The notes under the pieces are model-generated. The model saw only the letters and a list, made by a program, of their open reading frames with translations. It did not search any database and was not told the origin of the DNA. A stretch of DNA of 63,643 nt, the filler included, from Stramenopiles sp. TOSAG23-2 (Eukaryota): the NCBI GenBank assembly GCA_900128395.1. It is 10 parts of 10 records of this genome, joined end to end, with 100 filler letters (N's around TTAATTAATTAA, not from the genome) between each part and the next. Parts side by side here need not be neighbours in the genome. Positions count along the whole stretch, not along the records: positions 1 to 7,523 come from LT650306.1; 9 more parts are not named here. One strand, 5' to 3'. Within the stretch, counting starts at the first letter, position 1; each line of letters begins with the position of its first letter. Shown piece after piece: positions 1 to 63,643 of the stretch. A program made the translations under genes and the position numbers.

Positions 1-996
1 CCTGTTGTATAGTCCTTCGTTAATTGTATTTCGCGCCCAACAATGCTCACAACATCCTGAGTCTCTTTAAAACTCAGAGAGTACATCTCAGGAGATGATT
101 GTATATATATATATATTATATATCATATGATATATATCATATGAGTAAGAGAAAAACACATATATATCATATGACATATATAATAATATCATATGATATA
201 TCATATATGATAAGAGAAAATTATATACTTCGTATATATGATTAATATAAAAAATTCTCTTATTTATAAAATATATATTAATACGAGTAGTGATGGTTAA
301 AATCTAAGTTATAATAATTTTACTTCCCGTGCTAAGTAATATGCTNNNNNNNNNNNNNNNNNNNNNNNNNNNNNNNNNNNNNNNNNNNNNNNNNNNNNNN
401 NNNNNNNNNNNNNNNNNNNNNNNNNNNNNNNNNNNNNNNNNNNNNNNNNNNNNNNNNNNNNNNNNNNNNNNNNNNNNNNNNNNNNNNNNNNNNNNNNNNN
501 NNNNNCGCGGCTTTTTGCCACAACCGTGCACTTCAAGATCTTTATCCGGATAGTTACCGGTTGTTGTTCACAATAGGATCTTTCACTTCGACAACCTCAT
601 CATCACATGTCATTATTAAATCTCCACATTTTATATATATCATATATTTATATATGATAAATATCGTACTATCATATGAATATATATATATATATATATA
701 AATATATGTATCATACATATGCCATATTTTATAATCAATATCATAATCATTATCAATATATATATTATATAATATACATAAATCATAGCACTATACTAAA
801 TTTCAAACATTTTCGAAATTATTTTTTTCCAGCAAAAGCAGGATACATAAAGCCTGTAGACAGTTATTTCTGTCTTTTTATACTTTAATCTATCTCTCTT
901 TTATTGTTCTTATTACGCTACAATAATACATATATATTAGATATATTATATATATTTATAATATTGTAGATCTATAATAGGCACAAAATTCCAGTA

Positions 997-1998
997 TTAT
1001 TCTGGATCTCCAACACCTCCTTCCAACAAACAAAATTCAGCTTCACTTTCTGCAATCATAGGTGAGTCAATTACTTTACATATACGATTATCTCCACGGC
1101 CTTTTCTTAATTTCAAACGAGTAGTAGATGCATGTGCTACAATATTACCACCAATAGGTTTATTGTTGTCTTTAACAAACATAGCCGCCCCGCCAGGATC
1201 AGCAGTGACTTGATTGGTAATAACAACAGCAACACCATACGTGCTTGCTAACATTGTACATTGTCGTAAAAATTGTGCTAATTTTTGTTGCCTTTCAGCC
1301 AATTCACCACGGCCAGTAAAATCTGTACGAAATAGCGCAGTAGCACTATCGACAACCATTAAAGCATATCGACTTTCTGCCATCATTGCTGATGCGTGCT
1401 TTAATAACTCCATTTGATGCTCTGAATTGTACGCTCGTGCGAAAGCGACATTATCTAAAACATCATCAGGGTTCATACCAAAACGTTCAGCAATTTTTTT
1501 CAATTTCTCTGGACGAAAACAACCTTCTGTATCAATGTATAAAGCCTTTCCTTCCCCGCCACCTTGGTCGCAGGGTAATTGTGCCGTGACGCATAAAGTA
1601 TGACATAATTGTGATTTTCCCGTTCTAAATTCCCCATATAACTCAGTAATAGACCCAGTTTCCATTCCACCTTGTAACAATTCATCTAAGTTCTTACTAC
1701 CGGTAGTTAAAGTAATTAAAGATTCACGTTGTACGGCAAGTTCAGTGGCAGTTGTAAAACCCATTGGTACCAACTTTTTCGATTCTGTTAAAATTTTTGT
1801 AGCTTTCCCTTCACTTATGCCTTTGATTTCTGTCAATTGTTTCATCGTAGCATATGCAACAGCTTCAACTGTATGAAAGCCACCATCTTTTAATTTTGTA
1901 ACGTCTGAATTATTAATACCACAACTTTCGAGTCTATCTACCATCATAGGACCCATTTCTTGGTCTTCCTCTTCCTCTTCTTGCATGCGCGTAGCCAT
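997..1998 (-). CDS. RAD51: RAD51/DMC1-family recombinase (RAD51-like scaffold), ~333 aa, intronless
   Basis: Walker A GEFRTGKS, Walker B MVVDS, N-terminal [23 protein letters not shown] polymerisation motif, [30 protein letters not shown]. Start moved from the track's GTG (2073) to the ATG at 1998 (MATRMQEE). Confidence 0.9.
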
Positions 1999-2708
1999 AC
2001 CTCGTTCGAACAGCAGTTTTCCCGTTTTCTTATTCTGTCTTGTTTGCTTTGTAAAATGTAATTTTTTTTTCACCCTATACTGAAATAACTAATGAACATT
2101 ACACTATTAGTGTCTATTTCTATACTCAACAAGCATAATCACACATACAATATACTTTTTATATTGATATATATATTAGCAGCTATAATAATAATAATAA
2201 TAGTGTGTAGTGTTATTATATTTTGTAAACTGTGGTTTGTTTCTGTGAAATTAAAAAAATGAAAATGAACTCCTTTTGTTCTTTATTACACGTTTTAAAT
2301 TTCTCCCTTCCCGCCTGATTTGCGGTAAATTTACCTTAACCTACTTTATTAACTTTTGTCCGACTCTGCACCTCTCTCACTGGCTCAATAATTCTATAGA
2401 ATAATTATTACTCTCCTCAAAATAGAAACGACTCCCACTAGCCTTTTGGGCTAGCTAGCTACTAGGCGCGTTTCTCATACAATGCCCTGCATTCGTATGG
2501 TATCTTCAAGCTGGTTCGATTGTCAGTTCGGTTATATTTATTTATAAAAAAATATAATATTTTAATATTAACACATATATGATACGACTTCGGTATACGA
2601 AGCGTATCGATATATCAAGCGACGAATGTTTATACGAACATTCGTGTAAAAATAAAGTAGATCATGCACGCCATAAAAACAGTGTGGGTACAACAGCTTG
2701 TAAAATTT

Positions 2709-5513
2709 TCATTTTTGCTTCACTTGCCTTTTACCTTCAACATTTTCATCCTTTATTTGGCTGTTGATTTCATGACTATTTTTAGATGTTAACATATTTG
2801 TTCTATCATTTAGACGGCGAGAATTTTTCTGTTTCTGAGTTGCGCTCAATTTTTTTGGATATGTATAAGTTCCCCAATAATCACCATTTCGCCCACCAGC
2901 AGGCATGACTTTCACCACACGTTTCTTTGGAGCGGAATTTGAGTTTAATAGGGATCCAACTGAATTCCACCATGCCTCCGGGTCTAATTCCTCTACATCT
3001 CTTCGATAATTCCTTGATGAGATAGATTTTCGCCCCGCTTGAGTGTACTTTTTCGAATTCTTCCCCGTATATGACTTTTGAGTATAGTTTCGTCTGACGG
3101 TTGCTTCTGGTGCCGGAGCAAGTACAAAGCCAGCACCTGTAAAATGGTGACCAGATGATGAAACTTGCAGGCCTTCTTTCATTTCTCTATGAAAATCTTT
3201 CTCACGTTCAATCAAACTAGTACTGGTAACGCTTTCATCTAATTCTTCCATTTGATCAAGAAGATCAAACAAACTGTCTTCATAGAAACATTCGGACAAA
3301 TCGTTTTGCTTGTTATAATTCTCATTAAGAATAGTATCAAAATCATCAAGAGATTGGTCACGTATATAGGTATTGTCCATTTTATCTTTCTTCTTTTTAT
3401 TTGTTCGTTTTACTTTTGATTTATTTTGCGTTTTTGCCTTTGTGTGTCTTTTTCTTTGAGTATTTTTCGTTCGACCCCACATTGGTTGCATTTTCAAGTT
3501 ATGCCGTTGTTGTTTCTGTTGACCCTCGTGAGTAATGTTATTATCATCCTCAAATACGTCTAAGCTATTTAGCCTATCTTTATTTGACTTATTGTTGTTG
3601 AAATAAAATTTGTTGTTCTGCGCACTATCTCGACTTTTTGTTGCATCTACTCCCTTTTGAAGGCTTATCTTATCTCGCCAAGAAGAACGACCTGGAGAAA
3701 GTGATTTTGATGGCAATGGCATAGGCATTTCTCTCTGATCCATCTCTGCATGAAACGATAAAACAGTATCAGCCTCTTCTAGATTAGCTTTTTGTGGGTA
3801 ACCTAGTGTGGTAAATGGTGCATTTGTATCATCCATCGACATACCATCCCACATTTCAGGTGTATCTCGGATTCGGACATGGCGTTCGAGCTCACTAATA
3901 GATTTCGATGGGATTTCCTGTGAACGAGTTGTTTCACTCTCAACAGCATTAGAGCTTATATTTTTTGTGTTATTCCTATCATTCTGCTTTCTTGAAGCAA
4001 GTTCGCTTTTTTCCTGTTCCTTACGTAAACGATTCAAAGCTAATCGCGCCTCGTTTAACTCTGTTTCCAATTTTGATACTACTGCTGTTGTTACTTTACC
4101 TAGTTCTTTCTTTGTACGCGGTGTTGAATTTATTATTTTTGACTCTATAATGTCGTCGTTTATATAATGTTGCTTTCTGTTTTGTGGTTCTACCTCCGAC
4201 CTTGATTGAAAACTTGGCTCTGCATTATTGTTGCGATTTTTTGCAATACGTGCTGCATCTCTTGAAACAATTTTCGCCCGTAATTTTAGCACTAAATCAC
4301 CCTGTTTTTTTTCCAATTCAGCGAAACTTTTGATTTCCACCCGTTGTCTCTCCGCTTTTCTTCTCAGAGATTCGACTTCTTCTCGTAATTCTAATTCGCG
4401 CTGATTTGCGCTTTCCCTTTCGAACTTTTCACGTCTATTCTCAGAAACAGCATTTTCTCTTTCCTGTGCCAATGCTCTTAACCTGGTTTGATACCCTTTG
4501 ATCAAGTCTAATGATTGAGCATATTTTGTTTGCACCGAATCAGTTTTTTTTAACAGCGCAGCAGCCTCTTCTTGCGCAGTACTTAAATTTTCTTGCAATA
4601 TATCTTTTTCTTGATCAAATTGTGCAACTGCAATTTCATTTTCTGCTCCTAGTTTCATCAATTGTTCAATTAACTTTGCAACTTTCATTTTGTCTTCCTC
4701 GCATAAATCAGCCAGCTTTGCATTTCCAGTAATATCACGCGTGTTTGGTATATTTGTATTTACATTTTTCAAAGAATCCTTACTTGGTGAAGTGGTAGGG
4801 GCGACTATGTTTGATGAAGGTACTGTCCCATCAACTTTGGTCGGGCTTGTTCCAAACTCGGCTTTTGATGCAGAAAAGCTTGGCGATTCGACTACTTTAT
4901 TGTGGTGGTCTCTTCGTTCAGGGGAAGTAGTTTGTTTAAGATTTCGACGATATTTATTAGATGAGCTAAATAATGCGGGATTTTCTTCTTCATCGTTTCC
5001 TTTTGCAGATGGAGACAATCCAGTCGAAATAGTCACACCAGTAGAGCCAGCTGGCCTCCAATGCTTTTTTTTTCGAGTAGACCTGCCCAAGCTTTTCCTT
5101 CCAAGGGTATTGCTTTTGGTATGACGTGATGGTGAAATATTTTTAATATGTGCTTGACCAATTATTTCGATGTTATTCTCATCAATTTTATGATCACTAT
5201 TTGCGTAACCAACAGGTACTTCAGGCTTTCTCAAATATGTAGTTGCAAATTTGTGTTGCGCCCCATCAATTCGTCTCTGGTCTATTTTTTCTTGGCGAGT
5301 TAAATCCCTAGCAGGACTACCCAAATGTTTATTATTGGCATAATTTTTGAAGTTAGAAGACAATGCAGATGCATCTCTGTGAGTTTGATTAATACGTTGG
5401 GTTAACGAATAGTTATTGCTACTGGATGAAATACTTGCTGCTGAAAAATTGTTCACTTTTGATTTTGGCAAAGGCAGTGATGCTGCTTTAGCTGGCGTTG
5501 AAACAGGTAGCAT
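2709..5513 (-). CDS. 934-aa low-complexity/coiled-coil protein with a hinderin (KIAA1328)-like motif
   Basis: Long intact ORF. LADLCEEDKMKVAKLIEQL followed by coiled coil resembles the recalled KIAA1328 core (LxDLCxEDKxxIAxLIxEL). Confidence 0.6.
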   Translation of the reverse strand: MLPVSTPAKAASLPLPKSKVNNFSAASISSSSNNYSLTQRINQTHRDASALSSNFKNYANNKHLGSPARDLTRQEKIDQRRIDGAQHKFATTYLRKPEVPVGYANSDHKIDENNIEIIGQAHIKNISPSRHTKSNTLGRKSLGRSTRKKKHWRPAGSTGVTISTGLSPSAKGNDEEENPALFSSSNKYRRNLKQTTSPERRDHHNKVVESPSFSASKAEFGTSPTKVDGTVPSSNIVAPTTSPSKDSLKNVNTNIPNTRDITGNAKLADLCEEDKMKVAKLIEQLMKLGAENEIAVAQFDQEKDILQENLSTAQEEAAALLKKTDSVQTKYAQSLDLIKGYQTRLRALAQERENAVSENRREKFERESANQRELELREEVESLRRKAERQRVEIKSFAELEKKQGDLVLKLRAKIVSRDAARIAKNRNNNAEPSFQSRSEVEPQNRKQHYINDDIIESKIINSTPRTKKELGKVTTAVVSKLETELNEARLALNRLRKEQEKSELASRKQNDRNNTKNISSNAVESETTRSQEIPSKSISELERHVRIRDTPEMWDGMSMDDTNAPFTTLGYPQKANLEEADTVLSFHAEMDQREMPMPLPSKSLSPGRSSWRDKISLQKGVDATKSRDSAQNNKFYFNNNKSNKDRLNSLDVFEDDNNITHEGQQKQQRHNLKMQPMWGRTKNTQRKRHTKAKTQNKSKVKRTNKKKKDKMDNTYIRDQSLDDFDTILNENYNKQNDLSECFYEDSLFDLLDQMEELDESVTSTSLIEREKDFHREMKEGLQVSSSGHHFTGAGFVLAPAPEATVRRNYTQKSYTGKNSKKYTQAGRKSISSRNYRRDVEELDPEAWWNSVGSLLNSNSAPKKRVVKVMPAGGRNGDYWGTYTYPKKLSATQKQKNSRRLNDRTNMLTSKNSHEINSQIKDENVEGKRQVKQK

Positions 5514-6186
5514 TATTTGAAATACTATGAAAAATAATAACTGAATGTGACAACTGTGTATCTTTTAATTTTTAATTTGTTACAGCAATTCTTTTATTAA
5601 TATTATTGTTCTTAAAATAAAAAGGTACAGATATATAGCAGTGTTTAATATATACAATGAAAAAAATGGGGGAAGGAAACAATTTTCTATAAATATATCT
5701 ATGAAATAATATGGTGTGCTACTATCTATCTACATACAGACGACAGTGCAAGTGAAATATATACTGTATATAATAATAGATAAAGAGGGGAAGAAATTTG
5801 AAATTGTGTAGGAGGAGGAGAGTGCGAGAGTGACTAGAGCTACCAGGACTACCATCCCAGCCGGGCCAGATACCAGATTTTACCAAATTTCATATATTTG
5901 TACTTGTTAGTATATTTTATTTTCAATATATTATTTGTAGCTCCGATTCTGTGTCTATGCTCTATGCTACAGTATATCTTATTAGAGTATAGCACTATAC
6001 AATAATAAAATCTCTCTGTATCTGGACATTAACATCTGTCGTCTGTGTGTGGATATGGAGTCGCAGTCGTCTGGAGTCTGGATGTCTGGATTTTGTTTTA
6101 CAATAATATTGTAATTTTTCACGAGGTGGATATGTATAACCCAGTGACATATGTATAAAATAACTATCAAAAATTGTTTTCACCCC

Positions 6187-6420
6187 CTAACAAACATATA
6201 TTTCCCCACTACATTTCTTTTTGGTAATTTTAAACTTCGTGGTGTATTTTTCTTCCTTCCACTCTTTGATTTCTTTTTCCATCACTCTTTTTCGTTTCTC
6301 ACCATCATCAAAACGTATATAATACGTGCCATCGTCATTAATTCTTTTAACATAACCATCATAATAGTATTCCCAATCGCCCACTTTTGCTGATACACGG
6401 TCACCTTGTTTATAAGGCAT
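6187..6420 (-). CDS. Small Tudor-like domain protein, or an exon/fragment of a larger gene
   Basis: YKQGDRVSAK..YYYDGYVKRINDDGTYYIRFDDGE matches the Tudor pattern (YY.G.I..VN.DGTY.I.FDDGE). Confidence 0.55.
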   Translation of the reverse strand: MPYKQGDRVSAKVGDWEYYYDGYVKRINDDGTYYIRFDDGEKRKRVMEKEIKEWKEEKYTTKFKITKKKCSGEIYVC

Positions 6421-6815
6421 ATTCCCGTATACCTTTTTTTTACCTTTTTTACCTTTTTTACACTTTAAAACTGAAATAATACTAGTTGCACAAATTGTAA
6501 ATCGTTATAGTTAATCCAGGAAATCGAAAATGAAAAATAAAGAAATGAAATAATACTAGTTGTACCGGGAGCTAGAAATGAGCAAAATGCACAACGATGT
6601 TGATATCTAACTTTGTGGATATCTATGGAGATGGAGATGTCTATACACACACATTCCTTCATGCAAATTACATATTTTTTTTTGTTGTGTTTTATTTATT
6701 TGTCACTTCTTTTTTTGTCACGTAGCCAGACAGAGTGGTGTGCTGGTGTGCTGGTGCGAGAAGAAGAAGAAGAAAAAAAAAATGCAAACCTCTCTTGGCT
6801 CTCCAGCTTTCCCAG

Positions 6816-7130
6816 GGCAAATTTATCCTAACCAACGATTTTGGGACATGGCAATATTTTGATAAATTTGGCTAGTTCCCTTAATTATACTGTGATGCTA
6901 TGTACCTATAGATATATATAATATAGACACAGCACTACCGCCAATTTTCTTTTGATACGGACTTTCACTTTAGTACACAAATATATATGCTAATATCACA
7001 AATATATATACTAATATGTTATATGGACTATCAAACATAATTAATTGAAATAACTAATTGTTTAAGGACTTTATCAAATTTTACATCAACTATGCAATGT
7101 CCCAAAATCGTCGGTTAGGATAAATTTGCC
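6816..7130. mobile_element. Non-autonomous MITE, Mutator-like (315 bp, 34-bp TIRs, 9-bp TSD)
   Basis: TIR GGCAAATTTATCCTAACCAACGATTTTGGGACAT (6816-6849) pairs with 7097-7130 with 1 mismatch. Identical CTTTCCCAG flanks at 6807-6815 and 7131-7139. Confidence 0.9.
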
Positions 7131-7523
7131 CTTTCCCAGCTCTCCAGCTCTCCTCTGCAAGCAACTTAAACTGGCAAAACCGATATCAATAAAGAATATT
7201 TTTTTTGATCAACAGAGTAACGGAGCTCGCAGCTTCCAATTGGAAAAATGCTCAATTCCCAGAGTGCGTTACCTTTTTAAAAGCAATTGCTAAAACAAAA
7301 TTTGCAAAAATCCCGAACAAAGCCGAACCACATTTTCCAAGCTTCAAAATTAAAATTACAAAAGTCAATCAGAAAAACATTACCAATACCGATACAACTC
7401 TTATACGGCTTCTTAGCTTAGTATGATAGCTCATATTTTTAGTATAATTAATATATATGCATATATATATATTACTTTAACACGAGAAGTGTAAAATTAT
7501 TATAACTTAGATTTTAACCATAT

Positions 7524-7623
7524 NNNNNNNNNNNNNNNNNNNNNNNNNNNNNNNNNNNNNNNNNNNNTTAATTAATTAANNNNNNNNNNNNNNNNNNNNN
7601 NNNNNNNNNNNNNNNNNNNNNNN
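7524..7623. other. Artificial contig linker N44-TTAATTAATTAA-N44; also at 15133-15232, 22742-22841, 30340-30439, 37932-38031, 45521-45620, 53106-53205, 60691-60790 and 62168-62267
   Basis: Identical 100-bp structure nine times, with stops in all six frames. Intervening segments are sorted by decreasing length. Confidence 0.98.
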
Positions 7624-7946
7624 TAATTCTAATTTTCTTTTTTCAAAATTCTGGTTGTGCACTTTTGTCCAGCTGTGCTAGCCAGCTGCTAATTAGTCTG
7701 CCGACGTGCCAACAATGTGACTATAGTATAATAATACTTTAATATTAATACAACTTCACAGCTTAACAAACAAATCCAAAATATACTACATACATACATA
7801 CATACATACATGTACACACAGACAAATATGTAAACTGCATTACTAGCTTTTATAGATAACATTAGTAAACAAATTCAACACTAGATTTTCAAGTTTTTGT
7901 AACAAATTTTTTTATAATAATATTAACTGGAAGAAAGGTTGCAAAC

Positions 7947-10900
7947 ATGTTACGTTCATTGCAATACTTTATACAAATTGCTATTTTTCTTGCGTTTTTA
8001 TCAACAATAAAAGCTCAGAATGCTAAGTTTGGTGAAACTGAAGTTAGAGTTACCATAAAAACAGGATCGTATCCAAAGGAACAGAGATGGACACTGTATA
8101 GATTAACAAACATTACATCGAGAAAGAAAGAAACTTCTGATTCATGCCCTGGATGGATTGATGGAGGAGATCCAACAGATTGGAGCGTAAGATATAACAG
8201 TCAATACAATTTTAAGTGTATGGCTAAAGATTTTAAGTTTCAAACGAAAGGTACCTATAACTCAAATAAGCAATTATCTACAACCAACCACCCATTCCAA
8301 GTGTGCACTATAAGCACTAAAGAAGCACCATGTGATGATGACGATTGCTGTAGTTATGCTCAAGATGGAGAATTGATGGGTGAAGATAATTTTATATCCC
8401 AATGGTATGGAGACCCAGGAAATCAATATGGTCCTGGTACGAACGGAGTGTACGATGTTAGTAGTAAAACATACTCTTACGGTTTCACTTTAAAACCAAG
8501 CTCCTTGTACAGAATAAAACTTTTCGATACATGGGGAGATGGTTGGAATGGGGGTACTTACAGAGTTGACAAAATGACAGTTAATGGATCCGTAACAGTA
8601 ATACCAGAGACGGAATTTAAAACAACAACTTCTGCTCTTAATGGCTATATTACTTACTCAGACTTTGAAACAAACCCGGAAGTTTATTGCCCTGCTGGTT
8701 ATTATTGCCCAACCCTATCTCAACAAATAAAGTGTGGAAATTATACAGTATATTGCCCTGTAGGATCATCTTATCCAATAAAAGTTAGTTCAAACGACAA
8801 ATGTGGTAGCCATCCAGCTATTGCAAATGATTACAGCACTTGCACGAAAGAAATAGATTGTCCAAAATTGGAAATAACAGAGGATCCGTCCGGCAAATTA
8901 TTGGTTGAGAAATTGGCATTAGTACAACCAGAATCTGGCGTTGCGAGAATTAAATTAAAAAATTCAAATTCAGCAGAAGTTGGCGGGCCGGCTATTATTT
9001 GGTCATGTCCACGATCCGCAGATGCAAATAACGCAAATAATTTAAAACAAATAACGATCGGCCAGCCGTTATGGAATGTTGCGCCATCACCAACGTTGTG
9101 TTTTAATGCAGGTTCCTATGGCGCATCTGCTCCAGATAAAGAATGGCTAGCTTGGCAGGTACCGCAAGGAACATTGGAGGCAGGAGAGAGCGTCATTATT
9201 GAAGTTTTGCTGTTAAGCGCCGAGGTTCAAGTCGCAAATGACACATATAGATCGTCTTTAAATATATCGTACATTACACCGGCAAGAGCAACGTTGCAAC
9301 CCTCACTACGGATGTCAAGTTTACCTTTCCATATGTCAGTCGGCGAAGCCCAAAATATTCTAGTATTTCCATTTCGCTTAGAAAGTACCTTGCGTGTAGG
9401 TGAAGTTGACATGCATGATATTTATGTGTTCAATATTGGTAATTCACCCGAAGGTCAGACTTTCGATGAATTTGGAGTTTACCTCTTGCCCGAGACTGAC
9501 GACGATGCCTGGAACGATGGTGTCGATACAAAGTACTCAAATAATTCAGTATGGGCAGAACTTGACTCCCCATCTGCCACTGGTTCGCAAATATGCACAA
9601 GCACAACTGTCGATTTTGACTCATTAGACACGAATTGTAAAGTAAAAAATGATCGTACCTTCAAAAAATATAGGGTGAAATTTAGTGCAGAAAATGTAGG
9701 CGCACAGATAGACCCATACGACTATAGTATTCGAGTAAAAACAACAGATAATGAGGTGGTAAATATTAATTTTAAATTAACTGTCACACCGGGCGAAACG
9801 GATGCTAGTACTTCAACTATTGCACCCGCAGACTTGAACAATACGCAACTAGTAGTTGGTTCGACTTTAGTAGTGCAAATATTTGGAAAAGACAAATTAG
9901 GTGGTCCTAGCGAGGATCAAGATTTCTTTTTCTTAAAATATAAAAAAACGACTAAGCTAGAGAATGGCGTAGAAAAATCATGTGACGGCGGCTGTGAAGA
10001 AGGGCAAATACAAGCAGTACAGAGTATTGTGTCGCCAACGAATGTCCACACTGTTTCCATTGTCTTAGCGGAATTTGGGAATACTGCAATTGAAATATTG
10101 TTGAAGGGTGTTGTTGTAGGTTCAAATACGTATACAGTGCGAGCGAAAGAACCAGATTGCCCAGCAAATTCAAATCCAAATATAAACAAAGATGCTTGTG
10201 AATGTAAAGCTGGATATGCAGCTTTGTCGACAGCCACCTCTGATACCTTGTTGTGTACACCATGCCCAGTCAATTCGTACAAAGCGAAAGCAGGAAATAA
10301 ACCGTGTAGTACATGCCCGGCGCATTCATTAACAAACAATTTAACCACATCTAAATCCTTATATTCGTGTGCATGTGTAGATACTCGTAGGTCTATAAAT
10401 TTGACCACTTTTGATGTTGAGGACACTTTATTATTTAAATGCCAATGTAATGCTGGGTATGAAGATTCAAAATCGGATTCTACTTGTTTGGAATGCAACG
10501 CTGGATCGTATCAAGCATTGGATAACGCTGATCCAAATATCCAAGTATGTGAAAAATGCGAGCATGGCAAAGTTACAAATTCCAAAATGGCCACAAATTG
10601 TACATCGTGTGTTGTTAATCAATGGTCATGTTCGGATACCTTATTCAATCAATATGGAGTTGATATTGATGCTGAAGTCAAATGTATTGGTTATACACAA
10701 TGTGTTGATTGTCCTATTGGAACAGCAGGAACAGATGGAAAAACATGTGAATCCTGTGACCCTGGGATGTACAATGGCAATAGAGGAGAATCATGTAAAG
10801 ATTGTGCAATGGGTAAATATCAAAGTGGATCTGGCAATGCCACTTGTATTTCGTGCGCAATTGGATCATTTAAATCAACCACAAAAAGCGCGACGCCATG

Positions 10901-13900
10901 CGAATTATGCCCATCTAACTCTTCTACAAATTTTATAGAATCAATTGATATTAAAAACTGCTCTTGTGGTGGAAATCGGGATCGCAAATATTTAGATGGT
11001 GGATCCGATTTTAGGTGTGTATGTTTCCAAGGATATGGTAAAAGCGCAGAAGATTCATCCAAATGTACGCAATGTACTCCTGGGAGAAAAAGCGTTGACA
11101 ATGGTGATGGAGAATTGATTTGCTCAAATTGCGCAACTGGCCAATACAGCATAAACGCTGGTGTAGAAAATTGCCAGCAGTGTGCAGCAAATAAATGGAC
11201 ATGCCCTACCTCCTATAATGGCACGCTTGCTGATTCTACTGAATGTCTAGGTAAAACTAGCTGTGTACGTTGTCCTATAGGAAGAAGTGGTAATGACGGG
11301 AAGGAATGTACACCGTGTTCCCCGGGATATTTCAATGATGTTTTAGGTGGTTCGTGTAAAAAATGTGCGACTGGTCAATATCAACCATCAAATGGCCAAG
11401 TTTCGTGCATTGAGTGCGAAGCTGGAAAATTCAATGATGAAGAAGCAATAGCAACTTCTTGTAAAGATTGTAATGCGGGAAGTTATGCAAATAGAACGGG
11501 GTCAGTGGCTTGTTTATCATGTTCAAGTGGACAATTTCAAGGAGCTAAAGGTAAAACAGCATGTATTGCATGTGATTCAGTCTCATACGCAGCCCCTGGA
11601 TCAATTGCGTGCACTCTTTGTCCAATACCTTTGGTAGTAGATCCAAGATTAGGTCCGGCTCGGGATGAATCTTTTTGCGTTTGCGAAGCTGATTTTTTCT
11701 TATATCCTTCTGTAGTTTTGACAATTGCATTAGATGAGATTTCAACGGCAGGAGTAAAATTTGACAGCGCTAACCAAAGGCTGGCTGTGAGAGGCTATAT
11801 CGGAAATGTATTGGGAAAAAACAGTCGCTCAGTAGGTTTACAAAGTGGGCTGCCATATAAGGAATCATTTGAAAAAGTAGAATTGTTAACGTATGGTAGC
11901 TATGCTGGTGGATTTCGTGCTATCTTTCAAATTTTGCCAATTAATGCTAATGCCTCTAGCGCACAGGACTTACTAGCATTATTTGATACTCCTGATAAGC
12001 TAAAAGCGCCATTTGTGGACAACAATAATAAACAAAAAAATCTATGGGCTGAAAAATTAAATCCTACCTTATCCGGCGCATCCATAAAGAAAAACTGCGA
12101 GGCTTGCCCACTTGGTGGAAAGTGCCATTTTGGTATTGTTGGGGAAACCGATATAGCAGCCTTACCAGGTTTTTGGAGACCGAAGAGAACTTATGCTCGT
12201 TTTTGGAGTTGCTTCACCCCATCCACCATGGGTGGAAAACTTTATCCTTGGTTAAGTTGTTATGGAGGTGTAGAATCAAGTTGTGGTCCTGTTTTCGATT
12301 TCGAAAGAAGGCTTGGGCCACGTGGACAAACAATTAAGAACCAATTGAATAAAGCAGACTTTACAGAAATGCCAAAATCAGAGTTTGATTACACATCTGC
12401 GTTGGCAACATTATACGAAGAGGGTCAAAACGAAACAATCGATTACGCTTTAGTATACTATTTAAACGAAATGATGCATTTTCGTATGAAGGAGCATAAT
12501 AGCTTTGGATCATATTTAGCAACTGGTGGTGTCAATTCAACTAGCCCAGTGAAGGGTTATAAACCAAATATGTTAATTGGTGAGTACGGTGGACCTTTAT
12601 GTAGCATTTGTCCCGCTGGAAGTGGCCGTGATGGAAATTTCAAGTCTGGTAGTACTTGTTCACCATGTCCTGACGAAGCGGCTAATACGATGAATCTATT
12701 TTGGGTATCTCTGCTTATTCTTTGCGTATTAGGAATGATGATTTGTTCCCAAGTAACGAAAGGTTCAAAAGAAAACGATTTTCTTCAGGAATTAAAAGCA
12801 ATTTATAAAGAACGTGGATTAAGTGATTCGTATTTAAAAATGGTTATAGATAAAAAGAAAAAGAAAAAAAAGAAGAAGAAGAAGAAGAAGAAAGGAGGGG
12901 AAGGCGAAAGAGAAGATAGCAGTGATGAAGAGGAAGAAGAAGAGGAAGCACCAATGAAAGTTACCGCAACTGTTGAAGCAGTGCATGTTGATCATGCAAT
13001 AGCAAAATATAAAGCTCAAAAGAAGTATGGTACTTATTCAGGCAAACAATTGTCACATAAAGAAGTGCTTACTGGAATGTTTAGAATTTTAGCCGCATAT
13101 TTACAAGTTACTGCGTTAGCACAAGCAGTGCCTATAGAATGGCCTGAAGCTGTACTTACGATATTTCGGGGAATGGAAAGAATATCTAGCCCATCTCTTT
13201 CAATGACATCAGTTGATTGTGCCATTGCTAAGGATGACCCTGCAAATGGTAATGGTGGTGCATTTTATAAAAAATTTTACACTATGATGGCTGTTCCATT
13301 AGCTGCAGTTGGTGTTCCGTTTCTTATCTATGGCACGTATTATATCGTTGGTATAATGGCTATAGGTTGTTGTGGTTGCAAAAAGTGGCCGGCAAGGAAA
13401 ACAAAAGAAGCCTTTAAACACGCCAAAATGTTAGACGACAAGTATACGGAAGCTCGAACATCAAGAGACGAGGCAGCTGATAAACATTACGAAGAGAGGA
13501 ATAAGAGAAAACGAAGGGTCAATCTTAGAATTCGCCGACGCAAGGGTAGATTGTATAATGTCAAAACATTAGCACAATACGACGCATTTAGACATTGGAA
13601 TAGAACGGCGAATAGATACTTAATAACAGTAATCTTGATACTATTTTTATTTTATACAACTATTTCAAAATCAATTGTTAGTGCCTTTGCCTGTCAAAAA
13701 TTTGGAGAGGAAGCATATTTGATTGCAGATTTTTCGGTTGATTGCAATGGTGAGGAATATTTAAACTTCGTTCCGAATGCAATGTTTTTTTTCGTTATAT
13801 ATTGTTTAGGTATTCCGTATGCAGCATATCGCATTTTACGCAGATACATAGATGGAATTCATTATGATCCAATGCGAGCAATATCACCTGAAAATCCTAA

Positions 13901-14930
13901 AACTCTTGGTCATGAGCTTGATTATGTAGAAAATGATGCAACAAGAATCTTGTTGATGCGAGAGAAGCACACTTCCCATCAATCATTTGGTTTTCTATGG
14001 CAAGGATTGAACGAAAAAGGGCATGCACCATACTGGGAAGCATCAGCTGTTACATTACGGAAATTATTTATGATCTTTATTGTAATGATGTTTCAAGATT
14101 CAAATAAAAACATCCAAATGGTCATTGCATTGATGGGATTGTTTGTATTTACAGCTTCTCATATTAATGTAAAGCCATACGATTCGTTTGTCCATGATAA
14201 ATTAGAAATTTTATCTTTATTCGTATCTCAAACAACTATGTTTGTTGGTCTAATAGCAAATTTCCTGAAAGATGATCAAAAATCAGACAGGAGAAATTTA
14301 ACAGAGGTGGAAGCGGAAAATTGGAATCTTGCATTAGGTGGTGTTATCGTATTTTGTAATTTAATATTCATGTTGTACTTTTCAATAAATTTACTGTACC
14401 ATGCATTTTTCATGTTGGATGAAAAAGTTCAAGTAATTTTACATAAACTTTGTGGTTGTTGTTATTCAAAAAAGAAGAAGGGAAAGAAAGATAGTCGTGT
14501 CAAAAGAACGTCATTTTCATTAGATACAATGGATTATGCGTATCATAAGGATACAAGGGGCTCAAGTGGAGTAGAAATGGCGCAAAGAGGTAGTTCAATC
14601 CAACAAAAAATTAATCAAGTGATACAATTTACAGTTCCAAAAGGTTCAGGTCCAGGAAAAAAGCTAATTTTGAAAGGCTTGAGTGGAGAACGTTTCGCTG
14701 TTATCGTCCCAGATTATGCATTCCCAGGGACAAGTTTGACATTTACTTTAAATCCTAAAGATGGAGGCAAACATGTTCGTAGAAGTGTAGTAGGAGCACA
14801 AGGATTAAATGACACGATTGACTCTCTTGGTTCGCTTGGTAGCGATAGTGAAAACCCATATGACGATAGTGACGATCACGATGATGATGATGATAGTGAT
14901 AAAGAAGAGCAACTTCACCTGGTAATTTAG
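7947..14930 (+). CDS. 2327-aa cell-surface protein: signal peptide, Ig/filamin-like region, many Cys-rich ephrin-receptor-like (GCC2/GCC3) repeats, multi-pass TM C-terminus
   Basis: Hydrophobic N-terminus, DTWGDGWNGG motif, PGETDASTSTI...GKDKLG filamin-like segment, repeated CxxCxxGxYQ..GxxxC units, several hydrophobic helices after aa ~1590, and YLIADFSVDC and VKPYD motifs typical of protist Cys-rich TM proteins. Confidence 0.85.
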   Translation: MLRSLQYFIQIAIFLAFLSTIKAQNAKFGETEVRVTIKTGSYPKEQRWTLYRLTNITSRKKETSDSCPGWIDGGDPTDWSVRYNSQYNFKCMAKDFKFQTKGTYNSNKQLSTTNHPFQVCTISTKEAPCDDDDCCSYAQDGELMGEDNFISQWYGDPGNQYGPGTNGVYDVSSKTYSYGFTLKPSSLYRIKLFDTWGDGWNGGTYRVDKMTVNGSVTVIPETEFKTTTSALNGYITYSDFETNPEVYCPAGYYCPTLSQQIKCGNYTVYCPVGSSYPIKVSSNDKCGSHPAIANDYSTCTKEIDCPKLEITEDPSGKLLVEKLALVQPESGVARIKLKNSNSAEVGGPAIIWSCPRSADANNANNLKQITIGQPLWNVAPSPTLCFNAGSYGASAPDKEWLAWQVPQGTLEAGESVIIEVLLLSAEVQVANDTYRSSLNISYITPARATLQPSLRMSSLPFHMSVGEAQNILVFPFRLESTLRVGEVDMHDIYVFNIGNSPEGQTFDEFGVYLLPETDDDAWNDGVDTKYSNNSVWAELDSPSATGSQICTSTTVDFDSLDTNCKVKNDRTFKKYRVKFSAENVGAQIDPYDYSIRVKTTDNEVVNINFKLTVTPGETDASTSTIAPADLNNTQLVVGSTLVVQIFGKDKLGGPSEDQDFFFLKYKKTTKLENGVEKSCDGGCEEGQIQAVQSIVSPTNVHTVSIVLAEFGNTAIEILLKGVVVGSNTYTVRAKEPDCPANSNPNINKDACECKAGYAALSTATSDTLLCTPCPVNSYKAKAGNKPCSTCPAHSLTNNLTTSKSLYSCACVDTRRSINLTTFDVEDTLLFKCQCNAGYEDSKSDSTCLECNAGSYQALDNADPNIQVCEKCEHGKVTNSKMATNCTSCVVNQWSCSDTLFNQYGVDIDAEVKCIGYTQCVDCPIGTAGTDGKTCESCDPGMYNGNRGESCKDCAMGKYQSGSGNATCISCAIGSFKSTTKSATPCELCPSNSSTNFIESIDIKNCSCGGNRDRKYLDGGSDFRCVCFQGYGKSAEDSSKCTQCTPGRKSVDNGDGELICSNCATGQYSINAGVENCQQCAANKWTCPTSYNGTLADSTECLGKTSCVRCPIGRSGNDGKECTPCSPGYFNDVLGGSCKKCATGQYQPSNGQVSCIECEAGKFNDEEAIATSCKDCNAGSYANRTGSVACLSCSSGQFQGAKGKTACIACDSVSYAAPGSIACTLCPIPLVVDPRLGPARDESFCVCEADFFLYPSVVLTIALDEISTAGVKFDSANQRLAVRGYIGNVLGKNSRSVGLQSGLPYKESFEKVELLTYGSYAGGFRAIFQILPINANASSAQDLLALFDTPDKLKAPFVDNNNKQKNLWAEKLNPTLSGASIKKNCEACPLGGKCHFGIVGETDIAALPGFWRPKRTYARFWSCFTPSTMGGKLYPWLSCYGGVESSCGPVFDFERRLGPRGQTIKNQLNKADFTEMPKSEFDYTSALATLYEEGQNETIDYALVYYLNEMMHFRMKEHNSFGSYLATGGVNSTSPVKGYKPNMLIGEYGGPLCSICPAGSGRDGNFKSGSTCSPCPDEAANTMNLFWVSLLILCVLGMMICSQVTKGSKENDFLQELKAIYKERGLSDSYLKMVIDKKKKKKKKKKKKKKGGEGEREDSSDEEEEEEEAPMKVTATVEAVHVDHAIAKYKAQKKYGTYSGKQLSHKEVLTGMFRILAAYLQVTALAQAVPIEWPEAVLTIFRGMERISSPSLSMTSVDCAIAKDDPANGNGGAFYKKFYTMMAVPLAAVGVPFLIYGTYYIVGIMAIGCCGCKKWPARKTKEAFKHAKMLDDKYTEARTSRDEAADKHYEERNKRKRRVNLRIRRRKGRLYNVKTLAQYDAFRHWNRTANRYLITVILILFLFYTTISKSIVSAFACQKFGEEAYLIADFSVDCNGEEYLNFVPNAMFFFVIYCLGIPYAAYRILRRYIDGIHYDPMRAISPENPKTLGHELDYVENDATRILLMREKHTSHQSFGFLWQGLNEKGHAPYWEASAVTLRKLFMIFIVMMFQDSNKNIQMVIALMGLFVFTASHINVKPYDSFVHDKLEILSLFVSQTTMFVGLIANFLKDDQKSDRRNLTEVEAENWNLALGGVIVFCNLIFMLYFSINLLYHAFFMLDEKVQVILHKLCGCCYSKKKKGKKDSRVKRTSFSLDTMDYAYHKDTRGSSGVEMAQRGSSIQQKINQVIQFTVPKGSGPGKKLILKGLSGERFAVIVPDYAFPGTSLTFTLNPKDGGKHVRRSVVGAQGLNDTIDSLGSLGSDSENPYDDSDDHDDDDDSDKEEQLHLVI

Positions 14931-15002
14931 AGATTTAGATATGATATGATAATAATTATAATATATATATAATATATACATGTATATGATATATATATAA
15001 TA

Positions 15003-15120
15003 ATGGTTAAAATCTAAAGTTATAATATTTTTACACTTCTCGTGTTAAGTAATATATATATATATATAATGATATGATATGCTCAATACTCAATCGCAAG
15101 AATAATATGTTATCCTACTA
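15003..15120 (+). repeat. Dispersed repeat family; other copies at 293-345 (+), 7471-7521 (-), 20937-21050 (+), 59658-59790 (+, diverged)
   Basis: Core ATGGTTAAAATCTAA(A)GTTATAAT..TTTTAC..CTTC(C/T)CGTG. The second block CTCAATACTCAATC(G/A)CAAGAATAATATG(T/C)TATCCTACTA is shared by the 15003 and 20937 copies. Confidence 0.85.
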
Positions 15121-15232
15121 TAGTAAAGCTCTNNNNNNNNNNNNNNNNNNNNNNNNNNNNNNNNNNNNNNNNNNNNTTAATTAATTAANNNNNNNNNNNN
15201 NNNNNNNNNNNNNNNNNNNNNNNNNNNNNNNN

Positions 15233-15522
15233 AAATAGTTAAATATTTGATTGAACAATGTGAAGCTGATCCTAATATTGCACATAGGTATGCAGCGAAT
15301 GCATTACATTTAGCAGCAGAGAATAACAAAAAGGATACGGAGTTGATTGAGTTCTTATTAACTAATATGCCTCTTACTAGCATTAATAAGAAGATCACGG
15401 GAATGTTCGGGGGGGGAGACACTCCCCTGGACTGTGCATATACATATAATAATAGTCCAATTAAATATGAGATCATTGATCTTATACGTTCAAAAGGTGG
15501 AAAACGTGAAGAAGAGTTATAA
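15233..15522 (+). CDS. Ankyrin-repeat protein, 3' fragment (truncated at contig start)
   Basis: IVKYLIEQCEADPN...NALHLAAE...GDTPLDCAY...IIDLIRSKGGK ankyrin motifs. Confidence 0.8.
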
Positions 15523-16767
15523 AAATAAAACATGATATTAAAATTAAAAACCATATGCATATAATATATATATATATAATTTAATTTACGCATATATATA
15601 TATATATACACACATATGATTGTCTCAGCAGTTATTGTATTCTTTCTGGAAAGTATAGGAATTAATCATTTGAGTAAATTTAAAAATATAAGAGTTAATG
15701 CATTAATTAAACTATATATACATGGTTGATGGAAACATACTTTTTCTAATTTTTGAATGTTTTATCAAACTTTTCTCATGTTGTACGAAGTAGATGCTGG
15801 ATGACATTTATTAAACACAACCATTTAAAGAAAAAGAAAACGACAAATCCGACGATCCACTTTTGTTTTAATTTCATGTGTCTTCAGTAGTATATGTATA
15901 TATATGTAACGCGAGAATTAATTATACACAATGATGATTTAAATAAAATAACTAGAACAAACAATACACAAATTAAAATGTTTCTATAAAGTATAATCTA
16001 ATAAGAGTTGAAACATATACCTAGATTGCTTTTAATACCAAAATGCGGGCATATTACGATTACATACGTTATACTCTCTTTATAGATATATATTGTAAAC
16101 AATGATGTATTCAATCAGGTGTTGATACAGTTTTATTTTATTTGATCGTTTAAAGTTTTGAATTCAAACGTTAAAATCACGTTTTTTTTGTATTATTCTG
16201 ATAAAACGTCGTTATAAACATTTAGATTTACGAACCGTATAAAAATTTATACATCTCATACATTGATAGTCATATGAAAATGAAATACCAAATTGGATTA
16301 GCAACCGTTTTATCGTATGCCTCTGTGCTTTCTTCAATGTTGCTGGTGAATATATGAATTTTTTACGTGTATTAACACCATTTGATATGATGATGAGGAA
16401 GATAGAAATTCAAAAAAATACAAAATACAAACAACAAAATGTTTTGAAATTAGAAGGGTAAATCTTCATCTTATGTACGTTCGTAAAATATACGAGTATC
16501 GTACGTATATAATATGCTAATATTTTTATTTTAATAAAACTTTTTCTTCTCTCTCTCTCCTCCGTTCTCTCTCTCCTCGCTCTATCTTCTCTCCGTGTCT
16601 TCGCGGTGTGTCATTGTGTCATTTATAAAAATGATAATTATTAAAAGATGCATTGATACCAGCGGTTTGTATATACGCGGTAAACATAAGTAATATCTCT
16701 CTACAAACGTGGTATAGATGTGTGTCACCCCATAAATTACAACAATACATATTACAATTAAAATCTT

Positions 16768-19700
16768 TTACTGATTACCACCATTCTTAGCAGCAGCTTC
16801 TTTTGCTTCCTCCTCCGCTTTCTTTGCTTTACGTTGTGCTTCCTCTTGTGCTTTAACAACTAATCCTTGACATGCTTGTTGAATCTGTGGATTCAATGCT
16901 TGAACAACTGGTTGTGGCAATTGTTGAAATACGGATACATAGGTTTCCAATACACTAATTTCATCTAATCGAGATGTATATTTATCTTCATAATCTTCCA
17001 TATCATCCTGTGCCCAAACATCTGTATTTGCTTTTGCTTCTTCTTGTAATTCATTTAACATTTTCATATATTCATCATCCCCTTCATTTACAACATCATC
17101 ATCATTTTCTGCTTCTTCATCATCATCATCGTCATCATCATCATCGTCGTCATCGTCGTCGTCATCGTCATCATCCATACCATCATCATCTGAATCATCT
17201 GAATCATCTGAATCACTTGAATCACTATCACTACTACTTGCATCTTCATCACCTTCCTCTTCTATTTGTCGTGTTAAATTAAAAATCATCTCAACGCATT
17301 TTATAACTATTTGTGTATACCCATCTTGAATAAGCTGCGGCAATTGGTTTTGTGGCCTGACATTTAATATACTTAACAAAGATAGACAACATATTTTTTT
17401 CGATCGTTGCGTCTCGTGATTAGACAATTGTTGAAACAATAACGTTATGAAAAATTGCAATGCATCTTTTGATTGTAAATATTGCAATGCAGCAAGGGCA
17501 TTGTAAATTACAGCGCTTTCGATCACTTCTAACATTGCGCGTGAGACGGATGGCGACATTGCTATTTGCATTCTGTTCAATGTCCCTTGCATTACTATTG
17601 GCACATAATTATCAATTTTACCATGGCAATTATGCAAAAGACTTAAATACAATCGTGAAGCAGCTATCGTATCAAAATCATTTGCTTTTTCAGCCTGTTC
17701 AAATATTTTTTGTACAACTCGCATAACAATCTCCACATAGGACATCCCATTTACTTGGCCTTGGACAAAGGTATCCGTATCTAAACTGATGTAATTGTCA
17801 TATGGGCTAATAATTTCATGGATGTAATCATATGCATATTTATCAAAACATGCATATATCATCGGAAAAATGTTCCACAATTGAGGGCTAAATGGTGCTT
17901 GGCCTCTGAATGTTAAATAACATACGGTTTGCAATACATTTTCTAAATATTCCATTCCTTGGCCAGATGGATTTAATACTGCTTCGACTAATGGCAATAT
18001 TTGTGGTTCCATTTGACGTACTAACATCGGCTTATCATCTGGCAATGCATCTAACAATACGTTGATACTATCGATGCAATTCATAGCTGCCATGGCAGCC
18101 TCATCATCATCCCCACTACTACCCATTTGCGCAAACCGTTGAAAGGCTTGTGATAAATTATTCAATATTTCCATCGCATGTGGTTCAATATCATCTTGCA
18201 ACGCATCAATAATAGCTGCCAACGCTTCGATCACTTCATCGACACCTATTTCACTCATCATTCGAAAATATGCATTTAACACTTGCGGCAAGACACTTTT
18301 AATGACTTGTATGACCGGGTGATCACCTAATTGTATTAAATCAGCACCTTCCTCTAATTTCTTATTCATTTTATCGCATTCTTCCTCCGATGATTGAATT
18401 AAAAATCTCAACGCAGCAGCTGCTTGAATTTGTACTGGTAATTCTGGATCAGCTAAGCAATTTACAATACTTTGTGCAGATTGTACTTGTGCTTGCCTAT
18501 TTTGCCATATGACATCCCCAGCAAATTGTTGTACCACCCAACATGCTCTTGCTCGTATGAATCCGTGTGGGGATTGAAATTCTGGTAAAATATGTGTAAT
18601 TAATAATGGCTCCACTGCATTTCTCGTCGCTTTTTTAGAAATTAAATACTCATGCAATGCACCTAATACACCCATTACACCTTCTTTTTCCCGATATGGT
18701 TTATCATTTGGATTTTGTACTTGCGTATATTTAGTCAATACCTCGTTGCAAAAATTCAAAATCTTCGGCACCGTGCTTTTATAACGTAATTTTGCCAAGT
18801 CCAAAAACAATGTAATTACCGCGCTACGTGGGTCTATATAATCTTCCATTGGATCAAAACTTTTACGAATGTATTCATGTGGTTCCTCCGTCCACAATAA
18901 ATAATCTTGATTGTTAAAATATAAGATTGGGAAACATATTTGGAACAATATCGTATCCATATGTGGCTTTAATACTTTCCATGTAATTCCCATCTCCGCT
19001 GCACAACCTAAATAACTAATACCTTCCATCATACATCGATTGGAGCAAAATTTACCACTTGCCCGTAATGAAATTTGATTTAAACAGCTTTCCATGATAG
19101 GTACACTCAATTCATTCAAAAACATTTTTGAAAAGTCTTTATCCTCTTGCTCCACGTACCTTGTATTTCCAAAGCGACTGAAAATACGATGGAAAAATTT
19201 CATAGCCCATTTCTTCGCTTTTATCCATACATATTTATTACGGTCCTCATCATCCCCATCTTCATCTTTTGGGGGCAATAACATCTCTACGTCTTTTTTC
19301 ACGATTAAATTTAAATTTCCCATCCAATTCATTAAATTATCACGATTTTTTAAATATGGTGCCATGATAAACATGGAGGATGACCATACGCATTTACATA
19401 TCAAACGGCAAATATCACCAGCAGCATCGATTTGCGTCCTGTCCCCACCCGTAAATTGCTGATTCACTACTTGAGATAATATTTGCAATAATGTAGGAAA
19501 GGTTTGGTTGATAATTAAATCTAATGTTTGTCTTCGTTCTCTGGAACGAAATTCATAATTTTTCAATAATTTACGACAAATTGTAATGCTATTTGTCATG
19601 CGAGTTATATCACCCGATTGGCAACCACTTAATATTTGTGGTAATAAATTCGTCCATTTACTTGGAAAATCATGTGTTGCTATGTGATTGATAGCTTCAC

Positions 19701-20139
19701 CCAACGTGGCACGTACATTTTTTTTTGGTGCACGAACGGCTGCTTCGAAGATATTTTCACGCAACATATTTTTATCTCCTTCATTTAATTGTTGTGCTTT
19801 TGGAACTCCTTGTTGTTCCTCGTTTTTTTGCATGGCGCTTCTCAACATACGCTCATGGCTATCCGCATCGATTGGTGGTAAAACGGACCAATGTTTCTTA
19901 ATACTATTTTTTAAATGAATTGCACCAGCTAAACGTATATGTGGTTGTGGATGGGCAACAATAAATTGTAATAATTGTGGGAAAAAACCAGGTGTAAAAA
20001 CCGTGTCTTTTAAAAATTGTTCAGCACTTAAACGCAATTGTTTATTTGGATTAAATGTATTTTGCAACGCAGCTGCTATTGTGTTTGTATCAACAACATT
20101 ATTGTTGTTATTTGAAGGTGATGTTGCAAGGGATGCCAT
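16768..20139 (-). CDS. IPO7: Importin-7/8 family karyopherin (IPO7/SAD2/Nmd5-like)
   Basis: IBN_N (AGAIHLKNSIKKHW), DFPSKW, W.KAKKWA, LWTEEPHEYIRK, PEFQSPHGFIRARACW, long acidic C-terminal tract. Confidence 0.9.
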   Translation of the reverse strand: MASLATSPSNNNNNVVDTNTIAAALQNTFNPNKQLRLSAEQFLKDTVFTPGFFPQLLQFIVAHPQPHIRLAGAIHLKNSIKKHWSVLPPIDADSHERMLRSAMQKNEEQQGVPKAQQLNEGDKNMLRENIFEAAVRAPKKNVRATLGEAINHIATHDFPSKWTNLLPQILSGCQSGDITRMTNSITICRKLLKNYEFRSRERRQTLDLIINQTFPTLLQILSQVVNQQFTGGDRTQIDAAGDICRLICKCVWSSSMFIMAPYLKNRDNLMNWMGNLNLIVKKDVEMLLPPKDEDGDDEDRNKYVWIKAKKWAMKFFHRIFSRFGNTRYVEQEDKDFSKMFLNELSVPIMESCLNQISLRASGKFCSNRCMMEGISYLGCAAEMGITWKVLKPHMDTILFQICFPILYFNNQDYLLWTEEPHEYIRKSFDPMEDYIDPRSAVITLFLDLAKLRYKSTVPKILNFCNEVLTKYTQVQNPNDKPYREKEGVMGVLGALHEYLISKKATRNAVEPLLITHILPEFQSPHGFIRARACWVVQQFAGDVIWQNRQAQVQSAQSIVNCLADPELPVQIQAAAALRFLIQSSEEECDKMNKKLEEGADLIQLGDHPVIQVIKSVLPQVLNAYFRMMSEIGVDEVIEALAAIIDALQDDIEPHAMEILNNLSQAFQRFAQMGSSGDDDEAAMAAMNCIDSINVLLDALPDDKPMLVRQMEPQILPLVEAVLNPSGQGMEYLENVLQTVCYLTFRGQAPFSPQLWNIFPMIYACFDKYAYDYIHEIISPYDNYISLDTDTFVQGQVNGMSYVEIVMRVVQKIFEQAEKANDFDTIAASRLYLSLLHNCHGKIDNYVPIVMQGTLNRMQIAMSPSVSRAMLEVIESAVIYNALAALQYLQSKDALQFFITLLFQQLSNHETQRSKKICCLSLLSILNVRPQNQLPQLIQDGYTQIVIKCVEMIFNLTRQIEEEGDEDASSSDSDSSDSDDSDDSDDDGMDDDDDDDDDDDDDDDDDDDEEAENDDDVVNEGDDEYMKMLNELQEEAKANTDVWAQDDMEDYEDKYTSRLDEISVLETYVSVFQQLPQPVVQALNPQIQQACQGLVVKAQEEAQRKAKKAEEEAKEAAAKNGGNQ

Positions 20140-20707
20140 ATTTTATATTTTTAAAACAAAATAATTCAATTTACTACAAGCTAGGAAATTCTGAATAATG
20201 TTCGTAATTTTTCAGTATAATTTTAATTTATAATTAATCAATCCTAGAAAAAAAAAAAAAAAAATTAAAAAAAGAAACCAAAAAAAATAAGATATATATA
20301 TATATCTACTACTTTCTGTTTCGTAATCTCGCAATTCAATGAAGTATTTATATTATTTCTGTTGTTTCTATATATATCTATATCATAATTTTACAAAACA
20401 CACACACACACACACAGCCTAGCTATATATAATATTATATTGGAAAGGAAAGGGAGAGGAAAATTCATTGGCCCGCGTTTCCTCAGGAATTTCAAATACA
20501 GTTAAGGTATAATACGAATCTGACATGACGACGCAGACTATTATAGATAGTACTATATACGATGTAGTACACTATTTATACAGGAATTATTAACTTGCAA
20601 TTTTCCTTAAAATGATCGGATCAATCATCTCTCTCTGCATCAATTAAATCTAAATCGGAATTCAACACTTTTTCCTATCAAATTGACCAATTAGAATACA
20701 AATTAGT

Positions 20708-20929
20708 GTACCAGAAAAAGACTCTCAGAACAGTTCGAATTGACTTACTAATAAGCACCTAAAGACAAATAATTTTGGTGTTTTGCACTTTTTAAATGCA
20801 AATTATATAGCGAGTGTTTCCGGGTAACAGAAAAACTGACTCTCAGAAAGTTCGAATTGACTTACTAATAAGCACCTGTTAATGACAAATAATTTTTGGT
20901 GTTTTGCACTTTTTAAATGCAAATTATAT
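20708..20929. repeat. Two-copy direct tandem repeat, period 118 bp
   Basis: GACTCTCAGAA..GTTCGAATTGACTTACTAATAAGCACCT...GACAAATAATTTT(T)GGTGTTTTGCACTTTTTAAATGCAAATTATAT at 20720 and 20838. Confidence 0.9.
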
Positions 20930-21082
20930 TAGGAGAATGGTTAAAATCAAAGTTATAACAATTTAATTTTTTACTCTTTTACTACCCGTGGTAGATAATA
21001 CGTCGTACTACTCAATACTCAATCACAAGAATAATATGCTATCCTACTACAACGTGTGTTGATAGTAGTGGGAATCTATGAA

Positions 21083-22332
21083 TCACGAGCGACTTGTGAA
21101 TTGCCTAGCTTCAGCTAATGTAGCCTCCATCTGATCTAAAGTAGAACCAAATGTATTCCCACGTTTACCTGATGGTGGTGATGATCGTGATAAAATATTA
21201 TTATATGGTGACATCGAAATATCCATAGTAGTCGTCTGTAAAAGCGGGCTGCTGCTTTTTTTTAGGGAAAAATTATTCGTAATGTTCACGTTTTCTACAC
21301 CTTTTGCAGCATTCCAATGTTTTTGATCGATTCCATATTCTGCCAATGTCAATTCTAACGCACGTGTACGATTTCGACTATCTAATAATGACTTTTTCAA
21401 CACATCAATAATAGCGGATAATTTATTGTGTTCATGCCGACTTGTTTCATATTTCATCTTTAATGTAATTGTGTCGCCATTTATTTTACTTAATGCAGGA
21501 GTCATCTCATCGCATAATTGTTCCGCTTTCTCTGCACGGCTTAAAAGTGCATTGATTTGACCTTCAGATTTACTTTTAAATATTTTCAACTCAGATTCAA
21601 GGGCCAATGAAATTCGCTCTTGCTCATCTGCACGTTTCAATGCATCGCCTAATTGCATTTTCAACTCACTTTTACTTGAATGCAAGGCATTTTGTACACG
21701 TCGTAATTTATTTTCAGCAGATATTTTTTGATTGATAGCAACACCTAATTTTCTATGGAGCTCGCTGTTTTTCATATTACGAGCACCATGAACGGTTCTT
21801 AATTGCATTTCCGCTTTTTCCAATCGTTTTTTTACTTTCATTAATTCTTTTTTATGCTCTTTTTCTTTATTTTCCATTTTTGATAATTTTCCATTATATT
21901 CTTTGATCAATGTTTTGTTTTCTATCCTAACCTTTGCTACTTCCGGTTCTAGATTTTTTAATTTTTCTTTTAAATTTGATTCCCGTTTCAATGATTTTCT
22001 CAATTCATTTTCACTTAATTTAATTGCTTCTGTTAAAGAATCCAATCCTTTCTCTGCTTGTATTGCACGATGTAATAAAGAATTTTTCTTATCAATTTCC
22101 ACTTTGTTTAAATTGTCACGCGCATTCGCTTTTTTTAACTCCACAGTACAAGTTTTTAATTGTCTTACTGATTGATTTCGTTCTCTACGATATTTAACTA
22201 CTTGTGCTTGCCGTCTCAATCTATCAATTGCTGAGCTTAAAATAATTCCTACATCAACAATATCTTTGTAAAGTTGTTTTGTTACGATATTGTTCTTTGC
22301 ATCTCCATGTAAATTAACGATTTCCATTGCAC
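21083..22332 (-). CDS. Coiled-coil protein (~414 aa); possibly the terminal exon of a longer gene
   Basis: Long K/E/L heptad-rich ORF. A (TA)n-CAG acceptor-like sequence lies just upstream (CAG at 22333-22335, minus strand). Confidence 0.65.
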
Positions 22333-22841
22333 CTGTATATATATATATATATATATATCGTATAAAGTGGTTAGCATGTGTGAGTATATTTTAAGTGTTT
22401 CGCTATGTATCGGAGATATATATAAAAACCCAGGAAACAAGCAAAAACAACAACAAAAAGATCCACGTGTCGGATGGTAGTGCATGTATAATAACATCAT
22501 GAACTTTGTGTTGTGGGGGTTCTTAAGTCCCACAACAGCTCAGTTGAAAATTACAGATATCGTCATTCACGGTTACTTGCGTTGTTTAAAATGTTTGCGC
22601 AATGATCTCAGATCGAGAAAAACAATGTTGGTAAGAAAAAAAAAAACAATAATAATAATATGCATAATAATATTTTCTTATTTGTGGTCGGATGGTAGTG
22701 CATGTATAATAACATCATGAACTTTGTGTTGTGGGGGTTCTNNNNNNNNNNNNNNNNNNNNNNNNNNNNNNNNNNNNNNNNNNNNTTAATTAATTAANNN
22801 NNNNNNNNNNNNNNNNNNNNNNNNNNNNNNNNNNNNNNNNN

Positions 22842-23155
22842 AGTGTCCTGACAATGATCGTTCTAATAATTTAAATAACAATTCAACACAACCTAATTCT
22901 GCTAAATATCTCCTATATTCTTGTGATGATACGCTGGAACCTTTACATAAATTATTAAATATAGTTGCTATGTTTTCTAAAATATGTTCCGGTATGTTTC
23001 CATCATCATAACTATCTACTGAATTGATTAACATTGGTAATACTTTTTTCCAACAATCTAATGGCTTTTGTTGTTGACTATGTACTTTTCTTGATATAGA
23101 TGCAACAAATACACCAAATGCTTCATCACATGAATCATGTTTTTGGATACTTGTT
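22842..23155 (-). CDS. Armadillo/HEAT-like helical protein fragment, bounded by a linker and an N gap
   Basis: Open frame ...ILENIATIFNNLCKGSS...YRRYLAELGCVELLFKLL resembles an ARM repeat. Confidence 0.55.
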
Positions 23156-23380
23156 NNNNNNNNNNNNNNNNNNNNNNNNNNNNNNNNNNNNNNNNNNNNN
23201 NNNNNNTTAGATGGCAGCTATTTTGAAAGTATCATTCAATGTATTTGATTTACTTTTTACACGATATTCAATCTCTTTTAAAATTTATATATTTTTTAGT
23301 AAATATATGCACAAAAATAATAAAAAATACTTATTTTTATCCAATAAATCGTTACACAAACACACCACAGAAAAGAATTC

Positions 23381-23557
23381 ATGCAACTCATCATCGACGG
23401 CGACGAATATCAACCTGAAAAATTATACACGGGAACAGCATTGGGGAATGGTCAGTTTGGTTTTAAGGTTGATATCGAAGCAAATCCGTTGGTGGTGATG
23501 TGTGCATGTGTACCAGGTAGAAAAATGGTGAAAATCGGGAACGAGAACGTTAAATGA
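23381..23557 (+). CDS. Possible 58-aa small ORF or exon (MQLIIDGDEYQPEKLYTGTALGNGQFGFKVDIEANPLVVMCACVPGRKMVKIGNENVK)
   Basis: Shorter than any ORF in the track. Higher GC than its flanks, globular-looking composition, preceded by an acceptor-like CACAG. No family recognised. Confidence 0.25.
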   Translation: MQLIIDGDEYQPEKLYTGTALGNGQFGFKVDIEANPLVVMCACVPGRKMVKIGNENVK

Positions 23558-24194
23558 GGTGTGTCTGTGTTGTCTGTGTTGTCTCTGTGTGTCGTATATT
23601 CGGGATATGTTATATATATATATTCTATCTATTATAGATATATAGAATATATAGACAAAAAAAAAAAAAAAATGAGATTCTTCTTAATATCATCATCATC
23701 ATCACTATATCATGTCGTCCTCCATCTTTCACTTTCCCATTTTGATAGGAACACTTTACAAAAGTTAAGTATAAAAACATACTATAATAGTAAGGCTAGT
23801 AGTAGAGCTAATTTAAATTGCAACTTGCAACGCAAAAAAAACTTTGCCGGCCTTCATCCTTGCTACAGTATTCCCTTAATACAGCTTTCTAGACTTTACG
23901 ACCTGCCTGCACTTTACCAATTTCTTCAATTCCTGGTTCCTGGAATGCTGGAATAAATACGTGCTGCTACCAGGTACGTGCATGCTAATAGATTTATATA
24001 GAAGTCTAAGTCTTCTTCTTCTAAATTTATATAATAAAATAATATATAATTTATATTATGTTGCAGTAGACGACCAGTAGACGATTAAGATTTTTTCTGA
24101 TATATATATAGACATATTATTATTGATCGCAAAAGCAGAATAATTGTTACAGATAGATAAATCGTATATAAACAATTACCAAAATAAAAAAAAA

Positions 24195-25400
24195 ATGACA
24201 AGTTTCGGCTCTTCAAGTACAAAGTTATTTTCCACGGAAGATGCAAAATTTCCATGTGTACGTATACAGAATTTACAAAGTGATGCAGGACAAAGATTAA
24301 ATGGCAAAATAGGTCGAAATACAACTGTATCTCCATATTTTATGATACCTGCAAACATGTCAAGAAGTGGAATTGACATACCTGTTCAAGCATTTATGCA
24401 ATTAGATGGATTTGAACGACCTGGTCTTGTCCTTTATTATTCTGCTCATGCTGGGAAAGATGTCTTGAAAAAAGCATTAGTAGCTCATCAATTTATAAAT
24501 GAGAATGAAAATGATGATGAAGAGATTGAAAATCAAATAAAAGATTGGGGAAAGTTAGTCATACCTTATTGCACTGTTACCAGTCCATGTTATGATGATC
24601 ATCTTCGAAATAATATCCTTGGTATAAAAGAGGCTGTATTTAATGTAACAAAATATCCAAATGAATGTAACGCTGTGTTTGCTGCTGGCATTGCAACTAT
24701 TCAATCTCAGAAAGGTACAGTAGAAATGGGTTTTTACAAAGGGCATCCAATTTGTAAAATAAATGCGCCTGTATGTAAATGTGCAAGTGAAGAAGATGGA
24801 GGACATATTTTATATGATGAAGATACGAGGAGGCAAGAAATTAAACTTCCTGGTATCAGGTATAGGCAGCTTATTAAGAAAGCAAATTTGACGCCAGTAT
24901 TAGATTCAGATCTTGTACAAGTTATTCGATTACATGCAAAAGGTGAAAATTGCCATGGTATGATGGAAGTTCTTTTATATCCTTCGGATCATCCAATGTT
25001 CGAAGAAAGTGGCAATAGTCCAGTCATGGAACGATGTGGCATACCATTAGTCATTAAAAAAGTGAAACCAAAATCTAAACTTACTCATCAAGCTGAATAT
25101 GATAATCAATGGGCAACGTGGTGCATGATAGATACCGTATACGGCATGGCACCCATGGAGTGGCAAAAAGGAGTTGGTCCTGTTTTAATTTATAGGCCTG
25201 GAGGGTTGAATTTTAACGATTCCGATATGGATATAGTTGGAGATTATCTTGGCCATTTGCTAGATTGCTTTGGTGATGATCCTGAACATGCACATAGAAT
25301 GATGACACCAACAGCTTTTCAAGAATTCAAAAATAATTTAATTCAATGTAGAGAAGAGAACCAAAATTTATTTCTTGAAATGAACGGCGGCAGCTTATAA
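24195..25400 (+). CDS. Conserved hypothetical protein (401 aa)
   Basis: ATG at 24195. N-terminal VRIQNLQS..GQRLNGKIG motif. C-terminal DNQWATW.MID...GMAP.EWQ..VGPV..YR motif recalled from algal/fungal uncharacterised (often MYND-associated) proteins. Confidence 0.75.
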   Translation: MTSFGSSSTKLFSTEDAKFPCVRIQNLQSDAGQRLNGKIGRNTTVSPYFMIPANMSRSGIDIPVQAFMQLDGFERPGLVLYYSAHAGKDVLKKALVAHQFINENENDDEEIENQIKDWGKLVIPYCTVTSPCYDDHLRNNILGIKEAVFNVTKYPNECNAVFAAGIATIQSQKGTVEMGFYKGHPICKINAPVCKCASEEDGGHILYDEDTRRQEIKLPGIRYRQLIKKANLTPVLDSDLVQVIRLHAKGENCHGMMEVLLYPSDHPMFEESGNSPVMERCGIPLVIKKVKPKSKLTHQAEYDNQWATWCMIDTVYGMAPMEWQKGVGPVLIYRPGGLNFNDSDMDIVGDYLGHLLDCFGDDPEHAHRMMTPTAFQEFKNNLIQCREENQNLFLEMNGGSL

Positions 25401-25734
25401 GCTCTGTCAAAACTAATTTTTTTCTTGATTAAGGTATAGTTTTGTAGCCAATTTGATAGGGATAGCAGAAGATACAGTATATGTATAATATGTTAAAATA
25501 TGTATACTGTATATTAAGGCATTTTGCCAAAAATTGTTGCAACAAACAAACAAACAAAAAAAAAAAGAGAAAAAAAAAGAAAAAAATGGGAGAACGTCGT
25601 CCAGACACTCGTCTATAAATTATAGACGTCTCTCCTTGTGTCTTATAATTTGTATGAATACAGAAGAAAGAAGAGAAAGAGACGACAGACACAGTATACT
25701 ATATAATAGATCATACAACAAACAGAGATATAAA

Positions 25735-26271
25735 ATGAAAGGACAATCATATTATTTAATCGTAGCAATGTTGCTTATTGCAATATTATCTAATACACTT
25801 ATCGATGGAAAAAAAACTATACCAAAATCAAAAAATATACATAAAAAAACGGATGATGATAATGTAAATAAGAATGGTAATAAAGATGTTATTGATGATG
25901 AGGATAAAGCAGGTGGCTTTGGGGATGATCCAAATGATATGTTTGGATGGAAAGATTGGCGTCATGCATTTGAATTGACAGACTCTGACGAAGACGGTAA
26001 ATTGCATTTGTCAGATATCAATGCTTTATTTAAGGAACATTTTAATAAAATTCATGCTGGTATTCCACACGCATCAGGTGGGGACCGTGTGACAAGAGAG
26101 GTTGAAGATGTATTTTTAGAAGAAGCAAAATTATTTACAGAGCACGTGAAAGGTATGGGTTCAAGTGATGTAAAAACATTTGATTTCAAAGAATTTAAAT
26201 CAATGATGACAATGTTTATGCATGCAAGGGCAGATGTACAAGCTTTACTTGATAAAGCTCAAGATTTGTAA
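25735..26271 (+). CDS. Secreted or ER-lumen EF-hand protein (178 aa)
   Basis: ATG at 25735 followed by a signal peptide (YYLIVAMLLIAILSNTLIDG). EF-loop DSDEDGKLHLSD, a second degenerate EF-hand, C-terminus AQDL. Confidence 0.7.
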   Translation: MKGQSYYLIVAMLLIAILSNTLIDGKKTIPKSKNIHKKTDDDNVNKNGNKDVIDDEDKAGGFGDDPNDMFGWKDWRHAFELTDSDEDGKLHLSDINALFKEHFNKIHAGIPHASGGDRVTREVEDVFLEEAKLFTEHVKGMGSSDVKTFDFKEFKSMMTMFMHARADVQALLDKAQDL

Positions 26272-26685
26272 ATCAAAAAAATCAAAATGAAAAAAAAAGT
26301 TTATAATTTATATAAAACGCGGCGAAGAATTCGTACGTTGTAAAAATTGAGTTGTACGGTATGTGTTTATACGCGCGTCGAAAAGAGAGAGAGCGAGAGA
26401 GGAGAGGTAAATAAAAAATGCGTGCGTAAAATATTCTAAAATATTCAAAATACGAATATTAATACATGATATATATATATATAATGTTTTTTACTTCGTA
26501 AATCACCGTATATAAAATGTAAATATTATTACACACACATGTGTGTGCGTAAATTTAAAAATTTTTTACGGGCATCATACTGGCATACGAAGTCCGTATA
26601 TATATATATCATATGATACGAAAATATCTTATCATCATACACATCACTTTTTTATATATAATTAAAATATTTAAAAAATTAAAAA

Positions 26686-27423
26686 TTAATAACCATATCC
26701 ACCACCACCTCTTCCACGATATCCACCTCTTCCACGATAACCTCCACGTCCTCTGTATCCACCACGGAATCCACGACCTCTTCCACGATAACCACCACGA
26801 CCTCTTCCACGAAAACCACCACGACCTCTTCCACGAAAACCACCACGACCTCTTCCACGGTAACCACCTCGACCTCTAGAAGCATTAAAACCAAATGTAT
26901 TTGTTCGTTTTGCAGTTACTTTTAATTTTCTACCACGAAATTCAGAATCATCAAGTAACAAAGCGTTTTCCAAACCAGCTTTTTCAACAAATTCAATGTA
27001 TGCAAAACCTCTTGGTTGCTTCGAATATCTATCCACAGGGATGGTGATTAAATTAATACCACCACATGGCTCAAAATGTTTATGCAATTCACTTGCTGTT
27101 GCTTCATAATCTACTTCTCCTACAAATATTGATAATTCATCGTTTGCTACAGGTTGTTCAGTTTCACCTTCTGGTTTTGCACTATTATTATCAATACTAC
27201 CACTATTATCTTGTGTTGTCGTTTCAACTGCAGTTTCTTCCTCCTTATCACCATCGCCACCCCCATCATTATTTTCCTCTGCAGCTGCTTCCTCTAATAA
27301 TCTTGCTTCCTCTGCTTCCATTTCTGCAATTTGTCTTTTCATCTCTTCAATATCTTCATCCTGTTCTTCCTCTTCTTCTTCTTGTCCTTTTTTCTTCGGC
27401 GATGCCGCTTTTCTTTTTGACAT
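26686..27423 (-). CDS. PABPN1: Nuclear polyadenylate-binding protein (PABPN1/PABP2)
   Basis: Acidic coiled N-terminus, RRM SIFVGEVDY...PRGFAYIEF...FRGRKLKVTAKRTN, C-terminal RGG repeats. Confidence 0.9.
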   Translation of the reverse strand: MSKRKAASPKKKGQEEEEEEQDEDIEEMKRQIAEMEAEEARLLEEAAAEENNDGGGDGDKEEETAVETTTQDNSGSIDNNSAKPEGETEQPVANDELSIFVGEVDYEATASELHKHFEPCGGINLITIPVDRYSKQPRGFAYIEFVEKAGLENALLLDDSEFRGRKLKVTAKRTNTFGFNASRGRGGYRGRGRGGFRGRGRGGFRGRGRGGYRGRGRGFRGGYRGRGGYRGRGGYRGRGGGGYGY

Positions 27424-27823
27424 GATTGAAATTTTGCTTTTAATAAAAAAATTTGGACCCTACACTTTTGTAATTATTCTGTTTTTTTGGTTTCTTAAAA
27501 GTTATATGAAAGTATATATAGTATAAGAGTGTAATGTGTATATGTAGATCACTATTTTTTGAATATAATAATTTATAAATAAATTGTTTCATTCATTTTT
27601 TTGTTATCATGTTGTTGCTCATCTAGTTTTATGTGCGTGGTGGTGGTGCTGTGTTGCTAGAGTGCTGCTTATTATTTATTCGTGAAGAAGAATGGACCAA
27701 CAGATCAATATAGGGAAAAGAAAGAATTTAGTATACAATAAGTACAAAATATTTCTGAATAAAAATATATACTTTTCTTATATATATATAGCACACTATA
27801 TTCTATTTTTTTTTTTATTATAA

Positions 27824-29850
27824 TTAATACATGCTTTCAATCAATTCATGATATCGTTTCGAGATATCATTTCGTTTCATACTTAATTTTGGTGTTAATA
27901 AACCATTTTCAATGGAAAATGGTTCATCGATTATTGTAAATTGATGTGGCACTTCATAACTTTTACCTAATTTATCATCATTTTCTAATTTATCTAATTC
28001 ATCTTGAAACAATTGCTTTAATGCATCATTATTTACATATGCTGATGGATTTGTCACTTCTTCGCCTTTTTCTATACCTAATTCTACCGCACATGCATCA
28101 AAATCTGGGACTATTAAAAGTACATTATATTCTTTATTTAAACCATAAACAAAACATTGTTGTACATATGGTGACCATAATTTAAATTTATCTTCCACAT
28201 TACCAGGTACAACAAATTTTCCATTTGTTAATTTATATTGTTCCGATGCCCTTCCAGTAATTTTAAGTACATTATCTTTTGATAAAATTCCTAAATCTCC
28301 AGTTCGAAAAACACGATCGTTGCTACCATCTGGTCGTATATAGATAACTTCTTCTGTAGCATCTTCCCTTTTATAATAACCTTTCATAATATTACTTCCT
28401 ACAACACATATTTCCCCTTCTTCCCCATTTTCCAATTCTTCCATTTCATTTGGTTTTACTATAATGATTTCAACTCCAGGAACTGCTTGCAAACCACCTT
28501 GTGTTTTTTCTGTTGGCCCATACCTTTCTAATGCAACGACTGGTGATGTTTCCGTCAATCCATAACCTTCTAACATTGGAATACCAATATCACCAAACCA
28601 TTGTTGAATAATTGGTGACAATGCACCACCACCAGTACAACAAAATTTAATTCGACCACCTAACAGGTTTGTTACACTAGAAAATATAAAACGTTGCACA
28701 AAATTCCATTTTAAAAATAATAATGGTGCAAATCCTTCTTTACCTTCATCAAACCATTCTCTACGTTCTCTTGCTACTTTCATACCAAAATTAAATAATT
28801 TTGCTTTTGTTTCATTGGTTGCTAATTTTGCCCGTACACCATCATAAATTCTATTATACATCATTGGGACAGTTAATAATACAGTTGGTTTTACTTCTTG
28901 GATATCTTCCATAATACTATCACGATCTGTTATTCCCATTGATCCACCTGCATTAATAATATCTGTAATGTATATGTGTATTTTTGTATTTGAGAAAGAG
29001 TATTTTATATATGTTGTTAGATACGTTTTATTTATTAATGCGTTTAGAGTATAGTGGTATATATATATATAATCGGATATTACATACTGTGCAATTCCAT
29101 CGTTTGACCATAAACATGTGCCCATGGAAGAATTGATAAGGTAACAGTATCAGAATCAATTCTATCACCAAATAATTTTGCAACAGATAATATATTAGAA
29201 CATATATTTTCATGTGTTAACATGACACCTTTTGGCTTGCCTGTCGTTCCACTTGTATAAATTAAAGACGCAACATTTTGAGGCATAATATTATTTTCAA
29301 TGTCATTTGTAATAGTAATATCTTCACACCATGAACTAAATGATTCATTAGAATTACTATCTGTATTTTCAAAATTCACAACGGGTATATTTGATAATGA
29401 AGGTATGCCACTTAAACCAGAACGTACTTCATCAGTTTGTGCGAACACAATTTTTGCATCACTATCATTGATTATATAATCCCACTCTTCTTTTTTTTGA
29501 TTTGGATACAATGGGACTACGGGCATACCTAAGGCATATCCAGCATATGCAGTTATCGCCCATTCTTTTGAGTTATTACTGATGATAGCAAGTTTATCAC
29601 CATTTTTAAAACCTTCTTGATGTAGTTTATGCTTTAAATTTTGTGTTACTTTGCCAAATTCATCGTACGTTATCCATTCAAATGTATTTGTATCCTTATT
29701 TTTCGTACCTATTAATTTTTGATTCGGAAATTCTTGAACTGCTTTTTCATATAAATCATTTAATGTATGAAAGGGCGAAGCAGAAGTTGTTGATACTATA
29801 ATTGACGATATGGCACGATGACGACGCAACGAACCAGTTAATGTTAACAT
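27824..29850 (-). CDS. Long-chain acyl-CoA synthetase, 2 exons (29088-29850 + 27824-28962), 633 aa, likely mitochondrial presequence
   Basis: YTSGTTGKPKG, EGYGLTET, FRTGDLG and PKLSMKR motifs. The 125-bp intron 28963-29087 (GTATGT...CTAAC...TACAG) joins the two ORFs in frame (MELH-N-IINAGG). Confidence 0.92.
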
Positions 29851-30791
29851 TTTCGTATAATACAGTCGCTGTTCTTGTAAATTTATATATATGTATATAT
29901 TTATCTAATTTAATAATAATCCAAAAAGAAGAAAGATTTTCAAATGAAACGTATTCTCTTTTTCTACTATACGGATAATAGTGATATATATATATACCCG
30001 GAGAAGCTTATCGCTGCTATTAAAGCATCAAATCACTTGCGTCAAAAAAAAGAGAAAGGAGATAGAGAAAATGACAAATCTCTCTCTCTCTCTGCTCGCT
30101 CTCTTTTTGTAAAAAAGAAATGTGTATTTTTGTATTGAAAAATGGGGTTAAATAAAAAAATCAGATCGATAATTATAATAAAATGACAACCTGTCGAGAC
30201 ATTTAAGGTTTTTCATCGATTTGGTGATTGTTGAGACCGAATCCCGACACCATCATGGCTTATACTATACGGCCAGGACTAAACCCATGAAAGGGCGTAC
30301 CTTCTACGGCCACGCTCAGTTTATGTACAAGTACAAAAANNNNNNNNNNNNNNNNNNNNNNNNNNNNNNNNNNNNNNNNNNNNTTAATTAATTAANNNNN
30401 NNNNNNNNNNNNNNNNNNNNNNNNNNNNNNNNNNNNNNNTCTTTATTTTGCTTACATTTATTTTCAAATTTTAAATAAATAAAAAATAATTTTATTTACC
30501 AACAATCTTCTAACCAAAAACAACAACACAAGAAAAAATGGAAGAAGTACGTATAGTGAAGAAGAAGGCGAAAAGAAAGCAACAGAGGGAAAAAATAGTA
30601 TCATAACAGTGATGATGGAGGAGGAAACGGAGATCATGATGATGAGATATAGTTCTTTTGTGTGTAAAATAAAAAATATACGAAATAATACGAGTATATT
30701 CGTTTTTTGCTTATATATAATGATGGCAAAGTTATCGCAGTCTAATTTTTCGCATCTTCTATAAAAATTATTTTTAAATTTTACGCAGAAT

Positions 30792-32330
30792 TCATTTTTT
30801 ATTTTTATTTGCAAAATATTGATCGAGAATATTGTATAAAAAATGCACCCAAACATCCGAACTTCCTGGATAGCAAAAATGTAAGCAATCAGAATATTTG
30901 TCAGAACAATCTTTGCAATTATTTTTACCAGGATGTTGATCTATACGTAAATTTGTGGGTCCTGAATCCAAAACGACAAATCTTCCTTCCAGTTCTTTGC
31001 GGTTTTTAAATGCTTTTTCAAATATTCCTAACTTTTGTTGCTTTTGTAGTAAATCCCATGAATGTAACATCGCATCCGAAGCATTATATTTATATGATCC
31101 TTCATTCATTTCCCTTGGTTTTGTTGCACCATCACAAGAAGGTTGATACAAAGGTGTCTTTAACCAAATTAATAAACCTTTGAAGTTGCTTTTTGCAATA
31201 AATCTAGCAAGATTATTAGCAATAATTTCTAGAGTTGCACCGGATGCTAAATATGGAAAAATATTATGAAGATGGGCTCCCATATTTATCACAAATACAT
31301 GGGCATCAGGTAAAAAACGACTCCAATCATTATAAGCTCCTTGATATTCTGGACTGATGGAATCATCCGTTGGGCAGAATCTTGTTTGTATTTCACATGG
31401 ATGTGCCTTATCCTCGTGTTGGAACTGTTTAAACCGTTTACATTGTTCGCACAATTTTAATTGTATGGAATCCATTGGTTTTAACGTTCTATCATTAAAC
31501 AATATATTTGCTTTAACATATGCTGCTCGCACTCTTGTCAAACTCCATAATGAATTGACAAATTGTTTCATAATTGAATCACCAACAAAAACGATTATTT
31601 TTTTTTTAAATATAGCCAACATATCATTCGCTTTAAATTCACGTAACAGACAAGCAGCAGGTTTCCATGTATAAAAAAGTGAACTAATTTTTTGTTTATA
31701 TACTTTAGGAACTGCTTTCATAGTTTCCGGCCCATAACATACTCTAGCCCTATCTCCTGTATCCCATATACGATTAATGTTTGATGGTGAACCAGTTACA
31801 GATCGAAAATAATTAGCATATACAAAGGGATCCACCGCGAATGGATTTTCAACAGTAGTATATTTGCTACCTCTCAATACGAGCTGGGTCTGTTTTTCTA
31901 ATGCTAAGCTTTTATTGCAATTTTTTATCCATTTACCAATGACATAACTTCGTTCAGTTGACAGCATATTGCAAATTCTATCCCTATATTGATCATACTC
32001 TCCATCCCGTACACCAGATAATGTAATGCATTTTCCACTTATTTTCATATATTCCTCATCAGTGATTATTTTATTATTGTTGTTCTTATGACTCCAAAAT
32101 GATTGTTTCTTACTAGCTTGATCACTTAATTTTAAGACATTTGATGCAGGTTGTAGGTCACTTGATGTGTTGAATATATCTTTATCGTTTTTGAATTTTA
32201 AATTATTAGACGCTAATAACCTTTTTCTATTATATTCTAAGTAAAAAACTGTAAAAAATATTAAGATCCCAACAATAAAAAAACAACGATAATGTGAATC
32301 CTTTCCATGACATATATTATCTTTTCCCAT
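30792..32330 (-). CDS. PC-esterase / trichome-birefringence-like (TBL) SGNH-type O-acyltransferase or esterase, type II membrane protein
   Basis: N-terminal TM helix, YTWKPAACLL, IVFVGDSI (GDS motif), INMGAH, C-terminal DCLHFCYPG..DVW (DxxH motif). Confidence 0.85.
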   Translation of the reverse strand: MGKDNICHGKDSHYRCFFIVGILIFFTVFYLEYNRKRLLASNNLKFKNDKDIFNTSSDLQPASNVLKLSDQASKKQSFWSHKNNNNKIITDEEYMKISGKCITLSGVRDGEYDQYRDRICNMLSTERSYVIGKWIKNCNKSLALEKQTQLVLRGSKYTTVENPFAVDPFVYANYFRSVTGSPSNINRIWDTGDRARVCYGPETMKAVPKVYKQKISSLFYTWKPAACLLREFKANDMLAIFKKKIIVFVGDSIMKQFVNSLWSLTRVRAAYVKANILFNDRTLKPMDSIQLKLCEQCKRFKQFQHEDKAHPCEIQTRFCPTDDSISPEYQGAYNDWSRFLPDAHVFVINMGAHLHNIFPYLASGATLEIIANNLARFIAKSNFKGLLIWLKTPLYQPSCDGATKPREMNEGSYKYNASDAMLHSWDLLQKQQKLGIFEKAFKNRKELEGRFVVLDSGPTNLRIDQHPGKNNCKDCSDKYSDCLHFCYPGSSDVWVHFLYNILDQYFANKNKK

Positions 32331-32596
32331 GACAACGCGTGGGATTGGTATTACTTTCTAGCACAAATCAAGAGGGGGTGCTGGTGGCAGTGGCAATAGT
32401 TGTGGTGGTGGTGATAGGTGAGGATGAATCATATGGTGAAATCATTTTTCCATTTCTTCCTATACACATCATATCTATGTACATATACATTATATATATT
32501 CTCATTTGTTTTCTGATCTTCTTCAATGTATATATAGTGCTATACGGCCGTACGCAGTCCAAAAACTGTAACTGTGGTGATCCACTAACAAAATAA

Positions 32597-32726
32597 CACT
32601 ATTCACTATAGGAAATATGTAAACGTTTTCCAAAATGCCAATTTTATTTTTCATATATTTGTAAAAAATAGCAAATATCCGAAAATATAGAAAAAATTAT
32701 GAATATTTCCCCCATAGTGAATAGTG
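32597..32726. mobile_element. 130-bp MITE-like element with CACTA...TAGTG termini
   Basis: CACTATTCACTAT(AGGAAATAT) at 32597 and (ATATTTCCCCC)ATAGTGAATAGTG ending at 32726. Flanks are ATAA and TTAA. Confidence 0.65.
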
Positions 32727-33203
32727 TTAAGTGTACATTTTTTGCATGTATTAGAGGGTAGCACTGCCTACTGCTACTTGAACACTACATTTATTGCTTA
32801 TATGCCTATATAGCCTATTATATGTATATATGATATGTAATACAGTATTGTAATATGTACGTAGTCGTCTATCAACGATCAACAACATTACAAAAGTGGA
32901 TAGTGCTGTGCGCCTGTGTTTGTTTTGAGGAGAGAGGATCCTCTCCAGTTTTGAGTACGGTCAGTGTTACCGTTTCTTTCGCGTTCTTCGCGTTAAAAAA
33001 CATAGAATTTTCTCCATTTTTAATGAAGCAACATGGAAGAAATACATATTGTAGAAGGCCAAAAAGGAAATACATTGTAGAAAGCAAGAAAGATCAAGCA
33101 AGTCATAATACATTCTCATTTCATCTTACACATAGATAGATACATATCATAGTATATTTACTGCATTAATAACATATTCTATCATATATAGCATTACATT
33201 ATC

Positions 33204-34262
33204 ATGTCTGGGCAACATATATTTAAATGTGCGACACAAAATAATCCAAAAAAAATACCTGATAAAAAAATTACTTTAAGTTTTGGTACGAAAATTAATG
33301 GAAAAGTATTAGTATCTAAAATCAAACATGCAGATGTAGAAGTGCGATTGAACGCATTGAAAGCATATTGTGATCAAATTAATATGCCACAATTTGCCGT
33401 ATCGTTTCTATCCGCTGGTGTCGTTCCAGCATTATATAACCTTGTAAAAGATGAATCAAGTGATATACGTGCATTATTGCCATATGCTATTAGCCAAACA
33501 ACAAAATCACCAGGTGGTGTTTCAGAGTTGGTTAAAGGTGGAATGGACAATATGAAACCATTGTTGCATGATGATGTAGAACAAGTGCGTTCAAATACAT
33601 ATAAAGAATTGGAAACCATATTAAAAAATACATTGTGTTTAAATGCATTAGTTGCAAATGGATACATTGATGTATTAGTTAGTAGAGCTAGTAATGAAAT
33701 ACCAAAATTTCAACCTCGTGCTTTAAAAATATTGTATATGTGTTTATTATGCCCTGATACGACTGGTTTGTTATTGGCGATTGATGCAGGTGCTGTTGAT
33801 ATTGCCATGTTGCATTTGAAAAGTGAAAATAATCAATCGATTGAATATGCTACGAAAATTATAGGTTTATTATGCAGTGAACAAGGACCATTGCAAAAAG
33901 TCATTAATTCTAGTGATGGTATACCTACATTAATGTCATTATTAAATGGTACAAATGTAGCAACTATTGCTGGTAGTGCAGCTGCATTGATGGTTATATT
34001 AAGTGATGATCAAGCTAAATTTAAATATGTCGATGCAGATGGCATACAAACCATTATAAAATTAATTCAACATACAGATCGTGCTGTATTGTTACATGTG
34101 TTGAAAATGATTAGTGTGCTAGCACCACATCCTAAAGCAAAAGTTGAATTAAATACACCTGTTGTTATCAGTCGTTTGGAAAGCATGGAAGTGGATACAG
34201 TTGATTTATTAGTTGGAAAATGTGCACGTATTGCAAAGGAATTGATTTTACGAATGCCATGA
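33204..34262 (+). CDS. RSPH14: Radial spoke head protein 14 homolog (armadillo repeats)
   Basis: 352-aa all-ARM protein. N-terminal TLSFG...KIKHADVEVRLNALKAYCD.INMP and C-terminal APHPKAK...A.IA.ELI..P fit recalled RSPH14/RTDR1. Confidence 0.7.
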   Translation: MSGQHIFKCATQNNPKKIPDKKITLSFGTKINGKVLVSKIKHADVEVRLNALKAYCDQINMPQFAVSFLSAGVVPALYNLVKDESSDIRALLPYAISQTTKSPGGVSELVKGGMDNMKPLLHDDVEQVRSNTYKELETILKNTLCLNALVANGYIDVLVSRASNEIPKFQPRALKILYMCLLCPDTTGLLLAIDAGAVDIAMLHLKSENNQSIEYATKIIGLLCSEQGPLQKVINSSDGIPTLMSLLNGTNVATIAGSAAALMVILSDDQAKFKYVDADGIQTIIKLIQHTDRAVLLHVLKMISVLAPHPKAKVELNTPVVISRLESMEVDTVDLLVGKCARIAKELILRMP

Positions 34263-34879
34263 TGAACTGGGAATGATAATGATGAAAAGATTTGTTTTGC
34301 TGTGATATATATTGGCGAATGACGAGATGGAGGGTAATATATATGTGTATAACATACGATATATTTGTAATTTTTAAAAAAATGCCATATACACAATCTA
34401 TATATTAGAAATATATATTTTACATTTTTGCATGCACATTTTCCTTCTTTTCTTTTCCATTTCCCGAAAAAATAACAAAATATCAAATGACCAATAATTT
34501 GTACTTAAACGGGAAATTAGAATACCAGCTCCGGTTTTAGTTTATCAGATTTTAGCCGATTTTTTTCAATGCTGTGCCTTTATAAATAAAATTTAAAACA
34601 GCACAGTATTGGATCAAAAATCTGATCGAACCTTATTCTCAGTACAACGACGTAATAAAACGACACATGGAAAATTATTATTGGGAATTTAAAAATTGGA
34701 AAAAAAAAAATATATATATATACATGGAAGAGAGAGAGAAAGTGATAAACAACATGAAACAAAAGAGAAAACGATTAATGATATAATTCTAACGTTATTT
34801 GTGTCAGGAAAAATACTGTATAATAATATCACACTTATTACATATATATATATATATATAATATTACACGATTGCAAAT

Positions 34880-35407
34880 ATGTCACGCGCAAGATTATTT
34901 TTATCACGTCATTTTACTGCAGCAACAGTAGCAAAAAAAGGAAGAAGTGCATCACGTTCTGATATGTACCCAGGGGATGGTGAAGGAAAAATTACTTACT
35001 TACATACCATGATACGTGTTTTCGATCTTGATAAATCGGTAAATTTTTTCAAAACATTAGGCCTTATTGAAACACGAAGAAGTGAAGTCCCTCCAGGTCG
35101 ATTTACGTTACTGTTTATGGCATCAGAAATGGGAGCTCCAGAAATTGAACTAACATATAACTGGGATGAAGAAAAAAATTATACTGAAGGTAGAAATTTC
35201 GGGCATCTTGCTTTCGCTGTTGATAATATTTATGATATCTGCCATGAATTACAGGAGAGCGGTGTACAAATTGTTAGGCCACCACGTGATGGTATGATGG
35301 CTTTTGTTCGCTCACCTGATAATATTTCCGTTGAATTGTTACAAAAAGGAAAAGCATTAAAACCAGAAGAACCATGGACATCGATGGAAAATTCACCACC
35401 ATGGTAA
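34880..35407 (+). CDS. gloA: Lactoylglutathione lyase (glyoxalase I), short proteobacterial type, with an N-terminal presequence
   Basis: [59 protein letters not shown]. Arg/Ser-rich leader [12 protein letters not shown]. Confidence 0.9.
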
Positions 35408-35753
35408 GATGCATTTTTTAAAATATTTATTTAAAAAAATACGAACGTATAAAAAATATTTAATCTTATATAGTCGTCGATTACATTTAAAAGACAGAGG
35501 GTATGTGTATATAATGTGGAGGAGAAAAATAGAGAAATTTACAAATTACAGAAATTTCGTTACACACGCTACACGTTTTATTAAAATATTTTTTGTCTTA
35601 AAATAAACACATCTCAAGAGAAATAAAAAAACAATACTTCCAAAATTTTACAATACCCGCGTATTTTTTACAACATCGCACACACAACACACACATGCAC
35701 ATCTATATTATATCGCTCTTTGTCTCTTCTTCTCAATCTTTCTTTTTATTTAT

Positions 35754-37931
35754 TTATTTCATTTTACCACTATTAAAATATGCTTTCCAAAATACATGCC
35801 ATTCTCCACCTTCCGTTGGTTTACGTAATGCAGGTAACTTTTGATCATTTAAAATACCTAAAGCAGATTGTGTTTGAGGTTTACAAAACCATTTATTCAG
35901 CAATAAAAAGCCTGGAACGACTGGAATCTCAACACTATCTTTTACTTCTTCGACATTTTTATTCTTCTTACCATCGGCTATTTTTTCTTCCTCTTTTCCA
36001 TCTTTTTTTTGCATCGTTTTCTTCTTTTTATTATCATCATCATCCATAGAAAAAGATTTAGAAATTAAAAACTTTCTTCCATGAAAACGAAAGATTTCAA
36101 TACGTAACAAAGCTTGTAGCAACAAACCACTTTCATTTGACACTTTATTTGAAAAATTCAAAGCAGCATCAACTGGATTTTTCCATGCAGACTCAAAACT
36201 TTCTTTACCATTTAATATGATATGATGTGCTAACATTTCAAGTGCAAAAAATGAATTATTCGATATACTTTGTGTCAAATTTAAATGCAATTCATTTCCA
36301 TATTTTGTATTTTCAACACCACCTTCTTTAAAATATATGGGCATCCATTGTTTAACAAGTGCATATGATAAACGACTTAAGATTAACTCCAATTTATACA
36401 ATTGTTCCTTCGTATATTTTTTTTTCATCATAAATGCACCATTAGACAACCATTTAGGATCTGCTTCATTCATCATGGAAAGATCCATACATGACTCTTT
36501 TATTGGCATCAATAAAACATCCGAATATGCCGTGCAAAAATCACCAATCCAATTGTTCCAAAATAAATCTAAAACATCTGCTTCAACAATAGATATACCA
36601 CCACAACGTTCTTTGGAACTACCATAATTAATACATATATCTACGGAATTTTTAGCAAGTTGAATCTTTTTCAACAAACCAATGTTTTGCTTCCAAGATA
36701 CGGTTGAATCTACGTGAAATAATTCTGCAGGTGGATTCCAAAACTTCTCATCATCGATATCCTTTAATGTTGTTGCAGGTATGTGTTCCCCTACTTTTTT
36801 ACGTGTATAATATTTATTCATTCCACTATTCCACCATTCTTTCATGGTAGTTGGATAATAGCAATACAAGGAAACACGCATGGATGCGGGTGGTTTCTTT
36901 TCAAAATCCGGAAATGGATTATATGAGAAAAAGCAATTCGATAGATCTTTCACACCTTTACCACCTTTTAACAATCGAGCCATTACACGCAATAACATAG
37001 GTGCTTTAGGGGAAAATCGATGTGGTATACCAAGTGTTACGGTGCTTAAATAATTAGAATTATCCATCCCAACTGCATTGTAAAAAACGGAGTGATCGAT
37101 TCGTGGATGATGTGGAGCAACAAATGCTGGTGGTGGCTCATTGTCATATCCTTCCTCATCATCTACCCCATCATTTTCCAATTGACCACCATGTGAACTC
37201 ATAAATCGCCAATGGTATTTTTTCCATTTTCCATTATGTGCTTTGCCTTCAAGTACAACTACCCATCGCAATGGTGGTGCACTAGTTGGTGGAAATACAC
37301 CATACGAATTTACAATTTTAAATGGAGAAAATATTCGATAGAAATTAACTAAATAGCCAAGGAATCCTTTTAAATTTGCTACAACTGGCCAATCCATCCA
37401 TGAATTATTGCACCATGAATTAAATACAAAATATCCACATCCACCAATCAGAATAAATACATATAAGATTGGTATGATGTAAGTATTAATGGTAAACATC
37501 ATTGGGCTCGTTATTGTTGTTGTTGCCACCATACTACGTTCCATTAAACAAAATTCTTTCCAAGTTAATATTGAATGTACATCTAACGTTTGTATGGACA
37601 TCATAGTTGTAAGTAAATTGAAATATCCAAAATTACCTGTAATTTGTATGCCAATCATTAGCGCAAAAAAAGATATCCCAGCACTTAATTTATACAGTCC
37701 GCCAACATATAATAAAAATGGCATAATCATTTCTACTATGAACATGACAACCAATGCAAATTTATGTACAGCTACTGGTAAATGATATCCTAACCATCCT
37801 AATCTGGTTGGTATTGGTTGCCCAATTAAAAATCCTTTAATGTAACAATGATGTTTAGCATTTGTTCCTAGAAATTTTAATTTTCCAAAACCAAGCATTA
37901 ATCTACCTAATAAATATCTATATAAAAATTG
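35754..37931 (-). CDS. Lipase maturation factor (LMF1/LMF2) family protein, 5'-truncated, with a long C-terminal extension
   Basis: RLMLGFGKLKF, QPIPT, IQITGNFGYFNLLT, IVNSYGVF, VAPHHPRID, NPFP motifs. The frame is open to the contig edge. Confidence 0.88.
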   Translation of the reverse strand, partial: QFLYRYLLGRLMLGFGKLKFLGTNAKHHCYIKGFLIGQPIPTRLGWLGYHLPVAVHKFALVVMFIVEMIMPFLLYVGGLYKLSAGISFFALMIGIQITGNFGYFNLLTTMMSIQTLDVHSILTWKEFCLMERSMVATTTITSPMMFTINTYIIPILYVFILIGGCGYFVFNSWCNNSWMDWPVVANLKGFLGYLVNFYRIFSPFKIVNSYGVFPPTSAPPLRWVVVLEGKAHNGKWKKYHWRFMSSHGGQLENDGVDDEEGYDNEPPPAFVAPHHPRIDHSVFYNAVGMDNSNYLSTVTLGIPHRFSPKAPMLLRVMARLLKGGKGVKDLSNCFFSYNPFPDFEKKPPASMRVSLYCYYPTTMKEWWNSGMNKYYTRKKVGEHIPATTLKDIDDEKFWNPPAELFHVDSTVSWKQNIGLLKKIQLAKNSVDICINYGSSKERCGGISIVEADVLDLFWNNWIGDFCTAYSDVLLMPIKESCMDLSMMNEADPKWLSNGAFMMKKKYTKEQLYKLELILSRLSYALVKQWMPIYFKEGGVENTKYGNELHLNLTQSISNNSFFALEMLAHHIILNGKESFESAWKNPVDAALNFSNKVSNESGLLLQALLRIEIFRFHGRKFLISKSFSMDDDDNKKKKTMQKKDGKEEEKIADGKKNKNVEEVKDSVEIPVVPGFLLLNKWFCKPQTQSALGILNDQKLPALRKPTEGGEWHVFWKAYFNSGKMK

Positions 37932-38306
37932 NNNNNNNNNNNNNNNNNNNNNNNNNNNNNNNNNNNNNNNNNNNNTTAATTAATTAANNNNNNNNNNNNN
38001 NNNNNNNNNNNNNNNNNNNNNNNNNNNNNNNATAAATAATAAATTTTATAATGCTGTGTCGCTGTAATTTCTTAATAATAATATGAATGATTTCAGCATT
38101 TTTTTTTTCTAAAAAAATTAAAAATAATAAAAGTTGCACCTGGCCCAACTGTGGCCCGCTGGTGCACCAGCTTTGCCTTTTTTAGTAAAAAGTTTAAATA
38201 AATCTAATGAACATATATAAATATATACACAGGATAGACAGATACACATCAAAGAACAAAAAACATATTGAAAGATACAATACAATCCCATATTATCATC
38301 AGCACC

Positions 38307-39248
38307 ATGAATACATATAATCGTGTGTTTACTACAATAAATCCATGTAAGCGTCGTTTACATTTAAATGTAATATCAGTTGTAACAATAATAATAATTT
38401 CCCTTTTTCAACGTATTAATGGTGGTAATTGGAATAAAATCTCTCCTAGTTGTAAATTAGGATTAGAGGAAGTTGGTAATAATACTGAATATCAAAAACA
38501 AGCTGATATTTTTAAAGAGTTAAATAAGGACAATTTGGAGACAAATTGTCCATGTAGCAACACACTTAATTGTAAATGCGATTTAGAAAAAACATGGTTA
38601 GGATTACGTGATATGAAAATAGCTTGCCAAAATGCACAAGGTATATTATGTTCAACAGATATTTATTCGACGTCTAAAGAACTATTTATTAAAAAAGAAT
38701 CATACCACTGTAAATCGTTGAAATGTACTGATGATGAATTTAGTCAAATAGATATTTGTAGCGATGAACGGAGCAATTGTGAAATAGAGTTGAAATGTTC
38801 AATTGCTGTGATAAATGTAAACGATGAAAAAAATGGGGCTATGATGATGAAATATTTAATACCAATTGGTATAGGTTCCGGTGTTATAATTATATGTTTG
38901 TTTATTTTTGGATTATTTCATATGTATCGTCAAGAAAGAGATGCACGTTGGTCTTTTGATGATACGAAGATGGTTGAAATGCAAACATCTGCTAGACATG
39001 TAAGAAATAAAATTTCGTTTTCAAATACAAGCCGTAATGGTAGTACTGCACGTAGAAGAACTGTTAGTTCTAGTACAATTGGTAGTAAAAGTGGTGGCTA
39101 CTCACAATTAAAAACAACATCGGAGGACGACAGTAATAATAATAATTCATATGTAGATGTTGATATAGATTTAATACGAAGAGGAGGTGATGGTGGTGGA
39201 GGAGGAGGAAGTAATAAAAATAAAAAACCAAAAGCTCAATTAGTGTAA
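38307..39248 (+). CDS. Single-pass membrane protein with Cys-rich ectodomain, unknown function
   Basis: ATG at 38307, hydrophobic signal-like segment, ~12 Cys, TM helix YLIPIGIGSGVIIICLFIFGLF, Ser-rich tail. Confidence 0.7.
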   Translation: MNTYNRVFTTINPCKRRLHLNVISVVTIIIISLFQRINGGNWNKISPSCKLGLEEVGNNTEYQKQADIFKELNKDNLETNCPCSNTLNCKCDLEKTWLGLRDMKIACQNAQGILCSTDIYSTSKELFIKKESYHCKSLKCTDDEFSQIDICSDERSNCEIELKCSIAVINVNDEKNGAMMMKYLIPIGIGSGVIIICLFIFGLFHMYRQERDARWSFDDTKMVEMQTSARHVRNKISFSNTSRNGSTARRRTVSSSTIGSKSGGYSQLKTTSEDDSNNNNSYVDVDIDLIRRGGDGGGGGGSNKNKKPKAQLV

Positions 39249-39776
39249 ATGTAGTTTGTGTGGGTGTGGGTAAATGCTTGTAAAAGTACGCGTAAAACTT
39301 TTTGTATTCTTCTGGTATATTATACTTCGTATATATATGATTTTTGTTATTATAAATATGGTGGTCTCGGGCATAAGTTGCCCGGGTACTTGACGTATTC
39401 TACGGCTTCTATCTAAAATAAGAGAATTATTTTTATATATATACCGATTATGCGTAACCTATATTATAGACTCACTACGTATGATACGTCATATCATACG
39501 AAGTCTGTACATATCATAAAATATATACGAGAAGTATAAGATATATTAATTCTCTTACTCATATATTTTTTATATGGGTACATATTACTTGTAATATAAT
39601 TTTATTAATGTGCACACACTTTAACGGCGCTAAAATATCATTTTTAATATATTATAAATATGGTTCAAATATATTGTTTTTTCCTTGCGGTACATTCACA
39701 CTTTTAATTTTCTGTTTTAGCAACCACATGGCATGATGATAGAGTACTATTATATATCATATAATAAATAATATTT

Positions 39777-41069
39777 TCACAATCGACTTTTCATTTTACG
39801 ATCTTTCTTTTTATGTTTTTCCATCCATCCAGGTGGTACATATTTCTTCTTTGGATCTGGCGTAATTACACCTTCTTTTTTTAATGCTTCAATTTCATTT
39901 TTATTCAAGTGGACAATCTTTTCTAAAATCTCGTCATTATGTTCTCCTAAGTCAGGAGCAATTCCCACTGGTGGTGCTGGAGTTTCACTATATTGTCCCA
40001 TGACACCGACGGTACTAACTTTTCCCCATGCAGGATGATCCACCTCAACAATATATCCATTTTCACGCATTTGAGGATGATTACGCACACCTTCATAATC
40101 AAGCACCGGTGCAATTGGCACACCAACTGGTGCTATTTTTTCAACCCAATAATCAGCTGTATTTGTTAAGAAATGTTTTTCAAGCCTTTGACGAAATGCA
40201 ATTCGATTTTCCCTCTTAAACCTCATTGCTGGTGTAGCATATCGCTCGTTCGTTAATAGATCCTCCACACCAGCAGCTTTACAAAATTTTGGATAATGAC
40301 TTTCTTCAACACATGGTGCAACACTAATCCATTTTCCATCTCCACATTTATAAAATGTCAATGAAATATTATTAAATCCACTTGGTTCTCCATCATCCCG
40401 TTGACGACCAGCTGCCATACTTGGAACAATATCAGTTGATTGAAATTGTATCATAGCACCCAATTGGGAGCATACAATCTTTTGTCCAACACCATGGCGT
40501 TCTCTTGCTACTATTCCAGCTAATATTTGTGCAGTAAAATTTAATGCTCCAACTTGATCTGCTAATCCCCACGGAGTATGAACAGGAGTATGCGATGGTC
40601 CACCCCCACTTGCAACCATTGCTCCACTTGCTGATTGTGAAATTGTATCAAAGGAACCACGTTCATTACCTTTTTTTGACCAAGGTCCATTATTACCAAA
40701 TCCAGAATTTGCACAGTAAATAATTTTTGGATTAATTGATTTACAATATTCATATCCGTATCCTAATCGATCCAGCACCCTTGGTTTAAAATTTTCAGTA
40801 ATAACATCTGCCCACATGATTAATTTGTTTAATATTGGTCTTGATTTTTCATGTTTTAAATTCAACTCTAACGAGTGTTTTCCACGGTTCAAGCTTTCAA
40901 AATATCCACTAAAACCAGAACGAACACGTCCAAATCCACGCCCGGTATCACCAACACCCGGAACTTCGATTTTTATCACTGTGGCACCTAAATCAGCTAA
41001 CATGACGGTCGCTGCTGGACCATTTTGAAATCGCGTAAAATCAAGTATATTAACTCCTTTCAATGCCAT
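39777..41069 (-). CDS. CoA-transferase family III (CaiB/BaiF), C-terminal PTS1 (SRL)
   Basis: ALKGVNILDFT..QNGP..LADLGA.VIKIE, NRGKHS, ENFKP, GFG..GP, catalytic-site Asp region SFD, APDLGEHN, ends KSRL. Confidence 0.92.
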   Translation of the reverse strand: MALKGVNILDFTRFQNGPAATVMLADLGATVIKIEVPGVGDTGRGFGRVRSGFSGYFESLNRGKHSLELNLKHEKSRPILNKLIMWADVITENFKPRVLDRLGYGYEYCKSINPKIIYCANSGFGNNGPWSKKGNERGSFDTISQSASGAMVASGGGPSHTPVHTPWGLADQVGALNFTAQILAGIVARERHGVGQKIVCSQLGAMIQFQSTDIVPSMAAGRQRDDGEPSGFNNISLTFYKCGDGKWISVAPCVEESHYPKFCKAAGVEDLLTNERYATPAMRFKRENRIAFRQRLEKHFLTNTADYWVEKIAPVGVPIAPVLDYEGVRNHPQMRENGYIVEVDHPAWGKVSTVGVMGQYSETPAPPVGIAPDLGEHNDEILEKIVHLNKNEIEALKKEGVITPDPKKKYVPPGWMEKHKKKDRKMKSRL

Positions 41070-41400
41070 AATTGTTATTACTACTATCGATCTTGTAGAA
41101 GAAGGAGGTATATATATATATAGTTATGGTATACACACACACACACACATATATACATACATGTATATATACCAGGTATAGTATCAATATTAATATTGGG
41201 GATGATTGGACCGACCCGACGGCGGTATTTTAAGGTATTGATAATGCTATTTCCATGTTAGAAATCAATATGCTGATATTACTCCAAAAAGAAAGAATAT
41301 TAGATCATCCCCGAGGAGAGATATATATATTACATTTTACATACTCGTACAAACAAACCGCGTATGTCCGTACCACTATATATATCATCATCATCTTTTC

Positions 41401-42131
41401 TCATGCATCATCATAGACGGTCTCTAACTCAACATTAATAGTGGAATTGATATCCATTAATTCATTATGAAGCAATTCAATTAAATCTTCCCCATTTCGT
41501 GTTGATACCCAACGCATGGTTTCGAAATTAAATTCAAAACGTTTTGGACCACTTGTTGGTGAACTAAACCAAATTTGTTGATTTGGACGTTGTTTATTCA
41601 AGACATATGTACCATGCCCATCACCTAAATGCATTGTTAATACACCTTGTGAATAATCAATATCTAAATCATCAAAGTAATCATCAAGTTCATCTAACAT
41701 AGATGATAAATCTTCTAAAAAATATTCAGCTTTTAAATCATATTCAGCTTCAGATGGAAAGAAGGCACTATTGCTAGCATTATTATCACTGGCGCTATAA
41801 TTACGTTTAATAAGATGATATGATGATGATGTATTATTATTATATTCATAGAATATTTAATCATATTATTATTATTATTATTATTATTTTTCAATGTTGA
41901 CAAGGTTGAAAAATATGTATTGTTGACATTATTTAATGCAGTATTATTGGAAAATACTGAATATTTATTTACATGAAAATTGTTTTGTACGTTTAATATT
42001 GTATTAAAGCTTGTGGAAGTCGTTGAGAAAGACGATAAAATATGTTTTCCATGATTATACTTATTATTATTATATCTTTTCCATGTCTTAAATATTAAAC
42101 CTGTTAATTTATTACTACTTTTATTAAACAT
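41401..42131 (-). CDS. FXN: Frataxin with mitochondrial presequence; apparent 1-nt frameshift at ~41842
   Basis: GVLTMHLG..GTYVLNKQRPNQQIWFSSPTSGPKRF. The frataxin frame is open to 41856 (includes KRNYS). The presequence ORF from 42131 is in another frame. Confidence 0.85.
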
Positions 42132-42409
42132 TTATGACTTTCTTTTTTTTTTTAATTATTATATTTTGACGTATCGGGTTATGAATTGATATTTTTCCAC
42201 TCTATTCGTATATGTGTTATTACTAGTAATATTTTGTTTCAAATCATATATAAACATATGTCTATTTCATTGTATATATATAAACTATTCCATTTCATTT
42301 TTCTTTGATCTCTACCATAATTTATATAAATATCAAATTCTATAAAAAAATTCATCAATTTGGTTGCCAGGTTGGTGCGTTGTTGTTGGTGATGATGAAT
42401 ACTGGGTAG

Positions 42410-42478
42410 GGAAATTAGAATATCAAAAAATACCATTATATAAAGGAAATTAGAATATCAAAAAATACCATTATATAA
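42410..42478. repeat. Two-copy 35-bp tandem duplication
   Basis: GGAAATTAGAATATCAAAAAATACCATTATATAA occurs twice in tandem in the divergent intergenic region. Confidence 0.85.
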
Positions 42479-42872
42479 TTTATAATTTATTTTTAATTAT
42501 AATTTAGAGTTGTACTACTACCTCCTATATATTATTAAATCTTCTACTATTTTCCGCCAATCAGAAGAACGTTATTTTTTTTTATTATATATTATTATTG
42601 GAATGGGTGTGTATGCATATAATTTCTGATAAAAAACATATAGAGATGATCTGCAATAACAGAAATACAGAGAGATAGATATTGTACAACTACTTCTTTC
42701 TTTATTCTTGTTACCACTTGTCATTCATATTCATTGTATTATATCGTGCGTGTGTATTGATATATATATATATTTATTTTTTGTTTCATACAATTTCTTA
42801 ATTTTTGTCATTTAATATTATATACCTTTCTATATTTTAGTACATTTTGAAAAAAAAAAAATAAAAAAAAAA

Positions 42873-45290
42873 ATGAAAATAAAACGTCGTTCGATAATAA
42901 TGATAGAAAAAAAATTAATACTATGTTTCATTGCAATGATAATAATAATAATAACATCCATAGCATCAGCGGAAAATTACAATTGTGATGAAGATTTTAG
43001 GCGTTTAACATCAGCAGCTGCGCAACCAGGTGCATATGATGATCGTGATGCTGGTGAAGGTTTAATGTTGGATGTAAATCCTGGTAGTTCTGCAAAATCA
43101 AAAGTTGCATATGGTATAAAAGGCCCTGTTGGTCCACCAATACCAAATGCAGTTGACTTTCGTAAAATAGGAAATCAAAATAAAGATCAATTATTTCATT
43201 TACGTTCAAATTTGGAAATTCCAGATGAAGGAGAAATGACTGTACAAATTGATGTGAAAGATGATACTATCGTAGATCATTTAGAAGTAGATTTACGTGG
43301 TTTATATCACGAGCATGCAAGCGATTTAAAAATAACGTTGAAACATATATCAGAAGTTCACTCTCAACCAACTGTACCAACAAATACAACTCCGATTCAA
43401 ACGGAGGATCATGTAAAAAGTTTAGAATTTATAGATCATGCTGAATGTATATTAGTCAACCAAAGGCAAGGTAGTAAATTTTATGGAACACCAGATCCAC
43501 ATCCACATCCAAATATACCAACTTATTTGCCAGGTCAAGAATATCCAGAACCAAATCGTGTTAGAGGTGTTGGTTATAACTATTTATTTACAGATATCAA
43601 GGCAAAAAACATTGCATTTAATAAGACGGCGAAGCAAAGCTCAACGAAGTTTGGTGGCGTAGCATCAAAAGCAGTAGACGGGATTACGAATGGTCATTAT
43701 GCACAAGGCTCAGTTACACATACTGCGGGGCATAAAACACATGTAGTCAAGCCAGGATCACCAATACATGCAGTCGATCCAGAAGCATGGTGGCAAGTCG
43801 ACCTTGGTTCTACTCAACCAGTTGGTGGTATTAAATTATGGAATCGTATTCAAGAGGATAACGTGGATGAAGTTCAATTGATACGTACACATTCTGCTGG
43901 AGTATTAACTGGTAAATTTAAATTGTCATTTAATTATTCTGGTGTTGTATATACGACAGATTTCATATATCACAATGCAGTTGCAAAAATATCAGATGAA
44001 GTTCAAAATGGATTAGAAGGAAATGGAATTGGTGAATCCATGCAAGCAAAATTGCAAGGAGTGGCAGCTATCAACACGGTCCTAGTGGAAAGGACTCGCC
44101 ATATCAGTGTCACTGCCCCATCGAATGTCATGGCATATGATTGGACGGTTACATTTGTATCCGAACCCGGCAATTTAAATCAATTAGCAGTTGCACAAAA
44201 TTCATTATTGAGTCAAGGTGGTTCAATATCTACTGTTACAATTAGAAATGGAAATGCAAATGTATGGTATAATTATAAATATGGAATGGCATTAATAACA
44301 GGCCGTTTGACGCCAAGTTGGGTTCTGGTTTTAAATGAAGATGTTAATGCATCTAATTTAACATACGCGCGTTCAAAAGCACTTTGGGCAAAGCGGATTG
44401 CGGTCGATAAGCGAGAAACGGCTTTAACAATACGAACGCCGATACAAGCACGTTATATACGTATACAATTAGAAAGTACTAAAAGTGATGGATATTTATC
44501 ATTAGCGGAAGTACAAGTATTTCAAGAAGCAAGTTCGGAAATTCAACATTATCGCGGTGGTTCCCCGATAGTTGGCGGAACATATCAAAGCGAGGAAAGT
44601 TTAGATGAAAATTTCAGAGGAATGCGCGCACGTGGTTTATGGATTTTATCCATACGTGACCTTGTACGTAGAAATACGGTTGATACCATGGATAGCCGCC
44701 CGAGCTATGATGTTAACGGCCGTGGTGCAATTGATGATTGGACTTTAACAATACGTGATACAGAAAATAAAACAACAATATACCACATGGATATTTTTGC
44801 AGAAGTTAAAACACTTCCAACATATGGGCGTTTGTTTATTTACAATGAAAAGTGGAAAGCACGAGGGAAACAAATTGGATTTGTTAAAGGTCAACACCAA
44901 TTACTAGGGAATTGTTATGGTAATTGTAGAAATAAATTTTCAGTCGGAAATAAATTGTCCACTTTAATATCTGGAAGTATGGCAGATATTAATATATTAG
45001 ATACAAACCGTTATATTGTATATGCACCAAACCGTGATTTCTTAGGTATGGATACATTTTCATATACTATACGATTAGGTGTATTAGAAAGTAAAACAAC
45101 AGGTGTAGTTACGTTAGATACTCGCGTATGCAGGCAAAATTTCTGTTTAAATGAAGCATTTAGCGATGGTATTGGCTACATGCATCAACAATGGTATCGT
45201 AAAGAATTGGAATCATTATTATCGTCTTCACGTTTTGTTAGACAAGCAGAATTGTTGAGAACTATGAGACCAAGTGGTAGTAGATTGTAG
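42873..45290 (+). CDS. Secreted 805-aa protein: proprotein-convertase P-like domain, fucolectin (F5/8C) domain, EVQ-type beta repeat, cadherin/Big-like domain
   Basis: Signal peptide; IPDEG...H.HASDLKITL; NIAFNKTAKQSS...AVDG..THT...WWQVDLG; DEVQ...WTVTF; ARYIRIQL..LSLAEVQVF; F.G..ARG.W.L.I.D; YAPNRDFLGMDTFSY. Confidence 0.8.
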   Translation: MKIKRRSIIMIEKKLILCFIAMIIIIITSIASAENYNCDEDFRRLTSAAAQPGAYDDRDAGEGLMLDVNPGSSAKSKVAYGIKGPVGPPIPNAVDFRKIGNQNKDQLFHLRSNLEIPDEGEMTVQIDVKDDTIVDHLEVDLRGLYHEHASDLKITLKHISEVHSQPTVPTNTTPIQTEDHVKSLEFIDHAECILVNQRQGSKFYGTPDPHPHPNIPTYLPGQEYPEPNRVRGVGYNYLFTDIKAKNIAFNKTAKQSSTKFGGVASKAVDGITNGHYAQGSVTHTAGHKTHVVKPGSPIHAVDPEAWWQVDLGSTQPVGGIKLWNRIQEDNVDEVQLIRTHSAGVLTGKFKLSFNYSGVVYTTDFIYHNAVAKISDEVQNGLEGNGIGESMQAKLQGVAAINTVLVERTRHISVTAPSNVMAYDWTVTFVSEPGNLNQLAVAQNSLLSQGGSISTVTIRNGNANVWYNYKYGMALITGRLTPSWVLVLNEDVNASNLTYARSKALWAKRIAVDKRETALTIRTPIQARYIRIQLESTKSDGYLSLAEVQVFQEASSEIQHYRGGSPIVGGTYQSEESLDENFRGMRARGLWILSIRDLVRRNTVDTMDSRPSYDVNGRGAIDDWTLTIRDTENKTTIYHMDIFAEVKTLPTYGRLFIYNEKWKARGKQIGFVKGQHQLLGNCYGNCRNKFSVGNKLSTLISGSMADINILDTNRYIVYAPNRDFLGMDTFSYTIRLGVLESKTTGVVTLDTRVCRQNFCLNEAFSDGIGYMHQQWYRKELESLLSSSRFVRQAELLRTMRPSGSRL

Positions 45291-46037
45291 CGTGTGTGGT
45301 TGTGGCGAAAATGTAATAGAGAGAGATACTATTTTTTATATGATTCGTATAAAAAATAGATATATCTCTCAAAAATAAAATTTAATATTTTTTAAATATC
45401 ATATTATATTGCATAAATATAGGTTTTTTTGCTTTATCCCAAAGTTAGGCCTACGTTCGTATATTAGTTTTTACTGAAAGCAAATGATTTTATCTCGTGG
45501 ATTTTTGTTACAATACATTANNNNNNNNNNNNNNNNNNNNNNNNNNNNNNNNNNNNNNNNNNNNTTAATTAATTAANNNNNNNNNNNNNNNNNNNNNNNN
45601 NNNNNNNNNNNNNNNNNNNNGGTAATTAGAATACAACAAATTATAAATATAAAAATAGCATTGAATAGCACTGTTTTTACATATTACATTTCGTTCCACC
45701 TTCGCTGAGTTGATCAACTCCTGAAGGATGTTATCTATGCTATTCCATAGTGCTTTATTAGAATTGAAATAGCATCAAAAATTCCATTGTTTTAAGCAAG
45801 TGGCCAAAAACAGCCAATTCTTTTAGTCCCTCGAAGGTTAACCTATATATAGTCGTCTAGTCGTCTATAGCAGCTCATTATTTATGATGGGCTGTAGCAG
45901 GGAAGAACGAAGGGAATCGAGTAAGCCAGTAAGCATCATAGCAGCATAGATCTAGCCCCAGGCTAGCCAGGCTAGCAGGTTTTATATGTAGATTTATCAA
46001 GTCTATCAGGTATAATGGTATAGTCTTCATACATAGA

Positions 46038-46320
46038 GCAGGTATAGAGCAAGTAATAATGGTTAATAGTATAACAGGTATTATAGCAGGTATAGAGCAA
46101 GTAATAATGGTTAAGTATATAGCAAGTAATAATGGTTAATAGTATAACAGGTATATAGCAGGTACATAGCAAGTAATAATGGTTAATAGTATAACAGGTA
46201 TATAGCAGGTATAGAGCAAGTAATAATGGTTAATAGTATAACAGGTATATAGCAGGTATAGAGCAAGTAATAATGGTTAATAGTATAACAGGTATATAGC
46301 AGGTATATAGCAGGTATATT
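46038..46320. repeat. 47-bp minisatellite, ~6 copies (one truncated)
   Basis: Unit GCAAGTAATAATGGTTAATAGTATAACAGGTATATAGCAGGTATAGA starts at 46049, 46097 (25 bp), 46122, 46169, 46216 and 46263. Confidence 0.95.
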
Positions 46321-46926
46321 ATTCAATTTTCAGCAGCAGGTATTTAGCACTATATTTTTAATCCCTATTGTGTGCCTGTTAATATGTATGCGAGGTGTGA
46401 TGCTTACTGATTGTTATTCTACGTCCTGTGTTCATCGTAATACAAATTCTTTATATAATTTGATAGGTATTCTATTAAATTTTGATATAACATCTAAATA
46501 ACAGTTATATTTCTTATATTTATACTTGTTAGATTATGAAATGTCCTAAACTCCGATCCTCACCACCAATTCCACTCCATTCAATAAATTCAATACTGTG
46601 TAGTGTTATTTTACCAATTATTCATTATTCTATATACTAACAACTACAATATATTCTATCATCACGATCAAACCAAATTTAACTCGAAGATTATTTCGTT
46701 CATTCATTTTTTATCATTTTTTATCACTTTTCAGTTGTATACTACCAAGCCTGCATGCCTATTAGTTTCCACCTCATCAAAAATCAATCAAAAAACAACA
46801 AAAAAAAACACCAATAAAAATATCGAATAACATATATATATAGTAGACAATACAAAGAGTGACAAGACGTAAAACATCTAAACAAGTTTTGATAAGAACA
46901 ACTAACCAACAAATTCAAACAATATC

Positions 46927-47370
46927 ATGTCTGACGCACCAAAAAAAAGACGTACCTTCCGTAAATTTACCTTCCGTGGTATCGATTTGGAACAATTATT
47001 ACAACTTAGTACCAATGAATTAAGAGACCAATTAACGGCACGTGCACGTCGTAGGTTTAAACGTGGCGTACCACCAAAATACAATCGTTTAGTACGTAAA
47101 TTACGTGCATCCAAAAGAGCTGCTGCAGCAGTTGGACCGCATGAAATCCCAGCACCAGTAAAAACACATTTACGTGACATGATCATCATGCCAGACATGA
47201 TTGGTAGTGTTGCTGCTGTATACAACGGAAAACATTTTAACATTGTACCTATTAAACCAGAAATGGTCGGTAGATATTTGGCAGAATTTTCAATTACTTA
47301 CAAACCAGTTGGTCACGGTAGACCAGGTATTGGCGCAACTAATTCAAGTCGTTTCATCCCATTAGCTTAA
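46927..47370 (+). CDS. RPS15: 40S ribosomal protein S15 (uS19)
   Basis: [20 protein letters not shown]...[15 protein letters not shown]...[27 protein letters not shown]. Confidence 0.98.
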
Positions 47371-47985
47371 ATTAAATTTAATAAAGAAAATAAAAAGTAA
47401 AAATACAAATAGTAGTAGTTAGATATACCAATGATAAATGTATAAAAATGAATAACAAAAAACGTGTATTGTAGTGTAGATTTGTATATATATACAAATG
47501 GAAGGTTTTTTTCTTAGAATGGTTGATATATAGTATGTATATATTATATATATACTAGAAGAAGAGGTCAAAGAAGAAGAAGAAGAAGAGCAATATGTTG
47601 TGTGAAAATGATAGTGAATGTATAGATCTCTGTGTGTGTGTGTGATATTACTTACAATAGTAGTAGTACATCCTTCATAGATCGTCATATATATACATCA
47701 AGATCATATCAAAAACACCAACATAAAAACATGCGATTCCACAAATTTTTGAATTAGATTCTTTTAATGTGACCGCTTTCAATAGTAAAATTCAACGTGA
47801 GAGAGAAAAGGGAATTACTTTTAAAACCATCCGAATACACACTCTTAGTAAGATATTTTTATATATTTTATAAAATAAATATAATATATTGTATATACCT
47901 GCGTTGTTACACCACTCATCGAGAGAAACATTTTCACAATTCCCTCTGCAAATACACTTTTACCTATCATATATCATAATATACA

Positions 47986-48806
47986 CTACATACCATTATC
48001 ACCACCACCATCAATCTCCCCTAATGACATACGTTTAATACCTTTCACCAAGACTGAATTGTAAAATTTTAAACGTGTATTTTCATTTTCCATTTTTTGT
48101 CGAAATTCATCATTTTCCGCAACAACATCTAATGCTACGTTTAAACTACGTGGTTGTTTTATGTTCTCCATCATCCTCGTAGTATCCTTATCTTGTTTCT
48201 TATCATTATTACTTGAACTTAAACGAATACTTCCATCATGTTTTGATTTCCTTCCACCTGATGTACTATTAATTGATGAAATATCTAATGTTATCATAGG
48301 TGTAGCATCGAAATTTATCTTCTTACTGCTATCCATCACTGAAGAAGAACTAGCATTACTACTACAACTACTAGATCCTAAACTATTTTCAATCACTTCA
48401 TCAATATTTTTCATCAAACTATCATTTGATTTCACACTAATATTTGAACTACCAAGGCTATTACTACTATTACTACTACCATTACTTTCACCAAATGTAG
48501 TATCATCCATCGTTAAATCTAATTCATTTTTTAATTTTCCACTTAACTCGGCTGCATATCGTTGTATTTTCACAGCTAATGGTGTATATGCGCCATATGG
48601 TGTTAAATTTGCATAGGAATCATCATGTGATGATGATGTACTACTATCCATTGAATCATCTAATGATGTTTTAGGTGGTGTTGATTTCGATTTTGGAGAA
48701 CCAAACATATTCATTGGTTCACTTTTACGACGTTTTTTATTTTTTCGTTTCTTTTTTTCTCTTTCTATACTATTATTATTATTAGTAGTAGTATTAGTAG
48801 TAGTCG

Positions 48807-48841
<35 letters not shown>

Positions 48842-51800
48842 GAATCATTTTCATCATCGTCGTAGTAGTCATCATCACGATCACCTGGTAATAATCCATG
48901 TCGATTATAAATATTAATAGGATGTGGTGGTGTTTGTGCACGTACTAATTGATTTGAACCAATGAAACCGATGGATATATTTGATAATTCTTCATCTACA
49001 TCTTCATCTTTATTATTATTATTATTATTATTACTACAGCTAGTATTAGTACGATTCTTTAATTGCAACAATTGATAATCGTATTGATCTGTTTTCGTTG
49101 CAAGTTCTTCTTGTGTTTTTTGTAACAAACTTTCCGTTAATCGATATTCATCTTTAATTTTTTGAATATTTTGTTTTGAATAACTTAATTCTTTCTTTAA
49201 ACGACGTATTTCAGATTCAAATTCATACGTATCCGATGTATGTTGATTTACCATCTCATCACGTTTTTCAATCAATTCTTGAATTTTCGTTTCTTTCAAT
49301 TCAATTAAATCTTTTTGACTTTGCATTGCAGTACGGAAATATAATGTTGATTTTTTTTCATCCACAATTTGTTTTTCTAATGTTTTAAGATATTCATCAT
49401 CATCATCACTAGTTGAATTTGTATCTTCTAAAGCATTTGTATCGACTTGACTCATTTGATCATTATGTTCCATTTTATTTGTTTGTAAATTTGAATCACT
49501 TGTATCAATACTTGGTGTTTGTATTTCTTCATCTTGCTGTTGCATCTTTACTGTTTGTGTATAAATATTCTTGGATAAAACTAGTTTTTGTACGGTAGAC
49601 GATGAATTTTCAGCAACATCTTCCATATACATTAAAAATCCTTCATCTTGTTCATTTTTACATTCATCAATTTGATCTTGTAAATTATGAATTTCCATGT
49701 CTTTCTTTTCAATGTTTTCCTTATACGTAGCAACTTCTAAAACATATGCTTTGATTTTCATACCATGTCGATTAGTTATATTATTGAATTTTTCATGATG
49801 AATTTTATCATTTTCTACTATACTTTCTTTCAATGTTTTTTTATGTTTTAACGCCATATCTTTCATTTTTGCTTCATAATCGTTTTTGCACGTGTTTAAC
49901 ATATTACGATGATTATTTAAATCTTCCATTAACATTTTCATCTTTTCCATTTGAATGGCTGCATTGTTATTTCCTTTACTTGCCATTTCTTTCAATGCTT
50001 CTTCCATCAATGCATTATCATTTTCCATTGTTTTCACTTGTGCAATTGCATTTTGATATTTTTCATCTAAATCTACTAATTGTTGATTTTGTTCTTTATA
50101 TTTCATTTTCATTCCTTCCATTGTTTCAATTGATTTAGAATTTTGTTGCTGCAATCCATTGTTTGTCGTTTCTAACGTTTCATATTTATCATGTAACTTT
50201 GTATATTCTGTTTTCAACGCTTCCATCGTTTCTATTGATTTAGAATTTTGCTCTTCTAACGTTTTACACAATGTTTCCAATTTATGATATTTTTCATTCT
50301 GTTCAGCATATTCCACTTTCAACACTTCCATTGTTTGTAATGAGTTAGAATTTTGCTCTTCTAACGTTTTATATAATGTTTCCAATTTATGATATTTTTC
50401 ATTCTGTTCAGCATATTCTATTTTCATCACTTCCATCGTTTGTATTGAGTTAGAATTTTGCTCTTCTAAATCGGTACATAATTTAGTACTTTCCATAAAT
50501 TTCGTATTTAATGTATTGTAACTTTTGAAATATTCGATATTGATTTCTTTTAATTTCGATTCTAATTCATTGCATTTCATTACTTTTTGTTCTAATTGTT
50601 CATTATAAGATATTTTCAATTTATCCAACGTTTTTTGTTCGATCAATTTCAAATTCGTTGTTAATGCATTCATTTCCTCCTTCCGATTTTCTTGATCATT
50701 GACATTACGTGCTAATAAATCATTATACATCATATCTTTTTGCTCAAGATTTGTTTGCAATTCATGTATTTTTTCATCGCGTTTTGTAATTTTATTTGTC
50801 AATTTATGTATTGCATTTGCTTTTTGTGCTAAATCAGCTTTGACATTTGTAATAGATTTATGTACCATTTCTTTCAAATCATTGCAATTCTTCGTTTTCG
50901 TTTGCAATTGTTTGTTCAATGTTTCGATTGATTTATTGTACATTGTTACAGTTGATTCTAATTCCATTTTTAATTCATCGTATTGTTGTTGTTGAATTTG
51001 GATGGTTGCATTATTATTCTTATCATCGTTTGCTTTGGTTGCGTTGTTATCATTTGCAACTGCATTTTCATTTTTATTTCTCTCCTTCTCCTCTGCTAAT
51101 TGTTCTTTCAATGCCATGACAACTTCGTTTTCCTCTTTCAATCGATTGTTAATTACTTCAAGTGCTTGATTTAATTCAAAAGTTGTATCATCAAATTCCT
51201 GTTCTTGTTTTGTAAGTTGTTGTTTCAATGTTTCAACGGATTGTTTTTCTAATCCAAGTTGGTTATTTAATGAAGCAATTGTAGTTAATTTCGTTTGTAA
51301 CGTATTGTTTACTACGTTAACATCATTTTCCAATGATGAAATAGTATTATTCAATTCAATTGTTTTTGTATCTAAAACATTAGAAATATTATCATATTTG
51401 GATGTTATGACATTTATATCTTGTGTTAATTTATCATTTGTACTAGTTAATTCATCAACTTTATAAGTTGCAGATTGCAATTTTTTCAACACACTATCAT
51501 ATTTAAATGTAATATTTTTCACATTTGTTTGTAGGATAGATATCGTTTCTGTTATTTGTTTGCTATCGTCATCGTTTGTAGTTGTTGTACTATTTATCGT
51601 CGTCGTATTATTATTATTATTATGACTTTCTGCTAAATCATCAAACCATTTCGATTTAATAGCTTCTAATTCATTTTGTAAACTAATATTTTCTGCACTT
51701 AAATCAGTTATTGTAAAATCTTTTTCTTGAATGACGCTATGAACTTTTTTCAATTTTTTTTGTAAACGATTCATTTCTTCCTGTATACCAATTAATTTAC

Positions 51801-53105
51801 TTTGATTATTATTATTATTATGACTGGTTTTTGTTACTTCTACTACTACTGGTGCAGCAACTTTTGTTATTATCATCGTATTTGTACTTGCATTTGCAAC
51901 TTGACGTTCTTTTACTAATTTTTGAATTGTATTTGTACCAATATTATTCGTACTAACTTGTTGTACATTATTATTATTATGATTCGTTTGAGCAACAACA
52001 AGAGCAACTTTTAATTTTCCTTTTAATTCATCATTTTCTTTCATACATTCTTGTAAATCAGTTTGTACTTGTCGTAATTCAATTTCACATGAATCAAATA
52101 ATTTCTTCATTTCATTATATGCATTTGTAGAATCTTGTTTATTTACGATATGAACTTCATCTGTTTCAGTAGAGTGATCAATTGTGTTTGATAGTAATAT
52201 AGTTTGTGTAAACATATCACTAGTAGAAACTGTTGCTTGTTCTATTGTTGCATATGTATTATCAATTTTCTTCATTGATTCAATTACTTGTATATTTATC
52301 TCACATTGATCACATGGTTTATCTCTCGTTGCAATATCATTATTATTAATATCATTATTACTATTGTTAGCACTTGCTAAATTAACAATATTTTCTTTTA
52401 ATGTTTGATTTTCTTGATACAACAAATCGATTTGTTTTTGTGCATAATTTGTTTGATCATTCATTTTTGATTTAATATTTAAAATTTCTTGATGTAATTT
52501 ATTATTTTCTTCCATTATTAATTTAGAATCGTATTTTTCTTGTTGTTGTTGTTGTTGTTGTTGTCTCCGTGTCGTATTTGATAGTTTACCATCGTAGTCG
52601 TTGGTATTGTCATTGTCCATATCATCATTATTATGCAAATGTTCCACTAAATATTGATTTGAAATATCTAATTCATCTTGTAATTTATTTACTTGCAATG
52701 ATTTTGTTTTTAATTCAAATTTCAATTCTTTTTCTACCGTTTGAAAATGTTCCATGATTTCTTTTTTACTGTTTTTAATAGTAGAAATTTCTTTATTCAT
52801 CATGTTTTCAATTAAATGTTTATCCGCAATGGTTTTATTTTTCATCTCTTCTAAACTACGTATTTGTTTCATATATGATGTATTTAATGCTTGTAAATCT
52901 TTTTTCTCGCGTGTTGTTTCTCGTAATTTACATTTCAATTCATTTATTTCATTTGTTAATGATAAACATTCATTAGAAGTCGTTTTAATAATATCTATGC
53001 TATCGACGTATTTGTGCTCCAACTGTTCCAATGTATTTTCATATGTTATCTTATCATTTGATATACGATATGTTTTTTCACTTAATTGCATCATTTCCGC
53101 TTCCA
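47986..53105 (-). CDS. Giant coiled-coil protein (>1700 aa), 5'-truncated, with an internal 35-aa repeat and N/S/D-rich tail
   Basis: Uninterrupted ORF to the contig edge, heptad-rich; LEEQNSxSxxTMExxKxEY repeated about 4 times (~50090-50470). Confidence 0.8.
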
Positions 53106-53205
53106 NNNNNNNNNNNNNNNNNNNNNNNNNNNNNNNNNNNNNNNNNNNNTTAATTAATTAANNNNNNNNNNNNNNNNNNNNNNNNNNNNNNNNNNNNNNN
53201 NNNNN

Positions 53206-53569
53206 CAAGCAGATTTACCATTATTATTAGGATGGTATGCAGAAGATGTAAGTTCTTATATAGTCATGGTATATATAAAGTTTATAAAATAATATCTCTC
53301 TTTCTCTCTCTAACAACAATATATTATAGGTAACAAGGTTGGTTGAAAAAGAAGTTAAAAGTTCAGAACGTATGATACGAAATAAATATCCTGAAGCTGC
53401 ACATATTGAATTAGAGCCAGATAGTAAAGATAAACATTTACCAGCATATGCAACTACAGCAGAGAAAAATGAACGGGAAGATATGCGACGTGCGATGTTT
53501 GATGTACAACGATTGGTGAAAAAAATTGAACATGAAAAACGACGTGGTGGTGGTGATGGGGGAGATTGA
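53206..53569 (+). CDS. 3' end of a probable cation diffusion facilitator (ZnT9/SLC30A9-like), exons 53206-53247 and 53330-53569
   Basis: The 82-bp intron GTAAGT...CTAAC...TATAG splices to QADLPLLLGWYAED|VTRLVEKEVKSSERMIRNKYPEAAHIELEPD, resembling the ZnT9/MTP C-terminus (EV..xE..I....P...HxxxE). Confidence 0.6.
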
Positions 53570-54012
53570 TGGATTGAGTCAATATTTGACTCATGTGACT
53601 TGTGACTTGTGATTGAGGATTTTGAGCTGGGTGAGCAAGTAGGACTTTGCCATCTATGCACTTGATTTTAGTAATGAACCTCCTCGGTCGGCCATTAAAA
53701 ATTTTAAATAAACCACTCTGGTTCGTAATTACTTTAAAAAAAAGTTCGGGTCGTATGTCGTATGATAAGCAACATAATTTAGTAAAAATTTTACTCGTAT
53801 CATAGTATAGTACAATTTAGAACCTTAAAAATATATTCGTATATATTATTATGTTAATAAAATGTTAAAATATGTGGTGTCGTGGTGTCGTAGGTCGTAG
53901 AGACACTCAAAACTCAGACCTCAGGACCACACTCTCTCTCCACTCTCCCAGGAGTTCTCTCTCTTCACTTTTTTTTCCCTACGAAATTCGTACTTTTTTT
54001 TCACAATCTATT

Positions 54013-56112
54013 TCACGAGTCTCCGCCCCCAGTGCCACCTAATAACCGCCTTCTTCGATCAATGTGCGATCCTTTAATTTCAAAGTGTGCACCATCGACC
54101 GTTACAATTTTTCCATAATCTTTGTCATCATATTTACTTTTAAATGTCTTTACCTCATCTTTGCAATTTGTATCTTCTGTGCTAATACATTTCGTATAAT
54201 CTTTATTCCCGTTACAACAATCTTTTTTATCAACAAATACATTTACTTTTACTTTTGCTATTGGAATATAAGGTTTCGCAAAACATTGTTTCAACTCACT
54301 TTGAAAATATCCATTTTTCGCATGTGTATTTAATTTAATTACTGCAACCCATTCTTCCTTCGTATCTTCTGCATTCATGCTCACTTGCTGGATGGAAATA
54401 TCATCCGCATAAAATAATGGTGCAGGGCATTTAAATCCATCAATATCTATCACTTCATAACGTAATCGACTATGTAACATTAACATGTTTTGATCGGTGT
54501 AATCTTCCTCCTTAAAATCGTTACGAAGGTAATGAATAGCGATGTTTTGCACTGAAGTAGTAGCCACTCCATCGCTTAAATCAATATGCTTGTATGGGCA
54601 CAATGTTTTTTTATTTTTGCGTAACTCTTCTGGATTATCGTATTTTATCCCAACGTCACATGTTGGTTCCATTGACTTAGCCAATGCTTTCACTTCTTTT
54701 TCGTTACTGTTTACCTTCTCTGTTAAAGTCTTTCCAGTTGGCGTATTTTTTCCCAGACGTCGATTCTGACGTTTACTGAACGATCGCTCCATTGTTTGTA
54801 AAAATGACTGAGTTGAGCTAGCTTCTTGAGATTTGAGGTATTTGTTCACATATACCTTTTCAACAAAGTTATACATTGTATCTAATAAATGATGATATGG
54901 AAGAAATAATTCACATAACATTTTATCCGATTTACCTGGCGATTGCAATATTCGTGGGCCACACAAAGTTGTATTTTTAAAAAACTTATTTATTTTTTTA
55001 TGAATGTGATGGTGATGTTCCTTGTTTTTAATAATGTAGTTCATTAATTCTTTCATACCTTTATGTAAATAACCTTCATGTTTTATTGTATCAGCTACTT
55101 CAACATATAAATTATGACGGTTGTAATTACCACCTTGTGATAATGCAAATGGTATAATATTTTCACGTTTGATCTTACTATTTGCTGGTGGCGCACATGT
55201 TTCCAATGTCATAGAGTTATCTTTATCATTGCGTTCTTTACAACATATGTTTGGCCAAAACGATTTAGCCGGTTTCTCTACCTTTTCAATTTGAAACAAA
55301 TCTTCTAACTTTTTACGAAAACCGCAAAATGCTTTTAATACTTCATCACGATTTGTATCAATACATGTTGTATCTTGATTGATTTCAATTTCATTTGCTA
55401 CCTCAACTGCGGGGAAAATGACAGTTCCATATGTACGAAGTTCTTTATCACAAGATTTTGCTTCGTTTTCGTTATCGTTTGCTTTACGCTTTTTCATGAT
55501 TTCATCATGTCTTTTTCGTTGCTCTTGTTTCGCCCATAAACGTGAATTTTTGATTGATAAATCGTTTGTTTCTTCTTTTTGTGCAGTTAAATCGTTCTTA
55601 ATTTCGTGGAATAAATTAGATAAAACAATACATTTACTTTGTTCGGAATTAGTTACTTCACCAGGTTTACATGGTGTACATGTTGGATTGGTACCACCTT
55701 CACTATAATTATTGATTGGGCATTTGGTACATGTTTTTCGTCTGCAGATGCATTTACGTTTATTACTACATTTTGTTGTTGATGTTGTGTTGTCATTAAA
55801 ATAATAATTTTTATTACTATGATAATAACATCCAGGTGGAGCACTCGACGAACTCATTCGGCGTTCATATCCTCTATTTTTATCAATATTATTATTCCTA
55901 TTATATTTAGCTGCTAATTCACATTCTGCTTCTGTTGTTATTTTATATACACCACTACATTGTGATGCTAAACCAGATGTACGAATATCTGTTGGTGCCC
56001 TACGTTCACCAGGTTTACAAGTAGCATCTTCACCAGTTACCTTCGTAGACACTGATATATGTGCAGATAATAACAATAAAACCACAAAACTTATTTGTGT
56101 TTTGATGTACAT
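54013..56112 (-). CDS. Secreted Cys-rich 699-aa protein with an ephrin-receptor-like repeat, coiled coil and C-terminal RRRRLL motif
   Basis: Signal peptide; ITTEAECELAA...APPGCYY...YFN..CS...CIC module; CTKCP..YS..CTPCKPG; ends DRRRRLLGGTGGGDS. Confidence 0.75.
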   Translation of the reverse strand: MYIKTQISFVVLLLLSAHISVSTKVTGEDATCKPGERRAPTDIRTSGLASQCSGVYKITTEAECELAAKYNRNNNIDKNRGYERRMSSSSAPPGCYYHSNKNYYFNDNTTSTTKCSNKRKCICRRKTCTKCPINNYSEGGTNPTCTPCKPGEVTNSEQSKCIVLSNLFHEIKNDLTAQKEETNDLSIKNSRLWAKQEQRKRHDEIMKKRKANDNENEAKSCDKELRTYGTVIFPAVEVANEIEINQDTTCIDTNRDEVLKAFCGFRKKLEDLFQIEKVEKPAKSFWPNICCKERNDKDNSMTLETCAPPANSKIKRENIIPFALSQGGNYNRHNLYVEVADTIKHEGYLHKGMKELMNYIIKNKEHHHHIHKKINKFFKNTTLCGPRILQSPGKSDKMLCELFLPYHHLLDTMYNFVEKVYVNKYLKSQEASSTQSFLQTMERSFSKRQNRRLGKNTPTGKTLTEKVNSNEKEVKALAKSMEPTCDVGIKYDNPEELRKNKKTLCPYKHIDLSDGVATTSVQNIAIHYLRNDFKEEDYTDQNMLMLHSRLRYEVIDIDGFKCPAPLFYADDISIQQVSMNAEDTKEEWVAVIKLNTHAKNGYFQSELKQCFAKPYIPIAKVKVNVFVDKKDCCNGNKDYTKCISTEDTNCKDEVKTFKSKYDDKDYGKIVTVDGAHFEIKGSHIDRRRRLLGGTGGGDS

Positions 56113-57450
56113 AATGAAATATATTTTTTTAAAATTATTATTTCAATTTTACGCTTAACGATTTGTTAAATCTCCAATGTTCTTTTGATAAATACAAATA
56201 TTTCGTTAAGTATAAATAACAAGGCTTAATAAAATACGTTATATGTATGTTTTCAATATTTCAATATATGAAATATTTTCAATGATTGTTTTGTTTTCTT
56301 GTTGTTGTTTCTCTCCATAAACACCTATATGTATATACTATTTATTTAGATTTATATATTTTGTGTTTTGTTGTTTTGTTAAAATAGCATATAAATACCA
56401 TTGCACGAACACAAGAATTATCTATCAATTTCACATAATTTAGTAAAAGTGGATGTAATGGTATGTCCCTGCTAAGTCAACCTCAATCTAGCTGGAGACG
56501 CACAATCGAGAGATTTTAATCAAAGGATTTAGAAAAATTACCGAAATTGATTGCATTATATTTTTGTTTGATGATGGAGCAAATTACTCAATTGACAATT
56601 TTTCTACGTTCTTGTATCGACGTATCCACCGTCAAGCCTCCGCCTCCAAGCAAGGCAGGTGATCGAGGATTTATATATCATTTTTATCTACCTGTTTTCC
56701 AATTGAAATTAAAAATTGCACTTTTTGGTCCCCCTCTTTTTTGAACGAGCCGCCGTTTGGGGAGGAAAACCCACTTCGTTTTTAAAAAGTACAAATTCAT
56801 CTAGTCTTTCGATAATTCGAACAATTCATCCAGAAATTGACTTAAAATTGCATAAACCTTCACCTTTATAATGATGTATGTAAATAATATTTATACTACT
56901 CCGTGTACCTGAGCATATAAACTTAGCATTGCAGCGAAGCGTATATAACTATATACTATATACTATACCACCTTTGTTATTGTACCTCAAACCTCTAACC
57001 TCAAACCTCAATATATATAATTTCGGTATTTTTCTGCATTTTTATGATTTTGATAGGAGAGGCGATTATAATAATAAACATAGAATCATAGAATCAAGAA
57101 TATAAAACTATGTGATACATAGAAAATACAACATATATACATTCATCTAACCCCCTTGTTAGCAATACAGCTGATTTATATTGTATATTCTTATGTCTTA
57201 CTAGGACTGGTGGATTGTTTATTCTTATTGTCCACATAGTATCTATCATTTAATGCCTACTTCTGGTCTACGAATTTATTGGTATTAATAATTTTTTATC
57301 CTCATCAACATATACTTCACACAAGGAGATTAAAATATAGTATCTAGGTCTATAGCAATTTGAGGATTTAGATTGAAGAGAACAAAACAAAATAACAATA
57401 AGAACACCAATTTTTAAACCCGTGCATTCACAGTATACAAGCGTGCAAAT

Positions 57451-59517
57451 ATGGAAACAAATGAGGTCAAAATAACAGAGTTGACAGACGTAAAACGTAA
57501 GCAAAACAAAAGTGAAACGACGGATCTGACGACGGAAGACACAATCATGCCATTTTCATCGAAATGCATGTTAGGGTTAAAATTATTAGGAATACGCGGA
57601 TTCATTGGAATTTTAACTGTATTTATAATCGGTGGCTTGTTGGTATACTCATATTTAATTTTCATTGATCGTCCATGGTATGTTCTTATTGTTGCAATTG
57701 GTGCATTTTTACTTCCTCTTGCGTATGTATTTGAAATACGGAAACAAATTATGTTAATAGCAAAAAGCACTATTATTAAGAAATCGAAATTGGACGAGAT
57801 AAACCCTGAGGAGGACAACAATAATAATAATGAAACAAATGAAAATAATAATCGAGAAGAACAACCGAACCAAAATGAAAACAGAAAATCTTATAAACAA
57901 CGAGCATCAGAAGTGGCAAAAGAAGCTGGTGCTCGGTATTACAATGTTACCGATCCCAATGGCAAATATTACATATTGAAAACATATGCATCAGAAATAC
58001 TTGAATATTTTTTTCAAATACTTGCTATACTAGTCTATAATTGTAATTTTCCGATACAAATAGTTATTACCATTTATTTTCTACTTTTATTTGAAGCCAT
58101 TGGTGTTGCTATTGATACCGTTTGGACGATTCAATATGGCATAAGTGTAAAACGACGAAACAATAAAGTAATGGTTGACATTATGTTGGAAGTTATTAGT
58201 GCTGCTGTACCAATTCTCATTATGTATTTTGCATATGATTTACGATTTACAAAAGTCGAATTTATACAATTGGCGGTAATTCCAGCCATCTTTGCGCTCT
58301 CGAAATTATATGATATTGTTAATGCTATTATACAGGAACGTGGTTCTATCATATTGAAAAGGAAAAAACAAAAAACTAACATAAAATTACGCCGTTTATC
58401 ATTTTTTAAGTCTTGGAGGGACCTTGCGGTAGAAGATGAAAACGAAAAGATTGCAGACGAACAAATGAATCATACACCATGGATTGCACATGTGGGATTT
58501 TTTATTATTGTGATTAGTTACTGTATATTTTTACTTTTGCTGATAATTGTTCAGCTGGCAACTATTACAGAAGCTAAATGCGAAGTTTCGCCAGAAATAT
58601 GGAGGGGATGCACCGTCAAGGTACATTTTTGCAATAATCTTTTGCAACCAACATGTAATTGCGCCGTCATTAATATCGAACGACATAATATGACCGTATT
58701 GCCAAAGGCAATGTTCCAACTTAATGCATTAAAAAATATACGAATTAATAATGGACCATTGGAATATATTCCAAAAGAAGTTGAAAATTTGAAAAAAGTA
58801 GTGGTATTGGATTTAAATTATAACAAGTTAAAAAGTGTACCAAACGAAATATCGACTTTGGGCATAATTAAATTACAGTTAGCGAATAACATGTTAAATA
58901 CATTACCAGATGCAGCTTGGGGACTTAACTCAATTCAATGGTTGGAATTAGATAATAATAACATATCACATATTCCAGAAAATATTAACAATGCAAAAAA
59001 CTTAATTATTCTGTTTCTTTCCAATAATACGTTGAGTGAGATGAAAGCTTATTTATTTCTACCGTCTTTGATTTCATTGACGCTAGACGGTAATAATATA
59101 ATACACATACCACTTGAAATTGGCAAACTAATGAATAAATTGCAAATGTTGACACTTCAAAATAATAAAATTGTAGATTTACCAGCTGAAATTGGACAAC
59201 TAAATGCCCTTTGGATGATAGATTTACGTAATAATAGTATTTCTTATTTTCCAAAAGAAATGACGATTTTTGGTAAAAAGACCAACAAAAAAAAGTATTT
59301 GTATATCTATGGCAATCCAATTTGCTCGAATGGATGGAGGAACAGTGATGCAACTACAGCAGATATCAAGCAACTACTAGAATCGTCAAATGCAGGGTGT
59401 ACTAAACAATGTTCGCCCTATTGCAATTCTGCATTGTTGAATGAAAAACAATGTCTTCGAGAGTGTAATTCAGAAGCGTGTGAGTATCAAAAGGGAACAT
59501 GCTTGAGAAGTGAGTAG
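57451..59517 (+). CDS. Multi-pass membrane protein with C-terminal leucine-rich repeats and an LNR-like Cys cap
   Basis: About 6-7 hydrophobic helices, then CNC cap, ~8 LxxLxLxxNxLxxLP repeats, GNPIC, and C..ECNSEACEYQKGTC. Confidence 0.85.
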   Translation: METNEVKITELTDVKRKQNKSETTDLTTEDTIMPFSSKCMLGLKLLGIRGFIGILTVFIIGGLLVYSYLIFIDRPWYVLIVAIGAFLLPLAYVFEIRKQIMLIAKSTIIKKSKLDEINPEEDNNNNNETNENNNREEQPNQNENRKSYKQRASEVAKEAGARYYNVTDPNGKYYILKTYASEILEYFFQILAILVYNCNFPIQIVITIYFLLLFEAIGVAIDTVWTIQYGISVKRRNNKVMVDIMLEVISAAVPILIMYFAYDLRFTKVEFIQLAVIPAIFALSKLYDIVNAIIQERGSIILKRKKQKTNIKLRRLSFFKSWRDLAVEDENEKIADEQMNHTPWIAHVGFFIIVISYCIFLLLLIIVQLATITEAKCEVSPEIWRGCTVKVHFCNNLLQPTCNCAVINIERHNMTVLPKAMFQLNALKNIRINNGPLEYIPKEVENLKKVVVLDLNYNKLKSVPNEISTLGIIKLQLANNMLNTLPDAAWGLNSIQWLELDNNNISHIPENINNAKNLIILFLSNNTLSEMKAYLFLPSLISLTLDGNNIIHIPLEIGKLMNKLQMLTLQNNKIVDLPAEIGQLNALWMIDLRNNSISYFPKEMTIFGKKTNKKKYLYIYGNPICSNGWRNSDATTADIKQLLESSNAGCTKQCSPYCNSALLNEKQCLRECNSEACEYQKGTCLRSE

Positions 59518-60595
59518 TGAGAGTGAGAGGAGAAGTAAAGGGAACATTTTTTGGAAGAAAATTGAAATGAAAACCAAAAAAACAAATAATTTTTACACCA
59601 CGAAGCATATCATTACGTACCTTTTCGTAAAAATAAAAATTAAAACAAGAGGATTAAATGGTTTTGAAAATCTAAAAAAGTTATGATACATTTACTTCCC
59701 CGTGTAACATTTTAATTAATTGCATAACTTACGCTTCCGTATTTTTTGTATTTTTTATTTAATTTACTCAAATGATAATTCCTACTCTCCAGAAAGAATA
59801 CAATAACTGAGACAATAATATCTATCTCACTAAACTGAAAGATGGACAATGAATCGTAACATTGCGATAGAGTTCATTGAAATCCACAGAGTGTAATATA
59901 CATGGTATTATATGGAATTACGAACCCGTACGAAACTCGTATCATATCATACACTTCTCCGATAGAGTCTCAGAGGTCCTGACACTCTGACCCACTAGAT
60001 AAATACTCGTACGTAGTACGTATAGCAGTAAAAAAGCTAAAATCTAAAATCTAAAATGATGCACGTCCGCACACTCTAAAAATACTCTACACTGTGTTCT
60101 GTGTTTCTACGTATAACACAAAATAAAAAAAATTCGTTAAAATCTAAAGATCTAAAAGTTAAAAAATAATTATTACACTTAATCATATACACACACAACA
60201 ATAATTATACGGCTTCGTACGTAAAAAAAATTTAAAATTTAAACCGGGGGGGGCACAAAACTCTTACGCGTATCATTTTTACACATCTCTCTATAAACAA
60301 AATCATCTCCATAATCATATAATTGCTGGTTAACTGCAACTATTATTATAAGTATACTATGCATACCGAACACACGAATATTTTATTCTTATATATATAT
60401 TCATGTTCGACGGAAGATAATTCCACTCTCTCAGTATTTTTAAAGTCTGCATAAAAAAAATTCTTGAACTTTTTTTTTATATTTATAGGTTTGATTTAAA
60501 AATACGTCATTGATTTCAGATATATAAATATACACACAGTGATGATCACTATGTTAGTGATCATTTATTGCATTGCATTACCCCCACTCTACCAT

Positions 60596-60690
60596 TTAAA
60601 CAGAATTATTACCAACCAATGGTGTTTTATAATTATTCACAGATGATTTACTTCTTCCATTATTTGTACCACGTAATTCATTCCATTTCT
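60596..60690 (-). CDS. Possible 3' tail of a gene cut by the contig end (KWNELRGTNNGRSKSSVNNYKTPLVGNNSV*)
   Basis: Short open frame from the contig edge to a TAA, with coding-like composition. Confidence 0.3.
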
Positions 60691-60790
60691 NNNNNNNNNN
60701 NNNNNNNNNNNNNNNNNNNNNNNNNNNNNNNNNNTTAATTAATTAANNNNNNNNNNNNNNNNNNNNNNNNNNNNNNNNNNNNNNNNNNNN

Positions 60791-61887
60791 ACCTTCTTCA
60801 TACTGGCCTAAAAAATACGTATCAAACTCAGTAGGTTTCTCCCCACAATTTATAAATGGCATTCCAACATGCCTAAATGTCGTTAATGGATAATCATTTC
60901 CTTCCGGGTTGTCTCCCATCGCAATACAATTTTCATAAGAAAAATCAAATTCATCAGAATCATTCATCCACCTTAGTACCGTACCTTTATCAATGTTTGC
61001 ATTCGATAAACATACACTATTGGGTGCTGCGGATGCTTCAATCCCCAGTTGTTCTAACGATTTTGCATATTTTTCAATATAAGGCGGAGAGATACTATTT
61101 GGCAACCCTAATATAAATAAATTTGTAAATATTGCATTATTTAAATTCTTTTCTAAATCCTTGAACTTCACCCAATTTTTTACTGGCCCTGCTTGATTTC
61201 GCCATATTAAACTACCACGATCTAACAAGGTTCCTCTTTGTAACATGTTATTTTCAGTTAAAACTTTTTCTAATTTCTCTTTTGATGAGTATTTTTCAAG
61301 TATTTTCTCATATGCAATCCGACGATAACTAGCCAAGGGCTTTAACATGGAACGATCATCAAAGGCATCCAAAAAAAAATCACGTACCATGCATGTTGCA
61401 AGTTTTGTTGATTCTGTCGGACTTGGTAATCCACCTTTAACTTCTTCAAAAAAACTTTTTACTTCAATGACTTCACCTTCACTATCACCAGCAAATAGAG
61501 TAGCACCACCAGCAGTTGAGAGTAACACTTGACCATTTTTTCTATGGCNNNNNNNNNNNNNNNNNNNNNNNNNNNNNNNNNNNNNNNNNNNNNNNNNNNN
61601 NNNNNNNNNNNNNNNNNNNNNNNNNNNNNNNNNNNNNNNNNNNNNNNNNNNNNNNNNNNNNNNNNNNTGGCAGGTATGTTATCCCAAAATTGGCCAAATG
61701 GCCTGTGCCCATCATCACTTGTTACACACAATAATTTCCCACCATATTTTAACCATTGTAAAACAGGTTGGAAAGCTGGAGATTCTGAAAATGTTGGATA
61801 GGTTCCAGCTTTTTTATCCATTAATGTTTTATCCATATCCGCTACGATCCATTTTTGTGTAGTCTGCATGACTTTCCGCCGTCTCAT
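60791..61887 (-). CDS. HAD-superfamily (subfamily II, PMM/Cof-like) hydrolase; internal N gap, 3'-truncated
   Basis: Motif I WIVADMDKTL, motif II CVTS, motif III IDKG, motif IV AMGDNPEGNDYPL. Confidence 0.8.
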
Positions 61888-62657
61888 CGTTCAGTGTTTA
61901 TGTGTGCGTGTGTGTGTGTATGTATGTACTATTCTCTCCGTCTAACTTGATATATATAGAATGTAAATATTATATATCTGGATAATAATTAAATTTAATA
62001 ATTAGTATTATATATTAATAATTTACCGTACGTATTATAATAATCTAAGAAGTGCCGGCCTATTATATTTATATATAATACCTGGCCTATAATACTTAAA
62101 AACAACAACAAGTGCACAACAGGTATACCCCTTATAAATGATCAGGATTGTTAGTGCATTTCAAAATNNNNNNNNNNNNNNNNNNNNNNNNNNNNNNNNN
62201 NNNNNNNNNNNTTAATTAATTAANNNNNNNNNNNNNNNNNNNNNNNNNNNNNNNNNNNNNNNNNNNNAATGAGACGTAAACGTAATAAAAAAGTGAATTC
62301 TGTCGTACGTTCAAAGAATAGTATATAAAATGTTCTCTTACTCATATATTATATATTAATAAAAGAAGTGTTAGAGAGTGTTCGGTGGTAGTATGATAGG
62401 TGGTGATAGAAAAAAAGAGAAAGAGGACAAAGGGACGTAGACAACAAATTATATGTAAAAAATATTTTTTAGGAAACTATTTAAAGAAAATACGAGAGAG
62501 AGAATAGAAGTGTGTGGTAATGTGTGTGCACAATTAAAATAAAAAATATTCGTCGTAAAAATATTTTTTATGATACCAACAACGGGTATAAAATTTCCCC
62601 TCACTCTCCGATTTTCCATTTTACTAATATATATATATATAATATGAATCTTTGATA

Positions 62658-63629
62658 TTAATATTGCCCACCGTATCTTTGTTGTTGTTGTTGTTGTTGA
62701 AGTAATGGTTGTTGCATATAATTTTGTTGCGGTTGGCCGTATTGTGGTTGTGCGTATTGTGGTTGTTGCTGTTGTTGCTGTACATATTGTGGCTGTTGGG
62801 CATACTGCTGTTGTTGTTGTTGTTGTTGATTTATCATTTGCTGGGTCATAAACGGTGGCAAATTAGAAATATTCGCAACAAACACTCCGCCAGTGAATCT
62901 ATCATGATCAGACAAGAGAATCTCTGGTCTTTTCAACAAATCTTTCCAAGATTGCTTATCCCAACTGGACCATTCATGATCTTCCATGTATCGTTCACTT
63001 ACTGTTGAGCTTGTAAATGCATTTAAGATTTTTACAGGTTGATTTGTATATGGATCAGTGGCTGGCGTTGGAACTCCTAAGGCTGCCAATAACTCATTCA
63101 CATCAAATGATTCTTCAGTGTAACGAAATCTACCGGTTCTTCCACTCAGCATATGATTCCAGCTAAACATTGCATCCATCATACATCTGTCAGCAATCAT
63201 TCTTGCAATACCAGGCGGTGGAAAATTAAAAATAGAAGCTCTTTCATATTCTTTCGTACCTTGTATTTTGCATCCACCTCGACTTCCACTGATGAAGACG
63301 CGAGAATTTCCATCTTGGATATAAAAATCAACAAATTGCTCATCACGTGCTATTTCATGCCAATATTCTCGTACATCTTCATGCCAATTTCCATCAGCAT
63401 CTTTGCGGCTACGTACTTCCCTCCGTTCCTCATAAACTCTTGTGCGATACCATACGCATGGGCAACCGGAACCAGGAGCATAGAAAGGTGAATTACCTGC
63501 CAATACAATCCGACCAACAAGCTTTTGTAGAGCATTATCTTGTGCCTGTGACACCGGGACTGGTGGAAATTTATCCAAAACTCGTCCCACTTTATCTGCT
63601 TCTGATAAACAACAAAAGCAACAACCCAT
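62658..63629 (-). CDS. Dual-acylated (MGCCFCC) protein with a GIDE-like beta domain and Q/P/Y-rich tail
   Basis: KLVGRIV...APGSGCPCVWY...DFYIQDG...RFRYTEE...LAALG resembles GIDE-type domains. C-terminal QQPQY repeats. Confidence 0.65.
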   Translation of the reverse strand: MGCCFCCLSEADKVGRVLDKFPPVPVSQAQDNALQKLVGRIVLAGNSPFYAPGSGCPCVWYRTRVYEERREVRSRKDADGNWHEDVREYWHEIARDEQFVDFYIQDGNSRVFISGSRGGCKIQGTKEYERASIFNFPPPGIARMIADRCMMDAMFSWNHMLSGRTGRFRYTEESFDVNELLAALGVPTPATDPYTNQPVKILNAFTSSTVSERYMEDHEWSSWDKQSWKDLLKRPEILLSDHDRFTGGVFVANISNLPPFMTQQMINQQQQQQQQYAQQPQYVQQQQQQPQYAQPQYGQPQQNYMQQPLLQQQQQQQRYGGQY

Positions 63630-63643
63630 TATTATATTTTTTT

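What the first reader, a model, noticed from the sequence alone, without database searches (positions are those of the whole stretch)
1185..1620. RAD51-framed recombinase carrying DMC1-type L1 and L2 DNA-binding loops
Seen: the N-terminus and scaffold read as RAD51 ([56 protein letters not shown]), but L1 is [20 protein letters not shown] and L2 begins [18 protein letters not shown] and SEHQMELL are also DMC1-like. Established: canonical RAD51 has GELSARQMHL and VAQVDG, while meiotic DMC1 has [10 protein letters not shown] and TADPG. These lineage-specific loop residues underlie Dmc1's mismatch tolerance, and DMC1-less Caenorhabditis RAD-51 has Dmc1-like L1 residues. Inference: this may be a dual-purpose, mismatch-tolerant RAD51 (convergence, or gene conversion with a lost DMC1), hinting at cryptic meiosis in this protist.
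Basis: partly seen in the sequence, partly recalled or inferred. Interest (0 to 1): 0.75.

Follow-up and report, generated by a model that had tools for sequence, protein, structure and literature searches.

The report
RAD51 gene with DMC1-type loops
This is the general DNA-repair recombinase gene RAD51 of an unnamed marine protist whose two DNA-touching loops carry exactly the residues that normally mark the meiosis-only sister enzyme DMC1; it is a natural test case for how those loops set recombination fidelity, but its relatives show a gradual trend, not a chimera.

Summary
Window 997-1998 (minus strand) is an intronless 333-codon gene. As a whole it is RAD51: the RAD51 model scores 528 bits (above cut-off) against 445 for DMC1 (below cut-off). 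It lies inside the RAD51 clade (96/91) and has a RAD51-type stacked-aromatic interface. Loop L1 nevertheless carries the DMC1 triad E235/Q238/K239, and loop L2 carries D267-P268-G269.

It is not an assembly chimera. Twenty further protein clusters, 73-100% identical to it, share the same mosaic, and 19 non-source sequencing runs hold the stretch.

DMC1-type states are interleaved with RAD51 states residue by residue, which argues against gene conversion. All 9 named stramenopile RAD51s already have the L2 proline and a similar overall shift towards DMC1. This includes Phytophthora, which has its own DMC1. Most "DMC1-type" states are also the archaeal RadA states. Only the complete set (E-Q-K plus D-P-G) is specific to this clade.

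No genome was available, so loss of DMC1, a second RAD51 and "cryptic meiosis" could not be tested. Mismatch tolerance is inferred from published mutant work, not shown. I class it as a new member of the known kind "Dmc1-like RAD51", of moderate interest.

The parts
997..1998 (-). RAD51 coding sequence: 333 codons plus stop, no intron
   Evidence: Open frame and translation. TIGR02239 RAD51 scores 528.4 bits against a cut-off of 478.05. The N-terminus matches homologues starting at the same ATG. The upstream GTG start used in cluster P0002 adds 25 residues with no counterpart in relatives.
1777..1920 (-). N-terminal helix-hairpin-helix domain (residues 27-74), RAD51-like in sequence
   Evidence: Pfam HHH_5, 33.8 bits. 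The log-odds windows 36-55 and 61-85 are strongly RAD51-like, -30 to -41 bits.
1852..1854 (-). Y49, first residue of the RAD51-type stacked-aromatic protomer interface
   Evidence: Aligns to the Y of human RAD51 'AVAYA'. Position 49 is Y in canonical RAD51 and M in DMC1. The aromatic pair is described in PMC12803942.
1003..1731 (-). Rad51 ATPase core (residues 90-332)
   Evidence: Pfam PF08423, 413.1 bits, covering profile positions 1-244 of 244.
1612..1635 (-). Walker A motif GEFRTGKS (residues 122-129)
   Evidence: These columns are invariant in alignment A1.
1573..1602 (-). [10 protein letters not shown] (residues 133-142), with DMC1-leaning C136 and A139
   Evidence: Coordinates. Position 136 is C in 18/22 DMC1s and A in 9/12 canonical RAD51s. 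Position 139 is A/T in 20/22 DMC1s and C in 12/12 RAD51s. C136 is shared by all stramenopile-type RAD51s sampled.
1429..1431 (-). Y190, second residue of the stacked-aromatic pair
   Evidence: Aligns to the F of human RAD51 'ARAFN'. Coordinates.
1402..1428 (-). NSEHQMELL (residues 191-199): E193, M196 and E197 lean to DMC1, N191 is RAD51-type
   Evidence: E193 and M196 are shared by most stramenopile RAD51s.
1264..1332 (-). DNA-binding loop L1 region (residues 223-245), with the DMC1 triad E235, Q238, K239
   Evidence: The 23-residue string is identical in 18 of 21 clade members. The stretch [17 protein letters not shown] is identical to plant DMC1 rows in A2.
1177..1218 (-). DNA-binding loop L2 region (residues 261-274), with D267-P268-G269 as in DMC1
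   Evidence: The best PDB match is 7C9A, the engineered human RAD51-V273P/D274G (its identity is confirmed in PMC7809202).

Best explanation
This is the RAD51 orthologue of an unnamed, low-GC, intron-poor marine protist whose nearest named RAD51 relatives are stramenopiles. It keeps the RAD51 scaffold: the N-terminal domain, the ATPase core and the stacked-aromatic protomer interface Y49/Y190. It belongs to a set of RAD51s that never show the 'canonical' high-fidelity loop configuration (L1 A/S-M-H, L2 V-D) seen in animals, fungi, Amoebozoa and red algae.

In this particular clade both loops have reached the exact DMC1 configuration (L1 E-Q-K, L2 D-P-G), and that configuration is held under strong constraint.

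Shown: orthology by profile scores and tree; the residue states; their conservation; their site-by-site (not tract-wise) distribution; and the graded series in relatives.

Inferred from published mutant and structural work: Q238 with the conserved arginine steadies the DNA backbone, and P268/G269 remove the V-L steric gate and the D-R salt bridge. The filament should therefore tolerate mismatched base triplets as DMC1 does. On this reading the protein is a single RAD51 suited to both repair and recombination between diverged homologues.

Origin: retention of, or parallel point substitution towards, the ancestral RadA/DMC1-like loop type. It is not a gene conversion and not an assembly artefact.
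For: Family assignment:
- TIGR02239 RAD51 scores 528.4 bits (cut-off 478.05); TIGR02238 DMC1 scores 444.8 (cut-off 447.7).
- Human RAD51 chains score 480-487 bits against 351 for human DMC1.
- Identity is 63-67% to canonical RAD51s and 48-57% to named DMC1s.
- Careful ML tree of 66 rows and 317 columns: RAD51 including the query clade 96/91*, DMC1 clade 100/98* excluding it, query clade 100/100*.
- DMC1 monophyly excluding the query also holds for the loop region alone (94) and for the remainder (99*).
- A search scored on residues 186-275 alone listed the query's own clade, then RAD51s including named stramenopile ones. None of the 120 listed bears a DMC1 name.
- Y49/Y190 match the RAD51-specific aromatic pair.

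Conservation:
- 21 of 215 RAD51-type clusters have E-Q-K plus D-P-G. All are 73-100% identical to the query, and 18 of the 21 have an identical L1 23-mer.

Graded series:
- The sister group (91/79) has E-Q-K with S/N-P-D.
- Heterosigma/Triparma-type proteins have E-M-Q/M with D-P-G.
- Oomycetes have A-Q-E with N-P-D.

Parsimony on the tree: P268 needs 1 change over all 66 rows, P-G needs 3 among the 44 RAD51 rows, and E-Q-K needs 2.

RadA states: F223 8/8, P268 8/8, K/R239 7/8.

Mechanism: Steinfeld 2019 and Luo 2021.

Independent occurrence: 20 runs from 16 studies hold the stretch, 6 of them RNA.
Against: - AU tests do not reject the query clade as sister to DMC1. Whole protein p=0.189 (delta lnL 11.6); loops p=0.464; remainder p=0.424. 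The same test also fails to reject oomycete RAD51 plus DMC1 (p=0.246), so it has no power at the base of RAD51.
- The trait columns were part of the tree on which changes were counted.
- The 215 RAD51s are a biased sample: half came from a search for loops like the query's. Most are unnamed.
- Whether the L2 proline is retained or regained depends on a gene tree that conflicts with the accepted species tree.
- The organism is not identified, and its DMC1, HOP2 and MND1 status is unknown.
- Oomycetes keep DMC1 and still have P-D, so DMC1-like RAD51 loops need not signal a single-recombinase lifestyle.
- No biochemical data exist for this protein.
Confidence: 0.6

Rival explanations
1. Ordinary lineage state with no special role. 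Stramenopile-type RAD51s simply retain the archaeal-type loops, the organism still has a normal DMC1, and the extra G269/D267/K239 are minor drift with little functional consequence.
For: - 9 of 9 named stramenopile RAD51s have P268.
- RAD51-minus-DMC1 profile score: query +83.6, Phytophthora +82.5, Triparma +64.9, against fish +173.5.
- At 18 diagnostic sites the query has 8 DMC1 states and the oomycetes 6-7.
- Phytophthora is listed with Dmc1 in Malik 2008 Table 2.
- The 2026 preprint infers P-D as the ancestral Rad51 state and records Rad51 tips with P-G.
Against: - The full set is confined to one clade and is nearly invariant there (18 of 21 identical L1 strings at 73-100% overall identity). 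That indicates constraint rather than drift.
- Exactly these three residues change fidelity when swapped in human and yeast proteins.
- P-G arose at least twice among the RAD51 rows.
Confidence: 0.2
2. Specialised meiotic RAD51 duplicate. The genome holds a second, canonical RAD51 for mitotic repair, and this copy has taken over the DMC1 role, comparable to the RAD51-A1/A2 pair of some diatoms.
For: - Diatoms lack DMC1 and HOP2. Some have two RAD51-A copies, and RAD51-A1 is up-regulated in meiosis (Patil 2015, passages read).
- Canonical-loop RAD51s of unknown origin (P0022, P0023) are 67% identical to the query.
- The genome could not be searched.
Against: - No second RecA-family gene lies among the 18 large ORFs of the window that were scanned.
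- P0022 and P0023 sit inside the canonical clade, not beside the query clade.
- The gene's contigs occur in 6 polyA/cDNA metatranscriptome runs from 5 studies of bulk seawater. That would be unusual for a strictly meiotic gene, although contigs cannot show expression level.
Confidence: 0.1
3. Gene conversion. L1 and L2 were copied from a DMC1 paralogue, now lost or still present, into a RAD51 backbone.
For: - A 17-residue stretch of L1 is identical to plant DMC1.
- The AU test on the loop region cannot reject grouping with DMC1 (p=0.464).
Against: - RAD51-type states sit inside and between the DMC1-type patches: T225, F243, R245, G255, I260, A271, N191. Several separate tracts of a few codons each would be needed.
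- In the loop-only tree DMC1 (94) excludes the query clade.
- The loop-only database search returned RAD51s only.
- Relatives show L1 and L2 states acquired separately.
Confidence: 0.05
4. It is really a DMC1 orthologue, or a third ancient paralogue, whose scaffold has converged on RAD51.
For: - AU tests do not reject a position as sister to DMC1.
- The DMC1 profile score is only 2.9 bits below its cut-off.
Against: - The same AU result is obtained for oomycete RAD51.
- The RAD51 clade has 96/91* support.
- The log-odds sum is -140 bits towards RAD51.
- The Y49 aromatic interface is RAD51-type.
- The crown DMC1 clade includes SAR members (Amorphochlora, Blepharisma) yet excludes the query.
Confidence: 0.05

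Closest known systems
Caenorhabditis elegans RAD-51 (Steinfeld et al. 2019, Genes Dev; PMC6719624)
   Same: A RAD51 orthologue whose L1 lineage-specific residues are of the Dmc1 type. The paper shows they confer stabilisation of mismatched triplets and are needed for normal meiosis.
   Different: In the worm only L1 is described as Dmc1-like, and the genome is known to lack DMC1, HOP2 and MND1. Here both L1 (E-Q-K) and L2 (D-P-G) match DMC1 exactly. The DMC1 status is unknown, and nothing has been tested at the bench.
Engineered human RAD51-V273P/D274G (PDB 7C9A; Luo et al. 2021, PMC7809202)
   Same: A RAD51 scaffold with DMC1's L2 Pro-Gly. It is the best-scoring solved structure for this protein (487 bits). 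The paper reports attenuated fidelity for RAD51 carrying DMC1 loop residues.
   Different: 7C9A is an artificial double mutant that still has M243 in L1. The window's protein is natural and also carries the L1 Gln.
Trichoderma reesei Rad51 (Li et al. 2021, PMC7923544)
   Same: A Rad51 with better mismatch tolerance, attributed to L1/L2 variation. The paper frames this as convergent evolution of Rad51-only species towards Dmc1-like activity.
   Different: Per that paper, the three Dmc1 L1 residues are not preserved in the Rad51s of Rad51-only filamentous fungi, TrRad51 included; it attributes their tolerance to other L1/L2 substitutions. Here the residues are the DMC1 ones themselves.
Canonical DMC1 (TIGR02238; human 7C98, yeast 7EJ6)
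   Same: The L1 triad E-Q-K, L2 D-P-G, F223/F227, E193 and C136.
   Different: The protein scores below the DMC1 cut-off and 84 bits lower than for RAD51. It lies outside the DMC1 clade. It has RAD51's N-terminal domain and aromatic Y49, and RAD51 states at 225, 243, 245 and 255.
RAD51 of named stramenopiles (Phytophthora, Aphanomyces, Achlya, Albugo, Plasmopara, Triparma, Heterosigma, Tribonema, Blastocystis)
   Same: They share the L2 proline and the states C136 and F223, and most share E193 and M196. Their RAD51-minus-DMC1 profile scores are likewise reduced.
   Different: None of the 9 has K239. Only 2 have G269, only 3 have E235, and 6 have Q238. None has the complete DMC1 set.
Diatom RAD51-A (Patil et al. 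2015, PMC4647503)
   Same: A stramenopile RAD51 proposed to stand in for a missing DMC1, and up-regulated in meiosis.
   Different: That paper does not use the word 'loop' (0 occurrences). I could not tell which, if any, of my unnamed sequences are diatom genes.

Membership tests
RAD51 (eukaryotic general recombinase) | Scores above the curated cut-off of the RAD51 equivalog profile, and higher than for DMC1 or RadA | tested here: met
   TIGR02239 scores 528.4 bits (cut-off 478.05), DMC1 444.8 and RadA 370.2.
RAD51 (eukaryotic general recombinase) | Branches inside the RAD51 clade, apart from DMC1, with RadA as outgroup | tested here: met
   The RAD51 clade including the query has 96/91* support, and the DMC1 clade excluding it has 100/98*. 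Caveat: the AU test cannot reject a position as sister to DMC1 (p=0.189), and it cannot for oomycete RAD51 either (p=0.246).
RAD51 (eukaryotic general recombinase) | Stacked aromatic pair at the protomer interface (ScRad51 Y112/Y253, human Y/F) | tested here: met
   Y49 and Y190 align to the human Y and F. Position 49 is Y in RAD51 and M in DMC1. The feature is described in PMC12803942. The human residue numbers are recalled, not taken from a call.
RAD51 (eukaryotic general recombinase) | N-terminal HhH domain plus a Rad51-type ATPase core with Walker A | tested here: met
   Pfam HHH_5 and PF08423 (413 bits, full profile). GEFRTGKS is invariant in A1.
RAD51 (eukaryotic general recombinase) | Canonical lineage-specific loop residues (L1 A/S-M-H; L2 Q-V-D) | tested here: not met
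   The query has E235, Q238, K239 and D267, P268, G269. This is a feature of 'canonical' RAD51 rather than of the orthologue group; C. elegans RAD-51 also departs from it.
RAD51 (eukaryotic general recombinase) | Expression outside meiosis | tested here: inconclusive
   Contigs of 6 RNA runs (polyA or cDNA metatranscriptomes, 5 studies) hold 69-85% of the sampled words. Contigs show presence only, not cell stage or level.
DMC1 (meiotic recombinase) | Scores above the curated cut-off of the DMC1 equivalog profile, as the best hit | tested here: not met
   444.8 bits is below the 447.7 cut-off and 83.6 bits below the RAD51 score.
DMC1 (meiotic recombinase) | Branches inside the DMC1 clade | tested here: not met
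   The clade of 16 named DMC1s excludes the query in the whole protein (100/98*), the loop region (94) and the remainder (99*).
DMC1 (meiotic recombinase) | L1 lineage-specific triad (ScDmc1 E234, Q237, K238) and L2 Pro-Gly (human P274/G275) | tested here: met
   E235, Q238, K239 and P268, G269.
DMC1 (meiotic recombinase) | No stacked aromatic pair at the interface (M/G/S at the first position) | tested here: not met
   Y49.
DMC1 (meiotic recombinase) | Meiosis-specific expression and dependence on Hop2-Mnd1 | not testable with these tools
   No genome, culture or staged transcriptome is available.
Dmc1-like RAD51 of single-recombinase organisms (C. elegans type) | RAD51 orthologue bearing Dmc1-type L1 residues | tested here: met
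Dmc1-like RAD51 of single-recombinase organisms (C. elegans type) | The genome lacks DMC1 (and usually HOP2/MND1) | not testable with these tools
   No whole genome is held for this window. No RecA-family gene lies among the other 18 large ORFs of the 63.6-kb window that were scanned.
Dmc1-like RAD51 of single-recombinase organisms (C. elegans type) | Stabilises mismatched base triplets in vitro | not testable with these tools
   This needs purified protein.

The most novel reading that the evidence does not exclude
A widespread clade of marine protists may use one RAD51 for both mitotic repair and meiotic inter-homologue recombination. That RAD51 would be a natural equivalent of the engineered RAD51 M243Q/V273P/D274G, having kept or regained the ancestral, mismatch-tolerant RadA/DMC1-type DNA-binding site. 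More broadly, the 'canonical' high-fidelity RAD51 loop set would be a derived feature of the animal-fungal-amoebozoan-red-algal RAD51s sampled here, rather than a universal RAD51 property. Stramenopile RAD51s as a group would then be low-fidelity recombinases.
Probability: 0.3. Interest if true: 0.65.

Novelty: new member of a known kind. Interest (0 to 1): 0.45.

Why it matters
Why most eukaryotes keep two recombinases is an open question. The current answer rests on a handful of L1 and L2 residues, tested mainly by swapping them in yeast, human and worm proteins.

This gene is a natural RAD51 that carries all of those DMC1 residues at once on an otherwise RAD51 scaffold. It is conserved across a clade of abundant marine protists, and its relatives display the intermediate combinations (E-Q-K with P-D, E-M-Q with D-P-G, A-Q-E with N-P-D). 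That is a ready-made allelic series for testing which residues set mismatch tolerance and crossover bias.

It also shows that the 'canonical' RAD51 loop signature is not general. There is a practical consequence: 6 of 14 stramenopile-type RAD51s tested pass the curated cut-offs of both the RAD51 and the DMC1 NCBIfam models. Meiotic-toolkit surveys that score DMC1 presence by profile hit alone could therefore be misled.

Tried and rejected
- Own-genome search for DMC1, HOP2, MND1, SPO11 or a second RAD51: no genome is held.
The chimera question was answered from clade-wide conservation instead.
- Earlier scan notes: nothing on this genome. The sequence and word look-ups gave only unrelated archaeal RadA, Ostreococcus DMC1 and Cryptosporidium RAD51D notes.
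- Taxon from the ESM Atlas: only generic RAD51 clusters, and bacterial or fungal CoA-transferase clusters for a neighbouring gene.
- AU tests of 'query clade plus DMC1' were uninformative for every partition. A control with oomycete RAD51 was equally unrejected, so I give them no weight either way.
- P0013 appeared in both the RAD51 and the DMC1 searches. It is a canonical RAD51 with an internally duplicated segment, so I dropped it as an artefact.
- The 50%-identity representatives of DMC1 (P0139-P0141 and others) had poor C-termini or gaps. I used them only to seed the DMC1 search.
- Rows left out of the 66-row trees: the partial Heterosigma protein, fragments under about 300 aa, and most near-duplicates.
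The one JBC 2025 file held as text has none of five stramenopile genus names. bioRxiv supplements are closed, so the preprint's list of Rad51 tips with P-G was not seen.
Full report
**What is there.** Window 997-1998 on the minus strand is one uninterrupted open frame of 333 codons. It lies in a region of about 30% G+C with long intron-free ORFs and AT-rich repeats between genes. Pfam finds an N-terminal helix-hairpin-helix domain and a full-length Rad51 ATPase core. The finding's span, 1185-1620, is the middle of this gene. None of the 18 other large ORFs of the window that I scanned belongs to the RecA family or to a recognisable meiotic function.

**Observation check.** The RAD51-type stretches align without a gap to human RAD51. 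I assembled 12 canonical RAD51s (animals, a chytrid, a choanoflagellate, an amoebozoan, red algae) and 22 named DMC1s from plants, fungi, animals, Amoebozoa, Heterolobosea, a rhizarian, a ciliate and a metamonad. The query has the DMC1 state at E235, Q238 and K239 in L1 and at D267, P268 and G269 in L2. It also has F223, F227, E193, C136 and A139. A per-position log-odds profile is -140 bits (RAD51-like) over the whole protein, but +27 bits over L1 and +25 bits over L2. The mosaic is therefore real and well beyond chance.

**Which family.**
- Profile scores: the RAD51 equivalog scores 528.4 bits (cut-off 478.05); DMC1 scores 444.8, just under its cut-off of 447.7.
- Solved structures: human RAD51 scores 480-487 bits against 351 for human DMC1. 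The single best chain is 7C9A, the engineered RAD51-V273P/D274G.
- Careful ML tree (66 rows, 317 columns, LG+C20): RAD51 including the query clade 96/91, the 16 DMC1s 100/98, the query clade 100/100.
- Partitions: DMC1 also excludes the query when only residues 186-275 are used (94) and when only the remainder is used (99).
- Loop-only search: a database search scored on residues 186-275 returned the query's own clade and then RAD51s, including those of Heterosigma, Aphanomyces, Triparma, Achlya, Albugo, Phytophthora and Tribonema. None of the 120 listed bears a DMC1 name.
- Interface: the query has Y49 and Y190 at the positions of the stacked aromatic pair. Petassi et al. 2025 describe that pair as nearly universal in Rad51 and absent from Dmc1.

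Against this, AU tests do not reject the query clade as sister to DMC1 (p=0.19 whole, 0.46 loops, 0.42 remainder). The same test does not reject oomycete RAD51 as sister to DMC1 either (p=0.25). It simply has no power at the short RAD51 stem.

**Not an assembly chimera.** Of 215 RAD51-type clusters gathered (P0013 dropped as an artefact), 21 carry E-Q-K plus D-P-G. All are 73-100% identical to the query, and 18 of the 21 have an identical 23-residue L1 string. The 1201-base stretch is held by 20 runs from 16 studies, one of them a possible source. Six are polyA or cDNA metatranscriptomes. A read-level check could not be made.

**How unusual among relatives.**
- All 9 named stramenopile RAD51s have P268. 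Six have Q238, three have E235, two have G269 and none has K239.
- At 18 strictly diagnostic positions the query has 7 RAD51 states, 8 DMC1 states and 3 others. Oomycetes have 7-8, 6-7 and 4. Canonical RAD51s have 0-1 DMC1 states.
- The RAD51-minus-DMC1 profile score is +83.6 for the query, +82.5 for Phytophthora, +64.9 for Triparma and +106 for Blastocystis. It is +139 to +174 for red-algal, chytrid and fish RAD51.
- Phytophthora is listed as having Dmc1 and Thalassiosira as lacking it in Malik 2008 Table 2 (my reading of the table rows).

A DMC1-leaning RAD51 is therefore not tied to loss of DMC1. What is specific to the query clade is the complete DMC1 set in both loops.

**Origin.** DMC1-type and RAD51-type states are interleaved every few residues: T225; then F227 to Q242; then F243, R245, G255 and I260; then D267-G269; then A271. 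A single conversion tract cannot explain this. The sister group of the query clade (91/79) has E-Q-K with S/N-P-D. A Triparma/Heterosigma-like group has E-M-Q/M with D-P-G. The two loops were therefore assembled separately, and P-G arose more than once among RAD51s (3 changes; E-Q-K 2 changes). Several 'DMC1' states are also the RadA states: F223 8/8, P268 8/8, K/R239 7/8. On the gene tree P268 needs only one change in all 66 rows, namely the switch to valine on the stem of the canonical clade. This agrees with a 2026 preprint (10.1101/2025.02.19.639135; passages read). That preprint infers P-D as ancestral for Rad51 and mentions Rad51 tips with P-D, P-E and P-G. Two caveats apply: the trait columns were part of the tree, and the gene tree conflicts with the species tree. 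Retention and reversal therefore cannot be told apart here.

**Likely mechanism (inferred).** Steinfeld 2019 showed that the three L1 residues decide whether mismatched triplets are stabilised. The same paper showed that C. elegans RAD-51, in a DMC1-less animal, carries Dmc1-like L1 residues that it needs in meiosis. Luo 2021 assigned fidelity to DMC1 Q244/P274/G275 against RAD51 M243/V273/D274. The Gln, with the conserved Arg, steadies the backbone. Pro-Gly opens the 'triplet gate' by removing a V-L steric contact and a D-R salt bridge. The query has all three DMC1 residues on a RAD51 scaffold, so DMC1-like mismatch tolerance is the natural prediction. The preprint reports more mitotic crossovers and lower survival for yeast rad51-PG. 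That hints at a cost which this lineage must tolerate or compensate for.

**Not established.** The organism's identity is unknown. Also unknown are whether it has DMC1, HOP2, MND1, SPO11 or a second RAD51, when the gene is expressed, and any biochemical property. 'Cryptic meiosis' has no support from this gene alone.

**Prior knowledge.**
- The concept of Rad51-only species evolving Dmc1-like activity is in print.
- Patil 2015 proposed that diatom RAD51s replace DMC1, without using the word 'loop'.
- Steinfeld 2019, Li 2021, the 2026 preprint and a 2026 review do not contain 'stramenopile', and the first three do not contain 'diatom' either.
- My searches for stramenopile+DMC1+RAD51+meiosis found 15 papers. 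My search for 'Dmc1-like'+Rad51 found 18 papers, of which 13 were listed. Neither listing, read as titles and abstract starts only, showed a paper on this case.
- Supplements that may list such sequences were not visible to me (bioRxiv supplements are closed).

**Verdict.** This is a RAD51 orthologue with a complete DMC1-type DNA-binding site, conserved in a clade of marine protists. It is the extreme of a trend shared by stramenopile-type RAD51s, and it is neither a chimera nor a conversion product. I class it as a new member of the known kind 'Dmc1-like RAD51', of moderate interest. Its main value is as a natural allelic series for fidelity studies and as a caution for DMC1 presence/absence surveys.

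Noticed in passing
window 346-505, 100-300, 620-800 and 930-980: There is a run of 160 N (a scaffold gap) about 490 bases downstream of the gene's stop. It is flanked by AT-rich, partly palindromic repeats of the type TATATCATATGATATA. Part of this flank tripped the read laying filter.
   Followed up: no
window 27824-29850, minus strand: An AMP-binding (acyl-CoA synthetase-like) gene is split into two ORFs that overlap by 46 bases. ORF 29080-29850 matches profile positions 4-224 and ORF 27824-29125 matches positions 230-384. This could be a frameshift, a sequencing error or a short intron.
   Followed up: no
proteins P0295, P0298, P0300, P0301 and other oomycete-type RAD51s: 28 of 215 RAD51-type clusters have Met-Tyr at the two 'stacked aromatic' interface positions. 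Met-Tyr is the commonest DMC1 pair. 26 of the 28 are the oomycete-type A-Q-E/N-P-D proteins. A further 22 clusters, Triparma-like, have His-His. Both depart from the Y/F pairs reported for 93.9% of Rad51s.
   Followed up: partly
proteins P0003, P0006, P0009, P0070, P0019 and P0036 (Blastocystis): 6 of the 14 stramenopile-type RAD51s scanned pass the curated cut-offs of both the RAD51 and the DMC1 NCBIfam equivalog models. This is a hazard for automatic DMC1 calls in meiotic-toolkit surveys.
   Followed up: partly
protein P0013: This 391-aa metagenome protein scored highly in both the RAD51 and the DMC1 searches. It is a canonical RAD51 with an internally duplicated segment of about 55 residues around the Walker A region, probably an assembly or gene-model artefact.
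   Followed up: yes
window 2709-5513 (minus strand) and 7947-14930 (plus strand): The gene immediately upstream of RAD51 is a 934-aa, low-complexity, charged protein with no Pfam match. Further on lies a 2327-aa ORF whose only match is one ephrin-receptor-like cysteine-rich repeat.
   Followed up: no
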